A stretch of 64,000 nt of DNA from a bacterium (lineage in GTDB: Bacteria > UBA8248), in NCBI GenBank assembly GCA_965202625.1, contig CBDBBI010000010.1, positions 2,752,001 to 2,816,000 on the forward strand, written 5' to 3'. Below, one piece after another: positions 1 to 64,000 of the stretch. Each line of letters opens with the position of its first letter. Position 1 is the stretch's first letter. The notes below the pieces were generated by a model. That model had not been told where the DNA came from. It made no database searches and worked only from the letters and a program-made list of their open reading frames with translations. Both the position numbers and the translations under genes were made by a program.

Positions 1-57
1 GATCCGAAGCGACATTCCTCCTCAAGCCTCGTCGCGCGCCTTAGGATGCGGACCTAG
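1..57 (+). CDS. 3' end of a probable RfaE/HldE domain II-like adenylyltransferase (partial)
   Basis: Frame 1 reads DPKRHSSSSLVARLRMRT*, resembling the GDPKxHS(S/T) C-terminal motif of this family. The stop directly abuts the heptosyltransferase ATG. Confidence 0.5.
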   Translation, partial: DPKRHSSSSLVARLRMRT

Positions 58-1146
58 ATGGGTGAACGATTCCTGATCATCCGTCTGGGCGCCGTGGGCG
101 ACGTCGTGCATGCCCTTCCCCTGGCTTCCGCCATCAAGGATGCGCGGCCTGATTCTCACGTTACGTGGGCGGTTGAGCCCGGTCCGGCGCAGGTTCTCCT
201 CGGGAATTATGACGTGGATGGAATCCTGATTGTTGACTCCAAGAGGTGGAGAAGAAACCTGCCCGTTGGCGGTTTTTTCGCCTTTATGCGCGATCTGCGC
301 GCCGTGCGAGACGCGCGGCCCGACGTGGTTTTGGATGCCCAAGGACTCATAAAAAGCGGTTTGCTGGCGTGGGCGTCGAGAGCGCCTGTGCGTGTGGGGT
401 TTGACCATCGTTTTTGTAGGGAAGGGATGAATGTTCTTTTTACGACGCGCCAGACCCTTCCTTTGGAAACCCCGCATCACGTTGTCGAGAAGAATCTGTC
501 TCTCCTAAAGCCGTTGGGGTTGCCCATTCCTTCGAAGGAGAGATACCGTTTTCCCCTTCAGGAAACGTATCAAGAGGGCGAGCAGGCAGAAAAATATCTA
601 GAGAGCGTGAATCACGTGGATGGCCGCCCCTTGTTGGTGATCCACCCAGGAGGAGGATGGGCGACGAAACGCTGGGCGCCGGCCCGCTTCGCGCGGCTTG
701 CGGATTATTGGCGGGAAAGCGACATGGGAGGCGTTCTCTTGGTTTGGGGCCCGGGCGAAGAAGAGACGGTGAAGAAGGTCGCGAACGCCATGCGAACGCA
801 GCCTTGTGTGGCGCCAGGGACGAGCATCCGCGAGATGATGGCCTTGATTCGGCGCGGCGATTATTTCGTGGGTGCTGATTCGGGGCCTACGCACCTCGCT
901 GCCGCGATGGGCGTCCGATGCCTGACGATCATGGGGCCTACCGAACCCGTGAGAAACGGCCCTTGGGGATCGGGGCATCTTGTTTTGCATCATCGCCTCG
1001 CCTGCAGTGGCTGTCATGCGAGAGAATGTCGGGACGTAGAGTGTTTGGAGCGCGTGAAAGTCGAAGCGGCGATAGATGGTTTGAACCGTCTTCGTCTGGG
1101 CGATGAAAAACATGGCGAAGTATGCGAAAATAAGGCGTTTTTGTGA
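58..1146 (+). CDS. GT9 lipopolysaccharide heptosyltransferase (WaaC/WaaF-like)
   Basis: Motifs LIIRLGAVGDVVH, DAQGLIKS, HPGGGWATKRW and GADSGPTHLAAA. Confidence 0.9.
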   Translation: MGERFLIIRLGAVGDVVHALPLASAIKDARPDSHVTWAVEPGPAQVLLGNYDVDGILIVDSKRWRRNLPVGGFFAFMRDLRAVRDARPDVVLDAQGLIKSGLLAWASRAPVRVGFDHRFCREGMNVLFTTRQTLPLETPHHVVEKNLSLLKPLGLPIPSKERYRFPLQETYQEGEQAEKYLESVNHVDGRPLLVIHPGGGWATKRWAPARFARLADYWRESDMGGVLLVWGPGEEETVKKVANAMRTQPCVAPGTSIREMMALIRRGDYFVGADSGPTHLAAAMGVRCLTIMGPTEPVRNGPWGSGHLVLHHRLACSGCHARECRDVECLERVKVEAAIDGLNRLRLGDEKHGEVCENKAFL

Positions 1147-1248
1147 ATGAAGCCGGCCATTTTTTATTTCCTGAGGTGACGGCGCCATCGCTCTGATGAT
1201 TTGTATGTCGTCTTGGCGTTTTGACCGAAAAATGGGGAGAGGCGAAAA

Positions 1249-1446
1249 GTGAGCGTGGACAAGGAGTTGTTGGAGATATTGGCGTGCCCCGTCACCAAGA
1301 CCCCGCTTGAGTTGAGTGGGGACGGAAATTTTTTGATCGCCCGTAAGTCGGACCTGGTCTATAAAATCGAGGATGGTATCCCTATCATGCTCGTCGACGA
1401 GGCCATTCCGCTTGATGAGTGGGAGAAGGCACAGGAAAAGAGCTAG
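1249..1446 (+). CDS. Trm112/YcaR family protein
   Basis: LLEILACPVTK...YKIEDGIPIMLVDEA; this family commonly sits in LPS/Kdo clusters. Confidence 0.9.
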   Translation: MSVDKELLEILACPVTKTPLELSGDGNFLIARKSDLVYKIEDGIPIMLVDEAIPLDEWEKAQEKS

Positions 1447-1451
1447 CGAAA

Positions 1452-2276
1452 ATGTCTCGCCTAGCGGAAACGTCCGCCGAAGCCGGCCTGGGGAGAGTGT
1501 CTGAACGCGAAACGACAAGAGAACCGCTGAGCGTCGTGATTATAGCCCAGAATGAGGCGGACCGCATCGGCGCGTGCATTGATAGCGTTTCCTGGGCGAA
1601 TGAAATTATCGTTGTGGACGCAGGCAGCACAGATGGCACCCATGAAGTGTGCCTTGAGCGCGGCGCGGTGGTTGTTCATCACACTTGGGAGGGCTATTCC
1701 GCCCAAAAAAATTTCGCTATCTCCAAAGCTCGTCACTCCTGGCTTTTGAGTCTGGATGCCGATGAATGTGTGAGCCCTGGGCTTGCGAAGGAGATTCTCT
1801 CTGTTTTGTCCGCCGATAGTCCGGCACCAGGGTATCGCGTGCCCCGAAAAAATATATTCTGTGGCCGCTGGCTTCGCCATGGCGATATGTGGCCAGATTA
1901 TCAGGTGCGGTTGTTCCTGCGCGATGCGGGAGCGTTTAACGAGCGATGCGTTCATGAGTCCGTTGTCGTGCGTGGGAGGGTGGGCGTGTTATCGTCCCCT
2001 ATCGATCACCGCAGTTATGACGCTCTTTCAGATTTCTTCCACAGGCAGACTAAATACGCCAAGTTGTCGGCGGAAGATTTGTTTTCCAAAGGCGCGCGGC
2101 CGGGGATAGGCGATTTCTTCATCCGTCCTTTTTGGCGCTTTTTCAGAAGCTACGTCTTGAAGATGGGCCTTCGGGATGGCGTCGAGGGGTTGTTGGCGTC
2201 GGCCGGTTCCGCTTGGTACGTGTTCATGAGAGTTGCCTTTTTGTGGGAGCTGTGTCGAGGGCGTGCGCATCCTTAG
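1452..2276 (+). CDS. GT2 glycosyltransferase (KdtX/WaaE-like)
   Basis: LSVVIIAQNEA, VDAGSTDGT, LDADE, WPDYQVRLF and VHE motifs. Confidence 0.88.
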   Translation: MSRLAETSAEAGLGRVSERETTREPLSVVIIAQNEADRIGACIDSVSWANEIIVVDAGSTDGTHEVCLERGAVVVHHTWEGYSAQKNFAISKARHSWLLSLDADECVSPGLAKEILSVLSADSPAPGYRVPRKNIFCGRWLRHGDMWPDYQVRLFLRDAGAFNERCVHESVVVRGRVGVLSSPIDHRSYDALSDFFHRQTKYAKLSAEDLFSKGARPGIGDFFIRPFWRFFRSYVLKMGLRDGVEGLLASAGSAWYVFMRVAFLWELCRGRAHP

Positions 2277-3369
2277 CGTTGTTCATATGGAAGCCTCTCG
2301 AGGTCTGGGGGGACAGGAGAAGCGGATATTGCTCGAGGCCGCCTCTTTCATCGAGCGTGGGCACAAGGTCCTTTTAATTGGCCAGCCCGACGGCAAACTA
2401 TGGAGAGAGGCGCGCCAGGCGCGTGTGCCTTTTGAGCCGATGCGCATGAGGGTTTCTTGGGATCCGGTGGCGTTGATCGGGCTCATCAGACTGATTCGCA
2501 AGCGTCGCCCAGATTTGATTCATACGCACAGCAGCAAAGATTCCTGGCTCGGAGGGGTTGCGGGCAGGGTTCTCGGCGTGCCTGTTGTTCGTACCCGCCA
2601 CGTGTCCATACCCGTGAGTTCGCACTGGCTGAACTGGGTGTATCGGCTTCCGCATCGGATCATTACGACCGCTGGCCTCACCCGGAATCTTCTGGTTGAT
2701 TACGGGGGGTGCGCGCCTGATCGGGTGAGGGTGTTGCCAACGGGCGTGGACTTCAGACGTTTTCACGAGGGGGTAACGGGCGATGGCTTTCGCCGAGAGA
2801 TGGGATTGGAGCCGGACACGCCCGTCGTGGGAATGATGTCCCCACTCAGGGGAAGCAAGGGACACTACGAGTTTCTGAAGGCTGCGCGCCTGCTGAGGGA
2901 CGAGGGATGCGGCGCGAGGTTTTTTATCGGCGGGGGTGGAAAACGGCGGGGGGCGTATGAGGCCGAAGCCGGACGTCTCGGTCTTTTGGATGGCACCGTC
3001 ACCTTCATCGGGTATCGAACGGATGTGCCCGAAGTCATGGCCGGTCTCGACGTGTTGGTCATCCCGTCCAAACACGAGGCGATTCCACAGGTCGCCCTTC
3101 AGGGGATGTCTATGGGTCTCCCCATCGTGGGCACCAACGTTGGCGGCATTCCGGAAGTTCTGGAGCCATCAGGCGCCGGAGTCATCGTGCCCCCCCGCGA
3201 CTCCGTTGCGCTGGCGAGCGGTATTCGGCGCCTGCTTGGAGATCCGGTCGCTAGGGAAAAAATGGGTCGTTCGGGTTGCGAATATGTGCGCAGATGGTTT
3301 TCGCTTGATAAGATGGTGGTCGATACGCTGGTTCTGTATGAAGAGGTCATCTCAACTTGCGGAAGTTAA
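2263..3369 (+). CDS. GT4 glycosyltransferase
   Basis: GGQEKR, HTHSSKD and PSKHEAIP...GTNVGGIPE. GTG start overlaps the upstream gene. Confidence 0.9.
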   Translation: MRILSVVHMEASRGLGGQEKRILLEAASFIERGHKVLLIGQPDGKLWREARQARVPFEPMRMRVSWDPVALIGLIRLIRKRRPDLIHTHSSKDSWLGGVAGRVLGVPVVRTRHVSIPVSSHWLNWVYRLPHRIITTAGLTRNLLVDYGGCAPDRVRVLPTGVDFRRFHEGVTGDGFRREMGLEPDTPVVGMMSPLRGSKGHYEFLKAARLLRDEGCGARFFIGGGGKRRGAYEAEAGRLGLLDGTVTFIGYRTDVPEVMAGLDVLVIPSKHEAIPQVALQGMSMGLPIVGTNVGGIPEVLEPSGAGVIVPPRDSVALASGIRRLLGDPVAREKMGRSGCEYVRRWFSLDKMVVDTLVLYEEVISTCGS

Positions 3370-4532
3370 GCGTCGTTCAGGTGGTCGGCACCCCTTGGTG
3401 GTCGGGCGCGGGGGAGCCTGCGCTGTTTCTGGCGTCCGACTTGGCCAAAAGGGGGCATCGTGTGGAATTTGTTTGCGTTCCCGGAGGGCGTCTGGAGGAA
3501 AAGGCGGTGGAGGAGGGTTTGCCCACTGTGTCCGGCTTGGTGCCGACGCGAAGCACGAACCCAAAAAAAGTGCGGAATTTCGTCTCCGGTTTGTCGGCTC
3601 TGATACGGGAGATGAACGCCGATATCGTTCACGTCCACTTGACTGCGGACCATTGGCTATCATATCTCGCCCTCAAATGCGCACGCCGCAGCGCGCTGCT
3701 GGTGCGCAGCGTCCATCACCCCCGAGCGGTGGGCAAGAGCATAGCGTCAAGATATCTGCTCGGCCGTGCGAGCGACGCTTTGATACCGGTGAGCTGCTAC
3801 CTAGGGGACGTTCTTTTTACGCGGGTCCAGCCCTCCCCCGAGAAGGTGCACGTAGTTTCAGGTGGGGTGGATTTGGATAGATTTCGGCCAGCGGGTGCGA
3901 AAACCCGGACGACGGGGCGAGAAATACTGGGCGTTTCGCCCGACGCCTTGTTGGTGGGCATCGTGACGCGCCTTGCCGCCAACAGGGGGCTTTATGAATT
4001 ATTGGAGGCGTTTCAGAGGGTGGTGGAGGATGTTCCGGATGCGCGTCTCGCAGTTATTGGCAGAGGCGCGTTTCGGCCGCGCCTGGAGGAGAGGGCGCAA
4101 CGCCTGGGAATTGAGGATCGGGTGAATTTCGCCGGTTACCGTGGGGACGATCTGGTGGAGGTGCTCGCCGCGCTGGACGTTTTCGCGCTCATGTCGCCCG
4201 GTTCTGAAGGGACTTGCCGCGCGGTGCTTGAAGCCATGGCCATGGGGCTTCCCTGCGTGGTGACGGACAAAAACGGCCTGTCCGAAATCGTCAAGGAGGG
4301 CGAAACGGCGCAGGTGGTGCCTTTGGGGGGTTTTGGGAGCCCGGAATTGATGGCCTCCGCGCTGAAGGGGCTTCTGACGGATGCGGGGCGCCGCCTTTCC
4401 TACGGCCAAGCCGGCCGGGAGCGCGTGGAGAGGCTCTACGGCCGCGTGAGACGCGCCGCACTCGTCGAGCGGGTATACGCCTGGGCGCTTCATATGGCGC
4501 CGGAGTGGGATTTTGAAGAGGATTTCGGATGA
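3357..4532 (+). CDS. GT4 glycosyltransferase
   Basis: GT-B fold motif SEGTCRAVLEAMAMGLP; overlaps both neighbours. Confidence 0.88.
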   Translation: MRKLSVVQVVGTPWWSGAGEPALFLASDLAKRGHRVEFVCVPGGRLEEKAVEEGLPTVSGLVPTRSTNPKKVRNFVSGLSALIREMNADIVHVHLTADHWLSYLALKCARRSALLVRSVHHPRAVGKSIASRYLLGRASDALIPVSCYLGDVLFTRVQPSPEKVHVVSGGVDLDRFRPAGAKTRTTGREILGVSPDALLVGIVTRLAANRGLYELLEAFQRVVEDVPDARLAVIGRGAFRPRLEERAQRLGIEDRVNFAGYRGDDLVEVLAALDVFALMSPGSEGTCRAVLEAMAMGLPCVVTDKNGLSEIVKEGETAQVVPLGGFGSPELMASALKGLLTDAGRRLSYGQAGRERVERLYGRVRRAALVERVYAWALHMAPEWDFEEDFG

Positions 4533-6316
4533 GCCGCACCCGGGTTTATCTCAGACTCTTAGGGTATTTGCCCCCATATCGACTGCGGTTTGGCGTCGCC
4601 GTCGCCTGCACGGTCATTGTCAGCGGGCTGAACGCTTACCCCGCCTACCTGGTTCAGCACATCATCAATGATATTTTGATCTCGAAGCGATCGGAAGTCG
4701 TCCTGCTCATTTGCTTGTCCCTTCCCGTCGTTTATCTGACGAAGGGCGCGGCCGCCTATTTTCAAAATTATTTCATCTCCTGGGTCGGGCAACGCATCGT
4801 GATGGACATCCGCAATGCGCTTCATCGGCACTTCATCTATTTGCCGCTTCGGTTTTTTGAGACGAAAACGACCGGAGAACTGATGGCGAAAATCATTTAT
4901 GACATTTCTTTGATGCAAAAAGCGGTGACCAGCTCCGTGCGCGATTTGTTCCTTCACGGTCTTACCTTCATTGCTTTGCTCGGCGTGGCTATCTACCAGA
5001 GCCCCGAGATGGCGATGATATTCATCTTCGTGGTTCCCTGCGTGGGGTTTTTCGTCGTGCGGATGGGAGAGACGATTCGCCGCATCACGCGCAGGAGTCA
5101 GGTGCGGATGGGGAACATGAGCACTTTGATGAAGGAAACCTACGCGGGCATGCGCGTCGTCAAGTCCTTCCGCGCGGAGACCAAGGAGGAGAGCCGCTTC
5201 GTGCGTGCCTCCCTCTCTTTTTTTGAAACCGTGATGGGCGCCATGTGGATTCGCTCACTGGCTCCCCCGACGGTGGAGATTATCGGCGGCTTTTTGGGGG
5301 CGGCGGTTTTATGGTTCGGCGCCCGGGCGGTCATCCATGGGAGCATGGATGCGGGAAATCTGACGAGTTTTGTGGTCGCCATGGGAATGGCCTATAGCCC
5401 GCTGAAATCCTTCACTCGTGTCTTTCACGGCTTGATGGAGGGAATCGCGGGCGCCCAGGCAGTCTTTGAGATGATGGACGAGCACGCCCATGAAGATAAG
5501 AACCCGAATGGCGCAGTGATGAGGCGGCTCTCCAAACACATTCGATTCGAGGGCGTGTGCTTTTCCTATTCGGACGCGAGGGCACTGGAGGATATCAGCG
5601 TGGAGGTGCCGGCGGGTTGCATCTTTGCGGTTGTGGGCATGAGCGGTGCGGGAAAAACCACGTTATTGGATCTGATTCCTCGCTTCTACCTACCCAGTCG
5701 GGGGAGCATCTCCTTCGATGGGAAAGAGGCGTCCCTGTATTCGCTCGACAGCCTGCGTGCCCAGATAGCCGTAGTGAGCCAGCAGGTCATCTTGTTCAAC
5801 GATACGGCGGAGAACAATATCGCCTACGGAGCGAAAGACGCCGTCAGTCGTGAGGCAGTCGTCTCTGCGGCGAAAGCGGCCAACGCGCATGACTTCATCA
5901 TGGGGCTTGAAAATGGATATGAAACCATGCTGGGAGAGGATGGGGTGCGCCTATCGGGCGGCGAACGCCAGCGCATCGCCATTGCCCGCGCGATTTTTGG
6001 AGACCCTTCCATCTTGCTGCTTGACGAAGCTACGAGCGCGCTCGACGCTGAAAGCGAGCAGTTGATTCAGGAAGCCCTTGAGCCTTTGATGAAAGGTCGC
6101 ACCACAATCGTGGTGGCCCATAGGCTCTCCAAGGTCCGAAACGCTGATTTGATCATCGTGCTCGATGGTGGACGCATTGTGCAGAGGGGGACGCACGACG
6201 CCTTGATGAGTAGCGATGGCTTGTACCAAAGGCTCTACGAAATGCAATTTACGAGCGAGGAGGCGCCCCTTTCCGATGAAATGGGTGTCGCGCCCGCGCA
6301 GGGAAAAACGTCTTGA
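4529..6316 (+). CDS. msbA: MsbA-like lipid A/LPS ABC exporter
   Basis: N-terminal TM domain, Walker A GMSGAGKT, LSGGERQR, LLLDEATSALD; LPS cluster context. Confidence 0.8.
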   Translation: MSRTRVYLRLLGYLPPYRLRFGVAVACTVIVSGLNAYPAYLVQHIINDILISKRSEVVLLICLSLPVVYLTKGAAAYFQNYFISWVGQRIVMDIRNALHRHFIYLPLRFFETKTTGELMAKIIYDISLMQKAVTSSVRDLFLHGLTFIALLGVAIYQSPEMAMIFIFVVPCVGFFVVRMGETIRRITRRSQVRMGNMSTLMKETYAGMRVVKSFRAETKEESRFVRASLSFFETVMGAMWIRSLAPPTVEIIGGFLGAAVLWFGARAVIHGSMDAGNLTSFVVAMGMAYSPLKSFTRVFHGLMEGIAGAQAVFEMMDEHAHEDKNPNGAVMRRLSKHIRFEGVCFSYSDARALEDISVEVPAGCIFAVVGMSGAGKTTLLDLIPRFYLPSRGSISFDGKEASLYSLDSLRAQIAVVSQQVILFNDTAENNIAYGAKDAVSREAVVSAAKAANAHDFIMGLENGYETMLGEDGVRLSGGERQRIAIARAIFGDPSILLLDEATSALDAESEQLIQEALEPLMKGRTTIVVAHRLSKVRNADLIIVLDGGRIVQRGTHDALMSSDGLYQRLYEMQFTSEEAPLSDEMGVAPAQGKTS

Positions 6317-7524
6317 CTACCCACAAACCCTGCCAAACCCTGCGAGTGAAATCATCCCTTGGGACGAAAAAGGATGAGCGGTCCCTCTCGGTGCTGCAAA
6401 TCATGACGTGCCGGGGCTGGAACTCGGACGCCTGGGCGGCGATGTGTCTCACGCTGGGACTCCAGACGGATGGCCATCGCGTGATGCTGCTTTGTCGAGA
6501 CGTGGAGAGAGGACATGAAGTTTCCGAGCGAATACGCGCGGCGGGCGTGGAGGAAATCGATTTTATAGAGGCGAGTGGGAATTTCAGACCTGCCAGCTAT
6601 CTGAGGGACGTTGTAAAACTCAGGATGTTGATTAGGGAGAGGGAAGTGGACGTGGTGCACGCGCACAGGGGAGTGGAGCACTGGCTCGCCGCCGCTGCCC
6701 TGTTGGGGAGGCGAAGCCCCGCTTTGGTGAGAAGTCGCCACATATTGCGGCCGGTGCGCCGCCATTTATTGAATCGGTGGCTTTATGCTCTGGCTACGGA
6801 TAGGACCGTGACGGTGACGGAAAAAATTCGCGAGGGATATATGAAGGGTCGGGCGTCTTTGAGGGGCTCATTTCTCACGGTGATGGGCGGAGTGGACGCT
6901 TCGAGCTATGATCCCACCGCCACGGGGGCGGAATTTCGGGATTTTTGGAGGATTCCGCGAAATGCCCGCGTGGTCGGCGTGGCAGGCAGCATCAAATTTT
7001 CGATCAAAGGCCAGGACATGCTCTTGCGCGCGGCGGCGCGACTGATTCGGGAGAAATCTCTTTGGCTCATCGTGATTGGTGAGGGGAGGGACCTCGACCT
7101 TTTGAAGCGATTGGCGGTGGAGTTGGGGATAGCGAAAAGAGTGGTGTTCACGGGTTTTCTCTCTACACTTGCCGATGCACTCTCCGCCTGCGACGTTTTG
7201 GCGTTTCCGTCTGTTCGCTCGGAAGGCACGAGCCGGGTGTTGTTCGAGTATCTCGCGGCGGGCAAACCCGTCGTGGCCAGCGACGTGGGAAGCGTGGATG
7301 AGATCGTTCGGGACGGGAGAGAAGGAATTTTGGTGCCCGCGGGGGATGAGCGCGTGCTGTCTCAGGGACTGGAGAAATTGATCTCGGAGATCGGCCTTGC
7401 CCGGTCCATGGGACGCTCTGCGCGCGAGCGCGCGAAGCGGGATTTTGACAGGGGCGTCATGGCACGCCGAATGGTGGAGATATATCGTGAAGCCATGCGT
7501 TCGAGAGCCCGCCTCGCCGAATGA
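6313..7524 (+). CDS. GT4 glycosyltransferase
   Basis: FPSVRSEGTSRVLFEYLAAGKPVVASDVG. Confidence 0.88.
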   Translation: MTTHKPCQTLRVKSSLGTKKDERSLSVLQIMTCRGWNSDAWAAMCLTLGLQTDGHRVMLLCRDVERGHEVSERIRAAGVEEIDFIEASGNFRPASYLRDVVKLRMLIREREVDVVHAHRGVEHWLAAAALLGRRSPALVRSRHILRPVRRHLLNRWLYALATDRTVTVTEKIREGYMKGRASLRGSFLTVMGGVDASSYDPTATGAEFRDFWRIPRNARVVGVAGSIKFSIKGQDMLLRAAARLIREKSLWLIVIGEGRDLDLLKRLAVELGIAKRVVFTGFLSTLADALSACDVLAFPSVRSEGTSRVLFEYLAAGKPVVASDVGSVDEIVRDGREGILVPAGDERVLSQGLEKLISEIGLARSMGRSARERAKRDFDRGVMARRMVEIYREAMRSRARLAE

Positions 7525-7691
7525 GAGATGCGTCCCCGCGTCCCGATCTGATTGCGGGGAGGGAGTGCCGCGTGATTGGTTTTCACCGTCCATGAAAGCG
7601 CAAGTCTTTCCGCCGTCTCGTTCCGGAACATCGTGTGGGTGGCGCGGCGAATGATGTCCAGAAGTGCCGTTTGGCTGCAAGTTCGGCGATC

Positions 7692-8849
7692 GTGAAAATT
7701 GCGCTCATTCGATCCGCAGTGCATCGGCATGGCGGAGTGGAACGCTACGTCTGGCATCTGGCCGAAGAGTTGGACCGTCGCGGGCATGAGGTTCATCTCA
7801 TTGTGAGGAGGCGCCCTGAACCCCCGTCCCCCTCCGTTCGTTTTCACACTGTGCCCGTTGCGGGTATTTTTTCGTTCTCCAAGGTTTTGTCCTTCGCGAG
7901 AGGGGTGAAAAAGGTCTTGGAGAAAGAGTACTTCGACATTGTTCACTCATGCGAGCGAATTCACCGATGCGACGTCTACCGGGCGGGAGAGGGCTTGCAT
8001 CGTGAATGGCTACGCGTCTCGTCGCTATATCTTTCGCCTTGGGCGCAATTCATCAGAAACTTGGATCCGCTTCACAACGTCCTTTTGAAGATCGAGGAGA
8101 ACCTCATCCGCCACGGCGGTGCCAGGTTCGTGATGGCCAATAGCCGCAAAGGAGCCGAGGAGATCAGGAAACATTTTGGCACTAGTAGGGCGTCCGTCAT
8201 TTATAATGGCGTGGACAGCGCGGAATTCAGGCCTCCGAGAGATTCAGAGCGCAAGGAGATGAGGGGAAGAATCCATCTGGCGGAAAGCGACTTTGCTGTG
8301 CTCTACGTCGGCAGCGGTTTCTTCCGCAAAGGTCTGCGCTATTTGATAGAGGGCTTCGCCAAGATGGGAAGTCCCCAAAACGGCAAAAAACCTTATTTGC
8401 TGATTCTCGGTCGAGGCGCCAGGGGGACTTATGAGAGGTTGATACGCGCGCATGGCCTCAGCGGGCGGGTTCGTTTTTTTGGCGATGAAATATCCGCGGC
8501 GCAGCTCTATCAGGCGGCGGATGTCTTCGTGTTTCCCACCCTGTATGACCCGTTTGCGAACGTCTGTTTGGAGGCGCTGGCGAGTGGGTTGCCTTGCGTG
8601 CTCTCGTCCAGAAACGGCGCGGCGGAAATTATCTCTGATGGGAAAGAGGGCTACATTTTGGATGATCCTACGGACACCGACGACATTGCGCGTCTCGCTT
8701 CGTTGTGTATGGATGAAGAGAAAGCGGCTGCCATGGGCGAGGCGGCCCGCGCCCTCTCCCTGAAGTTTACCTGGCGGGCCAACGCCGATGAGACGGAGAA
8801 GCTCTACCGGAAAATTCTTCTGGGCGAGGGGGTGGCCTCCGGAACATGA
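7692..8849 (+). CDS. GT4 glycosyltransferase (WaaG/RfaG-like)
   Basis: GGVERY, DVYRAGEGLH and FPTLYDPFANVCLEALASGLP. Confidence 0.85.
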   Translation: MKIALIRSAVHRHGGVERYVWHLAEELDRRGHEVHLIVRRRPEPPSPSVRFHTVPVAGIFSFSKVLSFARGVKKVLEKEYFDIVHSCERIHRCDVYRAGEGLHREWLRVSSLYLSPWAQFIRNLDPLHNVLLKIEENLIRHGGARFVMANSRKGAEEIRKHFGTSRASVIYNGVDSAEFRPPRDSERKEMRGRIHLAESDFAVLYVGSGFFRKGLRYLIEGFAKMGSPQNGKKPYLLILGRGARGTYERLIRAHGLSGRVRFFGDEISAAQLYQAADVFVFPTLYDPFANVCLEALASGLPCVLSSRNGAAEIISDGKEGYILDDPTDTDDIARLASLCMDEEKAAAMGEAARALSLKFTWRANADETEKLYRKILLGEGVASGT

Positions 8850-8995
8850 CGATGCGCGTTAGGGGCCGCATCCGTTCGGGCCCAGAGATGAATCCAAGAG
8901 AGGGGCGATGGATTGCGCCTGCGTCAGAATACGCCTCCCTGACGCGCCTGGATTGTTGATGTCAAGTGGGGAAACGAAGCAAAAAAGGAAGTGAG

Positions 8996-9736
8996 ATGGA
9001 AGAAACGGAAATTGACGTCACTTTGGTCGCTGGTCGGCGGCCGGAATTGCTCGCGCGCACGCTGTGCTCATTTGAAGAGAAAATCTTCAGGAACTTTCGT
9101 ATATCAAAGGTTTTCGTGAACCTAGATCCGTTTTTGGGATGCTTGGCCGACGGGGTGGTCTGTCCGAAAATCGTGCTTGAGCATTTCCCCGACGCGGAAA
9201 TCACGGAACCCGACGTGGCGAGTTACGCCCAAGCCGTGAAAACCCTTTGGTCCAAAATCCAGGCTCCTCTCGCGCTCCACATGGAGGACGACTGGGTCGC
9301 CCTCGATACGATTTTTCCCGATTGCGTTTTTCCTTTTTTTTTTGAAAACCGCGTTCGTATGTTGTCTCTGATGGCGCGCGAGAAAATCTGGAATGGCCGT
9401 GCGAAGCGTGCCACGCAGCGCATTCTGGTGCCGTTCACCCCGCTGCGGTTTCGAGCGCCCCATTTCTCGGTGAGTCCTTGTTTTGTAGAGAGGGATTTCG
9501 CGTTGGTCTACGCCGCCCTCCTCAAGCCGGCGCTGGACCCTGAAAAGTAAACTCAGAAATGTCAAAACCTGAAACTATTGAGATACTGCTTTCGCTTTGC
9601 AAGCGCCTTCCTCGTCTCGACGCGCAGAAATGCTTCTGACGTGCTCCTGGACATCGGCCGCGAGTGGCGCCGTGAGCGCGGAATCGAGAAAATTGTGAGG
9701 AACGGCCGAAGCCTGTGGGTGCAAAGCCAAAAATGA
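8996..9736 (+). pseudogene. Glycosyltransferase-like gene interrupted by an in-frame TAA at 9548-9550
   Basis: AGRRPELL and LHMEDDW motifs. After DPEK-TAA the same frame stays open for 61 codons (...DIGREWRRERGIEK...) to TGA at 9734-9736. Confidence 0.6.
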
Positions 9737-9829
9737 GGCAGGTCATGGCGCCGGAGGCAGCGTTCTTTCTCGTCTCGTTCGCATCCTCCGGGCGGGCGCT
9801 TCTAAGGGCTTCGCGTATTCGACGTCGCT

Positions 9830-11134
9830 TTGGGCGAAGGATGCCGTCAGGCGCTTTTTCAAACGGACAACGAAATGTGTTTCGAATCTGAGGCGAGAGC
9901 GACCTTGAGGGGTAAGTGGAAGGCGGCGGTGACCTTCTTCACCGAATTGGATGAGCGCTTTCAGAGGCGCTCACCGCTTTCACGGGTGGCATTTGGCGGG
10001 CTTTTGTGTTTTGCCGCCGTCGCCCCGTTTTCGATATCGCTCGCCCAAATTTGCGTCTTCACGGCCATGGTGGCATGGCTGGCTTCCATGGGGAAAGAAG
10101 CTCCCTTGCTGACCCAGAAATTTCCCCTGTGGAGGCCTTGGCTTCTTTTCGCGCTGTTGACCCTCGCAAGTGCCTTCTACTCTCTCGATCCGCTCAAAAG
10201 CCTGCTCAAGACGAGGGAATTGACCCAAATCATGATTTTTTATTTGGCCATCAACGCCATTGAGGATGACAAGGAGGCGCTTTGGCTGGTGAAAGTCCTC
10301 TTCGCAGCCACGAGCGTTGCTGTTCTATATTCTCTGGCCGTTTCCCTGGAACTGCCCTTGTCGTTGCGCAACCGGCTATCGGGCTTTTTGAATAATCCTA
10401 TGACGCTTGGCGGTTTTTTGCTTCTGGTGGCGATCTTGGCCCTTTCTTATGTCTTCGTGCCCGCCCGGAAGCGAGGGGGCGCATGGGTCTATGGGTCGAT
10501 CGTGCTGATCATCGTGGCATTGGTGGCCACCTTAAGTCGCAACGCATGGGTGGGCATTGTCGTGGGGATGGCCGTCGCCGCCGGGGCGTGCAAGAGCAGA
10601 AAAGGGGGACTGATCTTGGCGGCGGCGGTCGTATCTATGCTGTTCATGACACCCGATGTCGTGCGTCAGCGCGTGAAGAGCATCGTAAATGTTCAAGACG
10701 GGTCGATCGCGACACGGATATACATGTGGAAAAGTGGCGTGCGGATGTGGTCGGACAGGAAAATTCTGGGTTTCGGCCCCGGCCTGCTCAAAAACCATTA
10801 CTATGCGCGATATGCAAACCCCAAGGCGCCGATGAAATCTTACGGCCATTTGCACAACAACGTAGTGCACTTGGCGGCTGAGCGCGGGGCTCTCTCCTTG
10901 GGCGCATGGGTTTGGGCCTGGGTCGGGTATTTCATTCTGGTGATCAGGCGGCTCCGAGACGCGCGGGCCGCGCCTTTCGGAACGCGATTTCGGATCGTGG
11001 GTGGCTTGGCCGCCGCCGCGGGTTTTTTGAGTGCGGGAATGTTCGAATATAATTTTGGCGATTCCGAGGTGGTGATGCTCGCGTTTATGGCGACGGCTCT
11101 GCCTTTTATGGGAAAGAAGGACAAGACTTTTTAG
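9830..11134 (+). CDS. O-antigen ligase (WaaL-like); true start may be downstream
   Basis: Multi-TM protein with TLSRNAW, R..MW...LGFGPG and HLHNNVVHLAAERG. Confidence 0.85.
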   Translation: MGEGCRQALFQTDNEMCFESEARATLRGKWKAAVTFFTELDERFQRRSPLSRVAFGGLLCFAAVAPFSISLAQICVFTAMVAWLASMGKEAPLLTQKFPLWRPWLLFALLTLASAFYSLDPLKSLLKTRELTQIMIFYLAINAIEDDKEALWLVKVLFAATSVAVLYSLAVSLELPLSLRNRLSGFLNNPMTLGGFLLLVAILALSYVFVPARKRGGAWVYGSIVLIIVALVATLSRNAWVGIVVGMAVAAGACKSRKGGLILAAAVVSMLFMTPDVVRQRVKSIVNVQDGSIATRIYMWKSGVRMWSDRKILGFGPGLLKNHYYARYANPKAPMKSYGHLHNNVVHLAAERGALSLGAWVWAWVGYFILVIRRLRDARAAPFGTRFRIVGGLAAAAGFLSAGMFEYNFGDSEVVMLAFMATALPFMGKKDKTF

Positions 11135-11161
11135 AGACCGGGTTTCTTTTTGCGTCGCGTA

Positions 11162-12346
11162 TTACCAAAATCGCAACAAAGATTGGAAAAAGCCCGCTTT
11201 TTCTACTGGCTCAGCGGCTACGAGGATGACCTCGCCAAGTTTGTTTCCGCCCAGCTCATATATGACGCGGCCCACCCTTTGGCCGGCGCGGACGGGCGCT
11301 GGTATCGCTTGCGGCAATTCCGCCTTCATGGATATGTGTTTCTCTTCGCCTCGTTTCACCAACGCCTTCACCATTCCCTGAGGCTGGATGCGGATCGTTG
11401 GTTTCCGGCCGTTAAGCACCCTGATTTGCTGGTGTTTCAGTTTCTTTTTTTGCCCGGCGTCGATCCATCGATATTGAGCGAAACCCCAGGTGAGTAAGCG
11501 CTTGGCTTCCTTGAAGCGGCGTCGAGAGTGGCTCGAACCCGTCACGACGGCGATCAGCCTCAAATTTTTCCGCTTGGCCGTGGCGACGATGCTGAACCCC
11601 GCTTTTCGGTGATAACCTGTTTTCAAGCCGTCCATTCCCCGAAACCGACCCAGAAGAGTGTTCGTGTTGGTGAGGATGAACTTCCCGTTCCGGAAAGGTG
11701 CCCTCTTGATGGCGCTCCACTTCCTGATCAATGGGTATTTCAACAGCTCTCTAGCGAGAATGCTGGCGTCTCGAGCACTCATTCGATTGCCCGGTCTCCC
11801 TCTCCTCGAGGGAAGGCCGTTGACGTTCACAAAGCGGGTGTCCGTCATGCCGAGCTCTTTGGCGCGCTGGTTCATCATTTCGACGAACACCTCGACGTCT
11901 GCGGCAATGTGCTCCGCCACGGCGTAGGAGGAATCGTTCGCGGAGCTGATGATGATGGATTTCATCAAATCTTCTACGGGAACTTTCTCTCCTTGCTTCA
12001 GATACACTTGCTGCCCCCCGATTTGGGAGGCGCTTCTGCTCGTAGTGACCACCTCGTCTAGGCGGATGACGCCTCTTTTCATATGCTCCATGGCGAGCAG
12101 CGCTGTCATCATTTTGACGATGGACGCAGGTCTTATGGGGAGCCGCGCATTGCGTGATTTCAGAACCTGCCCCGTGTCCGCTTCGAGCAGCAGGAAGGAG
12201 CGATAGGGGATAACTTTACTTCGAGAACGCCCTTTGCGGGCGGAAGCCGGGTCGATGTTGAACGTCAGGAAAGATGCGAATGCGAACGACATAAATGTGA
12301 TGATGGAGCACAGAAATCGTCGGCGGCGTTTCGAGGCGAATAGCAT
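11162..12346 (-). CDS. dacA: D-alanyl-D-alanine carboxypeptidase (S11, PBP5-like)
   Basis: PASIVK (SxxK), SAN (SxN) and GLKTG (KTG). RBS GGGGAG precedes the ATG at 12346. Confidence 0.88.
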   Translation of the reverse strand: MLFASKRRRRFLCSIITFMSFAFASFLTFNIDPASARKGRSRSKVIPYRSFLLLEADTGQVLKSRNARLPIRPASIVKMMTALLAMEHMKRGVIRLDEVVTTSRSASQIGGQQVYLKQGEKVPVEDLMKSIIISSANDSSYAVAEHIAADVEVFVEMMNQRAKELGMTDTRFVNVNGLPSRRGRPGNRMSARDASILARELLKYPLIRKWSAIKRAPFRNGKFILTNTNTLLGRFRGMDGLKTGYHRKAGFSIVATAKRKNLRLIAVVTGSSHSRRRFKEAKRLLTWGFAQYRWIDAGQKKKLKHQQIRVLNGRKPTIRIQPQGMVKALVKRGEEKHISMKAELPQAIPAPVRAGQRVGRVIYELGGNKLGEVILVAAEPVEKAGFFQSLLRFW

Positions 12347-12745
12347 GATGATCTCCCCTTGGCGTCGAGCGAATCTCAAGAATTCTCTCAATACAATAGC
12401 ATAAACCATTGAATATGAAAAACATTATACTTTTTGAGCGTGTTTGTCAAAGGGAGAACATTATTGGAAATAAGCGTAATTGTAGAAGAGATGCCATGAT
12501 GGTTCACCTTAGTGTTTCTATCGTTAATCTGTGGTGGAGGGCAGGGGCGGGGCTATATGTCCATGCCGGGGGCGTGAAATTCCGTTTGTTTATTGCGCCT
12601 CGTGATTCGCTCTGGTAAGGTGAACTTTATCTAAACGTCATGGGATGCCCATTTTCGACGTGGCGGTTGCGCGTGAATTGTGCTCGGTGACAAAGCGAGG
12701 CTTGAGATTCTTTTTTCCACTGAGGGAGAAGAAGGAGGTCTTCTC

Positions 12746-13636
12746 ATGTTCAAGGGCTCTTATGTCGCGATGGTCACCCCGTTTCGCGACGGAAAACTCG
12801 ATGAAGAGGGTATTCGCTCTCTGGTGGAATTTCATATCGAAAATGGAACGCATGGGATTGTGGCGTGTGGAACTACGGGAGAATCCGCCACGCTGAGCCA
12901 CGAAGAGCACGACCGGGTTGTGGAGTTGGTAATCGAGCAGGTCGGCGGGAGAATTCCCGTCATCGCCGGCTCCGGATCGAACAGCACGGCGGAGGCGGTG
13001 CAGCGCACCCGATTCGCCATGCGCGCCGGAGCGGATGGCGCGCTCCTCGTGGCGCCCTATTACAACAAGCCGACGCAAGAGGGACTTTATAAGCATTTTC
13101 ACGCGATCGCGGAATCGACGGACATCCCCATCGTTCTCTACAACGTGCCCGGCCGCACGGTCGTCCAGATAGCACCCGACACGGTGGCGCGTCTCGCGGA
13201 GATTCCCCACATCACCGGCATCAAAGAGGCGACGGGGAATTTGGCGAATTGCTGCGATATCATCTCCCGCGCGCCGGATGATTTTATCGTGCTTTCCGGG
13301 GATGATTTTGTCACCTTGCCGATGATGGCGATGGGCGCGGTGGGCACGATTTCGGTGACCGCGAACGTGGCGCCCGCAGACGTGTCCCAGATGTGTCAGG
13401 CCCAGCTGGATGGGGACGCCGCCAGGGCGAGAAAATTGCATTACAAGATGTGGGAGCTCAACCACATGATGTTTTGCGAAACGAATCCGATTCCTGCGAA
13501 AGCGACCCTGGCGATCATGGGGCGCATCGCGCTGGAGTACAGGCTGCCTCTCTGTGCGCCCTCGGACGCTAACATGAGGAGGTTGGAGGCGTTCACGAGG
13601 AAATACGGGTTGATCGAGGAGGCGGTGACGACGTAG
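12746..13636 (+). CDS. dapA: 4-hydroxy-tetrahydrodipicolinate synthase
   Basis: GTTGES, APYYNKP, LYNVPGRT, GIKEA and ETNPIP; RBS AAGGAGG. Confidence 0.95.
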   Translation: MFKGSYVAMVTPFRDGKLDEEGIRSLVEFHIENGTHGIVACGTTGESATLSHEEHDRVVELVIEQVGGRIPVIAGSGSNSTAEAVQRTRFAMRAGADGALLVAPYYNKPTQEGLYKHFHAIAESTDIPIVLYNVPGRTVVQIAPDTVARLAEIPHITGIKEATGNLANCCDIISRAPDDFIVLSGDDFVTLPMMAMGAVGTISVTANVAPADVSQMCQAQLDGDAARARKLHYKMWELNHMMFCETNPIPAKATLAIMGRIALEYRLPLCAPSDANMRRLEAFTRKYGLIEEAVTT

Positions 13637-13698
13637 CGTTCGGACGAAGTAGTGGAATCTGGGCACTCCCACTTTTGGCTTTTGACGTCCCGCGACGA

Positions 13699-14577
13699 CT
13701 ATTCTTCCAGCCCTAAGACCTTGAGGGCGTTTCCGCCGAACCAGAGGTCTTTTACGTCGTCTTTGATCGGGAACTTGTTGAATTCGGCCAAACTCTCCTT
13801 GGGGCTGATCATCGGCCAGTTCGAGGCCCAGAGAATCTTATTCTTGAGCACGGAATTTCCATAGCGAATCAAGGGTTCCCATCCGGTGTCGGGCGTGCCG
13901 ATGTATCTGGGCATCGTGCCGCTGATCTCGATATACAGATTGGGGTGCCGCCAACTCACCGCGATCATTTCCGCGATCCACGGCCAGCCCCCGTGGACCG
14001 CCACGATGCGAAGCTCCGGAAAGTCTCTCGCCACCTCGTCCAGGTAGATCGGGCGTCCAAAGTCGAGCAGGTGTGAACGCGAGAGGTTCATGGACGTGTG
14101 GAGCAGAACGGGGACGTCCAACTCCACGCATTTGGCGTAAATGGGGTAGAATTTCTTGTCGTTCGCGTAAATACCGAGCTCCCATGGCCCCATGTTCACG
14201 CCTCTGAGTCCGTAATCCTTCACGTCGCGCTCCAGATCGCGCAGCGCGTCCATGCCGCGAAAAGGGTCGCACCCAGCCGTTCCTAGGAGGCGGTTCGGAT
14301 GATCCTTGATGTATTCGTGCAAAACCTCGGCGGGGAATTTCGCGCCGTGGATCGTCGTCATGTCGGAAATTTTGATTAGTGCCTTGTCCACGCCTTGCGC
14401 GTCCAGGAAGGCGACGAACACATCCGGCTTCATGTAGTCGTGTTCCTCCTCGTTCCCGTAAACCTTGTCTCCATAGTGCCTGGCGTAGTCCGTGAAGCGG
14501 CCTTTTGGCTTCAGGTATCTGTCCAGACCCTCGGGGATGGGGCACGAGACTCTAAAATCAACGATGGGGGTACGCAT
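13699..14577 (-). CDS. Amidohydrolase_2 family protein
   Basis: YPIYAKCVELDVPVLLH, DFPELRIVAVHGGWPW and ASNWP. Confidence 0.85.
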   Translation of the reverse strand: MRTPIVDFRVSCPIPEGLDRYLKPKGRFTDYARHYGDKVYGNEEEHDYMKPDVFVAFLDAQGVDKALIKISDMTTIHGAKFPAEVLHEYIKDHPNRLLGTAGCDPFRGMDALRDLERDVKDYGLRGVNMGPWELGIYANDKKFYPIYAKCVELDVPVLLHTSMNLSRSHLLDFGRPIYLDEVARDFPELRIVAVHGGWPWIAEMIAVSWRHPNLYIEISGTMPRYIGTPDTGWEPLIRYGNSVLKNKILWASNWPMISPKESLAEFNKFPIKDDVKDLWFGGNALKVLGLEE

Positions 14578-14699
14578 CCCTACACTCCAGAGAACGAGAA
14601 CCGCAAGCGCTTGGAATCGCAACCCAGAGGATACATCACGCCGGTCGTTTTCGGGTAGCGATGAGAAGAAAAACCTCCCCTGCCTCGCCACGCCGGAGG

Positions 14700-15754
14700 A
14701 TACAGTTATCTACCCTCTCCCCATCTTGGAACAGAAGGTTTTTTCGTGAAAGAGCGCAGTCCGCCGCAACGCCATTGGCTTTGGGCTATTTGCAGGTGCC
14801 CATGATGCTCGTCTATGTGAACTATGTGGCGGCGCTGCAGTTGTTCAAGGCGGAATGGGGTCTGCGCAGTGCGCAGGCGGGCACGATTTATGCGGCGTTT
14901 TACGTGGGCTACATCCTCGCCTCGGCCGTGCTGTCGACCGCCACGGAATACATGAGCGTGAAAAAGATGTATTTGGTATCGAGTTTTTGGTTGATGATCT
15001 TGAACTTCATGTTTCCATTCCTGGCCGATGGGTTTGTAAGCGCGTCGCTTTTTCGGGATCTCACGGGTGTGGGGCTGACCGGGACCTATGCGCCTGCGTC
15101 GAGATTGATGGCGGATATGTTTCGGAGGGGAAGCGCGCTCGCATGGTGGAGTCTATACGCTCTTTTATACCTTGGGCGTCGCCGTCTCGCTCTTATAATA
15201 ATGGGTACCCTCATTGCGAATTACGACTGGCGCACCGCCTTCGTTTCACGTCAATGGGTCCGGCGGTCGGATTTTTGGTCATGGCGTTTTGTTTCTGTCT
15301 TTGCCCTCCCCAAAGGGTCGGTGAGGGAGCGGGGTTTGAATTGCCCAGACTTCCGGCTCCCGTATGGGTGTTGGTGGGCGTCGTGGGTGCGCACAGGTGG
15401 GAGGTGTTCGCGTTCCGGAGCTAGATAGTCACTTTTTTGGCGGCCTCTAGGTGCTATTTCGGATCGGCATTGGGAATGCAGTCGGGTCTGGGCTTTTTGC
15501 TAGTTTCCCTCTCTCCGTCGGTGGTGGAAAAATTTTTGGACATGAGCAACGATTCGGGCGATGGTGGGTTTTCCGTGAATTGGGATTGGGCGTTCGTCGG
15601 CCCGGGGCTTGCGGTGCTCGCAGGCGCAATCGCCACTATTTTCTCGCGCGGCCTCTCGGCTGTGGAGGGAGCAAAACGGGAAAATGCGAGGCTTCCAGAA
15701 GGCACAAGGGTGAGTCCGCCCGCTCTTAACAGACAGCGACCCTCGGTGGAATGA
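14700..15754 (+). pseudogene. Degraded MFS transporter
   Basis: MFS-like helices (EWGLRSAQAGTIYAAFYVGY, GTYAP, GSALGMQSGLGF) are spread over several frames with stops, and the total is too short. Confidence 0.7.
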
Positions 15755-15761
15755 TGCCTTC

Positions 15762-15800
15762 TTGACCATATGGGCAGTTTTGATATAATATGGGACCATA
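15762..15800 (+). promoter_or_regulatory. Sigma70-like promoter with an overlapping palindromic operator candidate
   Basis: TTGACC-16 nt-TATAAT (15762-15789), then the palindrome TATGG-GA-CCATA (15789-15800), upstream of the ABC operon. Confidence 0.5.
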
Positions 15801-15921
15801 AATTTTGAGAAATATGATGACGTGATGAATTGCTTGTAACCGGATATAGGCGGGGAGACATGGGAGACATGTCTTTTCGCACTCTTTTCATTGTTGTTCC
15901 ACGAGCAGAGGAGAATGAAAA

Positions 15922-16935
15922 ATGCTCAAGCGAATTGTATTTGGCCTCATGGCGGCGGCTTTCTTGAGTGCGCCGGCGTTCGCCGCCGACGAAGCCACCA
16001 TGCGCGCCGCGAAGAAAGAGGGGAAGGTTACCTGGTATTCTTCCATCACGCTGAATATCGCGCAGGATATCTGCAACCGCTACAACAAGAAAAAAACGGG
16101 TGTGCAGTGCGTCCTCCACCGCGACGGCTCAGGTAAACTCTATCGTCGTTATCTGCAAGAGCGCAAAGGCGGAATCTATGTCGCCGACGTGATTCACACG
16201 TCAAACCTGGGACATTTCCTGAACCTCAAGAGCAAGAAAATCATCACGCCCTACAAGCCGGCCGGAACCGACAACTTCAATCCGAAGTTTGTCACGAAGG
16301 ACAATTACTGGACGATTCTCCGCGCGGGCTTGCTGATGCCGTTCTACAACACCAACAAGATCAGCGCGAAAGACGCCCCGAAGACGTATGCGGGCTTTCT
16401 TGATCCCAAATGGAAGGGTAAAATCGCTCACTCGCATCCGAGCTACAGCGGATTCGTCACGAACGGCATGATCAGCATCGTGAACAAATTCGGCTGGGGC
16501 TATTACGAAAAGATGGCGATGCAAAAGCCTAAAATTGTGCAGTCCGCAGCCGGCAGCATTCCCCTCGTCGCGCGCGGCGAGCTCTGGCTGGGAGCGGGCA
16601 CGACTTCCTATTCCCTGCTCAAGAAGATACAAGGCGGCGAGCCGCTCAAGCCCATCGTTCCTCCAGCCGGTCTTGCGCTCGTGACTTCGCCCAACGGCGT
16701 GTTCACGCAAGCGCCGAATCCCAACGCCGCGCGGGTGTTCACCGATTATCTGTTCAGCCAGGAGACGATGCAGCTTCTGGCGGACTACTTCCTCTACGTG
16801 GGCAACCCTGACGTGAAGTACCCCGAAGTGTTGCCGCCGCTCAAGGACATCAATCTTATGGCCATTGACGGAGATGAGCTGAAGAAGAAGAATAAGTCGA
16901 CGCGCAAGAAATTCAAGCAGCTCTTCGGCGTGTAA
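15922..16935 (+). CDS. ABC transporter substrate-binding protein (Fe3+/thiamine/polyamine class)
   Basis: Signal peptide; AAKKEGKVTWYSS, LDPKWKGKI and APNPNAARVF. Confidence 0.88.
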   Translation: MLKRIVFGLMAAAFLSAPAFAADEATMRAAKKEGKVTWYSSITLNIAQDICNRYNKKKTGVQCVLHRDGSGKLYRRYLQERKGGIYVADVIHTSNLGHFLNLKSKKIITPYKPAGTDNFNPKFVTKDNYWTILRAGLLMPFYNTNKISAKDAPKTYAGFLDPKWKGKIAHSHPSYSGFVTNGMISIVNKFGWGYYEKMAMQKPKIVQSAAGSIPLVARGELWLGAGTTSYSLLKKIQGGEPLKPIVPPAGLALVTSPNGVFTQAPNPNAARVFTDYLFSQETMQLLADYFLYVGNPDVKYPEVLPPLKDINLMAIDGDELKKKNKSTRKKFKQLFGV

Positions 16936-16942
16936 AAAACGT

Positions 16943-16995
16943 GAGCGGAAGCGGTTTCTCGTGCAAAATTAAGAAATCGCTTCCGCTTCGTTTTC
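16943..16995 (+). terminator. Intercistronic stem-loop after the binding-protein gene
   Basis: AGCGGAAGCGGTTTCT pairs with AGAAATCGCTTCCGCT and is followed by a short T run. Confidence 0.55.
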
Positions 16996-17062
16996 TGTTC
17001 TGGCGGGCGGAATTTTTTTGCGGGCAGTTTAACGCCGCGCGAAAAAAAGGGAAGGCGCGCAT

Positions 17063-18808
17063 ATGACGCAAGGCGCACAGCGACTCCCAGGAATGATGTC
17101 GGGCGGCGGTCCCTCATCCGCCAGGAAATTCGATTACACCGCCATCGTCTGGGTGATGATGTTCATCCTGCTGCTCATCCTGGTGGCGAATCCGATCTTT
17201 CAGCTTTTCAAAGAGAGTTTTTTTGTTTCGGAAGATGAGACCGGCGGCTTCACCTTTCAAAATTATTTCGACGCCTTTCAGACGTCGGAATACTACAAGC
17301 CAATGTATATCACCATCATGCTCGCTATTTCCGTTGGTTCCATATCCCTGGTGGTGGGAGCGATGATGGCCTGGGCAGTGAGCCGGACGGACATCCCGTT
17401 CCCGAATTTACTCAGAAACGGCATTTTGGCTTCTTTCGTAACCCCCCCTTTTCTGGGTGCCATCGCCTGGATATTCCTGGCGGGCAGAAACGAGGGGTGG
17501 CTGAACAAGTTGGTGCGCTGGGTATTTCACCTGAGCGACGAGTTTTATCTGTTTGACATATTTACGATGAAGGGCGTCGTATTCGCCATGTCGCTCTACA
17601 CCTTCCCTCTCGTCTTCATCGTCGTTCTATCCGGTTTGAACAGCATCTCCTCCGACGTGGAGGATGCGGCCAACGTGGCGGGCGGCGGCACTTTTCACAC
17701 GATGTTCAGCATCACCTTGCCGCTCGTGGCGCCCTCGCTGTTCGCCGGTTTCATTCTGGCGGCACTGGAGGCGATGATCCTTTTCGGCATCCCCGCCGTA
17801 TTGGCGATTCCCGCCGGCCAGCACACCATGACCACCCAGCTTCGGGCCTTCATGGTCTCCGAAGACGATCTCCTCGGCCTGGCCTCCGCCTACGCGATGC
17901 CCATGCTCGTTTTAGCGATCTGCATGGTCTGGACGCGGGGCGTGATTCTGGGCCGAAGGGGCTACGCTACGGTTGGGGGCAAAGGAGGCCAGAGGCGGCC
18001 GCAAAAGCTGGGAGTTTGGCGAATTCCGGTGTTTCTGTTCTGCCTGTTGCCGTTGGTGTGCGCCATCGTGTTGCCCGCGATGTCTTTGCTGACCACGTCG
18101 TTCATGAAAAACCTAGGCGGGGGGTTGGTTTGGGCGAATTTCACTCTGTGGAATTATCATTTCATCCTGACGAACGATGCGGTGAGGGTGGCGATATACA
18201 ATACGATTCTTCTGGCCATTATGGCGGCGACCGGCGCCACCGTCGTGGCTGCGATCTCCGCCTTCATCGCGCAGCGCAAGCTCATCAAGGGGCATCAATA
18301 TCTCGGATTCATGGCGACCGCGCCTATCGGAATTCCCGGCATCGTTTTGGCGGTGGGTCTTTTCGCGGCCTACACGAAACAGCCCTTCGTGCTCTATGGG
18401 ACGCTCTGGATCATGTTTTTGGCCTACCTCACCAAATATCTGCCCCTGGCGTATCAGACGTCGAACGCGGCGCTCACGAGCATTCATCCGGAGCTGGAGG
18501 AGAGTTGCCGCATCATGGGCGCGAATCGTCTTCAGGTTTTCAAGGACGTGACGGTGCCCTTGTTCAAGACCGGCATCATCGCGTCCTGGATTTTGGTGTT
18601 CATGCCCTCGCTCAGGGAGCTGAGCGCCTCGGTTTTGCTGTGGACGACGAATACGAAGGTCATCTCGGTGGTCATCGTTGATTTTTACGAGGAGTCGTTG
18701 CTGGGTCCTATATCCGCATTGGGAGTTTTGTTGCTGTTGATCACGCTGGTGGCCATTGCGGCTGGTTTCCGCTTGGTGGGAAGAGACTTCATGCGGTCCG
18801 CCGGATAG
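17063..18808 (+). CDS. Fused two-domain ABC permease (FbpB/ThiP-like)
   Basis: Two EAA-type loops (VEDAANVAGG; LEESCRIMGA) and many TM helices. Confidence 0.9.
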   Translation: MTQGAQRLPGMMSGGGPSSARKFDYTAIVWVMMFILLLILVANPIFQLFKESFFVSEDETGGFTFQNYFDAFQTSEYYKPMYITIMLAISVGSISLVVGAMMAWAVSRTDIPFPNLLRNGILASFVTPPFLGAIAWIFLAGRNEGWLNKLVRWVFHLSDEFYLFDIFTMKGVVFAMSLYTFPLVFIVVLSGLNSISSDVEDAANVAGGGTFHTMFSITLPLVAPSLFAGFILAALEAMILFGIPAVLAIPAGQHTMTTQLRAFMVSEDDLLGLASAYAMPMLVLAICMVWTRGVILGRRGYATVGGKGGQRRPQKLGVWRIPVFLFCLLPLVCAIVLPAMSLLTTSFMKNLGGGLVWANFTLWNYHFILTNDAVRVAIYNTILLAIMAATGATVVAAISAFIAQRKLIKGHQYLGFMATAPIGIPGIVLAVGLFAAYTKQPFVLYGTLWIMFLAYLTKYLPLAYQTSNAALTSIHPELEESCRIMGANRLQVFKDVTVPLFKTGIIASWILVFMPSLRELSASVLLWTTNTKVISVVIVDFYEESLLGPISALGVLLLLITLVAIAAGFRLVGRDFMRSAG

Positions 18809-18826
18809 AGAAGGGGGAGGTTTGCG

Positions 18827-19906
18827 TTGGCGGTTTTAGACTTGAGGGGCTTGCTGAAGATATTCGGAACGAGCGTTCGCGCGGTGGACGAGATAGACCT
18901 CCACATTGAGCACGGGGAGTTGATCTCTCTGTTGGGCCCCTCCGGTTGCGGCAAGACGACCACGCTGCGGCTTGTGGCTGGTTTCATCGAGCCCAACGCG
19001 GGTGAGATCGTGATGGATGGAGAAGTCATATCGAACGGCGACAGCGTTATTCCACCAGAACGGCGCAACATGAGCATGATTTTCCAGAGTTACGCTATCT
19101 GGCCGCACAAGACGGTGGCCCAAAACGTGGGCTACGGGCTAAAATTTCGCGGCGTCACTGGCGCCGATGCGGACAAGCGCGTGAAAAACTTGCTTTCCAT
19201 CGTTCAGATGGAGCATTTGGGCTCCCGGTATCCGGGGGAGCTTTCGGGCGGCCAGCAGCAGCGCGTGGCACTGGCCCGCGCCCTTGTGGTCGAGCCCGCC
19301 GTGTTGTTGCTTGACGAGCCGCTCTCGAACCTCGACGCCAACCTGCGCGAGGAGATGCGCTTTGAGATCCGGCGTTTGCATGATGAGTTTCACATCACGA
19401 GCATTTATGTGACGCACGATCAGGCTGAAGCCATGGTCACCAGCGACAGAATTTGCGTCATGAACAACGGGAAGATCGAGCAACTCGGCAAACCCTCGGA
19501 GATATACGACGTTCCGGCGACGAAGTTCGTGGCCGAATTTGTCGGCGTCACCAACTCGATTCAGGGAAGGATAAGCGCTCCGGGCCTTTTTGAGGCCAGC
19601 GAAGGGGCGAAGTTCATGATGAATTCCCATGGAGAGAAAACGGGTGGACTCGTCTCGATACGGCCCCATCGCGTTCGGGTGCATTCCGAAGACGCCGACG
19701 TGGGCGGCGCGGACGCTCAAAACGTTCTCGAAGGCGAGGTCACGCGGGGGTATTACTTCGGCAGCACGGTGGATTATCTCGTGAAGGTGGCGGGCTTGGA
19801 CGAGCCGCTTCGCGTCATTGGCGATCCCCATCAATTCTTTGGCGTGGGCAGCAAGGTGAGGCTGACCATCGACAAGTCAGCGGTCGTTCTCGTGAGCGAC
19901 AGTTAA
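18827..19906 (+). CDS. ABC ATP-binding protein (PotA/FbpC-like)
   Basis: GPSGCGKTT, LSGGQQQR, LLLDEPLSNLD and a TOBE-like tail. Confidence 0.92.
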   Translation: MAVLDLRGLLKIFGTSVRAVDEIDLHIEHGELISLLGPSGCGKTTTLRLVAGFIEPNAGEIVMDGEVISNGDSVIPPERRNMSMIFQSYAIWPHKTVAQNVGYGLKFRGVTGADADKRVKNLLSIVQMEHLGSRYPGELSGGQQQRVALARALVVEPAVLLLDEPLSNLDANLREEMRFEIRRLHDEFHITSIYVTHDQAEAMVTSDRICVMNNGKIEQLGKPSEIYDVPATKFVAEFVGVTNSIQGRISAPGLFEASEGAKFMMNSHGEKTGGLVSIRPHRVRVHSEDADVGGADAQNVLEGEVTRGYYFGSTVDYLVKVAGLDEPLRVIGDPHQFFGVGSKVRLTIDKSAVVLVSDS

Positions 19907-19916
19907 TTCATCGTTT

Positions 19917-20879
19917 ATGCGCATCGCTATTCCAGACGATAGTTTCCGCTTGTTCGAAGGTGCCGAAGCCCTTGGGCGATTGCGCGCCCTGGGCGATGTG
20001 CGGCACCACATGGACAACGCCGAAAGCGACGAAGCCCTTCGTGAGCGCCTTGAAGACGCAGAAATCATTTTGACGACGAGGTATCAAACCGACTTCAAGA
20101 CGACCGACTTGCTGGACCACATTCCCCATCTGAAAATGATTTCCGTGATGGGCACGCGCCCGCGCATGATCGACATGAATCGCGCCAACGAGCGCGGCAT
20201 CGTGGTGAGTATCACGCCCGGAGCGAGCGCCTCCTCGGTGGCTGAGCACACGATGATGCTGATGCTGGCGTTGGCGAAGAGGATGCCGCTCTTGTTCCCC
20301 GCCATGCGGGCGGGAGGTTGGCCCCGGGAGCATGGGGTCGAGCTTGCCGGAAAGACGCTGGGCCTCATCGGTTTCGGGCATATTGCTCGCCTGGTTTGCC
20401 GCATGGCGTTGGGTTTTGGAATGCGGGTCGTCGCTTGGTCGCCTTCGATGACGCCTGCGCGCGCGCGGGCGGAGGGGGCGAAAGCGGCTTCAGTTGATGA
20501 ATGTCTCTCATCCGACGTAGTGTCGCTCCATCTCCATTTACCAGTGAGCACCGCGCCTTTCATGACGAGAGAGAAGTTCGCCCGAATGAAGAGGGCGGCG
20601 TATTTCATCAATACCTCGCGCGCTCAAATCGTGGATGCAGGCGCGCTGCTGGATGCCCTGCAAGACGGACGCATCGCCGGTGCCGGCCTCGACGTTTTTG
20701 ATCCTTTCGAGCCGTTGCCGAAGGATTCCGCGTATCGATCTTTGGACAACGTCGTCATCACGCCGCACTCGGCGTGGATCACCGACGGGACATACGCCAG
20801 GTTCCGGAACATGCCGGTGGCGAACGTCGAGGCGTTCTTGAAGGGCGCGCCCATCAACGTCGCTACGGAAAACGCCTGA
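19917..20879 (+). CDS. D-isomer-specific 2-hydroxyacid dehydrogenase
   Basis: LIGFGHIA, INTSRA, LDVF..EP and TPH. Confidence 0.88.
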   Translation: MRIAIPDDSFRLFEGAEALGRLRALGDVRHHMDNAESDEALRERLEDAEIILTTRYQTDFKTTDLLDHIPHLKMISVMGTRPRMIDMNRANERGIVVSITPGASASSVAEHTMMLMLALAKRMPLLFPAMRAGGWPREHGVELAGKTLGLIGFGHIARLVCRMALGFGMRVVAWSPSMTPARARAEGAKAASVDECLSSDVVSLHLHLPVSTAPFMTREKFARMKRAAYFINTSRAQIVDAGALLDALQDGRIAGAGLDVFDPFEPLPKDSAYRSLDNVVITPHSAWITDGTYARFRNMPVANVEAFLKGAPINVATENA

Positions 20880-21077
20880 AAACCAGGCGCGGGCCGCCCG
20901 CCGGGGCAACGTAGCTTCCCTTGCTTGACCGCCGAAACTGCCTCTCATAAGGTTTTTGCCCGCCCACTCAGATGAAAATGCTTCCCTTGCATATCTCTTT
21001 GATGTAAGCGAATATGTTGCGAAAATTTTGCGTCGTTATAATTTGATAACACGAGTTCCATTTCGGGAGCACACGCC

Positions 21078-23984
21078 ATGCCGCGCCAGACGGAACCCAG
21101 CGCCAACAATGTCCTGGGAGATTTGCTCCGGGCGATGATGCCCGGTTGCGAGGTGCGCTCGGAGAATACGCAGGTTCTCATCGAACATGCAGGCCGCCGT
21201 CCCGACGTTCTGATCATGGCCCCCGGTCGCGCTCCGGTTGTCATAGAGGCCGAGTTTGAGCCGTCGCCGGGAGTGGAAGGAGACGCTCGGGAGCGGTTGG
21301 GGCTGAGGATTGCGGGCGAGGCGCGCCCTATTGAGGCCGCCATCGCTCTTCGCTACCCGCAAGCGGTGGAGGACGCTTATGACGTGGCCCAGACCCTCGC
21401 CGAGGCGAGGGTGTCCTGGTGCGTGCTACGGGAGGACGGCGTCCGTTTTCCCCTATCGGGCTGGTTGGGAGGGTCGGTGGCCGCCCTGGCTGATAGTATC
21501 CGTCTGGTCTCCGTGCCGCAGAAGGAGGTGGACCGGGCGGCTGACTCCTTGCAGGCCGGAGTGGGCGAGGCGGCAACGATTCTGAATGAGGTAAGCGTTT
21601 TACGACCCGCCATGATGGAGAAAATCGCCGGAATACTCGAGTCGGGCGACACTCTCCAGACCCGCCGCATGGCCTGCGCTATTTTCACCAACGCTATGGT
21701 GTTCCATGAGCGCATCGCCGGAACGCAGCATGATGTGGATATACCCCCCTTGGACCAGGTATGTGGGCCTGAGGCGACCAATCCCAAAGAAAGCGTCCTG
21801 GCTGCTTGGCGAAGTATCCTGCAGGTCAATTATTTTCCGATATTCGACGTCGCCGCGCGGATGTTGGGAGAGCTGTCGTCGGGCTACGCCGCCCGGATTT
21901 TATCCAGGTTGCGCGGTACCGCCCAGCGGATGGACGCCGCCGGCATTCCCCACGCCCACGACCTGACCGGTCGGGTATTCCAAAGGCTCATCGCCGACCG
22001 GAAATACCTGGCGACTTTTTACACGCGCCCGGCGTCGGCTTCGCTTCTGGCGCACATAGCGGTAGCGAAACTGGGGGAAGTGGACTGGTCTGACCCGAAA
22101 GACATCGGAAGCTTGCGGGTTGCGGATTTCGCCTGCGGGACGGGCGCGCTTCTCTCTGCGGTTTATGATCAGATGGCCGCTCGCCACGAGCGGGCCGGCG
22201 GCGATTTGGCGAAAATGCATCCAGTGATGATGGAGGAAGTCCTCTACGGCTGCGACGTGATGCCCTCGGCAGTGCACATCACGAGTGCGACCCTCTCTGG
22301 AGTCCAGCCGGCAATCGTCTATCGCAACTCCCGCATCTACACCATGCCCTACGGGCGACAGAACGAAGGCGCGGCGGCGATAGGTTCTCTGGAACTGCTG
22401 GACAAGAGCGGCCAATTGATTTTGTTGAACATGAACGACCCCGCCCGGCGTGTCGGTAGCGTTGGAGAGGAAACCGCCCCTCAAAACGTGGTGGAGTTTC
22501 CGGATGCAGGCTTCGACCTCGTCATCATGAACCCACCGTTCACGCGGGCGGGATCCGATTGGGATGGTGATAAAACGAAAAAGGGATCAATTAAACAGTT
22601 CGAAGGATTAAGAACCGATCTGGAAACTCAAAAGGAAATGTCCGCTAGGGCAGCGCGATTCGCCAAGGACACCTGCGCCCATGGATACGCCGGCATCGCT
22701 TCTTTCTTCGCCGCTCTGGGGGATCTGAAGCTCAAGCCGGGCGGCGTGTTTGCTCTCGTTTTGCCCTTGTCCGCCGCCACGGGCATATCCTGGGAAAAGT
22801 TCCGCCAAATGCTTTCTGACGACTACGCGGACCTGGAAATGCTGAGCATTGCCGCCAATGGCGATGAGATGTCTTTTTCCTCAGATACGAGCATGGCGGA
22901 ATGTCTGGTTATCGCCCGCAAGCGCAAAGCGACCGACCCTCCTGCGCGGAGTGCGCGCTTTACCTCCCTGCGCCAACGTCCGCAGGGCTTCGTCCACGCC
23001 GCCGAGATAGGCAAGAATATCCTCGCCACCGATGCCGTGAGGCGACTCGAGGACGGACCATACGGCGGCACGCCCCTGATGGTGGGTGATGAAATGGCGG
23101 GAGAGATGCTGACGTCGCCTCGTTCCGCAAACGGTGGCGCGTTGGCCGGAGTGCGCATATCGGACTATTCCCTTGGCCAAACCGCTCATGCGCTGGCGGA
23201 CTCGAAACTATGGTTGCCCGGTATCCTGACGGCACTGGAATTGAAAACCGCGCCCATCGACCTTGTGGGCCGTCGTGGTGTGAGTGATAAGGACATCGTA
23301 GGGCACTCCGCTTTTGCCCCGTTCAGCAAGACATCGCCTAGTCTTACCGCTACTTACCCATGTTTGTGGAATCACGACGCCAAAAAAGAAACCCGGATGA
23401 TCTGCGAGTCTGATTCGTCGTTAATCGTGCGGCCGGGTATGGAGAAGAGAGCCGCCGATGTTTGGGCTACAGCCAGCCGCACCCACCTAACACGTGACTT
23501 TCGTTTCAATTCCCAGCCACTGGCGGTTGCGTTTACTGAGGAAAAATCTATCGGTGGAAGGGCATGGCCAAATGTATTTTTCCCCGATGACAGATTTGAC
23601 TCCGTATTTGTCGCATGGAGCAATTCCACTTTAGGTCTGTTGCTGTTCTGGTGGCACTCTAATCGGCAGCAGGGCGGCCGGGGGCAGATAACCATCAGCA
23701 GGGCCGACACTCTCCCCGTTCTCGACTTGCGCACCTTGAGCGATGCGCAGCTCGCCCTCGCCGAGGAGACGTTTGAGGAGTTTCGGGAGAAGGAATTGAA
23801 GCCGGCGTATTTGGCTGACGCGGATCCGAATCGCGCGCTTCTGGACGAGCGAGTAATCTGCGACCTGTTGGGGTTCGACCAATCTGTGTACCGTGGCGTG
23901 CGGCGTCTGGCGGCCAAGTGGTGCGCCGAGCCGTCGGTGCACGGAGGCAAGAAGCGGCCGCCGGATTCTAAGCTGGTGGCGTAG
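21078..23984 (+). CDS. Fused restriction endonuclease-N6-adenine methyltransferase (type IIG/IIL-like), 968 aa
   Basis: N-terminal RPDVLI...VIEAEF (PD-ExK-like), motif I DFACGTG, motif IV MNPPF and a long C-terminal putative target-recognition region. Confidence 0.75.
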   Translation: MPRQTEPSANNVLGDLLRAMMPGCEVRSENTQVLIEHAGRRPDVLIMAPGRAPVVIEAEFEPSPGVEGDARERLGLRIAGEARPIEAAIALRYPQAVEDAYDVAQTLAEARVSWCVLREDGVRFPLSGWLGGSVAALADSIRLVSVPQKEVDRAADSLQAGVGEAATILNEVSVLRPAMMEKIAGILESGDTLQTRRMACAIFTNAMVFHERIAGTQHDVDIPPLDQVCGPEATNPKESVLAAWRSILQVNYFPIFDVAARMLGELSSGYAARILSRLRGTAQRMDAAGIPHAHDLTGRVFQRLIADRKYLATFYTRPASASLLAHIAVAKLGEVDWSDPKDIGSLRVADFACGTGALLSAVYDQMAARHERAGGDLAKMHPVMMEEVLYGCDVMPSAVHITSATLSGVQPAIVYRNSRIYTMPYGRQNEGAAAIGSLELLDKSGQLILLNMNDPARRVGSVGEETAPQNVVEFPDAGFDLVIMNPPFTRAGSDWDGDKTKKGSIKQFEGLRTDLETQKEMSARAARFAKDTCAHGYAGIASFFAALGDLKLKPGGVFALVLPLSAATGISWEKFRQMLSDDYADLEMLSIAANGDEMSFSSDTSMAECLVIARKRKATDPPARSARFTSLRQRPQGFVHAAEIGKNILATDAVRRLEDGPYGGTPLMVGDEMAGEMLTSPRSANGGALAGVRISDYSLGQTAHALADSKLWLPGILTALELKTAPIDLVGRRGVSDKDIVGHSAFAPFSKTSPSLTATYPCLWNHDAKKETRMICESDSSLIVRPGMEKRAADVWATASRTHLTRDFRFNSQPLAVAFTEEKSIGGRAWPNVFFPDDRFDSVFVAWSNSTLGLLLFWWHSNRQQGGRGQITISRADTLPVLDLRTLSDAQLALAEETFEEFREKELKPAYLADADPNRALLDERVICDLLGFDQSVYRGVRRLAAKWCAEPSVHGGKKRPPDSKLVA

Positions 23985-24008
23985 GGGCGGTCTGCGGACC
24001 ACCCCTAC
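23981..24008. repeat. GTAG-type REP-like hairpin or bidirectional terminator between convergent genes
   Basis: GTAGGGGCGGTC-TGCG-GACCACCCCTAC, 11 of 12 stem pairs. Confidence 0.5.
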
Positions 24009-24014
24009 TTAGTT

Positions 24015-24695
24015 TTACCCTTTTTTGATCAATATGTTGTTGTATAAGAGTGCCGCCGCTACGCCGCCGATGATGGGCCCTATCCAATAGACGAGGTGGT
24101 TGACCCCGTCAAAGCCACCTCCGGCCAACGCGGGGCCGAACGTGCGCGCCGGGTTCATGGCCGCGCCCGTGAGTGGGCCGCCCATCAGAATGTCCGCAGA
24201 GACGGTGAGGCCGATCGCAAAACCGCCCACGTCGGGACGCCTGTCATCCACGGCGGAGCCCCAGATGGCGGTGACCAGGAGGAACGTGAGGATGATTTCG
24301 ATCAGAATCCCCATCCCGAAGTTCACGTCGCCCGCAAGAGTCGGCGTCCCCAGATTCACCTTTTGCCACACCTCGGCGTCGAAGATGATTCTCAGCAGGA
24401 TGCCGGCCACGGCTCCGCCCACGAGTTGGCTGATGATGTAGGAAATGCCCGTGCCGCCGTCGGTCTTTTTCGTCACCATGAAGCCGATGGTGACGGCCGG
24501 GTTGTAGTGACCGCCCGAGACGTGTCCCATGGCGGAGATCATGGCCGAGAGAATCAGCCCATGAGCGAGGGCGATGCCGATCAGCCCCACGGCCCCTCCC
24601 GTTTTCTGGTTCAGTATGATGGCGCCGGCGCCGATGAAGCACAGCGCGAAGGTGCCGATGGCTTCGGCTAGACAGGCCCTTCCTGTGGGACTCAT
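24015..24695 (-). CDS. MIP family channel (aquaporin-like)
   Basis: Two NPA boxes (HYNPAVT, MNPART). Confidence 0.93.
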   Translation of the reverse strand: MSPTGRACLAEAIGTFALCFIGAGAIILNQKTGGAVGLIGIALAHGLILSAMISAMGHVSGGHYNPAVTIGFMVTKKTDGGTGISYIISQLVGGAVAGILLRIIFDAEVWQKVNLGTPTLAGDVNFGMGILIEIILTFLLVTAIWGSAVDDRRPDVGGFAIGLTVSADILMGGPLTGAAMNPARTFGPALAGGGFDGVNHLVYWIGPIIGGVAAALLYNNILIKKG

Positions 24696-24826
24696 TTTTT
24701 CTTCTCCTTGTCCATTCGGGCGATAAGAATTGATGCGAAATCCGCGCCCCCCTTCGGTTCTACACGAAGGACGACGAGCAATGGGGACGGCTCATCCTCC
24801 AGGTTTCCATGCGCCATTATAGCAAA

Positions 24827-25786
24827 TTATGGCGAGGGCACCACGTTTTGCGGCTTTCCCGAGAGGGCGGCAGCGACGTTTTCCACCGACATGAGGAGGC
24901 CCGCTTCCGTCACCTCGGGCGTGATGCCCGCATTATGCGGGGAGAGAACCACGTTTTTCAGTTTCCCCAACGGATGATTCAGAGGCAGGGGCTCCTCGTC
25001 GAATACGTCGAGGCCCGCCGCAGCCAGAGTCCCGTCTTCCAAAGCAGATATGAGCGCCCCCTCGTCCACGATCGCCCCCCGCGCGGTGTTCACCAAAATG
25101 GTGTTTGACCTCATACGGGAGAACGCCCCGGCGTCGACCATGCCGATGGTGTCCGCCGATTGTCGCACGTGGATGGAAACCACGTCGGCGCGTTCATACA
25201 AGGCGTTCAACTCGACGAGCTCCAGTCCCGCCTCCGCGGCGAAAGCCTCGTCCGGATGAAACGTCCAGGCGATGACGTTCATCCCGATGCCCGAAGCGAT
25301 GCGCGCCGTCTGGCGGCCAATGGCACCTAAGCCGATGAGGCCGAGCGTCTTCCCGCTCAGTTGCGTCATCTGGCCTCGGGGCCATGCGCCCGCCCGCGTG
25401 GCGGAATCATTCTGGGGTATCTGACGCGCAGCCGCCATCATCAGGGCTAGGGCGTGTTCCGCCACGGAAACGGCGGCCACGCCCGGCGTGTTCGACACGA
25501 TGATGCCGGCGGCGCCTGCCGCCCCCAGATCGACGTGGTCCGTTCCTGTTCCCCAGATCGAGAGTGTCTTGAGAGCGCGGCAGTTCGAGAAAAAAGCCGC
25601 GTCGAATCTGCAGAAGGCGCGGATGTTGATGACGCCGTCGGCCCCATTTACACGGCGGAGCAATTCTTCGGGCGTTTGCGGGTTCGACGTGTGAATTTCC
25701 ACATCCCCGACCTTCCGCAGACGCGCCTCGGCGGCGCTGTCCAGGAAAACGGAAGGGTAGTCGTCTGGCACAACAATTCGGCTCAC
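24827..25786 (-). CDS. D-isomer-specific 2-hydroxyacid dehydrogenase (SerA-like catalytic core)
   Basis: GLGAIG, NTARG, LDVFDEEP and SPH. Confidence 0.9.
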   Translation of the reverse strand: MSRIVVPDDYPSVFLDSAAEARLRKVGDVEIHTSNPQTPEELLRRVNGADGVINIRAFCRFDAAFFSNCRALKTLSIWGTGTDHVDLGAAGAAGIIVSNTPGVAAVSVAEHALALMMAAARQIPQNDSATRAGAWPRGQMTQLSGKTLGLIGLGAIGRQTARIASGIGMNVIAWTFHPDEAFAAEAGLELVELNALYERADVVSIHVRQSADTIGMVDAGAFSRMRSNTILVNTARGAIVDEGALISALEDGTLAAAGLDVFDEEPLPLNHPLGKLKNVVLSPHNAGITPEVTEAGLLMSVENVAAALSGKPQNVVPSP

Positions 25787-25906
25787 GGTATAATCCCTTT
25801 AAGTGATAAAAAACGGATGTTCTCATTATTTGCTTTCGCCGCCCTTGCTTGTGCGATATGGTTCTCTCGCTCACACTATTTATGCCACCTAGAGGAGACA
25901 AGACAA

Positions 25907-26461
25907 GTGCCCCCACTCGATCCGCGTAAAGACAGCGTCGTTCCCGGCGAACGCACCATTGACAAGCCGGAACTCCCCTCGCAGGGCTACGCCTTCACCA
26001 TGTCTGCCGACACTGAAACGGTGGAGGGGAAAGGGCAGCTCAAACTGGGGACGCACAGACACTTTGAGGTCTATTGCGATGAGCCGCCCCGCATCGGTGG
26101 GGAGGATTCCCACCCGCAGCCGCTTTGCTACATCGCCATGGGGGTAGGGTTCTGACTCCTCACCCAGCTGGCGCGGTACGCGCACATGATGAAGGTATCT
26201 TTCACGCGCGCGAGAGTGCGCGTGGATTTCGATTATTTTCTGAGCGGCTCCGTTCTCAAGGGCACGGTGAACGCCGGCTGCACGGAAGTCCGCACGCATT
26301 TCGAGGTGGAGTCCGAGGAAACGGCGGAGAAGGTTTTGGCGGTCGTCAAGAACGCGAAGCAAGGGTGCTTCGCCGAGCGGATGGTGACGGACGCCGTTGC
26401 CCTGAAAAGCACGATTGCCTTGAACGGCGATCCGATTTCTTTGAGCGGGGTCACCGAATAA
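25907..26461 (+). CDS. OsmC/Ohr-like protein, probable selenoprotein (TGA 26153-26155 = Sec83), 184 aa
   Basis: RBS GAGGAG and GTG start. DEPPRIGGEDSHPQP...GF-TGA-LLTQLARYA continues in frame into ORF 26186-26461, which holds the second Cys (QGCFAE). Hairpin at 26171-26183. Confidence 0.85.
26171..26183 (+). promoter_or_regulatory. Putative bacterial SECIS element (OsmC-like gene)
   Basis: GCGCG-GTA-CGCGC; the loop starts with G and lies 20 nt after the TGA. Confidence 0.6.
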
Positions 26462-26622
26462 GGCGCGCGAGCGCATAGGGCGGACGCCAGGATGCCGCCG
26501 TTTCGTTTTGAGAGTGAGCGGGGAGGCGGCGGCACTGGCTCCTTGACCCATCCGTCCGGGTCGACGATGCGCGGGATGGACGCCTTGTGCGCGGCGCCCC
26601 GTCTCTCTCTAAAACAGGGACG

Positions 26623-28125
26623 CTAGGAGGTCGAATTCGCCGCGACGGCGCGCTTTCCGGCGGCGTTGCCCGCTAGTCGGCCGTAGACGGCGCCCAGGGT
26701 TAGCCCCGCCCCTCCAGGGTAGTTGAAGTAATAGACGCCGCCCACGAGCTCGCCCGCGGCGAAGAGCCCGGGAATGACCTCGTTCTCGGTGTTCACGACT
26801 TCGGTTTTGGGCGTCACGCGGACGCCGCCGAAGGTGAAAGTGATGCCTGTGGTGACGGCGAAGCCGAGATAGGGCGGCTCGTCAATGGGAAGTGCCCAGT
26901 TCGATTTGGGCGGATCGATTCCCTTCGTGTGCTTGCCGTCCTTGATGGTCGGGTTGTATTCCCCCGGCTGGATGGCGGCGTTGTATTCTCGAATCGTTTT
27001 CACGAAAGCGTCGACGTCGATATCGAGTTGCGCGGCGAGTTCCTCCAGGGTATTCGCCTCTGCCTTGGTGACCTCGCGGATGCGGTATTCGTCTCGAAGC
27101 ATGTGCGCCGTTTTCTGGTCGAATATCTGAAACGCGGCTCGCTGAGGCTGCTGGAGAATGTCGCGACCGTATTTGGCGTAGGTGTAGTTTCTGAAGTCGG
27201 CTCCCTCGTCAACGAAGCGTTTGCCCTTGACGTTCACGATGACTCCGAGGGGGTAGGAGTGTTTCTGATAGGATTCTCCCACCGTGAGGTTGCCGAAGGG
27301 CGGAGCGTTCAGATCCCATGCGACGGCGTGGCAGCCGCTCCAGTTGCCGTAGGGCTGGGCGCCAATGTCGAGCGCCATCCTGATGCCGTCGCCCGTGTTG
27401 TAGGGGGTGCCGCGAACTTTCGCGAGTTCCCAGCCCGGACCCAGGTATCGGCAGCGCATCTCCGCGTTCGCCTCGAAGCCGCCCGACGCCAGCACCACTC
27501 CGTGGGCCTCGACCTCGTAAGGACCTTCGGGACCTTTCACCGCAACGCCCGTTACGGTGCCCATGGGGTCGGTGAGGAGGCGAGTCGCCTTTGACCCGTA
27601 GCGGATTTCGACTCCGGCTGCGCACGCCGCGTCAAGGAGCGAGTCGATGAGCCCGCGCCCGCCACCGACGATTTCGAGGATCAAACCGCCCCAGAAACGC
27701 ATCTTGCCGTCCACCTTGAAGGCCTGCCGCCCGCTTGCGAGGATGAGCCGCAAGCCCTTTGAGCGCATCCATTTCAGAGTCGGGAGCGACTCGTGAACGA
27801 GAACGGAGGAGAGGTCGCCGTCGGTCTGGTATTCGGTCAGCAAGGCGAGGTCGTCAAAGAATTTCTCGGAAGTGTAGGGTTCGATCTCGATGGTTTTTTT
27901 TTCGGTCTCGGAAAGGTCCGGAACGAGCGCGTAGATGTCCTCAATGCTGTGAAAGGCAAAGCGAAACAATCCTCCCGAAAAAGCCGAATTGCCGCCGCGC
28001 CATGCTTCGGGCGCCTTCTCGAGCACCAAAACCTTGGCCGCTCCCTGGTCTCGCGCCGCAAGTGCTGCGCAAAGAGCGGCGTTGCCGCATCCCACGACGA
28101 CGACGTCGTATTTCTCTTTTGGCAC
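26623..28125 (-). CDS. tcuA: FAD-dependent tricarballylate dehydrogenase TcuA-like flavoprotein
   Basis: VVGCGNAALCAA, RGGNS, GGFEAN, RFVDEGAD, GITFTFGG and NYPGG. Confidence 0.75.
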   Translation of the reverse strand: MPKEKYDVVVVGCGNAALCAALAARDQGAAKVLVLEKAPEAWRGGNSAFSGGLFRFAFHSIEDIYALVPDLSETEKKTIEIEPYTSEKFFDDLALLTEYQTDGDLSSVLVHESLPTLKWMRSKGLRLILASGRQAFKVDGKMRFWGGLILEIVGGGRGLIDSLLDAACAAGVEIRYGSKATRLLTDPMGTVTGVAVKGPEGPYEVEAHGVVLASGGFEANAEMRCRYLGPGWELAKVRGTPYNTGDGIRMALDIGAQPYGNWSGCHAVAWDLNAPPFGNLTVGESYQKHSYPLGVIVNVKGKRFVDEGADFRNYTYAKYGRDILQQPQRAAFQIFDQKTAHMLRDEYRIREVTKAEANTLEELAAQLDIDVDAFVKTIREYNAAIQPGEYNPTIKDGKHTKGIDPPKSNWALPIDEPPYLGFAVTTGITFTFGGVRVTPKTEVVNTENEVIPGLFAAGELVGGVYYFNYPGGAGLTLGAVYGRLAGNAAGKRAVAANSTS

Positions 28126-28276
28126 TTTGCAAAACCTCCTCAGAGCAGGCCGCTCACGAAGGCCGGCCCATTTTGTGAATACCTTTCGGGGAAGTCGCGC
28201 AGAAACGGCGATCTATATCCGCCCCCTCGTTAACGGAATGGCGGGGCGGGGACGATGTGAGTGGAGCGGGACGTTC

Positions 28277-28663
28277 TCAACCGCGCTGGGCCATTTCGAT
28301 GCTGACGTTGTCAGGTCCCTTGACGAAGGCGATTTTCACGCCCGGGCGTATCTCCCAGGGTTCGCAAATCCATTCGGCGCCCTTCTCGGTCAACTCTTTT
28401 TGCGCCTCGTCCATGTCGTCGACCAGCAGACCGAAATGATCCAGCCCGTAGCGAGGCTCGGAGCCCGTCCGCACCGGGTCCTCTCCTTTCGCACGGCCCG
28501 ATACGAGGAACGTCATGCCGTTCAAATCCATGTGGAACGACGGGGCACCGCCCAGCTCCCTTTCCTCCAGGACGGTGGCCCCGAACATGTCGATCCAGAA
28601 ATCGCGCGCAGCGTGAGGGTCCTCGCTCCTGAAGTGAATATGATCATATCCGTATTTGGCCAT
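28277..28663 (-). CDS. VOC/glyoxalase family protein
   Basis: YDHIHFRS, GLDHFGLLVDD and AFVKGPDNVSIE. Confidence 0.88.
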   Translation of the reverse strand: MAKYGYDHIHFRSEDPHAARDFWIDMFGATVLEERELGGAPSFHMDLNGMTFLVSGRAKGEDPVRTGSEPRYGLDHFGLLVDDMDEAQKELTEKGAEWICEPWEIRPGVKIAFVKGPDNVSIEMAQRG

Positions 28664-28800
28664 GCGGCAATCCCCTCTCGATAAGCAGTTCCAGGCCATC
28701 ACGTTGGATGATGTATTCAGTTTTCGTTGGACGATGTAAACGCAAACCCTTGGAGTGTAAAGGTTATGGCGGGAAGTGGCAAGAGGAGCAAAAGAAAGCC

Positions 28801-29442
28801 CTAGCCGGGGCCGCCCTCCTCCACCTTGATGAGGTTTTCCGCTTCGGCCATCTCATGGAAAAGCTGGCAGGTGGCCGAGAAATCTTTTTCCAGCTTGTTG
28901 AAGAGCTGGGAAATTTGCTCGGGGGAGACGACTTTGGAGAGTTCACCGTGAACGGCGCGCCAGGCGTGCGTTCCGCGCTCTCCGCGCTGAAGGTCCGTCT
29001 CCGCGCTCTCCGTGATGGCGTTATACGCCTCGCCCTCGCGCTCGAGCAGATCTCTAAGGACAGGCTCGTAGTTGGGATCGTTGGAGAGGAGGTAGCGCAT
29101 GAGGTAGGGCCTGAATTGGCGCGCGCTCGCGATCGGCTGCTGGTCTGGCGTCTCGCGCAGAGCCTGGCACGTGGCGGAGAAATCTCTCTCCATGCGCTCG
29201 AACAACTGCTCGATGTGAAACGGGGTGAGAATGTCGGTCAGTGCGGTGAAAACAACATGCCAAGTCTGGGCGCCTCGCTGCCCCCGCTGCATTTCCGCAT
29301 CTTCACTCGCCGTAATCTGGTCATAGACCTCGTTTTCGAAATTCAGCAGATCTCTGAGAACAGGCTCATAATTCGGATTGTTGGAGTGAAGGTATCGCAT
29401 GAGGTAGGGCTTGAAATTCCGCACTTTCTGGAGTCTGGCCAT
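28801..29442 (-). CDS. Hypothetical 213-aa protein made of two ~100-aa internal repeats
   Basis: RBS GGAGGA. The pattern PYLMRYLxSNxPNYEPVLRDLL...QRGxRGxxxW...QLFxxxExDFSATCQ occurs twice. Confidence 0.8.
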   Translation of the reverse strand: MARLQKVRNFKPYLMRYLHSNNPNYEPVLRDLLNFENEVYDQITASEDAEMQRGQRGAQTWHVVFTALTDILTPFHIEQLFERMERDFSATCQALRETPDQQPIASARQFRPYLMRYLLSNDPNYEPVLRDLLEREGEAYNAITESAETDLQRGERGTHAWRAVHGELSKVVSPEQISQLFNKLEKDFSATCQLFHEMAEAENLIKVEEGGPG

Positions 29443-29673
29443 GGGGTCTTCCTCCATATCAGGGTCGTGGGACGAATTTAGAGAATGCGCCGAATCATAG
29501 TCGGTCGAGGAGCGCCTGCATGATCGTGAGCGTCCACTATAGCATGATCCTATCACACATTTGGTCCATCTCGTTACGAATAGCGGCGAAATGTGGCATG
29601 ATTCCTGTGGAATTTCTGCATTCGAAGCGGATATCGCGGCGTGAATCATGCGTGATTCTGGGAGAATTTGAGG

Positions 29674-30795
29674 ATGGAAGATGTAAGAGTGGAGCGAATG
29701 GCGGAGATCATCACAGGGTATTCCGCGCGGTTGAGGTCAGGCGACCTAGTGGGCGTCCGGGGAAGCGCGGCGGCGGCCCCTCTCATTCGGGCGGTTTATG
29801 CCGAGTGCCTCAAGCGCCGCGCTTATCCCTATGTCGACGTGTCGCTGCCGGGGATGGAGGAGATTTTCTACAAGCACGCCAATCGCCATCAGCTCTCCTA
29901 CCTCTCGCCTTTGCGGCGTTTTGAGATTGAAAACGTGGACGTCGTCATCAGCATCTTGTCGGAGACGAACACGCGGCGGCTGTCGGGCACCGACCCCAAA
30001 AAACAGGCCTTGGCGTCCAAAGCCAGGCAGCCCATCATGGAGACGTTCATGAGGCGTTCCGCCCAGTATGAAAAAACGCGGGAGAAGGGTTTGAGATGGA
30101 CGCTCACGCTCTTTCCGACGGAAGCCTACGCGCAGGATGCGGAAATGGGCATCGGCGAGTATGAGGATTTCGTCTTCGGCGCGTGCTTCGCCGATGAAGC
30201 GGGCGGCGTGAAACGTTGGCGCGCCCTGGACAGGCGCCAGGAGCGTATCGTTCGTTATCTAGAGGGTCGCAAGGTGGTGGAAATCAAGGCCCCGGGCACC
30301 GATTTGCGGGTGGGCATCGCGGGGCGTCCGTTCATGAATTGCTCGGGGCGCAACAACTTTCCGGATGGGGAGATATTCACGGGTCCCCAGGAGCGGAAAA
30401 TCGACGGGAAGATTCGCTATTCGTTTCCTGCCTGCATCTCGGGGCGTGAGGTGGAGGGGGTGGAGCTTGAGTTTGAAAAAGGGGAGGTCGTGAAGGCCAC
30501 GGCGGAGAAGAACGAAGCCTTCCTCCGTTCTATGATTGGCATGGATGGCGGTGCGAGGAGGGTGGGGGAGTTCGCCTTCGGCCTCAACTACGGCATCCAG
30601 CGATTCACGAAAAATACGCTGTTCGACGAGAAGATCGGCGGTACCCTGCACGTCGCCCTGGGCAAGGGCTATCCCCAGAGCGGCTCTAAGAACGACTCCG
30701 CCCTGCATTGGGACATGGTCTGCGATTTGCGCGATGGGGGCGAGGTGTACGTGGACGGAAAACTCTTCTCTCAAAACGGAGAGTTGAAGGTTTGA
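29674..30795 (+). CDS. M29 aminopeptidase (AmpS/PepS-like)
   Basis: NFPDGEIFTGP, GEFAFG, LFDEKIGGTLHVALG and SALHWD. Confidence 0.92.
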   Translation: MEDVRVERMAEIITGYSARLRSGDLVGVRGSAAAAPLIRAVYAECLKRRAYPYVDVSLPGMEEIFYKHANRHQLSYLSPLRRFEIENVDVVISILSETNTRRLSGTDPKKQALASKARQPIMETFMRRSAQYEKTREKGLRWTLTLFPTEAYAQDAEMGIGEYEDFVFGACFADEAGGVKRWRALDRRQERIVRYLEGRKVVEIKAPGTDLRVGIAGRPFMNCSGRNNFPDGEIFTGPQERKIDGKIRYSFPACISGREVEGVELEFEKGEVVKATAEKNEAFLRSMIGMDGGARRVGEFAFGLNYGIQRFTKNTLFDEKIGGTLHVALGKGYPQSGSKNDSALHWDMVCDLRDGGEVYVDGKLFSQNGELKV

Positions 30796-30905
30796 TGGCG
30801 TCAGGAAAAAGCGGAGTCGAATGCGCGCAACCTCACTTGGGTCGGCCCAGACGATAGTCGCCAACGAACCCTTGAGATGTTATTCTCATCGCGCCATTTC
30901 CACCC

Positions 30906-30981
30906 GGGCGGGTAGCTCAGCTGGCAGAGCGGTGCCCTTACAAGGCATAGGTCGGAGGTTCGAGCCCTCTCCCGCCCACCA
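30906..30981 (+). tRNA. tRNA-Val (TAC)
   Basis: 76-nt cloverleaf: GGGCGGG/CCCGCCC acceptor stem, TAGCTCAG, anticodon loop CTTACAA, GGTTCGAG T-arm and encoded CCA. Confidence 0.96.
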
Positions 30982-31083
30982 AGGCACCTAGGAGTCGCAC
31001 AGGAGGCGTGAATATCTGCGTTTTAGTCGTTTTTGGACTTGGGAATTCAATCGGCGAGTCAACTTAGGAAAGGAGACTGAAAT

Positions 31084-31644
31084 ATGAAATTCAAGATTTA
31101 CGGGCCGTTTGAAGTTCCAACGGGAACGGAAGAAGGAAGCTCGAAAAATCGGATTGGGAAGAAAGACGCGACATTATTTTGGGAAAAAGTAGAAGATGAC
31201 CATAAAGGTTTGTCGGCAGCATGTGGATGTTATGTTTTCGCACTTAGAGCAGGAGGCGACAAGGCCAAGGAAAAACCGTGGTACGTTGGCAAGGCCGAAA
31301 AACAGCCTCTCAAAAAAGAATGCTTCCAGTCTCATAAACTGACGATATACAACGATAGTATAGGTCAAAAAGGCAATCGCAGTAGCCAACCAGTGATGTA
31401 TTTCTTGGCGAGGTGTAGAGACAAAACGGGCACATTCTCAAAGCCATCTAAAAATGCATATGAGGACATACAATTTGTGGAAGAGATGTTCATCGGAAAA
31501 GGAGTTTTACAAAACCCGAAACTTAAAAACATTCAGAACACGAATATACCCAAAAAATTGTCTGTGGAAGGATTCTATGGACCCCAAAGTCGTGGAAAAC
31601 AACCCAGTCATGTAGTGGAATTCAAGAAATTATTTGGTGAATAA
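31084..31644 (+). CDS. GIY-YIG nuclease-like protein, AT-rich
   Basis: GCYVF...WYVGKA bipartite motif, with a later E and N (FVEEMFI...KLKN). Visibly lower GC than the flanks. Confidence 0.65.
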   Translation: MKFKIYGPFEVPTGTEEGSSKNRIGKKDATLFWEKVEDDHKGLSAACGCYVFALRAGGDKAKEKPWYVGKAEKQPLKKECFQSHKLTIYNDSIGQKGNRSSQPVMYFLARCRDKTGTFSKPSKNAYEDIQFVEEMFIGKGVLQNPKLKNIQNTNIPKKLSVEGFYGPQSRGKQPSHVVEFKKLFGE

Positions 31645-31830
31645 AATAAAATTCTCGTCAGCAAGTGCAATTTCATGAATGGAAGAACGGCTCACATCTC
31701 GCAAAATTCTATTGGACTTCAAAATGACCCAAGGTTCACCGTCTTCATCTGTTTAGCTTAAAGTTCGTCATAAAAGATAGAACCCACCATATCGAGTGCC
31801 CTGTGATGGGTTTTGAGAGTCGCACCGAGC

Positions 31831-33582
31831 CTACCTCGCCACGGCCCCGGGCCGCCGCTCGGGGATGATCGGCAAAAGCAGGTGCGAGGGGTGCTGTGGG
31901 CCCGTGTGCAGGGTGGTGCGGCCCCCGAATACCTCCTTCGAGCGGTCGATGGGGTGATCGTGAAGAAACGGCCCCGACCCACGCGAGGGGACGTAAGCCG
32001 CAACGGCGGGCCCCGGCCGGTCGAAGTCCTGCCCGGCGATGTTGACGGCCAGGCGAAAGCCCTTCGGCAGGACTATGCACTGAGGCCATATCTCCACGTC
32101 GAGTTCGTATATGCGCTCGGGTCTCAAGGGCTGTTTGTCGTCGTGGGTGTGGTAAGGTCGCCAGGGCTCTGATTTTTCCGCGTCGAGCTTGCGGTGAGAG
32201 GCGCGCAGCCAGCCCTGGGCGAGCGGCGTTTTGGGGTCTACCGTGCCCTGAAAGTATACCTCGCGCCCCTTGGGAGAGAACGCCTGGACGGTGACGAACA
32301 AGTCGGCGTCCACGGTGGATGAGGAGACGAAGAGTTTGGCTGCCATGGGGCCCGTGATTTCGGTCTCCTCCTCGAGCGGCGGCGTCATCAGCGTCACTCC
32401 TCGGGTGAGCGCCTGGAAGGTTATCGAATCCTTGTCCTTTGGCGCTTTCCAGTCGAGTTTTCCCTTGCCGCCCGCGTGCAGATACAGATTTGTCCATTTC
32501 GTGCCCTTGAGCGGCCATTCATGCTCTTTGCGCAACTCCACCTCGTCGGTGAAGGGACGCCTGAGGTTGAGCCACACCCGAGGCTCTTTCTCCCAGCCGT
32601 TGCGCTCCCCCTTGAGATAGTAGTCGAAGAAGCGCTTTTGCAGCTGCATTCCGTATTCGAGGTAGAACCACTCCTCGTGTCTGCCCGGATGCCCTTCAAG
32701 CCACTTCTCCTTTGACGCCGCCTGTGTGAACGCCTCGAAGTTGCCGCGCGGGTGGAGGCCAAAGCCCGCCCAACTCCCCGCGCTGAGGAAGGGAACCTGC
32801 ACTTTGGACCAATCGGGCGACCTTGAGCGATACCAGTCGTCGTCCATCTCCCGGGCCAGGAAGTTGGCGAGCGTATCGGCCCGATTTTCCGCGAGCTCCT
32901 CCTGGGAGAGCTTCGCCGGGCCCGTCGCGCGCGTCTCCATCCAGTGGTCGCGCGGGCCTTTGGGGTTGCCGTGCTGCACCGCCTCGACCTGGCGCGGATA
33001 CCAGATTTCCATGAACTTGTTGGAGAGAATGCCGCCGTGCCGCGCCCAGTCGCGGTAGTGGTCGGCGGCCCCCTCCCAGGGGATCATCGCCGTCAGGTGT
33101 TTGGGCTGCAAGGCGGCGACCTGCCATTGGTTGATGGCGTAATAGGAGACGCCGTTCAGGCCGACATTGCCGTTCGACCATTGTTGTCGGCCTGCCCATT
33201 CGATGGCGAGGGCGAAATCTTTGGTTTCACGGGGGGAGAAAATATCGAGATAGCCGGGCGAGCGTCCCGCCCCGCGCGAATCGAGCCGCACGCAGGCGTA
33301 ACCCCAGGGCACCCAAATTTCGGGGTCGACCGTCTCCCAGGTCAGCCAGCGATGCGCAGAACCCGCCAGAATGTCTGGATGCATCTTCACCAGCGAGTCC
33401 CAGAGCGGCTTGTAGTGTTCTTGATACTTGACTCCCTTGCCATATGGACCGCCAGCCATGACGACGGGCGCCTTCTCCTTGGTGTCCGGCCTGTAGACGT
33501 CGACCCGTAACACTACCCCATCGTCCATTGTGACGGGCAAATCGCGCTCAATAATCATACGCCCCTCCTGGTTTGAGAACAT
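31831..33582 (-). CDS. CocE/NonD family hydrolase (S15)
   Basis: GPYGKG, DSRGAGRSPG, GVSYYA nucleophile elbow and C-terminal GWLRASHR. Confidence 0.92.
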   Translation of the reverse strand: MFSNQEGRMIIERDLPVTMDDGVVLRVDVYRPDTKEKAPVVMAGGPYGKGVKYQEHYKPLWDSLVKMHPDILAGSAHRWLTWETVDPEIWVPWGYACVRLDSRGAGRSPGYLDIFSPRETKDFALAIEWAGRQQWSNGNVGLNGVSYYAINQWQVAALQPKHLTAMIPWEGAADHYRDWARHGGILSNKFMEIWYPRQVEAVQHGNPKGPRDHWMETRATGPAKLSQEELAENRADTLANFLAREMDDDWYRSRSPDWSKVQVPFLSAGSWAGFGLHPRGNFEAFTQAASKEKWLEGHPGRHEEWFYLEYGMQLQKRFFDYYLKGERNGWEKEPRVWLNLRRPFTDEVELRKEHEWPLKGTKWTNLYLHAGGKGKLDWKAPKDKDSITFQALTRGVTLMTPPLEEETEITGPMAAKLFVSSSTVDADLFVTVQAFSPKGREVYFQGTVDPKTPLAQGWLRASHRKLDAEKSEPWRPYHTHDDKQPLRPERIYELDVEIWPQCIVLPKGFRLAVNIAGQDFDRPGPAVAAYVPSRGSGPFLHDHPIDRSKEVFGGRTTLHTGPQHPSHLLLPIIPERRPGAVAR

Positions 33583-33907
33583 GGTGGCGCGACTCCACAG
33601 GTGACGACCGTCCGCTCACTTCACGTTCCAGCATTTCAGATATACAAAAATTATAGGACAAGACGCCGCATTGTTCAATTTGGGATTTCATGGTGTGCTC
33701 TCGCTCCCCCTAGGTCTATGGAGCGTCTCCTGAAGTGGCGCCGCAGGCCGCCCTCTTGCATAGGGGAGGATCGTCGCGTCACGCGCCAGCCTTGAAAGGG
33801 CTGGACGGCGCCTGTAAGGTGATGATCGGCTTTCGTTTTGGAGGCTGTCCTCGCTTTGAAGGTTTCCTGGTCTGGGTTTCCAGGCGTGCCGCCGTGAAGA
33901 ATGCGCT

Positions 33908-34375
33908 TTGGAAGAATGCGCTTTGAAGAAGCACATCGACGACGTTGACCGGCGCCTCTCAGGTTGGATGAACCGATACGGCCGGTTGTTCCTCCGGGTT
34001 TCGCTCGCCGTCATCTTCATCTGGTTCGGCATTCTCAAGCCCTTCGGCATGAGCGCGGCGGACGAACTTGTGCGCCGCACGGTCTATTGGTTTCCGCCCG
34101 AGCTCTTCATCCCCCTCCTCGGCTGGTGGGAGGTGGCGATAGGCGCGGGGCTGCTTTTCCGCCCACTCATCCGCCTCGCCTTGTTCTTGCTTTTCCTGCA
34201 AATGCCGGGAACGATTCTGCCCCTCATTCTCCTGCCGGAGGTCTGCTTCGCACAGATTCCCTTCGCCCCCACGCTCGAGGGACAATACATCATCAAAAAC
34301 CTCATCCTCATGAGCGCCGCCATCGTCGTGGGCGGCACGGTGCGCAAGGAAGAGGACGCGCGCGCACTCATCTGA
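33908..34375 (+). CDS. DoxX-like membrane protein
   Basis: LRVSLAVIFIWFGILK and TLEGQYIIKN. Confidence 0.75.
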   Translation: MEECALKKHIDDVDRRLSGWMNRYGRLFLRVSLAVIFIWFGILKPFGMSAADELVRRTVYWFPPELFIPLLGWWEVAIGAGLLFRPLIRLALFLLFLQMPGTILPLILLPEVCFAQIPFAPTLEGQYIIKNLILMSAAIVVGGTVRKEEDARALI

Positions 34376-34625
34376 GGTGCAGCGTTTTTGGATGGGTTTT
34401 GGCAATGGGCGCCAAGCCCCATTTTTTCATCAAGCGCGCGGCTTGGGAATGAAGCGCATCCGTCGCCCGCATCGGGCTCTTGTGGGGCGGATGATATTCG
34501 CCTCATGGCCCGCGACGCCACGCGCCCTGCTTCGGCTCATAGCGCGTGCGACGCTGGATGGGAGGACAAAAAATGCTATAGTTATTCGAATCGGCATGAA
34601 AATCACCATCTCCCGGGGAGAAGCA

Positions 34626-35021
34626 ATGATGAGCGAACCGCAAATCAGCGCCCAGGACGTGCGGAACGCCAGCGCGGGCTGCCTTCAAAAGCAGATGTAT
34701 GTTTATTTCACCACGCCGGCGAACGGCATGGGGCCCGTGATGGCGAATTTGGAAGATCACCTGAAGTTTCAGGTCGATTTGGAGCAGAGGGGAATCATGT
34801 TCGGGGCGGGTCCTTTTTGGACGGATGACGAGCGGCGTTGGGAGGGAGAGGGCATGGTCATCATTCGGGCCGCATCCTTGGAGGAGGCGAGAGAAATCGC
34901 CGAATCAGACCCGATGCACGCAAGCGGGGCGCGCACGTTCACGATACGCCCCTGGCTCCTGAACGAAGGCTCCGTGACGATGCGGATCACGTATTCAGAC
35001 GGGGGACGAGAAGTCGTATGA
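34626..35021 (+). CDS. YciI family protein
   Basis: HLKFQ, GAGP, AESDPMH and RPW. Confidence 0.85.
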   Translation: MMSEPQISAQDVRNASAGCLQKQMYVYFTTPANGMGPVMANLEDHLKFQVDLEQRGIMFGAGPFWTDDERRWEGEGMVIIRAASLEEAREIAESDPMHASGARTFTIRPWLLNEGSVTMRITYSDGGREVV

Positions 35022-35061
35022 TATGAGGAGGCTCCGCCCCTGCCCATGAGGTTGAACAGCG

Positions 35062-35934
35062 ATGCGCTGGACCCGAAGAAGAGAGAAATTTCGCGCCATA
35101 CTCTCTGGCGAGAGGTGCGTTCATCCCGGTTCGGTCTATGACCCTCTCTCCGCGCGCATGGCCGAGGACGTCGGCTACGAGCTCGGAATACTCGCAGGCT
35201 CCACCGCTTCACTCACCGTTCTGGGCGCGCCCGATATGATTTTGTTGACGTTGACGGAATTCGCCCAACAAGCGCTCAGAATCAATCGCGCGGTGAACAT
35301 CCCCCTTCTGGTGGACGCTGACCATGGGTATGGCAACGCCCTGAACGTGAAAAGAACGGTCGAAGAACTGGAGACTGCGGGCGTGGCCGCCCTTTCCATA
35401 GAAGATACGGCACTCCCGCAAACCTTTGGAGCGATGGGTGCGGCGCAGCTCAGTCCCATTGACGAGGGGGTGGGGAAAATGCGCGCCGCTCTGGAGGGAC
35501 GTCAGGACACGAATCTGGTGGTTGTGGGAAGAACGGGCGCGCCTCGCCTCACGAGCACGAGGGACGCCGTCGCGCGCGCGAAGGCATACGAGGCGGCGGG
35601 GGTGGACGCCATCTTTCTGATGGGCGTTCAAAGTCGGGAGCAGCTGGAGGCCATCTCCGCGGAGGTGAACCTTCCCATCATATTAGGCGGCGCCGACCGA
35701 AAGGTGCGCGGGCTGGATTATCTGTCCGAAAGGGGCGTTCGCGTCGCACTCCAGGGTCATCAGCCCATCATGGCGGCGGCCCAGGCGGCCTATGCGACGC
35801 TGAAAGCGCTTAAAAACGGCGCGCAGCCGGAGGAATTGGAGAACGTTCCCTCCGGCGTGTTCATGAAAAAATACGTCAACGATGCGGATTATCGTCGCCA
35901 AATGAGAGAGTTTCTGGAGCGCGGAGAATCCTGA
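35062..35934 (+). CDS. Isocitrate lyase/PEP mutase family enzyme (oxaloacetate decarboxylase-like)
   Basis: YDPLSAR, VDADHGYGNALNV and SIED. Confidence 0.85.
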   Translation: MRWTRRREKFRAILSGERCVHPGSVYDPLSARMAEDVGYELGILAGSTASLTVLGAPDMILLTLTEFAQQALRINRAVNIPLLVDADHGYGNALNVKRTVEELETAGVAALSIEDTALPQTFGAMGAAQLSPIDEGVGKMRAALEGRQDTNLVVVGRTGAPRLTSTRDAVARAKAYEAAGVDAIFLMGVQSREQLEAISAEVNLPIILGGADRKVRGLDYLSERGVRVALQGHQPIMAAAQAAYATLKALKNGAQPEELENVPSGVFMKKYVNDADYRRQMREFLERGES

Positions 35935-36089
35935 TTTACCGCGCACGACGCCGCGCGATCGGCGAGAGGGGGACGCTTCCCAGGGACGTAGGTTTGTCCG
36001 CAACTGGTTGCTCGCAGTGACGAAAAGCATTTGAGGGAGATATACTGGCGCACGATTCAAGCAGACGTGTGATGTGGGGAGACGGTCTC

Positions 36090-37232
36090 TTGGCCATAGA
36101 ACTTGCGTGGTATATGTCCTGTGACGGCGACGGCGCATATATCGGCCAGAAATACGCCGACCATCCCCCAGGCTACGATACGTTCACCCGCATCGCCCGG
36201 AACGCCGAGCGCAGCGGCTTCACCACCATCCTGGTGCCGACCTCTCAGGTCAGCGGCCACTATGGGCCGCAAGCCCCCACGTGGGACAGTATGGTGAATG
36301 CTGCGGTCATCGGTCCTGCGACGAGGACGATAAAACTCCTTCTCGCGGTGCGGGTGGGAGTGATTGCTCCGGCCGTTTGCGCCCGAATGATGGCCTCTCT
36401 CGATGAACTCACCAATGGCCGCATTCTCTATAACGTAGTGACGGGAGGTGCCGCGCTTTCGAGCTATGGAGAGGAGCTTGGGCACGACGTGCGCTATGAA
36501 CGCACGGACGAGTATCTGGAAATCCTCGAGGGACTGTGGACGCGGGAGAAATACACGTTTGAAGGGCGCTTCTATCGTCTGAAAGGCGCCACCGTGTATC
36601 CAAGACCCGTGCAGAAGCCAAGAATTCCTTTTTTTATGGCCGGGGCCTCGGAAATTGCACAAGAGATCGCCATTAGGCGGGCGGAGTATTCGGTGTTCTG
36701 GGGAGAAAGCCCAAAACAGGTGGCGGAGCGTGTAAAGCATATGAACGCGAAGTGCGAGAGAGCGGGGCGCAAGAGGCCGCTCAAGTATGTGACCCGCTTT
36801 CAAATCTTTGCGCGCGAGACCGAGGCGGAAGCCTTCGAGGCGGCTGAGGAAGTGATGAGTCGGGTCGATCCGGAGGTGCTGGCGCATCGCGGAAAAGTGA
36901 TCTCCTCGTTTGAGAGCCAGGGCACCAAGGAGCAGCAGGCCCGCGCGAAAGAGGAGATGGTGGGTCCCAACCTTTGGGCGGGCATGGGCAGGATTCGCTC
37001 GGGCTCCGCCGTCGCCATCGTGGGTTCTTATGCGCAGTGTGCAAAGAAGATCATAGAGATCGAGCGCGCGGGGATTGATTTGTTGATCCTCTCCGGGTTC
37101 CCTCTGTCTGAAGAGTGCCGAACCGTGGGCAAACACGTCATTCCTCTTGTGCGCGAGATGGAACGGGAACAGGGTTTGGTTCATGAGGCGGACGAGGCGT
37201 TTTTGTCCCGGAGTCAGGGAGTTTGCGCATAG
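36090..37232 (+). CDS. LLM-class flavin-dependent monooxygenase (SsuD-like)
   Basis: DGDG, AERSGF, LLAVR, NVVTGG, RYERTDEYL, PNLWAG and LILSGFP. Confidence 0.85.
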   Translation: MAIELAWYMSCDGDGAYIGQKYADHPPGYDTFTRIARNAERSGFTTILVPTSQVSGHYGPQAPTWDSMVNAAVIGPATRTIKLLLAVRVGVIAPAVCARMMASLDELTNGRILYNVVTGGAALSSYGEELGHDVRYERTDEYLEILEGLWTREKYTFEGRFYRLKGATVYPRPVQKPRIPFFMAGASEIAQEIAIRRAEYSVFWGESPKQVAERVKHMNAKCERAGRKRPLKYVTRFQIFARETEAEAFEAAEEVMSRVDPEVLAHRGKVISSFESQGTKEQQARAKEEMVGPNLWAGMGRIRSGSAVAIVGSYAQCAKKIIEIERAGIDLLILSGFPLSEECRTVGKHVIPLVREMEREQGLVHEADEAFLSRSQGVCA

Positions 37233-37309
37233 TTCGTCACGGTCTTTGGAAACGCGGGCGCATGGCGAACCTGATCTGTTCATCCTTTTATTGATGAGGG
37301 CGAGGCTAT

Positions 37310-38485
37310 ATGAATTTTGACTTGAACGAAGAGCAGCGGGCGTGGCGGGAAAAGGCGAGAAAGTTCGCTCATGAGGAAATTGCGCCCATATCCCTTGAGC
37401 GCGACCAGATATCCGATCCGCGCGATACCTTCGATTGGGAAATCATCAAGAAAGGTTCGAGGCTCGGTTTTCGCACCGCCGTCGTCCCCAAGGAGCGTGG
37501 CGGCCATGGAATTGATTTCGTCACACAGGCTTTGGTGATGGAGGAGCTCGCGCGCGGCGACAGCGCGATATCGAAAACGTTCAGCCAGTGCTGGAAGTGG
37601 AGCCACCTCATAGCCGCTTCCTGCACGGACGATCAAAAAGACAGGTTTCTGAAGCCGTTTCTGGAGGACGACGCCTACCTTCTGGGAAAAGGGGGAACCG
37701 AGGAGGCGGCGGGCTCGGATAACCGAATGCCCTCTGAGGATCCCCGAACGGGTTGGAAGCTCCGGGCGGTGCGCGAGGGGGATGAATGGGTGCTGAATGG
37801 CCGAAAACGCTATATCGCCAACGGAAGTGTGGCCAAGCTCTTTTTCATTGACGGCAGAACGGACCCTGACGTTCCCATCTCGAAGGGGACGACGCTCTTT
37901 CTGGTACCGACGGATGCACCGGGGTTTCGAGTGGGGAAGGTGTATGACAAAATCGGTTGGCGATTTTATCAAAACGCGGAGCTGATCTTTGAAAACGCCC
38001 GCGTGCCGCACGCCAATGTGGTCGGAGAGGTGAACCGGGGAATTCAGGCGAGAAAGGGGGATACGTCCGAGTTTGGGGACCTGGAGCTCTCCGCCAACGG
38101 GCTGGGCGTGTGTCAGGCGGCGGTCGACATGGCGATGCGCCACGCTAGAACGCGCTGGCAGGGTGGAAAGCACATCATTGAGCATCAGGCCATTCAGCTC
38201 AAACTCTCGGAGATGCACATGCTCACCGAGGCGCTCAGATCTTACGTCATGCGGACGGCGTGCGACCTTGAAAAGGGCGCGGACCGTGATATGAAGCACA
38301 ACATCCTGCTCATGAACTTCGCCTCGGACGTCATTCAGCGCGTCACCCATCTGAACATGGACGTTCACGGGGGCGCCGGAGTCATGAAGGATGTAGGCGT
38401 GGAGAAACTGGTCCGGGACGCGGCGATTTGGACGCATTTGGCCGGCGACGCCGTGCAGAGGATCAAAGTCATCAAGCACCTGTGA
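37310..38485 (+). CDS. Acyl-CoA dehydrogenase family protein
   Basis: TEEAAGSD, LNGRKRYIANG, HQAIQ and HGGAG...VEKLVRDA. Confidence 0.9.
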   Translation: MNFDLNEEQRAWREKARKFAHEEIAPISLERDQISDPRDTFDWEIIKKGSRLGFRTAVVPKERGGHGIDFVTQALVMEELARGDSAISKTFSQCWKWSHLIAASCTDDQKDRFLKPFLEDDAYLLGKGGTEEAAGSDNRMPSEDPRTGWKLRAVREGDEWVLNGRKRYIANGSVAKLFFIDGRTDPDVPISKGTTLFLVPTDAPGFRVGKVYDKIGWRFYQNAELIFENARVPHANVVGEVNRGIQARKGDTSEFGDLELSANGLGVCQAAVDMAMRHARTRWQGGKHIIEHQAIQLKLSEMHMLTEALRSYVMRTACDLEKGADRDMKHNILLMNFASDVIQRVTHLNMDVHGGAGVMKDVGVEKLVRDAAIWTHLAGDAVQRIKVIKHL

Positions 38486-38498
38486 GCGGAGAAATCAT

Positions 38499-39578
38499 AT
38501 GAGCGGAAAATCGGTTTCCTTGGCTGTCATTTTGGGAGACGGCGTGGGCCACGACGTGTTGCCCGTGGCGAGCGAGGTGATTCAGGAGGCGGCGGGCGCC
38601 ACAGGGGTGGATGTTCGACCGGAAGTGTATGACTACGGCGCGCTTCACTACCTTGAGCACGGAGCTCCCTTGCCCGACGACGCGGCGGGGCTGGCACGGA
38701 CGCTGGCGGATGTGCACGACGCCATCCTGTTCGGCAGCGCGGGTCTCGATCCGAGGGTTCCGAAGGACGTGAATTGCCGGGAGCTGCTTCGCGCGCTTCG
38801 CTTTGAGCTCGACCTTTACGTGAACCTGCGCCCATCGCCGCTGCTTCATTCTGATTTTTGTCCTCTCAAGAGGGATGCGCCCATCGACCTGGTCGTCGTA
38901 CGCGAAAACACCGAGGGGGTGAACGTGCGCGTAGGCGGAAACTTCAAGATGGGGACGCCGGATGAGATCGCCATTCAGGAGGACATCAACACTTACAAGG
39001 GGGTGTCGCGCATCTGCCGCTACGCCTTCGAGTATGCGCGAAAACACGACTACCCCAAGGTGACAATGGCGGACAAGCATGGCTCCTTGGTTCATGCGCA
39101 CGGCCTCTGGCAGCGGGTTTTTTGGAGCGTTGAAGAGGAGTTTCCGGACGTGGAGGGCGAGCATTATTTCATCGACACCCTTTGCCAGGATCTTCTCTAC
39201 AAGCCCGATCATTTCGGCGTCATCGTCACAAACAACATGTATGGCGATATTTTGAGCGACCTGTGCGCGGGGCTGGTGGGAGGCGTCGGGATGGCGGCCT
39301 CCGGGTGCATTCACCCGGGCCGCGTGTGCATGTTCGAGCCGGTGCACGGCACCGCGCCCGACATCGCCTTGAAGGGAATCGCAAATCCCTTCGCGGCTTG
39401 CCTCACAGGAAGAATCCTGCTGAATACCTTGGGTTTTGAAGAAGCGGCGAACCTCATTTGGGAGGCGATACGCTCCGCCGTTCAAGAGAAGAAGTTGACG
39501 GCCGACGTCGGCGGTTCGCTGAATACGAGGCAAGTGGGCGATTATCTTTGCGCGCGGATTCAGGACTCGGGCGCGTAA
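38499..39578 (+). CDS. Beta-decarboxylating dehydrogenase (isopropylmalate/tartrate dehydrogenase family)
   Basis: GDGVG, VRENTEG, NMYGDILSD and FEPVHGTAPDI. Confidence 0.9.
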   Translation: MSGKSVSLAVILGDGVGHDVLPVASEVIQEAAGATGVDVRPEVYDYGALHYLEHGAPLPDDAAGLARTLADVHDAILFGSAGLDPRVPKDVNCRELLRALRFELDLYVNLRPSPLLHSDFCPLKRDAPIDLVVVRENTEGVNVRVGGNFKMGTPDEIAIQEDINTYKGVSRICRYAFEYARKHDYPKVTMADKHGSLVHAHGLWQRVFWSVEEEFPDVEGEHYFIDTLCQDLLYKPDHFGVIVTNNMYGDILSDLCAGLVGGVGMAASGCIHPGRVCMFEPVHGTAPDIALKGIANPFAACLTGRILLNTLGFEEAANLIWEAIRSAVQEKKLTADVGGSLNTRQVGDYLCARIQDSGA

Positions 39579-39624
39579 GCCTTGTTGTGCCATCGTTCGT
39601 TTTCACGATGTCTGGAGTTCGTTC

Positions 39625-41310
39625 ATGCCCCTTGAGGTTGGCTCTCCCGCACACGCGGGCCAAATCGTCGTCGACGCCCTTGTAAAGGAAGGCGTGAAGA
39701 GGCTGTATTGCCTGCCCGGCTCCCATCTTCTTCAATTCTACGACGCGCTCAGGGAGGCGCCCTCCATCCAGTTGGTCACGTGCAAACAGGAGCCGAACGC
39801 CTCGCTGATGGCCGACGCCTATGGGCGGCTCACCGGAGAGCCCGGCGTTTGTCTGCTCACGGCGGGGCCCGGAGGGGCGAATTCCATCGCGGGCGTGGCG
39901 CAAGCCTACGGGGCGGCGTCTCCGGTGGTGCACATCACGGGCTCCGTGCCCCTGGACGCGACGCGCGAGGCGTTCCACGGAGTGGACGACCCCGATTTTC
40001 TGGTTGACATGTTTCAGAAGGTCACCAAATGGAGCGTTCGCGTGAGGAGTGTGGAGGCCATCTCCGGCGTCATGGCCAAGGCCTTTCAAATCGCCAGAAG
40101 CGGAAGGCCGGGACCGGTTCACGTCGAGATTCCCCGGCTGAGCGACTATAGCCCCCATCTCTTGCAGGAGGCGCCCGTCGCGCTGCCCGAATATAGGCCG
40201 CAACCCGCGCAGGTCGTAGCCCCTCAAGAAGAGGACGTCGCGCAGTATGCCCAGAGGCTGCTGGCCGCGAAATTTCCCGTCATCTGCGCGGGCAAGGGGG
40301 TGATGCGACAAGGGGGGATGGACGAGCTGGCGCGGATTTCTGCGAAATTCTCGATTCCGGTGATTTATCCCCAGGATGCCATGGGCGTCATTCCGGACGA
40401 TCATCCCTTCTCGGTGGGGCGCTATTCCGCTTTCAGGAATACCGCATTCCTGAGCGACGTCACTGCCCGATGCGATTTGATGATGTTCATCGGCCTTCGG
40501 GCGGCCACGGCGGAGGTGTCGCATGTCCAGGGCTATGTGCCGGCGGATCAGATTTTCGTGGGCTTCGACGACGCGGAGGATGCGCACTACGGCGGTGCGG
40601 ATCAGATTGTGGCGGACCCGCAGATGTTTTTAAGCGCCTTGGACGAGCGTCTGGCGGGCGAGAGCGGGCGCGTCAACGAGGAGTTGAGGGAGGAGATCGC
40701 TCGCGGAAAAGCGGATTTGCGGGAGCAGGCGCTGAGGGTGATTGAGGGACATGAGCGCGACGGCCCGATTCATCCCGCCCTCTTGATGGAGAAACTCGCC
40801 GGCCATGTCCGGCCGGACGCCATCGTCATCAGCGACGTGGGGAATTGCCAGATGTTTGCGCGTTACTACTTGCCGATCAGGAACCCTTTCTCCTTCATGC
40901 AGTCGGGCGTGTGGAACGCCATGTCCTTCGCGCTGCCCACGGCCATCGTCGCCAAGATGGAATATCCGGAGCGCGACGTCATCGGTTTGGTGGGGGACGG
41001 CGCTTTCTTGATGACGATAGGCGACTTCGTGACGGCGTCTGAATATGGCGCCAACGTCGTGATGGTCGTGCTCAACGATGGTTCCTATGGCCAAATCGAC
41101 CGGCAGCAGCAGAACCTCTATGGCGCGGCCTATGGCTGTGTGTTCAAGAGTCCCCGTTTCGCCGAGATGGCGCGCTCTTTCGACGCCTTCGGTGCGCGCG
41201 TGGAAAACCCCGACGATCTTGACGAGGCCATCGCGCAGGCACTCTCGGCGGAGAGGCCGGCCATCCTCGAAGTCATGACGCGAGAGCAGCCCCTGCCGAA
41301 CATTTCATAA
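39625..41310 (+). CDS. Thiamine-diphosphate-dependent enzyme (acetolactate synthase-like family)
   Basis: EPNASLMADAYGR, GPG, GRPGPVHVEIP and GDGAF...LNDG. Confidence 0.9.
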   Translation: MPLEVGSPAHAGQIVVDALVKEGVKRLYCLPGSHLLQFYDALREAPSIQLVTCKQEPNASLMADAYGRLTGEPGVCLLTAGPGGANSIAGVAQAYGAASPVVHITGSVPLDATREAFHGVDDPDFLVDMFQKVTKWSVRVRSVEAISGVMAKAFQIARSGRPGPVHVEIPRLSDYSPHLLQEAPVALPEYRPQPAQVVAPQEEDVAQYAQRLLAAKFPVICAGKGVMRQGGMDELARISAKFSIPVIYPQDAMGVIPDDHPFSVGRYSAFRNTAFLSDVTARCDLMMFIGLRAATAEVSHVQGYVPADQIFVGFDDAEDAHYGGADQIVADPQMFLSALDERLAGESGRVNEELREEIARGKADLREQALRVIEGHERDGPIHPALLMEKLAGHVRPDAIVISDVGNCQMFARYYLPIRNPFSFMQSGVWNAMSFALPTAIVAKMEYPERDVIGLVGDGAFLMTIGDFVTASEYGANVVMVVLNDGSYGQIDRQQQNLYGAAYGCVFKSPRFAEMARSFDAFGARVENPDDLDEAIAQALSAERPAILEVMTREQPLPNIS

Positions 41311-41439
41311 CGAGATACCGGCTCAGTGAATTTCCGGCGCAGCCCGCTCCGTCCACGCGCCGCTTCAGGGCGGCGGGAGCTTTCTGGCCTTCGTCTCCCT
41401 CGTTAAGAGGGGTAGCCCTTAAATCATGGAGGATATCGT

Positions 41440-42222
41440 ATGGACGTTCGACTGGACGGGAAGAAGGCGCTCATCACGGGCGGAAGCCGAGGAATGGGCC
41501 AGGGCATGGCGCGCAAATTCTCCGAAGCCGGCGCGGAGGTGGCCATCGTCGCGCGGCGGCCCGACGTGCTTGAGGAGACGAGGGAGGAGATCGAATCCGC
41601 CACCGGAGGAAGGGTTTTCGCCTATCGGTGCGATATGCGCGACGCCGGGAAAATCAAGGCTATGTGGGCCTCCGCGCTGGAGGATTTGGGACGAATCGAC
41701 ATTCTGGTGAACAACGCGGGCGCCTCTATCCTGGGTCCGTTTGAGGAGATCAGCGATGAAACGTGGGAGGAGGATTTGGGGCTTAAGCTCTTCGGCGCCA
41801 TCAGAACCTGTCGGCTCGCTTTTCCCGCGATGAAGGAGCGCCGCTGGGGCCGCATCATCAACGTCGTGACCGTGGCGGGCAAAGCGCCTCCGGCCGGCAG
41901 CGCGCCCACGTCGGTCTCGCGTGCCGCAGGGCTGGCGATGACCAAGGTGCTGGCGGGGGAGGGCGCACCCTACAACGTGCTGGTGAACGCGCTGTGCACG
42001 GGCCGCATCGTGACGGATCAGATCGCGCGACGCTACGAGCGGGAAAAACCGAACGTTTCCTTTGATGCATACGTTGCCGAGGCCGCGCGCGATATTCCTC
42101 TCGGCAGGATGGGAACGACCGAGGAATACGCCAACGTGGCGTGTTTTCTGGCGTCTGACGCCGCCTCCTACGTCACGGGGACGGCGGTGAACATCGACGG
42201 GGGATTTTGCGCGGTCGCGTAG
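41440..42222 (+). CDS. SDR family oxidoreductase
   Basis: TGGSRGMG, LVNNAG and DGG; the YxxxK motif is replaced by TSVSR. Confidence 0.9.
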   Translation: MDVRLDGKKALITGGSRGMGQGMARKFSEAGAEVAIVARRPDVLEETREEIESATGGRVFAYRCDMRDAGKIKAMWASALEDLGRIDILVNNAGASILGPFEEISDETWEEDLGLKLFGAIRTCRLAFPAMKERRWGRIINVVTVAGKAPPAGSAPTSVSRAAGLAMTKVLAGEGAPYNVLVNALCTGRIVTDQIARRYEREKPNVSFDAYVAEAARDIPLGRMGTTEEYANVACFLASDAASYVTGTAVNIDGGFCAVA

Positions 42223-42224
42223 AT

Positions 42225-43022
42225 TCAGGAATTTCCGCGCGTCAGTATTTCCCAGGAGATGCTGAGCAGGAACAACGCCGCCGCCGACACGACGATCGAT
42301 GGTCCCGCCGGCGTGTTCCACTGAATAGAGGCCCATAGCCCGACCATCACGGCGATGACGCCCGCCAGAATCGCGAGTATCGCCATCTGTTCGGGCGTTT
42401 TGGAGAATCGCCTCGCCGCCGCCGCCGGAATGATGAGCATGGAGGTGATCAGCAAAATCCCGATCAGTTTCATGGCGATGGCGATGATGAGGGCGATCAG
42501 CAGCATGAAGGTGAGTTGCACGCCGAAAGTCGATATGCCCTCGGCCGCCGCGATCTCTTCGTGCACGGTGATGGCGATCAGGTCGCGCCATATCCACGCG
42601 AGTGCGCACAGGGCCGCCGCGGCACCGACGTAGATCCACAGCAAATCCGCTGGACCGACCGCCAGAATGTCGCCGAAGAGATATCCCATCAGGTCCATCC
42701 GAAGCGTTTCCATGAGGCTGACGGCGATGATGCCGATGGAGAGTGCCGTGTGCGAGAGAACGCCCAGCAGCGTATCCGTCGGGAGTTTCCTCTGGCGTTG
42801 GAGCAGGAGCAGAACCAGCGCGAGGCCGACGCAGGCGGCCAGGGTGCCAAGCCGCAAGTCGATTCCGAAGGCGAACCCGAGCCCCACGCCGAGCAGAGCG
42901 GTGTGGGCCAGGGAATCTCCAAAATAGGCCATCTTGCGCCAGACGATGAAGCAGCCGACGGGGCCTGTGACGATGGCGACCCCGACTCCGCCCAGAAGAG
43001 CGCGAAGTATAAAGTCTTCCAT
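42225..43022 (-). CDS. znuB: Zinc ABC transporter permease
   Basis: GCFIVWRKMAYFGDSLAH, YLFGDIL and SMLIIPAAAAR. Confidence 0.92.
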   Translation of the reverse strand: MEDFILRALLGGVGVAIVTGPVGCFIVWRKMAYFGDSLAHTALLGVGLGFAFGIDLRLGTLAACVGLALVLLLLQRQRKLPTDTLLGVLSHTALSIGIIAVSLMETLRMDLMGYLFGDILAVGPADLLWIYVGAAAALCALAWIWRDLIAITVHEEIAAAEGISTFGVQLTFMLLIALIIAIAMKLIGILLITSMLIIPAAAARRFSKTPEQMAILAILAGVIAVMVGLWASIQWNTPAGPSIVVSAAALFLLSISWEILTRGNS

Positions 43023-43166
43023 CAGGCACTCCCGTGGGGATGATGGGTTTCCCTGTATTTCAGGACGTCCCCCCCTCTCGTCCGTGCGCCGCGCGTGATT
43101 CGAACGGGTCTGCGCATTTCGAGGTGTCCCCGCGTGTTTTCCGGAGAAGGTGAGGGGAGGACGTTC

Positions 43167-43775
43167 TCATTGAGGTGCTCCCAAGGTGAGGACGTCGTCG
43201 GAGAATTCCATGACGTTGTTGACGTCGTGTGAAACCATCAAGACTCCGCAGCCCCTGTTGTCCCTGATCTGGGGGATGAGGCTGTAGAACTCGGTTTGTC
43301 CGGCCATGTCCACGTTCTGGATGGGTTCGTCGAGAACGAGGAGTTCGGGGTTTCGCAGCAGGGCGCGGGCGATCAGGACGCGCTGGCGCTCGCCTCCGGA
43401 GAGGGTTCCAACGGCGTAATGCAGCAGGTTGGCGGCGCCTGTCTCCTCAAGACTCTCCTCCATTTGTTTTGGCGATGGCCTTTGCGTAAGGCTGAGCAGC
43501 CTGCGCACGGTGAGGGGAAGGGAGCGGTCCACCCCGAAAATTTGGGGCACGTAGCCGATGGTAAGTCCCTCTTTTCGGCGGACCTGGCCAGAATCAGGCT
43601 TGAGCAGCCCGAGCAGAACGCGAACGAGGGTGGTTTTGCCCGCCCCGTTGGGGCCGACGACGCAGAAAATTTCGTTCGCCGATATTTCGGCGTCTATCCT
43701 CTCGAGAATCGGCGCCCCGCCGAAGCGTAGATGAAGGTTTTTCGCGGAAATGAGAGGGGCCTGCGCATCACCCAT
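43167..43775 (-). CDS. znuC: Zinc ABC transporter ATP-binding protein (short C-terminus)
   Basis: GPNGAGKTT, IGYVPQ, LSGGERQR and VSHD. Confidence 0.85.
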   Translation of the reverse strand: MGDAQAPLISAKNLHLRFGGAPILERIDAEISANEIFCVVGPNGAGKTTLVRVLLGLLKPDSGQVRRKEGLTIGYVPQIFGVDRSLPLTVRRLLSLTQRPSPKQMEESLEETGAANLLHYAVGTLSGGERQRVLIARALLRNPELLVLDEPIQNVDMAGQTEFYSLIPQIRDNRGCGVLMVSHDVNNVMEFSDDVLTLGAPQ

Positions 43776-44253
43776 GGCTGCACTCCGGACACTGTCCCCT
43801 GATTTCCACCATCGGCGTTTCGACCTCAAAACCGGCCTGGATGGCGCTCGCTTCAATGGCCTCGCCAATTTTTTCGCTATGCGCCTCGGCCACGGCCCCG
43901 CAATTCCGGCAAATGAAGAACTGGGCCTCGTGGGCGTCCGTCGGCGTGGCACAGCCCACGAATGCGTTCAGACTTTCGATGCGGTGGATGAGGCCGTGCT
44001 TCAAGAGAAAATCCAGAGCCCGGTAGACCGTGGGCGGGGCGTTTCGCTCCCCGCCGGCGTTCATGCGTTCGAGCACGTCGTAGGCGCCCAGCGGCGCGTG
44101 GCTCTCCCAGATGATCTCCAACACCTGTCGCCTGAGCGGCGTAAGGTTGGCGTCTCGCTCGCCGCAAAGCGTCTCCGCTTGTTTGAGGGCGTTCTCGATG
44201 CAGACCCGGTGGTCGTGATCGCGCTCGGGAAAATGCTTTTTCGTGTCGGCCAT
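43768..44253 (-). CDS. zur: Zinc uptake regulator (Fur family)
   Basis: HDHRVC, PPTVYRALDFL and CxxC...CxxC; located in the znu locus. Confidence 0.9.
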   Translation of the reverse strand: MADTKKHFPERDHDHRVCIENALKQAETLCGERDANLTPLRRQVLEIIWESHAPLGAYDVLERMNAGGERNAPPTVYRALDFLLKHGLIHRIESLNAFVGCATPTDAHEAQFFICRNCGAVAEAHSEKIGEAIEASAIQAGFEVETPMVEIRGQCPECSHG

Positions 44254-44278
44254 GGAAAATTCCTTGACGAGTGAAATG

Positions 44279-44300
44279 GTAATGTTATATTATATCAAGA
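44279..44300. promoter_or_regulatory. Zur box
   Basis: AATGTTATATTATATCA between divergent zur and znuA resembles the AATGTTATAnTATAACATT consensus. Confidence 0.75.
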
Positions 44301-44354
44301 AATTTTCCTTGTCAACCTCCATCCTTGGGAGAAAGAATGAACTTGGGAGATGTA

Positions 44355-45341
44355 ATGAAGAGATGCGCTCTGGTTCTCATGTCCCTCACAATCGTCTTGT
44401 GCGCTCAGCCCGCACCCTCTGTGTCGGCGTCGCCTCCGGTGGCGGTCTCCATCAAACCGCTTCATTCGCTGGTCGCCGGCGTGATGCGCGGAGTCGGCGC
44501 GCCCGATCTGTTGATAAAGGGCGCCGCCTCGCCGCATACGTTCTCGCTGAAGCCATCGGACGCCAGAATGCTTGCGAGGGCGCGCGTGATTTTCTGGGTG
44601 GGCCATGCCCTCACCCCCGGATTGGAGCGGCCTCTCGAAACCCTTCCGAGAAAGGCGCGCGTCGTCGCTTTGGGCGAGGTGCCGGGCGTAAGGAGGCTGC
44701 AACTGAGAGAGGGCGGCTTGTGGGAGGGGGGGGCGCATCATCACGGCGATGCGGGCGCGCGGAAGGAGGAGGAGGGTGCCCACGATGATCATGAAAATTT
44801 TGACGCGCACCTCTGGCTCGACCCCATGAACGCCCGCAAGTGGGTGGACGTCGTCGCGCACGTATTGGGAGAGGCGGTGCCGGAGAACAAGGAAAAATAC
44901 GAGGCGAACGCGCGCAATCTCAAGGCCCGCATTGACGCCCTGCATGAGGAGCTGGGGCGCGCGCTCAAGCCCCTCCAGGGCGCCCCCTACGTCGTCTTTC
45001 ATGATGCGTATCAATATCTGGAGAGGCGCTACGGGTTGCAGCCCATCGGTTCGGTGGCACTGTCTCCCGAGACAAAGCCGGGCACGGCGCGCTTGCTGGA
45101 GATTCGCAGGAAGGTCAGGAACTCGCAATCGGTTTGCGTGTTCACCGAGCCGCAGTTTCCGCCCAGGCTGGTGGAAACCATCGTTCAGGGCACGGGGGCG
45201 AAAACCGGAGTGCTGGATCCGCTGGGAGCGGGCATCCCTGCGGGAGAGGACGCCTATTTCATCCTCATGCGCGACATGGCGCAATCGCTCAAAGCGTGTC
45301 TTTCTCTGAATAAGAGAGGCGCGAGGGCGGCTTCGGGATGA
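44355..45341 (+). CDS. znuA: Zinc ABC transporter substrate-binding protein
   Basis: SIKPLHSLV, ASPH, a His-rich loop, HLWLDP and FHDAYQY. The start could be 44337. Confidence 0.92.
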   Translation: MKRCALVLMSLTIVLCAQPAPSVSASPPVAVSIKPLHSLVAGVMRGVGAPDLLIKGAASPHTFSLKPSDARMLARARVIFWVGHALTPGLERPLETLPRKARVVALGEVPGVRRLQLREGGLWEGGAHHHGDAGARKEEEGAHDDHENFDAHLWLDPMNARKWVDVVAHVLGEAVPENKEKYEANARNLKARIDALHEELGRALKPLQGAPYVVFHDAYQYLERRYGLQPIGSVALSPETKPGTARLLEIRRKVRNSQSVCVFTEPQFPPRLVETIVQGTGAKTGVLDPLGAGIPAGEDAYFILMRDMAQSLKACLSLNKRGARAASG

Positions 45342-45369
45342 AGGAGGGCGCGCCTGGAGAGCGCCGCCT

Positions 45370-46119
45370 TCACCGCCCGGTTGCGGGCTGGGTTCTGACG
45401 TGTCCTGCGCGTTTTGAGCCCGCAGGATAGGGGCAGATCGCGCGAAGCGGGCATTCGACGCATTTCGGCCTGGGGCGGCAGCAGGAGTGTCCCAGGCGCA
45501 CGAGCAGGGCGTGGTATTCGTTGAAGAGAGCGGGGTCTCGGGGCAGATGGGCCATGAAACTCTCTTGTAAGGAGAGATAATCCCGTTTTGCGTTTTTTGA
45601 TTCCTCGAAATGCCCAAGCCGGGCGAATATGCGCTTCGTATAGGCGTCCACCACGAACACCGCGCGGCCGGCGGCGTAGAGCGTGATGGAGTCCGCCGTC
45701 TCGTGCCCGACTCCATCGAGGCGCAAGAGTTTCTCGCGCAACTCTTTTGTGGGCAGACCCAGGAAGTTGTCCACGTCGCCTTCGTGGTGCTTCCATAGAT
45801 AAGAGATGAACCCCTTGAGTCTTTTGGCTTTCACGTTGAAGAAACGCGCGGGCCGGATGAGGCGGGAGAGGCGATCTGTCCGCACCCTTTTGAGTGCGCC
45901 CTCCGTGAGGAGGTCTTCTTTTTTCAGGTTTCCGATTGCGCGCGCCGCGTTCGTCCACGAGGTGTTCTGCACCAGAATGGCGCCCAGGCAGACCTCGAGC
46001 GTGGTGTCGCCTGGCCACCAGCCCTGCGGCCCGAAGCGGTCATACAGACGTTCATAGACGTCGATGAGGAGCTTCTGGCTGATTCTTGGTCCTCGGTTCA
46101 CAGAGTCTTTCCGGCACAC
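45370..46119 (-). CDS. Endonuclease III-related HhH-GPD glycosylase with a 4Fe-4S motif
   Basis: GPQGWWP, GAILVQNTSW, GVGHETAD, VVDAYT and C-x6-C-x2-C-x5-C. Confidence 0.88.
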   Translation of the reverse strand: MCRKDSVNRGPRISQKLLIDVYERLYDRFGPQGWWPGDTTLEVCLGAILVQNTSWTNAARAIGNLKKEDLLTEGALKRVRTDRLSRLIRPARFFNVKAKRLKGFISYLWKHHEGDVDNFLGLPTKELREKLLRLDGVGHETADSITLYAAGRAVFVVDAYTKRIFARLGHFEESKNAKRDYLSLQESFMAHLPRDPALFNEYHALLVRLGHSCCRPRPKCVECPLRAICPYPAGSKRAGHVRTQPATGR

Positions 46120-46594
46120 CTTCGCCTTTGCCCTCCCCTTGGTGTAGATTCCTCATTTTTATAGGGGCGACTTGCGTTTCGCAAAGGGCATGGGCGACTC
46201 CTGCGGGGTTTTGCGAGGCGCAGGGCGGCACATATCGCCGATTTGAGTGCGCCCTCCGTGAGGAGGTCTTCTTTTTTCAGGTTTCCGATTGCGCGCGCCG
46301 CGTTCGTCCACGAGGTGTTCTGCACCAGAATGGCGCCCAGGCAGACCTCGAGCGTGGTGTCGCCTGGCCACCAGCCCTGCGGCCCGAAGCGGTCATACAG
46401 ACGTTCATAGACGTCGATGAGGAGCTTCTGGCTGATTCTTGGTCCTCGGTTCACAGAGTCTTTCCGGCACACCTTCGCCTTTGCCCTCCCCTTGGTGTAG
46501 ATTCCCCATTTTTATAGGGGCGACTTGCGTTTCGCAAAGGGCATGGGCGACTCCTGCGGGGTTTTGCGAGGCGCAGGGCGGCGCATATCGCCGA
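45889..46594. repeat. 353-bp direct tandem duplication (45889-46241 and 46242-46594)
   Basis: The copies match apart from 2 substitutions that I could see; ORFs 45370-46119 and 46098-46472 share an identical N-terminus. Confidence 0.95.
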
Positions 46595-46674
46595 ATTCGG
46601 TTGGGGGACGGCCCCCCTCGCAGCCCCGAGGTGGTTTTGCGCAAGGGCACAGCCTGGACGCATGGGGAGTTTTG

Positions 46675-47640
46675 ATGAAAAAAGGGGCGAGAATTCTTGT
46701 GTGCGACTGCGCCGGCGTGAAGAGCGGGGAGGACGTTCTGATCGTCACCGATTCGGAGCGTCTCGCCATCGCGCAGGCACTTTGCGCTGCGGCGCAAGAG
46801 AAAGGCGCTCGGGCGGCGATAATCGTCTGCCCGCCCGGGCGCATCGACAACGAGGAGCCGCAGCAGGCCGTGGCGGAGGCCATGCGCGCCTCCGACGCCG
46901 TGTTTCTGCCCATCACCCACGCCCTCGCCCATACGCGCGCCACGCGGGAAGCGATAGGTGCGGGTGCGCGCGTGCTTTCGATGACGGCGTTCACCCCTCG
47001 CCAGATGAAAGAAGGCGGGCTGATGGCGGATTTCAGGGCGAGAAAGCCGCTTTGCGACGCCCTCGCGTCGCTTTTGAGCGAGGCGCGGGAGGTGCGCATC
47101 ACCAACCCGGCGGGCACCGAACTTTCCCTCAGCGTCGAGGGGCGCGCGGGCAACAGCCACGCTTGCGTTCTCGACGGCGCGGGCTTCACCGCCGTTCCGA
47201 ACGTTGAGGCCAACGTATCGCCTCTGGAGGGGACGACGAGAGGGGTGCTCCGGGTGGATGGCAGCATTCCGTATTACGGCGTGGGCGTCATCGAGGCGCC
47301 GGTGACTTTTCGGATGGAGGGCGGTTTCGTTCGGGAAATATATGGCGGGCGGCAGGCCGATTTCCTGCGCGGGCTTCTCGCCGCCCAGAACGACGAATGG
47401 GTATACAACGTCGCGCAGTTCGCGATCGGCTTGAACCCCGAGTGCAGGGATTTCACCGGCGAGATGCTCAACGACGAGGGCGTGAACGGCACGATTCACA
47501 TCGGAATCGGAACCTCCGCCAACCTGGGGGGTGCCGTGCAGGCGAAAACCCATTTCGACGCCGTCATCAGGGAGCCCTCGGTCTGGTTCGACGATGCGCC
47601 CATCGTTGAGAATGGCGAGATATTGCTGGATGCGGAGTGA
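46675..47640 (+). CDS. M29-like aminopeptidase / leucyl aminopeptidase homologue
   Basis: GEDVLIVTD, PAGTELS, AQFAIGLNP, DEG..GTIHIGIG and HFD. Confidence 0.8.
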   Translation: MKKGARILVCDCAGVKSGEDVLIVTDSERLAIAQALCAAAQEKGARAAIIVCPPGRIDNEEPQQAVAEAMRASDAVFLPITHALAHTRATREAIGAGARVLSMTAFTPRQMKEGGLMADFRARKPLCDALASLLSEAREVRITNPAGTELSLSVEGRAGNSHACVLDGAGFTAVPNVEANVSPLEGTTRGVLRVDGSIPYYGVGVIEAPVTFRMEGGFVREIYGGRQADFLRGLLAAQNDEWVYNVAQFAIGLNPECRDFTGEMLNDEGVNGTIHIGIGTSANLGGAVQAKTHFDAVIREPSVWFDDAPIVENGEILLDAE

Positions 47641-48032
47641 TGCGCGAAGTTTTCCCCATTCGCCCGCGCCGGCGCGCTGTCGATTTTTCTGCGGATACCC
47701 GAGAATCCGCCGATCCCATCCCCGCGCGCGGGTTTTCCGACTTCACCGAAAGCGCTTCCAACGTCTCCCACACGCCCGTTGGGGTGAGCGGGTGCGTCAC
47801 CCCGTTCACCCTGCTGGAGAAAACGATATGCAGGGATTCAGGCGGGGTCGGAAAATTCAGGGGAGGATGCGGACAGAGGATCGTGTTCAGGAACGATTCG
47901 CCCGCCCGCATCGCGGTGTCGTTCATGGCGGAGCACACGAAATCGCGCGCGCGGGGTCAGGTGCGCGTCAACGATGATACCCTCGCGCTCATCACGCCGG
48001 GCGGCGGGGGATATGGGGAGGAGGGGCGGTGA
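47637..48032 (+). pseudogene. Collapsed hydantoinase B/oxoprolinase remnant
   Basis: Only C-terminal motifs (DSGGVGKFRGGCG, TPGGGGYG) remain in 131 aa; the family is normally over 500 aa. Confidence 0.65.
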
Positions 48033-48460
48033 AGATTTCCCTCAAGGAGGAAGAGTGGCGCTTCGTCCAAAACGCGCGCGTGGGGCGACTGGCGACGGCC
48101 GATGCGGAGGGTGTGCCTCACGTCGTGCCCGTGGTTTTCGCGGTGGTCGATGAGAAGATATACATCCCTGTGGACGGCAAGCAGAAAAAGGACGCCGAGC
48201 GTCTGAAGCGTCTCGAAAATATACGGGTGAACGAGAAAGTTTCCTTCCTGGTGGATCGCTATGAGGACGATTGGGCGAACCTTGGCTTCGTGATGCTCTT
48301 TGGCACCGCCGCCATCATCCGCGCCGGGGCGGATGCCGCTTACGAAAGGGCGGCGGAGGGCTTGAGGGGGAAGTATTCACAATACCGGGGCCTCATCGCA
48401 CTTCATCAATGGATGATAGAGATAAAACCGCATCGGGGCACGTCCTGGGGGGCGATTTAA
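48029..48460 (+). CDS. PPOX-class flavin/F420-binding oxidoreductase
   Basis: ARVGRLATAD, PHVVPV, LKRLENI and VDRYEDDW. Confidence 0.85.
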   Translation: MKISLKEEEWRFVQNARVGRLATADAEGVPHVVPVVFAVVDEKIYIPVDGKQKKDAERLKRLENIRVNEKVSFLVDRYEDDWANLGFVMLFGTAAIIRAGADAAYERAAEGLRGKYSQYRGLIALHQWMIEIKPHRGTSWGAI

Positions 48461-48560
48461 GCGCGCCTGCTCTTGTCCAATCACTCCTGCGGATATTCTC
48501 GTTTTCTTTCACGCACGGGGCGAGAATCCTGCTGGAGAGCAAATCTGGGGGCCAAGAAAA

Positions 48561-49574
48561 TCAATATGTTACAGTCACAAGGACTGTGTCCCTATAGGTT
48601 CCGGTCCCCGGCGTTGGCTGTGGGGGTACCCGGCCATATCCTGTGTAAGATTGGGGCGAACCATCGCCTCTGCCGGATTGGGTGTTGACGCCAATCGTGT
48701 CTCCCCACGGTAAGGTGCGTGCGGCGTCCTGGTAGATCGCGTAGGTGATCTCTTCTCCGGCCCGTCTCATTTTGCGCAATTCCGGGTTAACGGCCCCGCT
48801 CATGCCGCCACTCAGGCCGATGGAATAATCTACGCCGAAGGTGCAGGTCACATCAATGGAGTTTGTGGTATCAACGTTCGCATCCAGCAGGCCCTCGGTG
48901 CCGAAATCCATTCTGGACGCCGTGACCCTGCACGTTGCGATATTTTGGGCTTCCACCGTGAAACCCGGCCGAGTGCTGAACGTGCTGTCTCCTACCTCGC
49001 AAACGGTCGCCCTGTTGAATCCATAGGTAGTGAAGGTGTGAGTCATGCCAGCGAAAATCGAAAGGTAGCGGCCAGCGGGCAGCCTGGGTTGGTCGTTAGC
49101 GATTTGATAACGCATGACCCGGGCTACGCTGCCTATGCCTTGTGAATTGAGAAGGACCTCGACTATTGGCGGTCTCAGCCCGCCAAGGCCCGTGAGGAAC
49201 GAGCCCCAGCTAGTGGTATGCTCGGCATTCTGGAACAAGCCGTAACGCATCAGATGTCTGATACCCGGCGGGAGGTCTGGCCCCCGCATACGCCGCGGAT
49301 GGCCGCTCGGTGCGGGGCCGCCGCCTCCGGGTCCGATATTCGGACACACGTAAACCGTCCGTCCCGCGTTTACGACCCCGCCGGTGCAGCGTATGTTCAT
49401 GTTTCCCGTGGTTCGGTACCGCTGGCGGAGGGTGACGTCGATCGGCCCGAAATCGATATCATCAATACTGATCTGACAGTTCTGGGCACTGGCCCGATCC
49501 GCGGACGCGATGATCAGCAGACCGGCGAGTACGCACATCGCGGTCGCCTGCAGAAGCAGAACCTTTACAGACAT
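48561..49574 (-). CDS. Csu-type pilus tip adhesin with two spore coat U domains (CsuE-like)
   Basis: Signal peptide, two C...(I/M)DFG domains and terminal YGRVP...GTYRDTVLVTVTY. Confidence 0.85.
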   Translation of the reverse strand: MSVKVLLLQATAMCVLAGLLIIASADRASAQNCQISIDDIDFGPIDVTLRQRYRTTGNMNIRCTGGVVNAGRTVYVCPNIGPGGGGPAPSGHPRRMRGPDLPPGIRHLMRYGLFQNAEHTTSWGSFLTGLGGLRPPIVEVLLNSQGIGSVARVMRYQIANDQPRLPAGRYLSIFAGMTHTFTTYGFNRATVCEVGDSTFSTRPGFTVEAQNIATCRVTASRMDFGTEGLLDANVDTTNSIDVTCTFGVDYSIGLSGGMSGAVNPELRKMRRAGEEITYAIYQDAARTLPWGDTIGVNTQSGRGDGSPQSYTGYGRVPPQPTPGTGTYRDTVLVTVTY

Positions 49575-51985
49575 TGCACAGGGCCTATTACGACCTGGGC
49601 GTTCTCTTGAGGCCGATATGGGAAATGCGCTCTGCACGTTCCCTGGTCGAGTTCAACAACAACGCCATTGGTGGCGTCAAGTCTTTGGATGAACGCCATT
49701 CCATCATATCCTATCACGAATTCCTCGCCTGTGCCGTCAACGGCGCCGGTCGAGCCGGCCGGCAGATGGTTGCCGCCGGCATCGGTAAATATGATCACCG
49801 CTGAACGGGTCTGGGTATCCACGTTGAACTCCACCACGACACCGGCGCGATCCGCAGGCGCCACATGTTTCGTGGTTTCCGGTATATGGGCGTTGATCGG
49901 CAGGTCATCTATGTCGATCTGGATTTTATTTTTCTCATAGGAAAGCAAGCCCGGCACCAGCATCTTGCCATCGGAGCCGGTTTTGCCTCTTCTCCGGTTG
50001 GCAAGCCGAACCGGCACGTCAGGGGCGCCCGCATCGACAATCGCAAAGGCATCGTCAATCCGGGGGGAGAAGAATATGCCGCCGCCGGCAACGGCAATGG
50101 CCCCTTCCGCAAAGCCCGTCCCCTGCAGCGTGCCGTCGGCATCGGTAATGGTGGCTTCCATTTTGGCCGCCCTGCCGCGATAGGACAGCGCGCCGAAGCG
50201 GTTGCTGCTGTTCTCGCCCTCTGTGTTGCGCAGGCGCCAACCGAAACTGCCCGGCTGCTGGTCCAGCTGCTTCACGTAGCTTGCCGTGTAGCTGGTGCTG
50301 TCATCGCTGTTTCTGAATCCGGCTGAAGCACGGCTCCGGTCGCCGAGCACAACGGACACGCCGGCAAAAACGCTGGATGAGGACCCCTTGGCCAGATCGT
50401 TGAAAACGGTCGCGTAAAATGAATAGCGATCGGACAGAGAATGGGTATAGGTTGCCGACAGCACACGGGAGGGGTCATTGTCCCCCGTTTCAATGTTTGC
50501 GAAGCTCGCTGTGATTCCGGCGGCGATCGAGGGCAGGGGCAGGCCGATCGCCACCTGGTCAAATCTCTTTGGCACGGCGATACCGGAAAGCGAGGCAGTT
50601 GTGTCGTTTTGCTCCGTAGCGCGGCGCGCGTTCACCGATGCCAGGTCCTGAAAGTCGCCGGAGGTTCGCTGCGAGCTGGCATGGATCGACAGCCCGGCAA
50701 ATTGCGTGTCCAGGGCGCCATAGAACAAGAGGCCATCCTTGTGGTCCCTTGCACGGCTGCCGGCCACCGCGCCAGAGAGAAGCAGCTGATTCGCGATTGT
50801 CACAACATACCCGACGCCGCCCTTCAGCAAGCCGTCCGTCACCTCGATATTGCTTTCAAAGGTTATCCCGTCGGTCAGGCCATAGCGGCTGCTCGCAGAG
50901 CCGAAGACGTGGGAGGAATAGTCATCGGAGCGCACGGCATAGTTTCTGCGGGTGGCGCCGATTTCGGCTGAATAGTCATGCAGTCCCTGCCGCAGGAGGG
51001 ACGGGGCGTTGTAAAAGGCAGAAGTTGTTTCGGATTCGCGGCCCGTGGCGTCCTTCACGACAACGCGCGCGACTCCGGCGCCCGAAATGGCGGGTATGTT
51101 GTTGATCTCAAATGGACCGGCTTCCACCGCTTGGCTGTGGGCTTTCACGTTTCCCACATAGACGTCCACGGTGGAGGGAACGGCGGCGCTGCCGGAGACC
51201 GAGGGCAGAGGAATGGTCAACAGATCGGGCCGCAGGGAGAAATTGCTTTGCACCTGGATGCCGCCGAAACGAACCGGCCTGCTCCAGTTGAGGCCGCCGG
51301 AGATGGAATCTCCGATGGTGTAGGTGCGCACCGCCTCGGTGTCCGAACGCGTGAGGCTGGTTTCCAGCCTGAGAAACTCTGCATCCCATTTATCGTCGGA
51401 AGAGAATATGCCGGATGAGGACAAGGTGCCGATATGGTTGAAGGCGCGGGCGTCGTAGGTAAGGGAGGCGCCGTCAAAATCCAGTGCGTTGTTGTTCTCT
51501 TCGGGATCCTCGGAGGCGGAGGCAAACAGGCCGTAATTGAAAACCAGTCCCGGATCGGCCTTGCCGACGGCTGCGCGGTCGCTTGCGCGCGCATCGTGAC
51601 GTTTGGTGATCCGCTGCCTGTCGTCAACCTTCACGTAGAGTACCTGTGTCTCTTCATCATAGCGGTAGCGCAAACCTGGAATCTCGCTGAGCATGACAAC
51701 GTCATCGCCCGTGCGACCTTGGGGCGGCTTGAGCCCAAGTCCGACAAGTTCTTTCGCCGAAACGCTCATACCGGTTGCGGGCGAATGCCAGAAGGCGGCA
51801 ATCAGACGGGTTGTCTGCTCGTTGATATAGACCTCCAGATAAAGCGGGACGTCTTGCCTGTCGTTTGTTTCGCCCGGAAAACTCCACGAGCAGAAACTCA
51901 TAAACAAGACAGAGGCGAACACTCGGCGCCAACTATCTGACCGCTTGTACCCTCGCGCTTGCCCTGATCGGTCCGATATCGCCAT
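49565..51985 (-). CDS. Fimbrial outer-membrane usher (CsuD-like)
   Basis: LYLEVYINE, GGIQ..NF.LRPDL, GSAAVPSTVDVY and FVIGYDG. Confidence 0.92.
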   Translation of the reverse strand: MAISDRSGQARGYKRSDSWRRVFASVLFMSFCSWSFPGETNDRQDVPLYLEVYINEQTTRLIAAFWHSPATGMSVSAKELVGLGLKPPQGRTGDDVVMLSEIPGLRYRYDEETQVLYVKVDDRQRITKRHDARASDRAAVGKADPGLVFNYGLFASASEDPEENNNALDFDGASLTYDARAFNHIGTLSSSGIFSSDDKWDAEFLRLETSLTRSDTEAVRTYTIGDSISGGLNWSRPVRFGGIQVQSNFSLRPDLLTIPLPSVSGSAAVPSTVDVYVGNVKAHSQAVEAGPFEINNIPAISGAGVARVVVKDATGRESETTSAFYNAPSLLRQGLHDYSAEIGATRRNYAVRSDDYSSHVFGSASSRYGLTDGITFESNIEVTDGLLKGGVGYVVTIANQLLLSGAVAGSRARDHKDGLLFYGALDTQFAGLSIHASSQRTSGDFQDLASVNARRATEQNDTTASLSGIAVPKRFDQVAIGLPLPSIAAGITASFANIETGDNDPSRVLSATYTHSLSDRYSFYATVFNDLAKGSSSSVFAGVSVVLGDRSRASAGFRNSDDSTSYTASYVKQLDQQPGSFGWRLRNTEGENSSNRFGALSYRGRAAKMEATITDADGTLQGTGFAEGAIAVAGGGIFFSPRIDDAFAIVDAGAPDVPVRLANRRRGKTGSDGKMLVPGLLSYEKNKIQIDIDDLPINAHIPETTKHVAPADRAGVVVEFNVDTQTRSAVIIFTDAGGNHLPAGSTGAVDGTGEEFVIGYDGMAFIQRLDATNGVVVELDQGTCRAHFPYRPQENAQVVIGPVQCL

Positions 51986-52655
51986 TTGCCTCGATCTTTA
52001 CTTGACTGCCTTTACGCAACTGACCGCGGATGCCCCAACGAACCTTGGAGCCGCCCAATATGTAGCCAACCAGCCCGTCGCTGAACAAGACGGGCGCTCC
52101 TGTCGTAGGTTTGACCTTCAATCCGGCAACGCGAACGCGCCGGTCCCCAGAGTTCCTGGCGGTGACGAACACTTGTTCCCCGCGCTGTTCCACCCTCCAG
52201 GACAAGCGTGGAACAGCGCCTCGGCTGACGCCGAAAAACACGGGAACCGAATACCGCATCAGCAGGTTTACCGACACTCCGCTTTTGCGTTTGCGCGTGG
52301 GCAGCTGATCAATGATCAGGCGGTAATTCTCCTCTCGCGCCAACGGGGCCTTGCTCACCCGCACGATGCGGATGGTGGAATTGCTGGTCGGCCTCAGCCT
52401 GGCAAAGGGTGGGCTCGCCACCACGTCGCGGGTGGGCATCAGCTTGTCCTTGCCGTTGCCTTGCGTCCATTTGAATATGCGCACCTGGACGTCCAGACGT
52501 TCATTGCCCAGGTTGCGCAGGGCGATCCTTGAGGCCGCACCGGGTTTTGGCACTTCCACCAGAACCGGCGCGACTTGCAAGGTTGCCGCACCGGCGCTCA
52601 GGGCCGAAACCAGCATAAAAGCCGCGCTCAAGAACAAAATGACTGAATTCCGCAC
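51933..52655 (-). CDS. Pilus assembly chaperone (CsuC-like)
   Basis: QVRIFKWTQ, VASPP, EENYRLIIDQLP and RYSVPVF. Confidence 0.9.
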   Translation of the reverse strand: MRNSVILFLSAAFMLVSALSAGAATLQVAPVLVEVPKPGAASRIALRNLGNERLDVQVRIFKWTQGNGKDKLMPTRDVVASPPFARLRPTSNSTIRIVRVSKAPLAREENYRLIIDQLPTRKRKSGVSVNLLMRYSVPVFFGVSRGAVPRLSWRVEQRGEQVFVTARNSGDRRVRVAGLKVKPTTGAPVLFSDGLVGYILGGSKVRWGIRGQLRKGSQVKIEANGDIGPIRASARVQAVR

Positions 52656-52703
52656 CAGAGGATTCTCGTATTCTCGGCAGGTTGTACTGCTAAATTTTCG
52701 CGC

Positions 52704-53219
52704 CTAGTATGTAAGGGTCACGGTGATCGTGTCTTCATAGTTCCCCGGCCGTGGCGTATCTTGCGCGGGTACTCGGCCATACACGGTGTGCGTTTGAAGC
52801 GTGCCATTGCCGGTCGCCGATTTCTGCTCACTGTCGGCTATCTCGCCCCAGTTCACGGTCCGGGCCGCGTTCTGGAACATTTGATATTCCACCGTTTCCG
52901 TGCCGCTTGTGCGTTTCATCAACCGCGTGGTTGTTGTGGCACTGGCTGTTGTGCCTTCATTCAGCTCTATCTCATAGGGTGTGGTGTCGGCGCACTGGAT
53001 CGTGATATCCGCCGAGGCATCCATATTGGCGTCCAGTACCCCTGCCGTGCCGAAATCCAATACCTCGGTCGATACGATGCTGCAATCGCTCTCGATCGTG
53101 ATGCGCGCGGTGAACGTATCGGTGGCCGTGACGGCATGGGCTATTGTCGCAAGAGCCAGTGCACAACACCACACTGCCGCGCCCTTGTTGAAGCAACTGC
53201 GAATATAGTTGCACATCAA
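52704..53219 (-). CDS. Csu-type major pilin with a spore coat U domain (CsuA/B-like)
   Basis: Signal peptide, C...LDFG and VYGRVPAQ...GNYEDTITVTLTY. Confidence 0.88.
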   Translation of the reverse strand: MMCNYIRSCFNKGAAVWCCALALATIAHAVTATDTFTARITIESDCSIVSTEVLDFGTAGVLDANMDASADITIQCADTTPYEIELNEGTTASATTTTRLMKRTSGTETVEYQMFQNAARTVNWGEIADSEQKSATGNGTLQTHTVYGRVPAQDTPRPGNYEDTITVTLTY

Positions 53220-53857
53220 AGTTCCCCTTTAATTCGCACTTTTTGAACACAAAGTTGATCGTGCTCCCGCCTGATGGCACACATACCGAACACGCCTCAT
53301 CTGTGCAAATGACATTGCAAATTCATAAGAATCGCGTTTGTAGTTTTATAGTAGCACGTATTTTTGTTGATGGAATAGCTATTTTTTTTTTTTCGAAATT
53401 TCCTGGCTTTTTCAGATATTTTTCTGTTTTCTCTTACCTTCCTGCCTATCGCCAAAGGGACCTGCTTGTCGGTCGCCCGTTGAATACGGAACCACAACGT
53501 GGGCGTGGCGGGGAGAAACGCATCCCCCGTCCCCGTGCCCCCCTGTAGCCGCGATCTCCAGGATGGACGCGGCGACCCGGAAAATCCCTCGATTCACGGC
53601 CTTTGCAACGCTGATAATCCCCCCGATAAACGCCCTTGAAATGCCCTTGAAAAGGGCGGAAAACGTCCTGTTCCTGTCTTTTCATCGCAAAGTTCGCAAT
53701 GATTTCACTCCGCCCCCCGCTCAAGTTTCTGAAAGCCACTCTCTGACGTGGGGGTGAGGCGAAAGAGCAAGCGGAGCGTCCTCCGCATGACGAGAGAGGA
53801 ACGTGAGGCGAGGCTTGCGTTTTTGTGCGCGCTTTGCTTTGAGGAGCCGAGCGGCTG

Positions 53858-55009
53858 CTATTTGAGTGAGAAAAGACGCCTCGTCACGCTGGCGTCCGGT
53901 ATAGACGTTTTCCCCTCCCACGCCAACTCGGCCAGGAGCCTTCCGGTGAGGGGGGCGAACTTGAATCCGTGCCCCGAGAAACCGGCCCCTATCGCGACTC
54001 GCGGATTCTCTGGATGCAAGTCGATGATGAAATCCTCGTTTGGTGCGTTCGTGTAGAGACAATGCTCCGCACCGGCGAGCGTCCATTCTGATGAGGTGAA
54101 GAATCCCTCCATGAAGCGTTTCAAATCTTCTATCTTATCCTGCTCGACGGCGACCGGCGGGTCGTCCGGGTCGTCATCCACACCGACTCGCAGGTGGCGG
54201 CCCACCTTGATGCCGGGGCGGCCGAATTCGGGCATCCCGTAGAAAAGATGGTTCTCCTCCTCCTCCATATATACCCACACGGGAAAGCGACCGGGCTTGC
54301 AGTCGTCCATCTCGCCCTCGCGCGTGAAGTAGGCGACCGTCTGGCGAGCGACCGTCAAGGAGGGGCGGAGAAAGGGGAGCAAATCCCGCGCCCAGGCCCC
54401 CGCCGTCACGATCAGACGCTCGGCTCTGAGTACCCCTTTGCTCGTCTCGACCGACAACAAAGGCTCCGCCGCCGGGTCGATCGCACGGACGACGGTGTTT
54501 TCATATATGCGCGCGCCGTTTTTGTGGGCCAGTTTGAGGAGCGATTCCATCGCTTCCCTGGCCGAGACGATTCCGGCCGTCTTGTCGAGCAAGACGTTCT
54601 CTGCACCCTCGAACGTGAACTGGGGATATCTCCCCCGCGCCTCGGCTGGCGAGATGACCTCGACTGCCGCCCCCTCTTCTTGAACCGCATGAAGGTAGCG
54701 GTTGAAACGCTCGCATGGCGGTCCGATGAAAAGCCCGGAATTCGGATGGACGAGCCGCTTGCCGGCGTCTTTCTCGAGTCTTGGCCACTCTTCGCGGTGC
54801 ACCCACTGCATCAGGCGCACGTATTCCGGCGCTACGTAGGCGCTTCTTGTGACGCGGGCGGCCCCGTGCGAACTGCCCCGCTCGTGCCCGACGGAGAATC
54901 GCTCCACCAGCCCGACGCGCCTGACGCCCAGGCGCGCGAGATGGTAAAGGGCGCAAAGCCCGTTGACCCCCCCGCCGATCACCAGGACGTCGAAAATTTC
55001 ACCGCTCAT
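53858..55009 (-). CDS. solA: Monomeric sarcosine / N-methyltryptophan oxidase family (SolA-like)
   Basis: VIGGGVNG, GSSHG..R, CLYT (FAD-linked Cys) and GFSGHGFKF. Confidence 0.8.
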   Translation of the reverse strand: MSGEIFDVLVIGGGVNGLCALYHLARLGVRRVGLVERFSVGHERGSSHGAARVTRSAYVAPEYVRLMQWVHREEWPRLEKDAGKRLVHPNSGLFIGPPCERFNRYLHAVQEEGAAVEVISPAEARGRYPQFTFEGAENVLLDKTAGIVSAREAMESLLKLAHKNGARIYENTVVRAIDPAAEPLLSVETSKGVLRAERLIVTAGAWARDLLPFLRPSLTVARQTVAYFTREGEMDDCKPGRFPVWVYMEEEENHLFYGMPEFGRPGIKVGRHLRVGVDDDPDDPPVAVEQDKIEDLKRFMEGFFTSSEWTLAGAEHCLYTNAPNEDFIIDLHPENPRVAIGAGFSGHGFKFAPLTGRLLAELAWEGKTSIPDASVTRRLFSLK

Positions 55010-55285
55010 GGGCGCGTCCTCATGGGGCGGCGGCACCGCCCGTTCGCTCCCGACCCTCTCGCGCGGAGCCATGCACACATTGCACACCATCGCCGAGCGA
55101 ATATCAATGACGAGGAGAGCCGCCCGCCCCGGATTTTCCCTCTCTTGCGGGTTCGCGCGTTTTCGGGGGAGTGGCCGGCGTCGGCAGGCGGGGGGCGGCG
55201 CATCATGGTAAGGTGGGATGATTAGAATGGAATTTTTCAACCCCGTTGGAGAGAAGTGACGTTCACGTCATGGAAGGAGGCGAAA

Positions 55286-56710
55286 ATGGGCGCCGACGAT
55301 CTGCATTTTCTCTCACTATACGCGCTGTCCGAGCTGTTGCGGGAGAAGAAAGTCTCGCCGCGGGAGGTGGTGGACGCGCACCTGCGGCAAATAGAGGCGC
55401 ACAACCCCCGCATCAACGCGTTCATCACCGTGTGCGGGGAGAGGGCGGCGGAGGACGCGAGACGAGCGGAAGTCGAGATGGGGGAGGGAAACTATCGGGG
55501 GCCGCTTCACGGCCTCCCCGTGGGCGTCAAGGATATCGTGGACACGGCAGGCGTTCTGACCACGCAAGGTTCTCGTTTTTTCGCAAACAACGTTCCGGCG
55601 GAGGATGCGGAGTGCGTGCGGCGGCTTCGGAAGGCGGGTGCCATCGTGATCGGAAAATGCAACACCCACGAATTTGCGGCGGGCTCCACCACGGTGAATC
55701 CCCATTACGGCCCGTGCCGAAACCCCTGGAACGTCGAGCGGGTCGCGGGCGGCTCGAGCGGCGGCTCGGGGGCGTCCGTCGCGGCGTTCATGTGTCCCGC
55801 CGCCGTGGGAACCGACACGGGCGGCTCCATTCGGGGGCCGGCGGCCGCCTGCGGAACGATGGGCCTGAAGCCCACCTATGGCCGGGTGAGCCTGCGCGGC
55901 GTGTTTCCGAACGCTCCGAGTCTCGACCACGCCGGCCCGCTCGCCAGGACGGCGCGCGATTGCGGTCTCGCACTCCAGGGAATGGCGGGCTACGATCCGG
56001 CGGACCCGTGCTCGGCGGATAGGGATGCGCCGGATTTCTGCGCCCTCATAGGCGAGAGCGTCAAGGGGATGCGCTTCGGGGTTTGCCGGGACTTGCACCT
56101 CGCCGAGAATGACGAGTCGGTTCTGCGCGGCTTTGAGTGCACTCTCGACGTGATGAAGCGTCTGGGCGGCGTCCTCCTCGACGTGCGCTATCCGCTTGCG
56201 AGAAGGATGGACGAGGTGCGCGGCGTCATCGCCGACGCGGAGTTGGCGTCGGTGCATCGCGAGCGATTTCGCCGGCAGCCGGAAGAATTCGGAGAGGACG
56301 TGCGGGAGCGCATCGAGAAGGCGAGCCGCGCGACGCTCGATGATTACGTGCGCGCCTGCCGGGAGCGGCGAACGCTCACGCGGGAGATGGAGAAGGTGTT
56401 TGATGAGGTCGACGTCCTCATCGGGCCTGTATATCCCTGTCCCGCTGCGCCTATCGAGACGAGGATGGGCCGCGTGAACGGGGTGGAGCATCCGTTCTCC
56501 GGCCTCGGCAGAGCCCAGACCGGTCCCTACAACCTGTTTGGTTTTCCGGTGCTCGCCGCCCCGTCGGGTTTTAGCGACGATGGACTGCCGGTGTCGGCGC
56601 AATTCGTGGCACCGCCCTGGGAGGAGGCCCGCCTCCTCCAGGCCGCCCATGCGTTCGAGGAGGCGACGCCGGAGATACGGAGCGAGAAACCGCCGATTTT
56701 CCGTGAATGA
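55286..56710 (+). CDS. Amidase-signature family amidase
   Basis: GPLHGLPVGVKD, GGSSGGS and GTDTGGSIR. Confidence 0.93.
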   Translation: MGADDLHFLSLYALSELLREKKVSPREVVDAHLRQIEAHNPRINAFITVCGERAAEDARRAEVEMGEGNYRGPLHGLPVGVKDIVDTAGVLTTQGSRFFANNVPAEDAECVRRLRKAGAIVIGKCNTHEFAAGSTTVNPHYGPCRNPWNVERVAGGSSGGSGASVAAFMCPAAVGTDTGGSIRGPAAACGTMGLKPTYGRVSLRGVFPNAPSLDHAGPLARTARDCGLALQGMAGYDPADPCSADRDAPDFCALIGESVKGMRFGVCRDLHLAENDESVLRGFECTLDVMKRLGGVLLDVRYPLARRMDEVRGVIADAELASVHRERFRRQPEEFGEDVRERIEKASRATLDDYVRACRERRTLTREMEKVFDEVDVLIGPVYPCPAAPIETRMGRVNGVEHPFSGLGRAQTGPYNLFGFPVLAAPSGFSDDGLPVSAQFVAPPWEEARLLQAAHAFEEATPEIRSEKPPIFRE

Positions 56711-56720
56711 TTTGGAACCC

Positions 56721-57635
56721 ATGACTGTCGTGCCTCCCATAAAATCCCAGGGGATCAAGACGAAACTTGCGGAATGGATTGCGGAGTGCGCAAGGGAGCG
56801 AGGGTTTGATAGATGGGTAGAGCCTTTTTTGGGGACGGGTGCGGTCGCATTCAACGTCCGCCCGAAAAGGGCGCTGCTTTGTGACAGCAATCCGCATGTA
56901 ATCGCGTTTTATACATCCGTCCAGATGAAAAAAATTACAGGCGACGCCGCAAAAAGCTTTCTTTACAGGGAGGGGGAGAAACTCTCAAAAAGCGATGGCG
57001 CCTATTATTACGACGTCAGAGACCGCTTCAACGCGTATGGAAACCCGCTTGATTTTCTTTTTCTGAACCGCTCCTGTTTTAACGGGATGATGCGTTTCAA
57101 CAAAAATGGTGGATTCAACGTTCCTTTTTGCAAAAAGCCCCGGCGCTTCCGCCCGTCTCTCATCACGAAAATCACGAATCAGATCGCAATGGTCTCGCGC
57201 ATCATCGAGGAGGGAGACTATACGTTTCGGCATCAGGCGTTCCGGCAGACTTTGGCGGAAACCAGGGAAGGGGACATCGTATATTGCGACCCTCCATATA
57301 TTGGCCGCCACGTCGATTATTATGATTCATGGTCGGAAGGAGAAGAGACCGCACTCCACGATGCGTTGGCAGGTTCTCGTGCGGATTTCATCGTGTCCAC
57401 TTGGCTGAAAAACAAATACCGCACCAACGATCACGTCTTTTCTCTTTGGAAAGATTGCGCGATCGCCGTGAAAAAGCATTTTTATCATGTGGGAGCAAAG
57501 GAGGAGAACCGCAACGCCGTATATGAGGCGCTGCTCACGAATTTTGCTGCGCCCTTCTCCCAGCCTGTGAAGGCACAAAAAGGCGGGGGCGATCGCACCG
57601 CCCAGGTTTTTGTGGGTGAGGCATCCATCTTATAA
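56721..57635 (+). CDS. Dam-family (D12) N6-adenine DNA methyltransferase, M.EcoRV-like
   Basis: VPPIKSQGIKTKL, EPFLGTG, LNRSCFNG, FNVPFCKK and YCDPPY. An alternative GTG start at 56703 overlaps the amidase stop. Confidence 0.9.
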   Translation: MTVVPPIKSQGIKTKLAEWIAECARERGFDRWVEPFLGTGAVAFNVRPKRALLCDSNPHVIAFYTSVQMKKITGDAAKSFLYREGEKLSKSDGAYYYDVRDRFNAYGNPLDFLFLNRSCFNGMMRFNKNGGFNVPFCKKPRRFRPSLITKITNQIAMVSRIIEEGDYTFRHQAFRQTLAETREGDIVYCDPPYIGRHVDYYDSWSEGEETALHDALAGSRADFIVSTWLKNKYRTNDHVFSLWKDCAIAVKKHFYHVGAKEENRNAVYEALLTNFAAPFSQPVKAQKGGGDRTAQVFVGEASIL

Positions 57636-57683
57636 TTGGGGTTTGTTTTGACGCCGATTCCCCCAGCATGAGGATATAGGAAT

Positions 57684-58529
57684 ATGACGCCAGATGATGG
57701 TTCCGTGCTCGTCTCGACGGCGTGGCTTTCCGAGCGCCTGGAAAGCCCGAATCTTCACGTGATAGAGGTTTCCGCATCCAGCGATTACGCCGGATACGGA
57801 AAGGCCCACGTTCCGGGGGCGCATTGGTGGTTCTGGAAGGACGCCCTTTGGCACGAGACGGACCGCGCGTTCGCCGCTCCTGGAGAGATGGCGGAGCGGC
57901 TGGGCCGCAGGGGCATCAGCGCGGATGAGACCATCGTCCTCTATGGAGACCCCGTGCAGTTTGGAACCTATGCGTTCTGGGTTCTCAAGATGGCGGGCTT
58001 TGCGAATTTGAGGCTGCTTGACGGCGCCAAGAAAAAGTGGGTCGCCGAGGGTGCCCCCGTCTCGCAGGAGGCGCCGTGCCTCTGTGCCGTCCCCGGCTCC
58101 GCCGTGGGCGAGGGGGAGGAGCTGAGCGTGGGCCGGGATGACGTTCGCGCCCGTCTGGGTGATCCGGGCAGGGTGCTGCTCGACGTTCGATCTCCCGAGG
58201 AATTCAGAGGCGAGCGGGTGATGCCCCCGCCGGGCTTTGACCATGGCGCGGAACGGGCGGGGCGCATACCGGGGGCGGTTCATCTGTTTTTCCGCGAGCT
58301 GCTGAATGCGGACGACACCTTCAAGCGTCCGGAGGAGATCGAGGAAATTCTGGCAGGGGTGGTCGCCGCACCTGATGCGGTCGAGCTCGTCCTCTACTGA
58401 CGCCTGAGCCACCGGGCCAGTCTGGTCTGGTTCGCCATGCGGTATTTGCTGGGTTATAGAAACGTCAAGATCTATGACGGCTCATGGACGGAATGGGGGA
58501 GCATCGTCGGCTTTCCCATCGAGAGATGA
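57684..58529 (+). CDS. Two-domain rhodanese/sulfurtransferase (SseA-like), probable selenoprotein (TGA 58398-58400 = Sec239), 281 aa
   Basis: LVSTAWL, HVPGA, LLDG, DVRSPEEF and GRIPGA, then LY-TGA-RLSHRAS...VKIYDGSWTEW in frame. Hairpin at 58411-58431. Confidence 0.88.
58411..58431 (+). promoter_or_regulatory. Putative bacterial SECIS element (rhodanese gene)
   Basis: ACCGGGCCA-GTC-TGGTCTGGT forms a 9-bp stem with 2 G:U pairs; the loop starts with G and lies 19 nt after the TGA. Confidence 0.65.
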
Positions 58530-58557
58530 GGCGCGCCTCCCTCGCGCGGAGGATGGG

Positions 58558-59553
58558 TCAGCCGGCGGGGTAGCGTGGCTTTCCGCCTCTTAAGACGCGA
58601 AGCACGTCCGTCGCCGCCTTTCGCCTCATGTCCTCCAGGGCGGCCGTGCTGTACCATGCGCCGTGCGGCGTGATGAGGCAGTTGGACAGACCGAGCAGCG
58701 GGTGGCTTCCGGGCGGGGGCTCCTCCCGCAGCACGTCGATCCCCGCGCCCCGGATGGCGCCTTTCTCCAAAGCGGAGGCGAGTGCCCCCTCATCCACCAG
58801 TTCGCCGCGCGCCACGTTGATCAGAACGGCTTCCGGCTTCATGCGTTCGAGTGCTTGCGCACTCACCAGTCCCCTCGTTTCGGGCGTGAGGGGCGCGTGC
58901 AGGGAGACGTAGTCCGCCTCCCGCCAAATGCGCGCGAGCGGGACTTTCCGGGCGCGCAGTTTCGTGAACGCCGATTCCGCAGCGAAGGGATCTTGGGCGA
59001 TTATCCGCATTCCGAAGGCGCGCGCCTTCCTCGCCAGAGAGGCGCCGATTCTCCCGAGGCCCACGACGCCAAGGGTGGCGCCCCGAAGCGGAGCGATGGG
59101 CCGGAGAGAGGCGATTCCCCATCCGCCTTTTTTGACTTCCTCCGCCCCCTCGCCGAGTTTTCTCGCGAAGAACAGGAGCATCGCCATGGCGTGGTCCGAT
59201 ACTTCCTCGATGCAGTAATCGGGAACGAAAGCGACCTGTATCCCCTTTTCTCGCGCGGCCTGGAGGTCAACGTTGTCCACTCCCACGCCGCCGCGCGCGA
59301 GGATTTTGCAGCGCTTCAGGCGTGAGACGACCTCGGCGGTGAACTTGGGAGCCGCGCCGATGATGACGCCCTCCGCCTCCGCGCAGAGCGCGGCCAGGGA
59401 GTTCGGGTCCGCCCCCATGCCCTGGATCAGGCGGCAGCCCAGAGGGGAGAGTATCTCCTCCTCAATGGTGGGCGGCCCGAAGCGCGTTCCGGCGAGGGCG
59501 ACGATAGGGCCATCCTCCTCGCTCGGGTCTAGAGCTCTCTCAGCATTCCCCAT
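58558..59553 (-). CDS. D-2-hydroxyacid dehydrogenase (CtBP-like)
   Basis: GVGVDNVD, VPDYCIEEVSDH, GLGRIG, NVARG and TPHGAWYS. Confidence 0.88.
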   Translation of the reverse strand: MGNAERALDPSEEDGPIVALAGTRFGPPTIEEEILSPLGCRLIQGMGADPNSLAALCAEAEGVIIGAAPKFTAEVVSRLKRCKILARGGVGVDNVDLQAAREKGIQVAFVPDYCIEEVSDHAMAMLLFFARKLGEGAEEVKKGGWGIASLRPIAPLRGATLGVVGLGRIGASLARKARAFGMRIIAQDPFAAESAFTKLRARKVPLARIWREADYVSLHAPLTPETRGLVSAQALERMKPEAVLINVARGELVDEGALASALEKGAIRGAGIDVLREEPPPGSHPLLGLSNCLITPHGAWYSTAALEDMRRKAATDVLRVLRGGKPRYPAG

Positions 59554-60344
59554 TTTTGCACCGTGGCGACTTCGAGCGAGCGGAGAACGAGACGTTCGAC
59601 GGCGAAGCCCAGAAAACCGATGATGATGATGCCGCCGTAGATGACGGCGCTGTTGAGCGTCTCCTGGGCGTCGAATATCCGGACGCCCAGGCCCATCTCC
59701 GGCGAGGCGAGCAACTCGCCGGCCAGAAGCACGCGCCAGGCGCGGGCGAAGCCGATGCGCCATCCGGAGATGACTACGGGCAGTGCGCCGGGCAGCAGGA
59801 TGCGCACCAGCAGGGAGAAGCCTTTCGTCTCCATGGAGCGGGCCGCGTTCACGAGCGTTTCGTTCACGGTCTTCACGCCCACCCAGGTGTTGAGCACGAT
59901 GGGAATGCAAGTGGCGAAGGAGATGGTGATGACGACGGCTTTTTCCGTCAGTCCCCAAAAGAGAATCGTCGCCGGAAACAGGGCGATGCCGGGTATCGTG
60001 CTGAAGAAGTTCACCACGGGAACGAATATCCACTCGATGGTCCTGGAGGCGCCCATGATGACGCCCACTATCGTTCCCGCGATGAGGGCGAAAAGCAAGG
60101 AGACGAACAACCGGAGAATCGAAGTCCCCACGTGGGTGATGAGCAGGCCGTTGAGAGTCTCGTCCACCATGGTCAGAAATATCGTGTAGATGCGCGGAAA
60201 CAGGGTAGGGGGCACCAGCTCCATCCAGCTCACGAATTCCCAGAGGGCCAGAAGCAGCGCGATGGGCAGGATGTTCTCCATCAGGGCGCGGCTGAAGAAC
60301 TGGAATTTTGCCGCCCGCCCGGATTTGATCTCGCCTTGTGCCAT
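59529..60344 (-). CDS. ABC permease, nitrate/sulfonate/taurine (SsuC/TauC) family
   Basis: TM helices, LVNAARSM, LPGALP and AWRVLLAGE. Confidence 0.88.
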   Translation of the reverse strand: MAQGEIKSGRAAKFQFFSRALMENILPIALLLALWEFVSWMELVPPTLFPRIYTIFLTMVDETLNGLLITHVGTSILRLFVSLLFALIAGTIVGVIMGASRTIEWIFVPVVNFFSTIPGIALFPATILFWGLTEKAVVITISFATCIPIVLNTWVGVKTVNETLVNAARSMETKGFSLLVRILLPGALPVVISGWRIGFARAWRVLLAGELLASPEMGLGVRIFDAQETLNSAVIYGGIIIIGFLGFAVERLVLRSLEVATVQKWGMLREL

Positions 60345-60413
60345 GCCGCTCAAAAGGGTTTCTCCCCCATTTCTCTCCGGCCCATCCAGGGGCCGGAGAG
60401 GGAAAAGGTCCGC

Positions 60414-61466
60414 TTAATTGGCGGCCACCGCTTTTTCCACGAAGCGGTTGTCCACGTAATCCTCAAGGGGCGGGGCCGTCTTGATGCGTCCGAGCTTGCG
60501 CAGAATGTCCTGGTTCGCCTTCATGTCGGCTATCATCGCCGCGTCCCAGACGTGGTTCCTGAAGGCGAGGATATCGACGAAGAAGCGCGCGTCCGCCATC
60601 TCGAGCTTCTTGCCGCGTCGGGTGCTGAACGTATGGAACAGCCGGGCGGCGTCCTCCCGGTTCGCCTCGATCCATTTCTTCGCGTTCACCCAGGCGTTGA
60701 CGACCTTCTGCACCACCTGCGGGTGTTTCTGGATGAAGCTCGTGCGGGTGTAAAGCAGGAAGGGATACGGCACCTCGGCCACGCGCTCGATCTCCTTCTC
60801 GCCGATTATCTGGCGTCCCAGACCCCGGTTGAGGATCGAGCGCGCGAACGGATACCAGGGGACGGCGGCGTCGATGTTGCCGGTGCCCATGGCGGCGGCG
60901 ATTCTGGAGGTGCGGATGTAGCGCATCTTGAACATGCTCTCGTTCAGGCCGATCTTGTCCAGGTAGCGCAGCCAGGCGACGTGGGTACCCGAGCCCTTCT
61001 GAATGGCGATGGACTTGCCCTTGAGGTCGGCCATCGTCTTTGAGGTCGTATCGTCTTTTTTCACGATGACGGTGGCGAGGAAGCCCGTGTTGTTCACGGC
61101 CACCGTCTTCATGTTCCAGCCCCTTGCGGACCACTGGACGAGGCGTCCGTTCGCGGCGGTCCCAAAGTCCATGGAGCCGCCATAAACAGACGAAAGCGCC
61201 TGGGAGCCGCTTTTGAGCGGTCGGCCATTGACGTTCAGTCCCTCTTTTTTCAAAAAGCCTTTTTCGATGGCCACGAGGGGAACGATGGCCGTCGCGCTCT
61301 CTGAATAGGCCAGGCGCACCGTTTTGACGACGTCGCGCTCCTTGGCCAGGGGGGTGACTTTTTTCTTTTTTTTCGCGGCGTCGGCGCCCATCGGGGGGAT
61401 GAGCGACGCAGCGAGAAGAGCGATGACGGCGATGGAGAGATGCTTCCAGGTTCGTTTCCGCAACAT
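60414..61466 (-). CDS. ABC substrate-binding protein, SsuA/TauA/NMT1 family
   Basis: Signal peptide, AIEKGFLKKEGL, DLKGKSIA and WYP. Confidence 0.88.
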   Translation of the reverse strand: MLRKRTWKHLSIAVIALLAASLIPPMGADAAKKKKKVTPLAKERDVVKTVRLAYSESATAIVPLVAIEKGFLKKEGLNVNGRPLKSGSQALSSVYGGSMDFGTAANGRLVQWSARGWNMKTVAVNNTGFLATVIVKKDDTTSKTMADLKGKSIAIQKGSGTHVAWLRYLDKIGLNESMFKMRYIRTSRIAAAMGTGNIDAAVPWYPFARSILNRGLGRQIIGEKEIERVAEVPYPFLLYTRTSFIQKHPQVVQKVVNAWVNAKKWIEANREDAARLFHTFSTRRGKKLEMADARFFVDILAFRNHVWDAAMIADMKANQDILRKLGRIKTAPPLEDYVDNRFVEKAVAAN

Positions 61467-61564
61467 GGGCGTTCCTCCTCAAACGATATGGATTCCTGAC
61501 GACGGCTCCGAAAAAACGTTCTTCGCACTTCGCAACACCTCAGAATGGGCGCATACGCCCGTTC

Positions 61565-62341
61565 TCAGCGGTTCTCATCCTGCGTTTCGATCAGGCTGGC
61601 GAGATATCTTTCCATCTCCACGAAATCCGGTGCCAGAATGTCGCGGGGACGCTTCAAATCAATCTTCACCTCCTCGGTGATGCGGCCCGGCCGCGCGCTC
61701 ATGACGATGACGCGGTCGGCGAGAAAGGCGGCCTCGCGCACGTCGTGGGTGATGAACATGACCGTTTTTTTCGTCTTCTCCCACACGTCGACGAGCACGC
61801 GCTGGAGTGCGGAGCGCGTCTGGGCGTCGAGGGCGCCGAAGGGCTCGTCCATGAGCAGAAGTTCCGGCTCCAGGGCGAGCGCCCGGGCGATGGCCACTCG
61901 CTGGCGCATTCCGCCCGATAGCCGGTTGGGAAAGGTTTTCTCGAATCCCTGGAGCGACATGAGACGGATGTAGTGATTCGCGATTCCCTCGTGCTTGCTC
62001 TCAGGAATTCTTTTCTGCCGGACTCCGTAGAGGATGTTGGAGCGCACGTCCTGCCAGGGGAAGAGGGCGAAGTCCTGGAACACGACTCCCCGGTTGAGAC
62101 CCGGGCCCGACAGCGGTTTGCCGTCCAGCGTGATCTCGCCGGCCGACTTGGGGTACAAGCCCGCCAGAATCATCAGCATGGTGGATTTTCCGCATCCGCT
62201 GGGGCCGATGATGCAGACGAACTCGTTGTCCTGAATCTCGATGTTGACGTCGTCGATGGCGCGTATCTCGCGAACGCTGCCAAAGCCCTCGTTGACGGAG
62301 AACGTTTTCCGAAGCCCCTGAATCGAGAGTTTTGACGCCAT
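61565..62341 (-). CDS. ABC ATP-binding protein, SsuB/TauB/NrtD family
   Basis: GPSGCGKST, LSGGMRQR, MDEPFGALDAQTR and MSARPG. Confidence 0.92.
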   Translation of the reverse strand: MASKLSIQGLRKTFSVNEGFGSVREIRAIDDVNIEIQDNEFVCIIGPSGCGKSTMLMILAGLYPKSAGEITLDGKPLSGPGLNRGVVFQDFALFPWQDVRSNILYGVRQKRIPESKHEGIANHYIRLMSLQGFEKTFPNRLSGGMRQRVAIARALALEPELLLMDEPFGALDAQTRSALQRVLVDVWEKTKKTVMFITHDVREAAFLADRVIVMSARPGRITEEVKIDLKRPRDILAPDFVEMERYLASLIETQDENR

Positions 62342-62518
62342 GACAGCTCCTTGAGGCGCACTTGGACGCATCCGCCTGAAGAGCAAACGCCGACCGCGGC
62401 GAACGATTGGTGATGGACGCATTATAGGGGCGGAATGGATGGATGTAAAAGGGGGGGCCATGCGCAAGCGAAAACGCCGCGACCGAAGCGGCCGCGGCGT
62501 TCAATCGGCGAGGCGGAG

Positions 62519-62830
62519 CTAGCGCAGCACGTTGCCCTCTTTGCGCGGCGGATCGTTCGCCGGACGAGGCTCGACCGGCTCGTTGTTTTTGAAGTCGGGG
62601 GCGAGCTCCGCGTTGATGGCCGCCCATGCGGGATCGTCATCCTCGGTTTCCAGGATGGCGTCAATCGGGCACTCTGGCTGGCAAACGCCGCAGTCGATGC
62701 ACTCCTCAGGATCGATGATCAGGAAGGGTTCTCCCTTGTACTCGCCTGGGTGCATACAGTCCACTGGACAGACGCTCACGCACGTCGCGTAGCGTTCGCC
62801 CAGGCATTTCTCCCCGATGACAAATGTCAT
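62519..62830 (-). CDS. 7Fe-type ferredoxin (FdxA-like)
   Basis: C-x7-C-x3-CP and IDPEECIDCGVCQPECP. Confidence 0.9.
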   Translation of the reverse strand: MTFVIGEKCLGERYATCVSVCPVDCMHPGEYKGEPFLIIDPEECIDCGVCQPECPIDAILETEDDDPAWAAINAELAPDFKNNEPVEPRPANDPPRKEGNVLR

Positions 62831-63338
62831 GGATGATTCCCTCCTTCAGATGATGAAAATTCCTGCCGATTTAAACCCGGAGAGAATGACGCTCCGGCGA
62901 TTCGTCGTTCCCCGACTCCCGTTTCTCCTGCGACACCTCAAGCGCGTCGAATGCTACCAGATGCCATTCAGGAAAATCAAGGGTCGGGACCCACAAATTT
63001 CAGAATCGGCTGAGCCAGGCCGCGCTTTATTCCGCGGGCTTCGGGGAGGCGTCGAAAATTCTTCCGGGCACCAGGAGCAGACGGATGCGAAGCGGACCTG
63101 CGGGAACGATGGGAGCATGACGCCGGCCGGGACGGTTCCGCTGTGCGGGATGGAGGGCGGACGAGTCCGATGCGCCGCGCGAGAACAGGCACCTTCAGGG
63201 AAGGCGGCGCGGCGCGCGGCTGGGCCGGAAAGCGTGATAAACACGAAGAGACGTATCAGATGAAGCGCGCCTACCTCCTCCTCTGGACGGACAGGAGAGA
63301 GCGGACGCGCGCATTCGAAACGTGAAGGGGCGGAGGAT

Positions 63339-63800
63339 TTAGTTCGCCACCCTCAGCCGGTAATCGGGCGTCGGGTTCAGGGGGCATGAATAATAATAAT
63401 CCCCCGCTTTCAGGGTGATGGGGTAGTCCTGCGTTTTCCCCTTCACGAGGCCGCCGCCCGATATTTTCGGCAGAGTGAAGCGTCCCAGGCCCGCCCCCCG
63501 CAAATAAAAGCCGAGCGCATAGGGCACGTTCTTGTTCGTCACCCGAAAGACGTATCGACCCGGTTTGAGCGTGATGGTCTTCGCGCTCGCCAGACGCTTC
63601 TCCTCGTTTTGGGAGTTGAGCGCCCTGCAATCGGCCGACGCCTTGGTCTTGAAGCCATGGTCCTTGCCCTCGGGCTCGGTGAATTGGCATCCCGTCTGGG
63701 TAAGGGTGATGATGGTCGGCTCGGCGTTCACGGGCGTCGATGCGAGGCACAGGGTGGACGCTGCAAAGAGAATCACAAACGCCTTTTGGATGTTTTGCAT
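63339..63800 (-). CDS. Exported cupredoxin-fold-like protein
   Basis: Signal peptide, LTQTGCQF, LKPGRYVFRVTN and LKAGDYYYSCPLNPTP. Confidence 0.6.
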   Translation of the reverse strand: MQNIQKAFVILFAASTLCLASTPVNAEPTIITLTQTGCQFTEPEGKDHGFKTKASADCRALNSQNEEKRLASAKTITLKPGRYVFRVTNKNVPYALGFYLRGAGLGRFTLPKISGGGLVKGKTQDYPITLKAGDYYYSCPLNPTPDYRLRVAN

Positions 63801-63949
63801 GGCTTTGTTTCCCCTTTGGAGTGCATTTTCCAAAAGTCCCCCCGGCGGAATGAAACGCCGGGGGGATTGGACTGCCGGGGGGGATTGGACTGAAAGCCGG
63901 CACCGCTTTCGAGAGACGAAAGACGCTCGCTCAAAGGACGTGCGCTGGA

Positions 63950-64000
63950 CTAATTCTTCTTCTTCATCATGCCGTCTTTCTTCATCATCGCGTCATCTTT
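63950..64000 (-). CDS. 3' end of a Met/Lys/Asp-rich (pentapeptide MXKDX-like) repeat protein (partial)
   Basis: The minus strand reads KDDAMMKKDGMMKKKN*. Confidence 0.6.
   Translation of the reverse strand, partial: KDDAMMKKDGMMKKKN

Follow-up and report, generated by a model that had tools for sequence, protein, structure and literature searches.

A predicted selenocysteine-containing two-domain rhodanese in one genus of an uncultured bacterial lineage

Rhodaneses follow an established ping-pong mechanism, in which the active residue accepts a sulfane sulfur and then transfers it to an acceptor. To our knowledge, no rhodanese with selenocysteine (Sec) has been biochemically characterised. 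On the side of prediction, the available part of a 2005 paper on the Sargasso Sea counts a rhodanese-related sulfurtransferase (COG2897), with 3 sequences, as one of its new selenoprotein families (PMC1088965). For the Olavius symbionts, the available part of a 2007 paper gives "Sulfurtransferase COG2897" with 3 Sec genes and 4 Cys homologues (PMC1976440). Reviews of 2022 and 2026, in the sections available, name the rhodanese-like selenoprotein forms UxxS, UxxG, CxU, UxxG and TsoB (PMC9312934, PMC13188914). An earlier note on the present DNA, made from its letters, had stated that Sec rhodaneses are already reported from metagenomes, and the COG2897 entries of the 2005 and 2007 papers agree with it.

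Here we describe a locus in a 64,000-nucleotide stretch of bacterial DNA (the window), and compare it with these systems. All positions are those of the window.

Gene, fold and active site

On the + strand, an open reading frame at 57684..58400 encodes 238 amino acids and ends in ...ELVLY-TGA, this TGA lying at 58398-58400. Past it, the frame remains open for 42 codons (RLSHRASLVWFAMRYLLGYRNVKIYDGSWTEWGSIVGFPIER), up to a second TGA at 58527-58529, and this downstream stretch contains the motif YDGSWTEW. The earlier note had described both the 42-codon continuation and a rhodanese C-terminal signature, YDGSWxEW, within it; coordinates and letters are as it said. Reading the first TGA as U gives a read-through protein of 281 residues, with U at position 239. 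The complete predicted selenoprotein gene (281 residues and the terminal TGA) thus covers 57684..58529 on the + strand and would encode a two-domain rhodanese-type sulfurtransferase. The TGA at 58527..58529 (+) is the probable true terminator. Orthologues end at the same place, with TGA in 9, TAA in 6 and TAG in 6 (n=21). A putative Shine-Dalgarno-like GAGGA, proposed from sequence only, lies at 57670..57674 (+), 9 nt 5' of the ATG. By eye, no signal peptide is evident at the N-terminus.

In terms of domains, the Pfam Rhodanese family matches two stretches of the read-through protein (E 6.6e-30). The better one, residues 152-272 (58137..58499, +; profile 3-100 of 102), is the predicted C-terminal catalytic domain and spans the TGA. 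The second corresponds to an N-terminal rhodanese-like domain at approximately residues 7-128 (57702..58067, +), with bounds taken from the Pfam stretch, the model elements H12-H121 and residues 7-128 of 1UAR. This domain has no aligned catalytic Cys. Pfam, the end-to-end alignment and the structural model all give two PF00581 domains with the C-terminal one catalytic.

Among solved structures, those nearest to the protein are Cys rhodaneses with two domains, namely 1UAR from Thermus thermophilus, 8K55 from Frondihabitans, and CysA3, CysA2 and SseA from Mycobacterium tuberculosis. Alignments to such proteins have E-values from 3.6e-62 to 1e-53. The best is the full-length alignment with 1UAR (E 3.6e-62), which places U239 on the Cys of vvYCRiaeRsS. 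The predicted Sec codon at 58398..58400 (+) therefore holds the catalytic-cysteine position, that of the Cys in YCRIAERS of 1UAR.

We aligned the query with 49 Cys homologues (57-65% identity) and used this alignment to build an AlphaFold2 model, which has a mean pLDDT of 87.9 and a pTM of 0.89. Searched with Foldseek, it has 1uar as best match (TM 0.82) and mycobacterial enzymes at up to 0.87; 1uar, 3aay and 1e0c are matched at TM 0.79-0.87. In the model, residue 239 closes strand E234-239 and is followed by helix H242-255. Model and alignment agree that residue 239 starts a six-residue cradle loop that links the central strand to the helix, as expected of the nucleophile.

Positions Y238, C239, R240, L241, S242, H243, R244 and A245 are invariant across the query and the 49 Cys homologues. 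The predicted active-site loop U-R-L-S-H-R-A (residues 239-245; 58398..58418, +) is thus constant as C-R-L-S-H-R-A in the Cys alignment, with basic residues at loop positions +1 and +5 (R240 and R244). This invariant block suggests that the protein is a member of a distinct CRLSHRA-loop subfamily of CysA/SseA-like rhodaneses. Where the sources name members of the subfamily, they call them thiosulfate/3-mercaptopyruvate sulfurtransferase. The earlier note had invoked the YCxxGxR active-site motif. Its catalytic Cys after the Tyr does align, but the loop here is YC/U-R-L-S-H-R, without the Gly, and the motif fits loosely.

As for curated families, no NCBIfam model reaches its cut-off for the read-through protein, and no curated equivalog therefore defines its substrate. 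The 3-mercaptopyruvate sulfurtransferase SseA equivalog (NF008557) scores 81.2 bits against a cut-off of 250, though aligned over residues 7-281. Two further candidates were rejected. The rhodanese_LYCAU (seleno)protein model NF041203 reaches 37.1 bits against 115, local to residues 230-280, and ExtH (NF040901) 51.4 bits against 200, local to residues 209-276.

Decoding of the TGA codon

We examined 22 other genomes of the same genus. Twenty of them carry a full-length orthologue with 72-80% identity over residues 1-281 and exactly one TGA. In genome G003 the gene is divided between two contigs, and its C-terminal part contains the TGA. In G017 (79% complete), a 36-residue fragment is all that is seen, and it does not include the column. 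Counting the genome of the window itself, TGA stands at the same column in 22 of 22 genus rows, as ...[LT]LY-TGA-RLSHRASLVWFAM. The 22 genomes are kin and represent one evolutionary event, not 22 independent confirmations.

The phylum has 51 genomes in the collection, 28 of them outside the genus. A match at E <= 1e-45 is found in 24 of these 28, and TGA is present in none of these matches. The column is TGC or TGT in all 27 homologues outside the genus, that is, in 25 loci (20 from the bacterial family to which the genus belongs and 5 from its class) and in two CRIGER-loop homologues, both with TGC. One partial match, L152 (G044:C363), has an internal TAG, and its active-site column is TGC. 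The earlier note had proposed aligning homologues for Cys or TGA at this column, and had conceded a nonsense mutation should relatives never carry the TGA. The outcome is a Cys codon in every homologue outside the genus and TGA in every genus row. The in-frame UGA is accordingly aligned to the Cys of homologues and of 1UAR, as in a Sec/Cys pair.

Contigs of four public runs, from two studies, contain the stretch identical to the last letter, TGA included. Some of these runs are possibly the source of the DNA, so the identical contigs add little. TGC or TGT in reads had been named in the earlier note as a finding against Sec; the contigs of the four runs, possibly including the source, show TGA. 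The runs holding the same stretch include ones labelled sponge metagenome. There are no RNA runs among the public runs listed for the stretch.

The genome (3.09 Mb, 10 contigs, 99.7% complete) encodes one tRNA-Sec, at 75.8 bits (cut-off 47) and with anticodon tca by ARAGORN. It also has selA (565 bits), selB (361 bits) and selD (333 bits), each above its curated cut-off. A search for selA, selB, selC and selD, suggested in the earlier note, thus recovers all four. Among 50 tRNAs reported by ARAGORN, the tRNA-Sec is the only one with anticodon UCA, and the tRNA-Trp has CCA. TGA is the commonest terminator, closing 570 of the 1128 open frames of at least 400 codons, which argues that it is not reassigned genome-wide. 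Within selD there is also an in-frame TGA, at GGUGSK. The genome contains a second rhodanese paralogue, in which TGA likewise stands at the catalytic Cys and is followed, at about the same distance, by a hairpin with a G-first triloop.

Downstream of the TGA, a predicted SECIS-type hairpin occupies 58411..58431 (+). Its 9-bp stem pairs 58411-58419 with 58423-58431 around the loop GUC (58420-58422), at -12.0 kcal/mol. The stem begins 10 nt and the loop 19 nt past the TGA, with the loop G (58420) at base +23 from the U of UGA. The 9-bp hairpin with a G-initiated loop 19 nt on, as described in the earlier note, is therefore present, the 19 nt being the distance to the loop. The bSECIS model of Zhang and Gladyshev, as given in the available part of a review, asks for a loop of 3-9 nt, a stem of 4-16 bp, a spacing of 16-37 nt, an MFE <= -7.5, and a G at loop position 1 or 2 with a G or U after it (PMC13188914). 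With a GUC triloop, 9 bp, 19 nt of spacing and -12.0 kcal/mol, the hairpin lies within these limits.

Considering only folding, the 21-nt hairpin has a z of -3.34, with folds as good in 2 of 200 shuffles. A 43-nt stretch that adds a weak lower stem (-17 kcal/mol, z -1.12) and an 81-nt stretch (z -0.19 against shuffles) do not stand out. As the DNA is GC-rich and the wider region unremarkable, folding alone is weak evidence, and the weight comes from the comparison with relatives. An Rfam scan of 57600-58650 at E <= 10 matched no SECIS family. It returned an FsrA match on the other strand at 15.7 bits against a cut-off of 80, which is chance level.

In this comparison, codons 243-252 (58410..58439, +) form a 30-nt block that reads CAC CGG GCC AGT CTG GTC TGG TTC GCC ATG in 22 of 22 Sec orthologues. 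We counted synonymous variants at 135 columns with an invariant degenerate amino acid in the 21 full-length orthologues. None of the 8 columns inside codons 243-252 has one, vs 107 of 127 elsewhere (Fisher p 1.4e-6, with block limits set after viewing the alignment and the hairpin defined beforehand by its fold). Within the block, dS is 0 over the 21 orthologues. Cys homologues that encode this peptide or one very close to it (HRA[ST]L[VA]WF) show free variation at these codons. This comparison of aligned genes shows an RNA-level constraint exactly on the hairpin. The stem is identical in all 22 copies, so compensatory changes cannot be counted.

We conclude that the TGA is very probably a true Sec codon, with a canonical SECIS following it in frame. 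SelB carrying Sec-tRNA(Sec) would bind the hairpin at 58411-58431, and Sec would be inserted at the UGA instead of termination. The ribosome would then make the last 42 residues, completing the catalytic domain. The earlier proposal of a Sec-containing transferase with the loop URLSHR gains support from the codon column, the sel genes and the hairpin comparison.

The UGA could also be read as something other than Sec, for instance by a near-cognate or misacylated tRNA that brings in Cys or Trp, which would give a full-length protein without selenium. The conserved TGA and the downstream frame fit this too, since they show read-through and not the identity of the residue. We nevertheless consider it very unlikely, with a complete Sec pathway, a UCA anticodon on the tRNA-Sec alone and a hairpin with SelB-type features. 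The column is also Cys in relatives, the usual Sec/Cys pairing, and TGA is the main terminator genome-wide.

Selection on the coding sequence bears on another reading, in which the TGA ending at 58400 is a real stop. The product would then have 238 residues and no catalytic loop, and the downstream conservation would come from an RNA element or another gene. Public gene calls for the genus are in line with it, being proteins of 237-239 residues that cover 84% of the query. Nei-Gojobori estimates over the 21 full-length orthologues (partial L051 left out) give a dN/dS of 0.18 with dS 0.61 for codons 1-238 upstream, and 0.055 with dS 0.74 for codons 253-281 downstream. Purifying selection persists after the UGA, as expected of selenoprotein genes. 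The low dN/dS with many synonymous changes is the signature of a translated protein and not of an RNA element, and argues that the tail past the TGA is translated and strongly constrained. Moreover, the residues past the TGA fit the C-terminal helix of rhodaneses and the YDGSWTEW motif of Cys homologues, and in the model a cut-off catalytic domain would miss strand and helix elements of the fold. A real stop is thus exceedingly unlikely.

A nonsense mutation or sequencing error in a decaying pseudogene, which one genome alone could not exclude, has a vanishing probability, given that all 22 orthologues, which come from different species-level genomes and are 72-80% identical, have the same TGA, that no further stops or frameshifts occur, that purifying selection is seen on both sides of the TGA, and that public contigs (four runs, two studies, some possibly the source) have identical letters.

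With Sec decoding as the preferred reading, we hold with high confidence that the gene product is a cytoplasmic two-domain SseA/CysA-like, COG2897-type rhodanese sulfurtransferase with a predicted Sec at 239. The public copies of 237-239 residues then indicate annotation truncated at the TGA, much as the earlier note had expected of standard annotation. Public records have this gene, the orthologues from at least 21 related genomes and the Sec-rhodanese paralogue as stumps without the catalytic loop. As a result, metabolic reconstructions of the lineage would miss two sulfurtransferases and undercount the selenoproteome.

Origin of the Sec form

We built a maximum-likelihood tree of 46 rows (21 Sec and 25 Cys), leaving out the partial rows L051, L151 and L152, from a quick search with SH-aLRT as the only support measure. 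All Sec forms fall into a single clade (SH-aLRT 100) that lies inside the Cys forms of their bacterial family. On this tree one change of state suffices, from Cys to Sec, and the Sec form most probably had a single origin, in a Cys form at the root of the genus. A sister genus also decodes Sec: its genome G023 has the second, Sec-containing paralogue, yet TGC in the present gene.

At the top of the hairpin, the encoded residue depends on the group. It is Ser, encoded by AGT, in 22 of 22 Sec rows, and Thr (ACN) in 19 of the 20 Cys loci of the same family. The remaining one of these 20 (L152) has Ser as TCG, and all five Cys loci of the same class have Ser as TCN. The lower 7 bp of the stem (ACCGGGC with G[CU]CUGGU) already form in several GC-rich Cys homologues, where they enclose a loop of 7 nt.

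These observations are consistent with a single recent Cys-to-Sec switch at the base of the genus, open to dating and reconstruction, with a SECIS built in place and not imported, a scenario that we see as evenly poised. The precursor would have been the 7-bp stem and 7-nt loop formed by the H-R-A-x-L-V-W coding sequence of GC-rich Cys ancestors. A change from Thr (ACN) to Ser (AGU) would have set G-U at the top of the loop, and third-position changes on either side may have lengthened or tightened the stem. Afterwards, all synonymous sites of the SECIS element would have frozen.

If this is true, the Cys orthologues of the sister genera (64% identity) and the Sec orthologues are a natural matched pair, suited to studies of the birth of a SECIS and of what a rhodanese gains from Sec. 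Possible gains would be a Se-S carrier with another range of donors or acceptors, or a role in selenium trafficking. More generally, the locus offers a clean natural Sec/Cys pair, with a SECIS frozen in coding sequence and likely precursor states in sister genera. The close Cys orthologues and the solved structural relatives make a comparison of U and C enzymes practical.

Function, neighbourhood and known systems

As for catalysis, the selenolate of the loop U-R-L-S-H-R would, by analogy with the family, take a sulfane sulfur from thiosulfate or a persulfide donor. The resulting Se-S(-) intermediate would pass the sulfur to a thiol or a cyanide-type acceptor. The physiological donor may be thiosulfate, 3-mercaptopyruvate or a persulfide, or the protein might itself serve as a selenium carrier. 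The selenium-carrier idea comes from Ogasawara et al., who in 2001 reportedly worked with a selenium-substituted rhodanese.

In terms of gene neighbourhood, an amidase lies upstream in 19 of 20 other genus loci and a dehydrogenase is present in 15 of 20, with flanks of only 0.5-1.5 kb. The downstream 2-hydroxyacid dehydrogenase gene is convergent, and the synteny with amidase and dehydrogenase is found only within the genus. Around 80 loci of more distant homologues, within 3 kb, there is no amidase (0/80) and a 2-hydroxyacid dehydrogenase at one (1/80). A search for related loci gave Cys-type relatives alone, all from outside the genus, and served just for this comparison of neighbourhoods. 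Ten ORFs flank five close Cys homologues. Three have no match, and seven fall in unrelated Pfam families: MFS, metallo-beta-lactamase fold, RecQ, desaturase, CoA-transferase, binding protein and LysR. We rejected an operon-based functional inference, because the neighbours are either genus-restricted or, around the Cys homologues, mutually unrelated, and no conserved partner gene points to a pathway.

One known bacterial SECIS is the E. coli fdhF element. Like the bacterial consensus, the present hairpin lies directly after the UGA, inside the coding region, and has a small loop that starts with G-U. It differs in that its triloop is at the lower limit of the permitted loop size, and no bulged U is evident.

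Both rhodanese_LYCAU (NF041203) and ExtH (NF040901) share with the present protein a weak local similarity at the catalytic loop and the C-terminal helix. The former is a single-domain model of 126 positions with CxU, whereas in the present protein the U follows a Tyr (Y-U-R) and the position two residues ahead of it is not Cys. ExtH is a lipoprotein model of 430 positions. In the available part of the literature, the selenoprotein of the Geobacter ext cluster is ExtKL and not ExtH.

Among solved proteins, 1UAR, CysA2/CysA3 (3HWI, 3AAX) and 8K55 have the same fold as the model (TM 0.82-0.86), the YDGSWTEWG motif, a catalytic residue after Tyr at the end of the central strand, and Arg at loop positions +1 and +5. 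Of these proteins, 1UAR, CysA2 and CysA3 are relatives of the thiosulfate type. In contrast, 1UAR, CysA2/CysA3 and 8K55 have Cys and the loop C-R-I-[AG]-E-R-S where the present protein has U-R-L-S-H-R-A, and the identity is only 36-39%.

Finally, the closest match in kind is the set of predicted COG2897 selenoproteins. They too combine an SseA-type rhodanese fold with Sec in place of the catalytic Cys, have Cys homologues elsewhere, and are known from sequence-level prediction. Given these published predictions, the present gene belongs to a known, computationally predicted kind, and its predicted product is a new, unannotated selenoprotein of the already predicted COG2897 rhodanese type. Compared by description only, the COG2897 form in the available part of the review is UxxG (PMC13188914), while the present loop, U-R-L-S, is UxxS. 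Also by description, and unlike the published COG2897 set, the present Sec form is restricted to a single genus within an uncultured lineage.

Additional selenoprotein genes

A second two-domain rhodanese paralogue is encoded outside the window, in the same genome, at C10:737729-738592 (extracted locus L042:1462-2325), and has 30% identity to the main rhodanese. Its catalytic Cys position is a TGA (C10:738431-738433), in a loop that reads U-Q-T-G-Y-R. The associated hairpin, ACCGUGC-GGC-GCACGGU, has a 7-bp stem and a G-first triloop 17 nt past the UGA. TGA and hairpin codons are conserved in all 21 loci read (20 from the genus and one from G023, a genome of the sister genus), with single stem changes in the hairpin at three of them.

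The genome's own selD is a selenoprotein gene as well, with Sec in GGUGSK. It lies on the minus strand at C10:1611050-1612009 (locus L018), with the TGA at 1611980-1611982, and its hairpin loop, GGA, begins 17 nt past the UGA.

Sequences upstream of the rhodanese

In most of the 20 other genus loci, the rhodanese is directly preceded by the amidase. Only in this genome does a D12-class N6-adenine DNA methyltransferase (window 56721-57635, plus strand; Pfam E 5.5e-43) stand between the two genes, with no match to it in any of the 20 other loci. It looks like an orphan methylase, recently inserted.

In one related genome, G006, a short extra rhodanese fragment is found just upstream of the rhodanese orthologue (C8:1339655-1339738; L026:2592-2672). 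Its approximately 27 residues are 75-78% identical to rhodanese residues 45-72, and it may be the leftover of a partial duplication.

Other elements

At C10:2546655-2546746 of this genome, ARAGORN reported a “tRNA-???” of 92 nt whose anticodon has two bases (gc). This may be an unusual tRNA-like element or simply a false positive.

Two further features of the window are on the minus strand. A chaperone-usher pilus cluster (49565-53219) contains an usher of 806 aa, a PapD-like chaperone and a subunit bearing a spore coat protein U (SCPU) domain. Adjoining the 2-hydroxyacid dehydrogenase (58558-59580) is an NMT1/SsuA-like (nitrate/sulfonate/taurine) ABC transporter (59529-62467), composed of permease, binding protein and ATPase.
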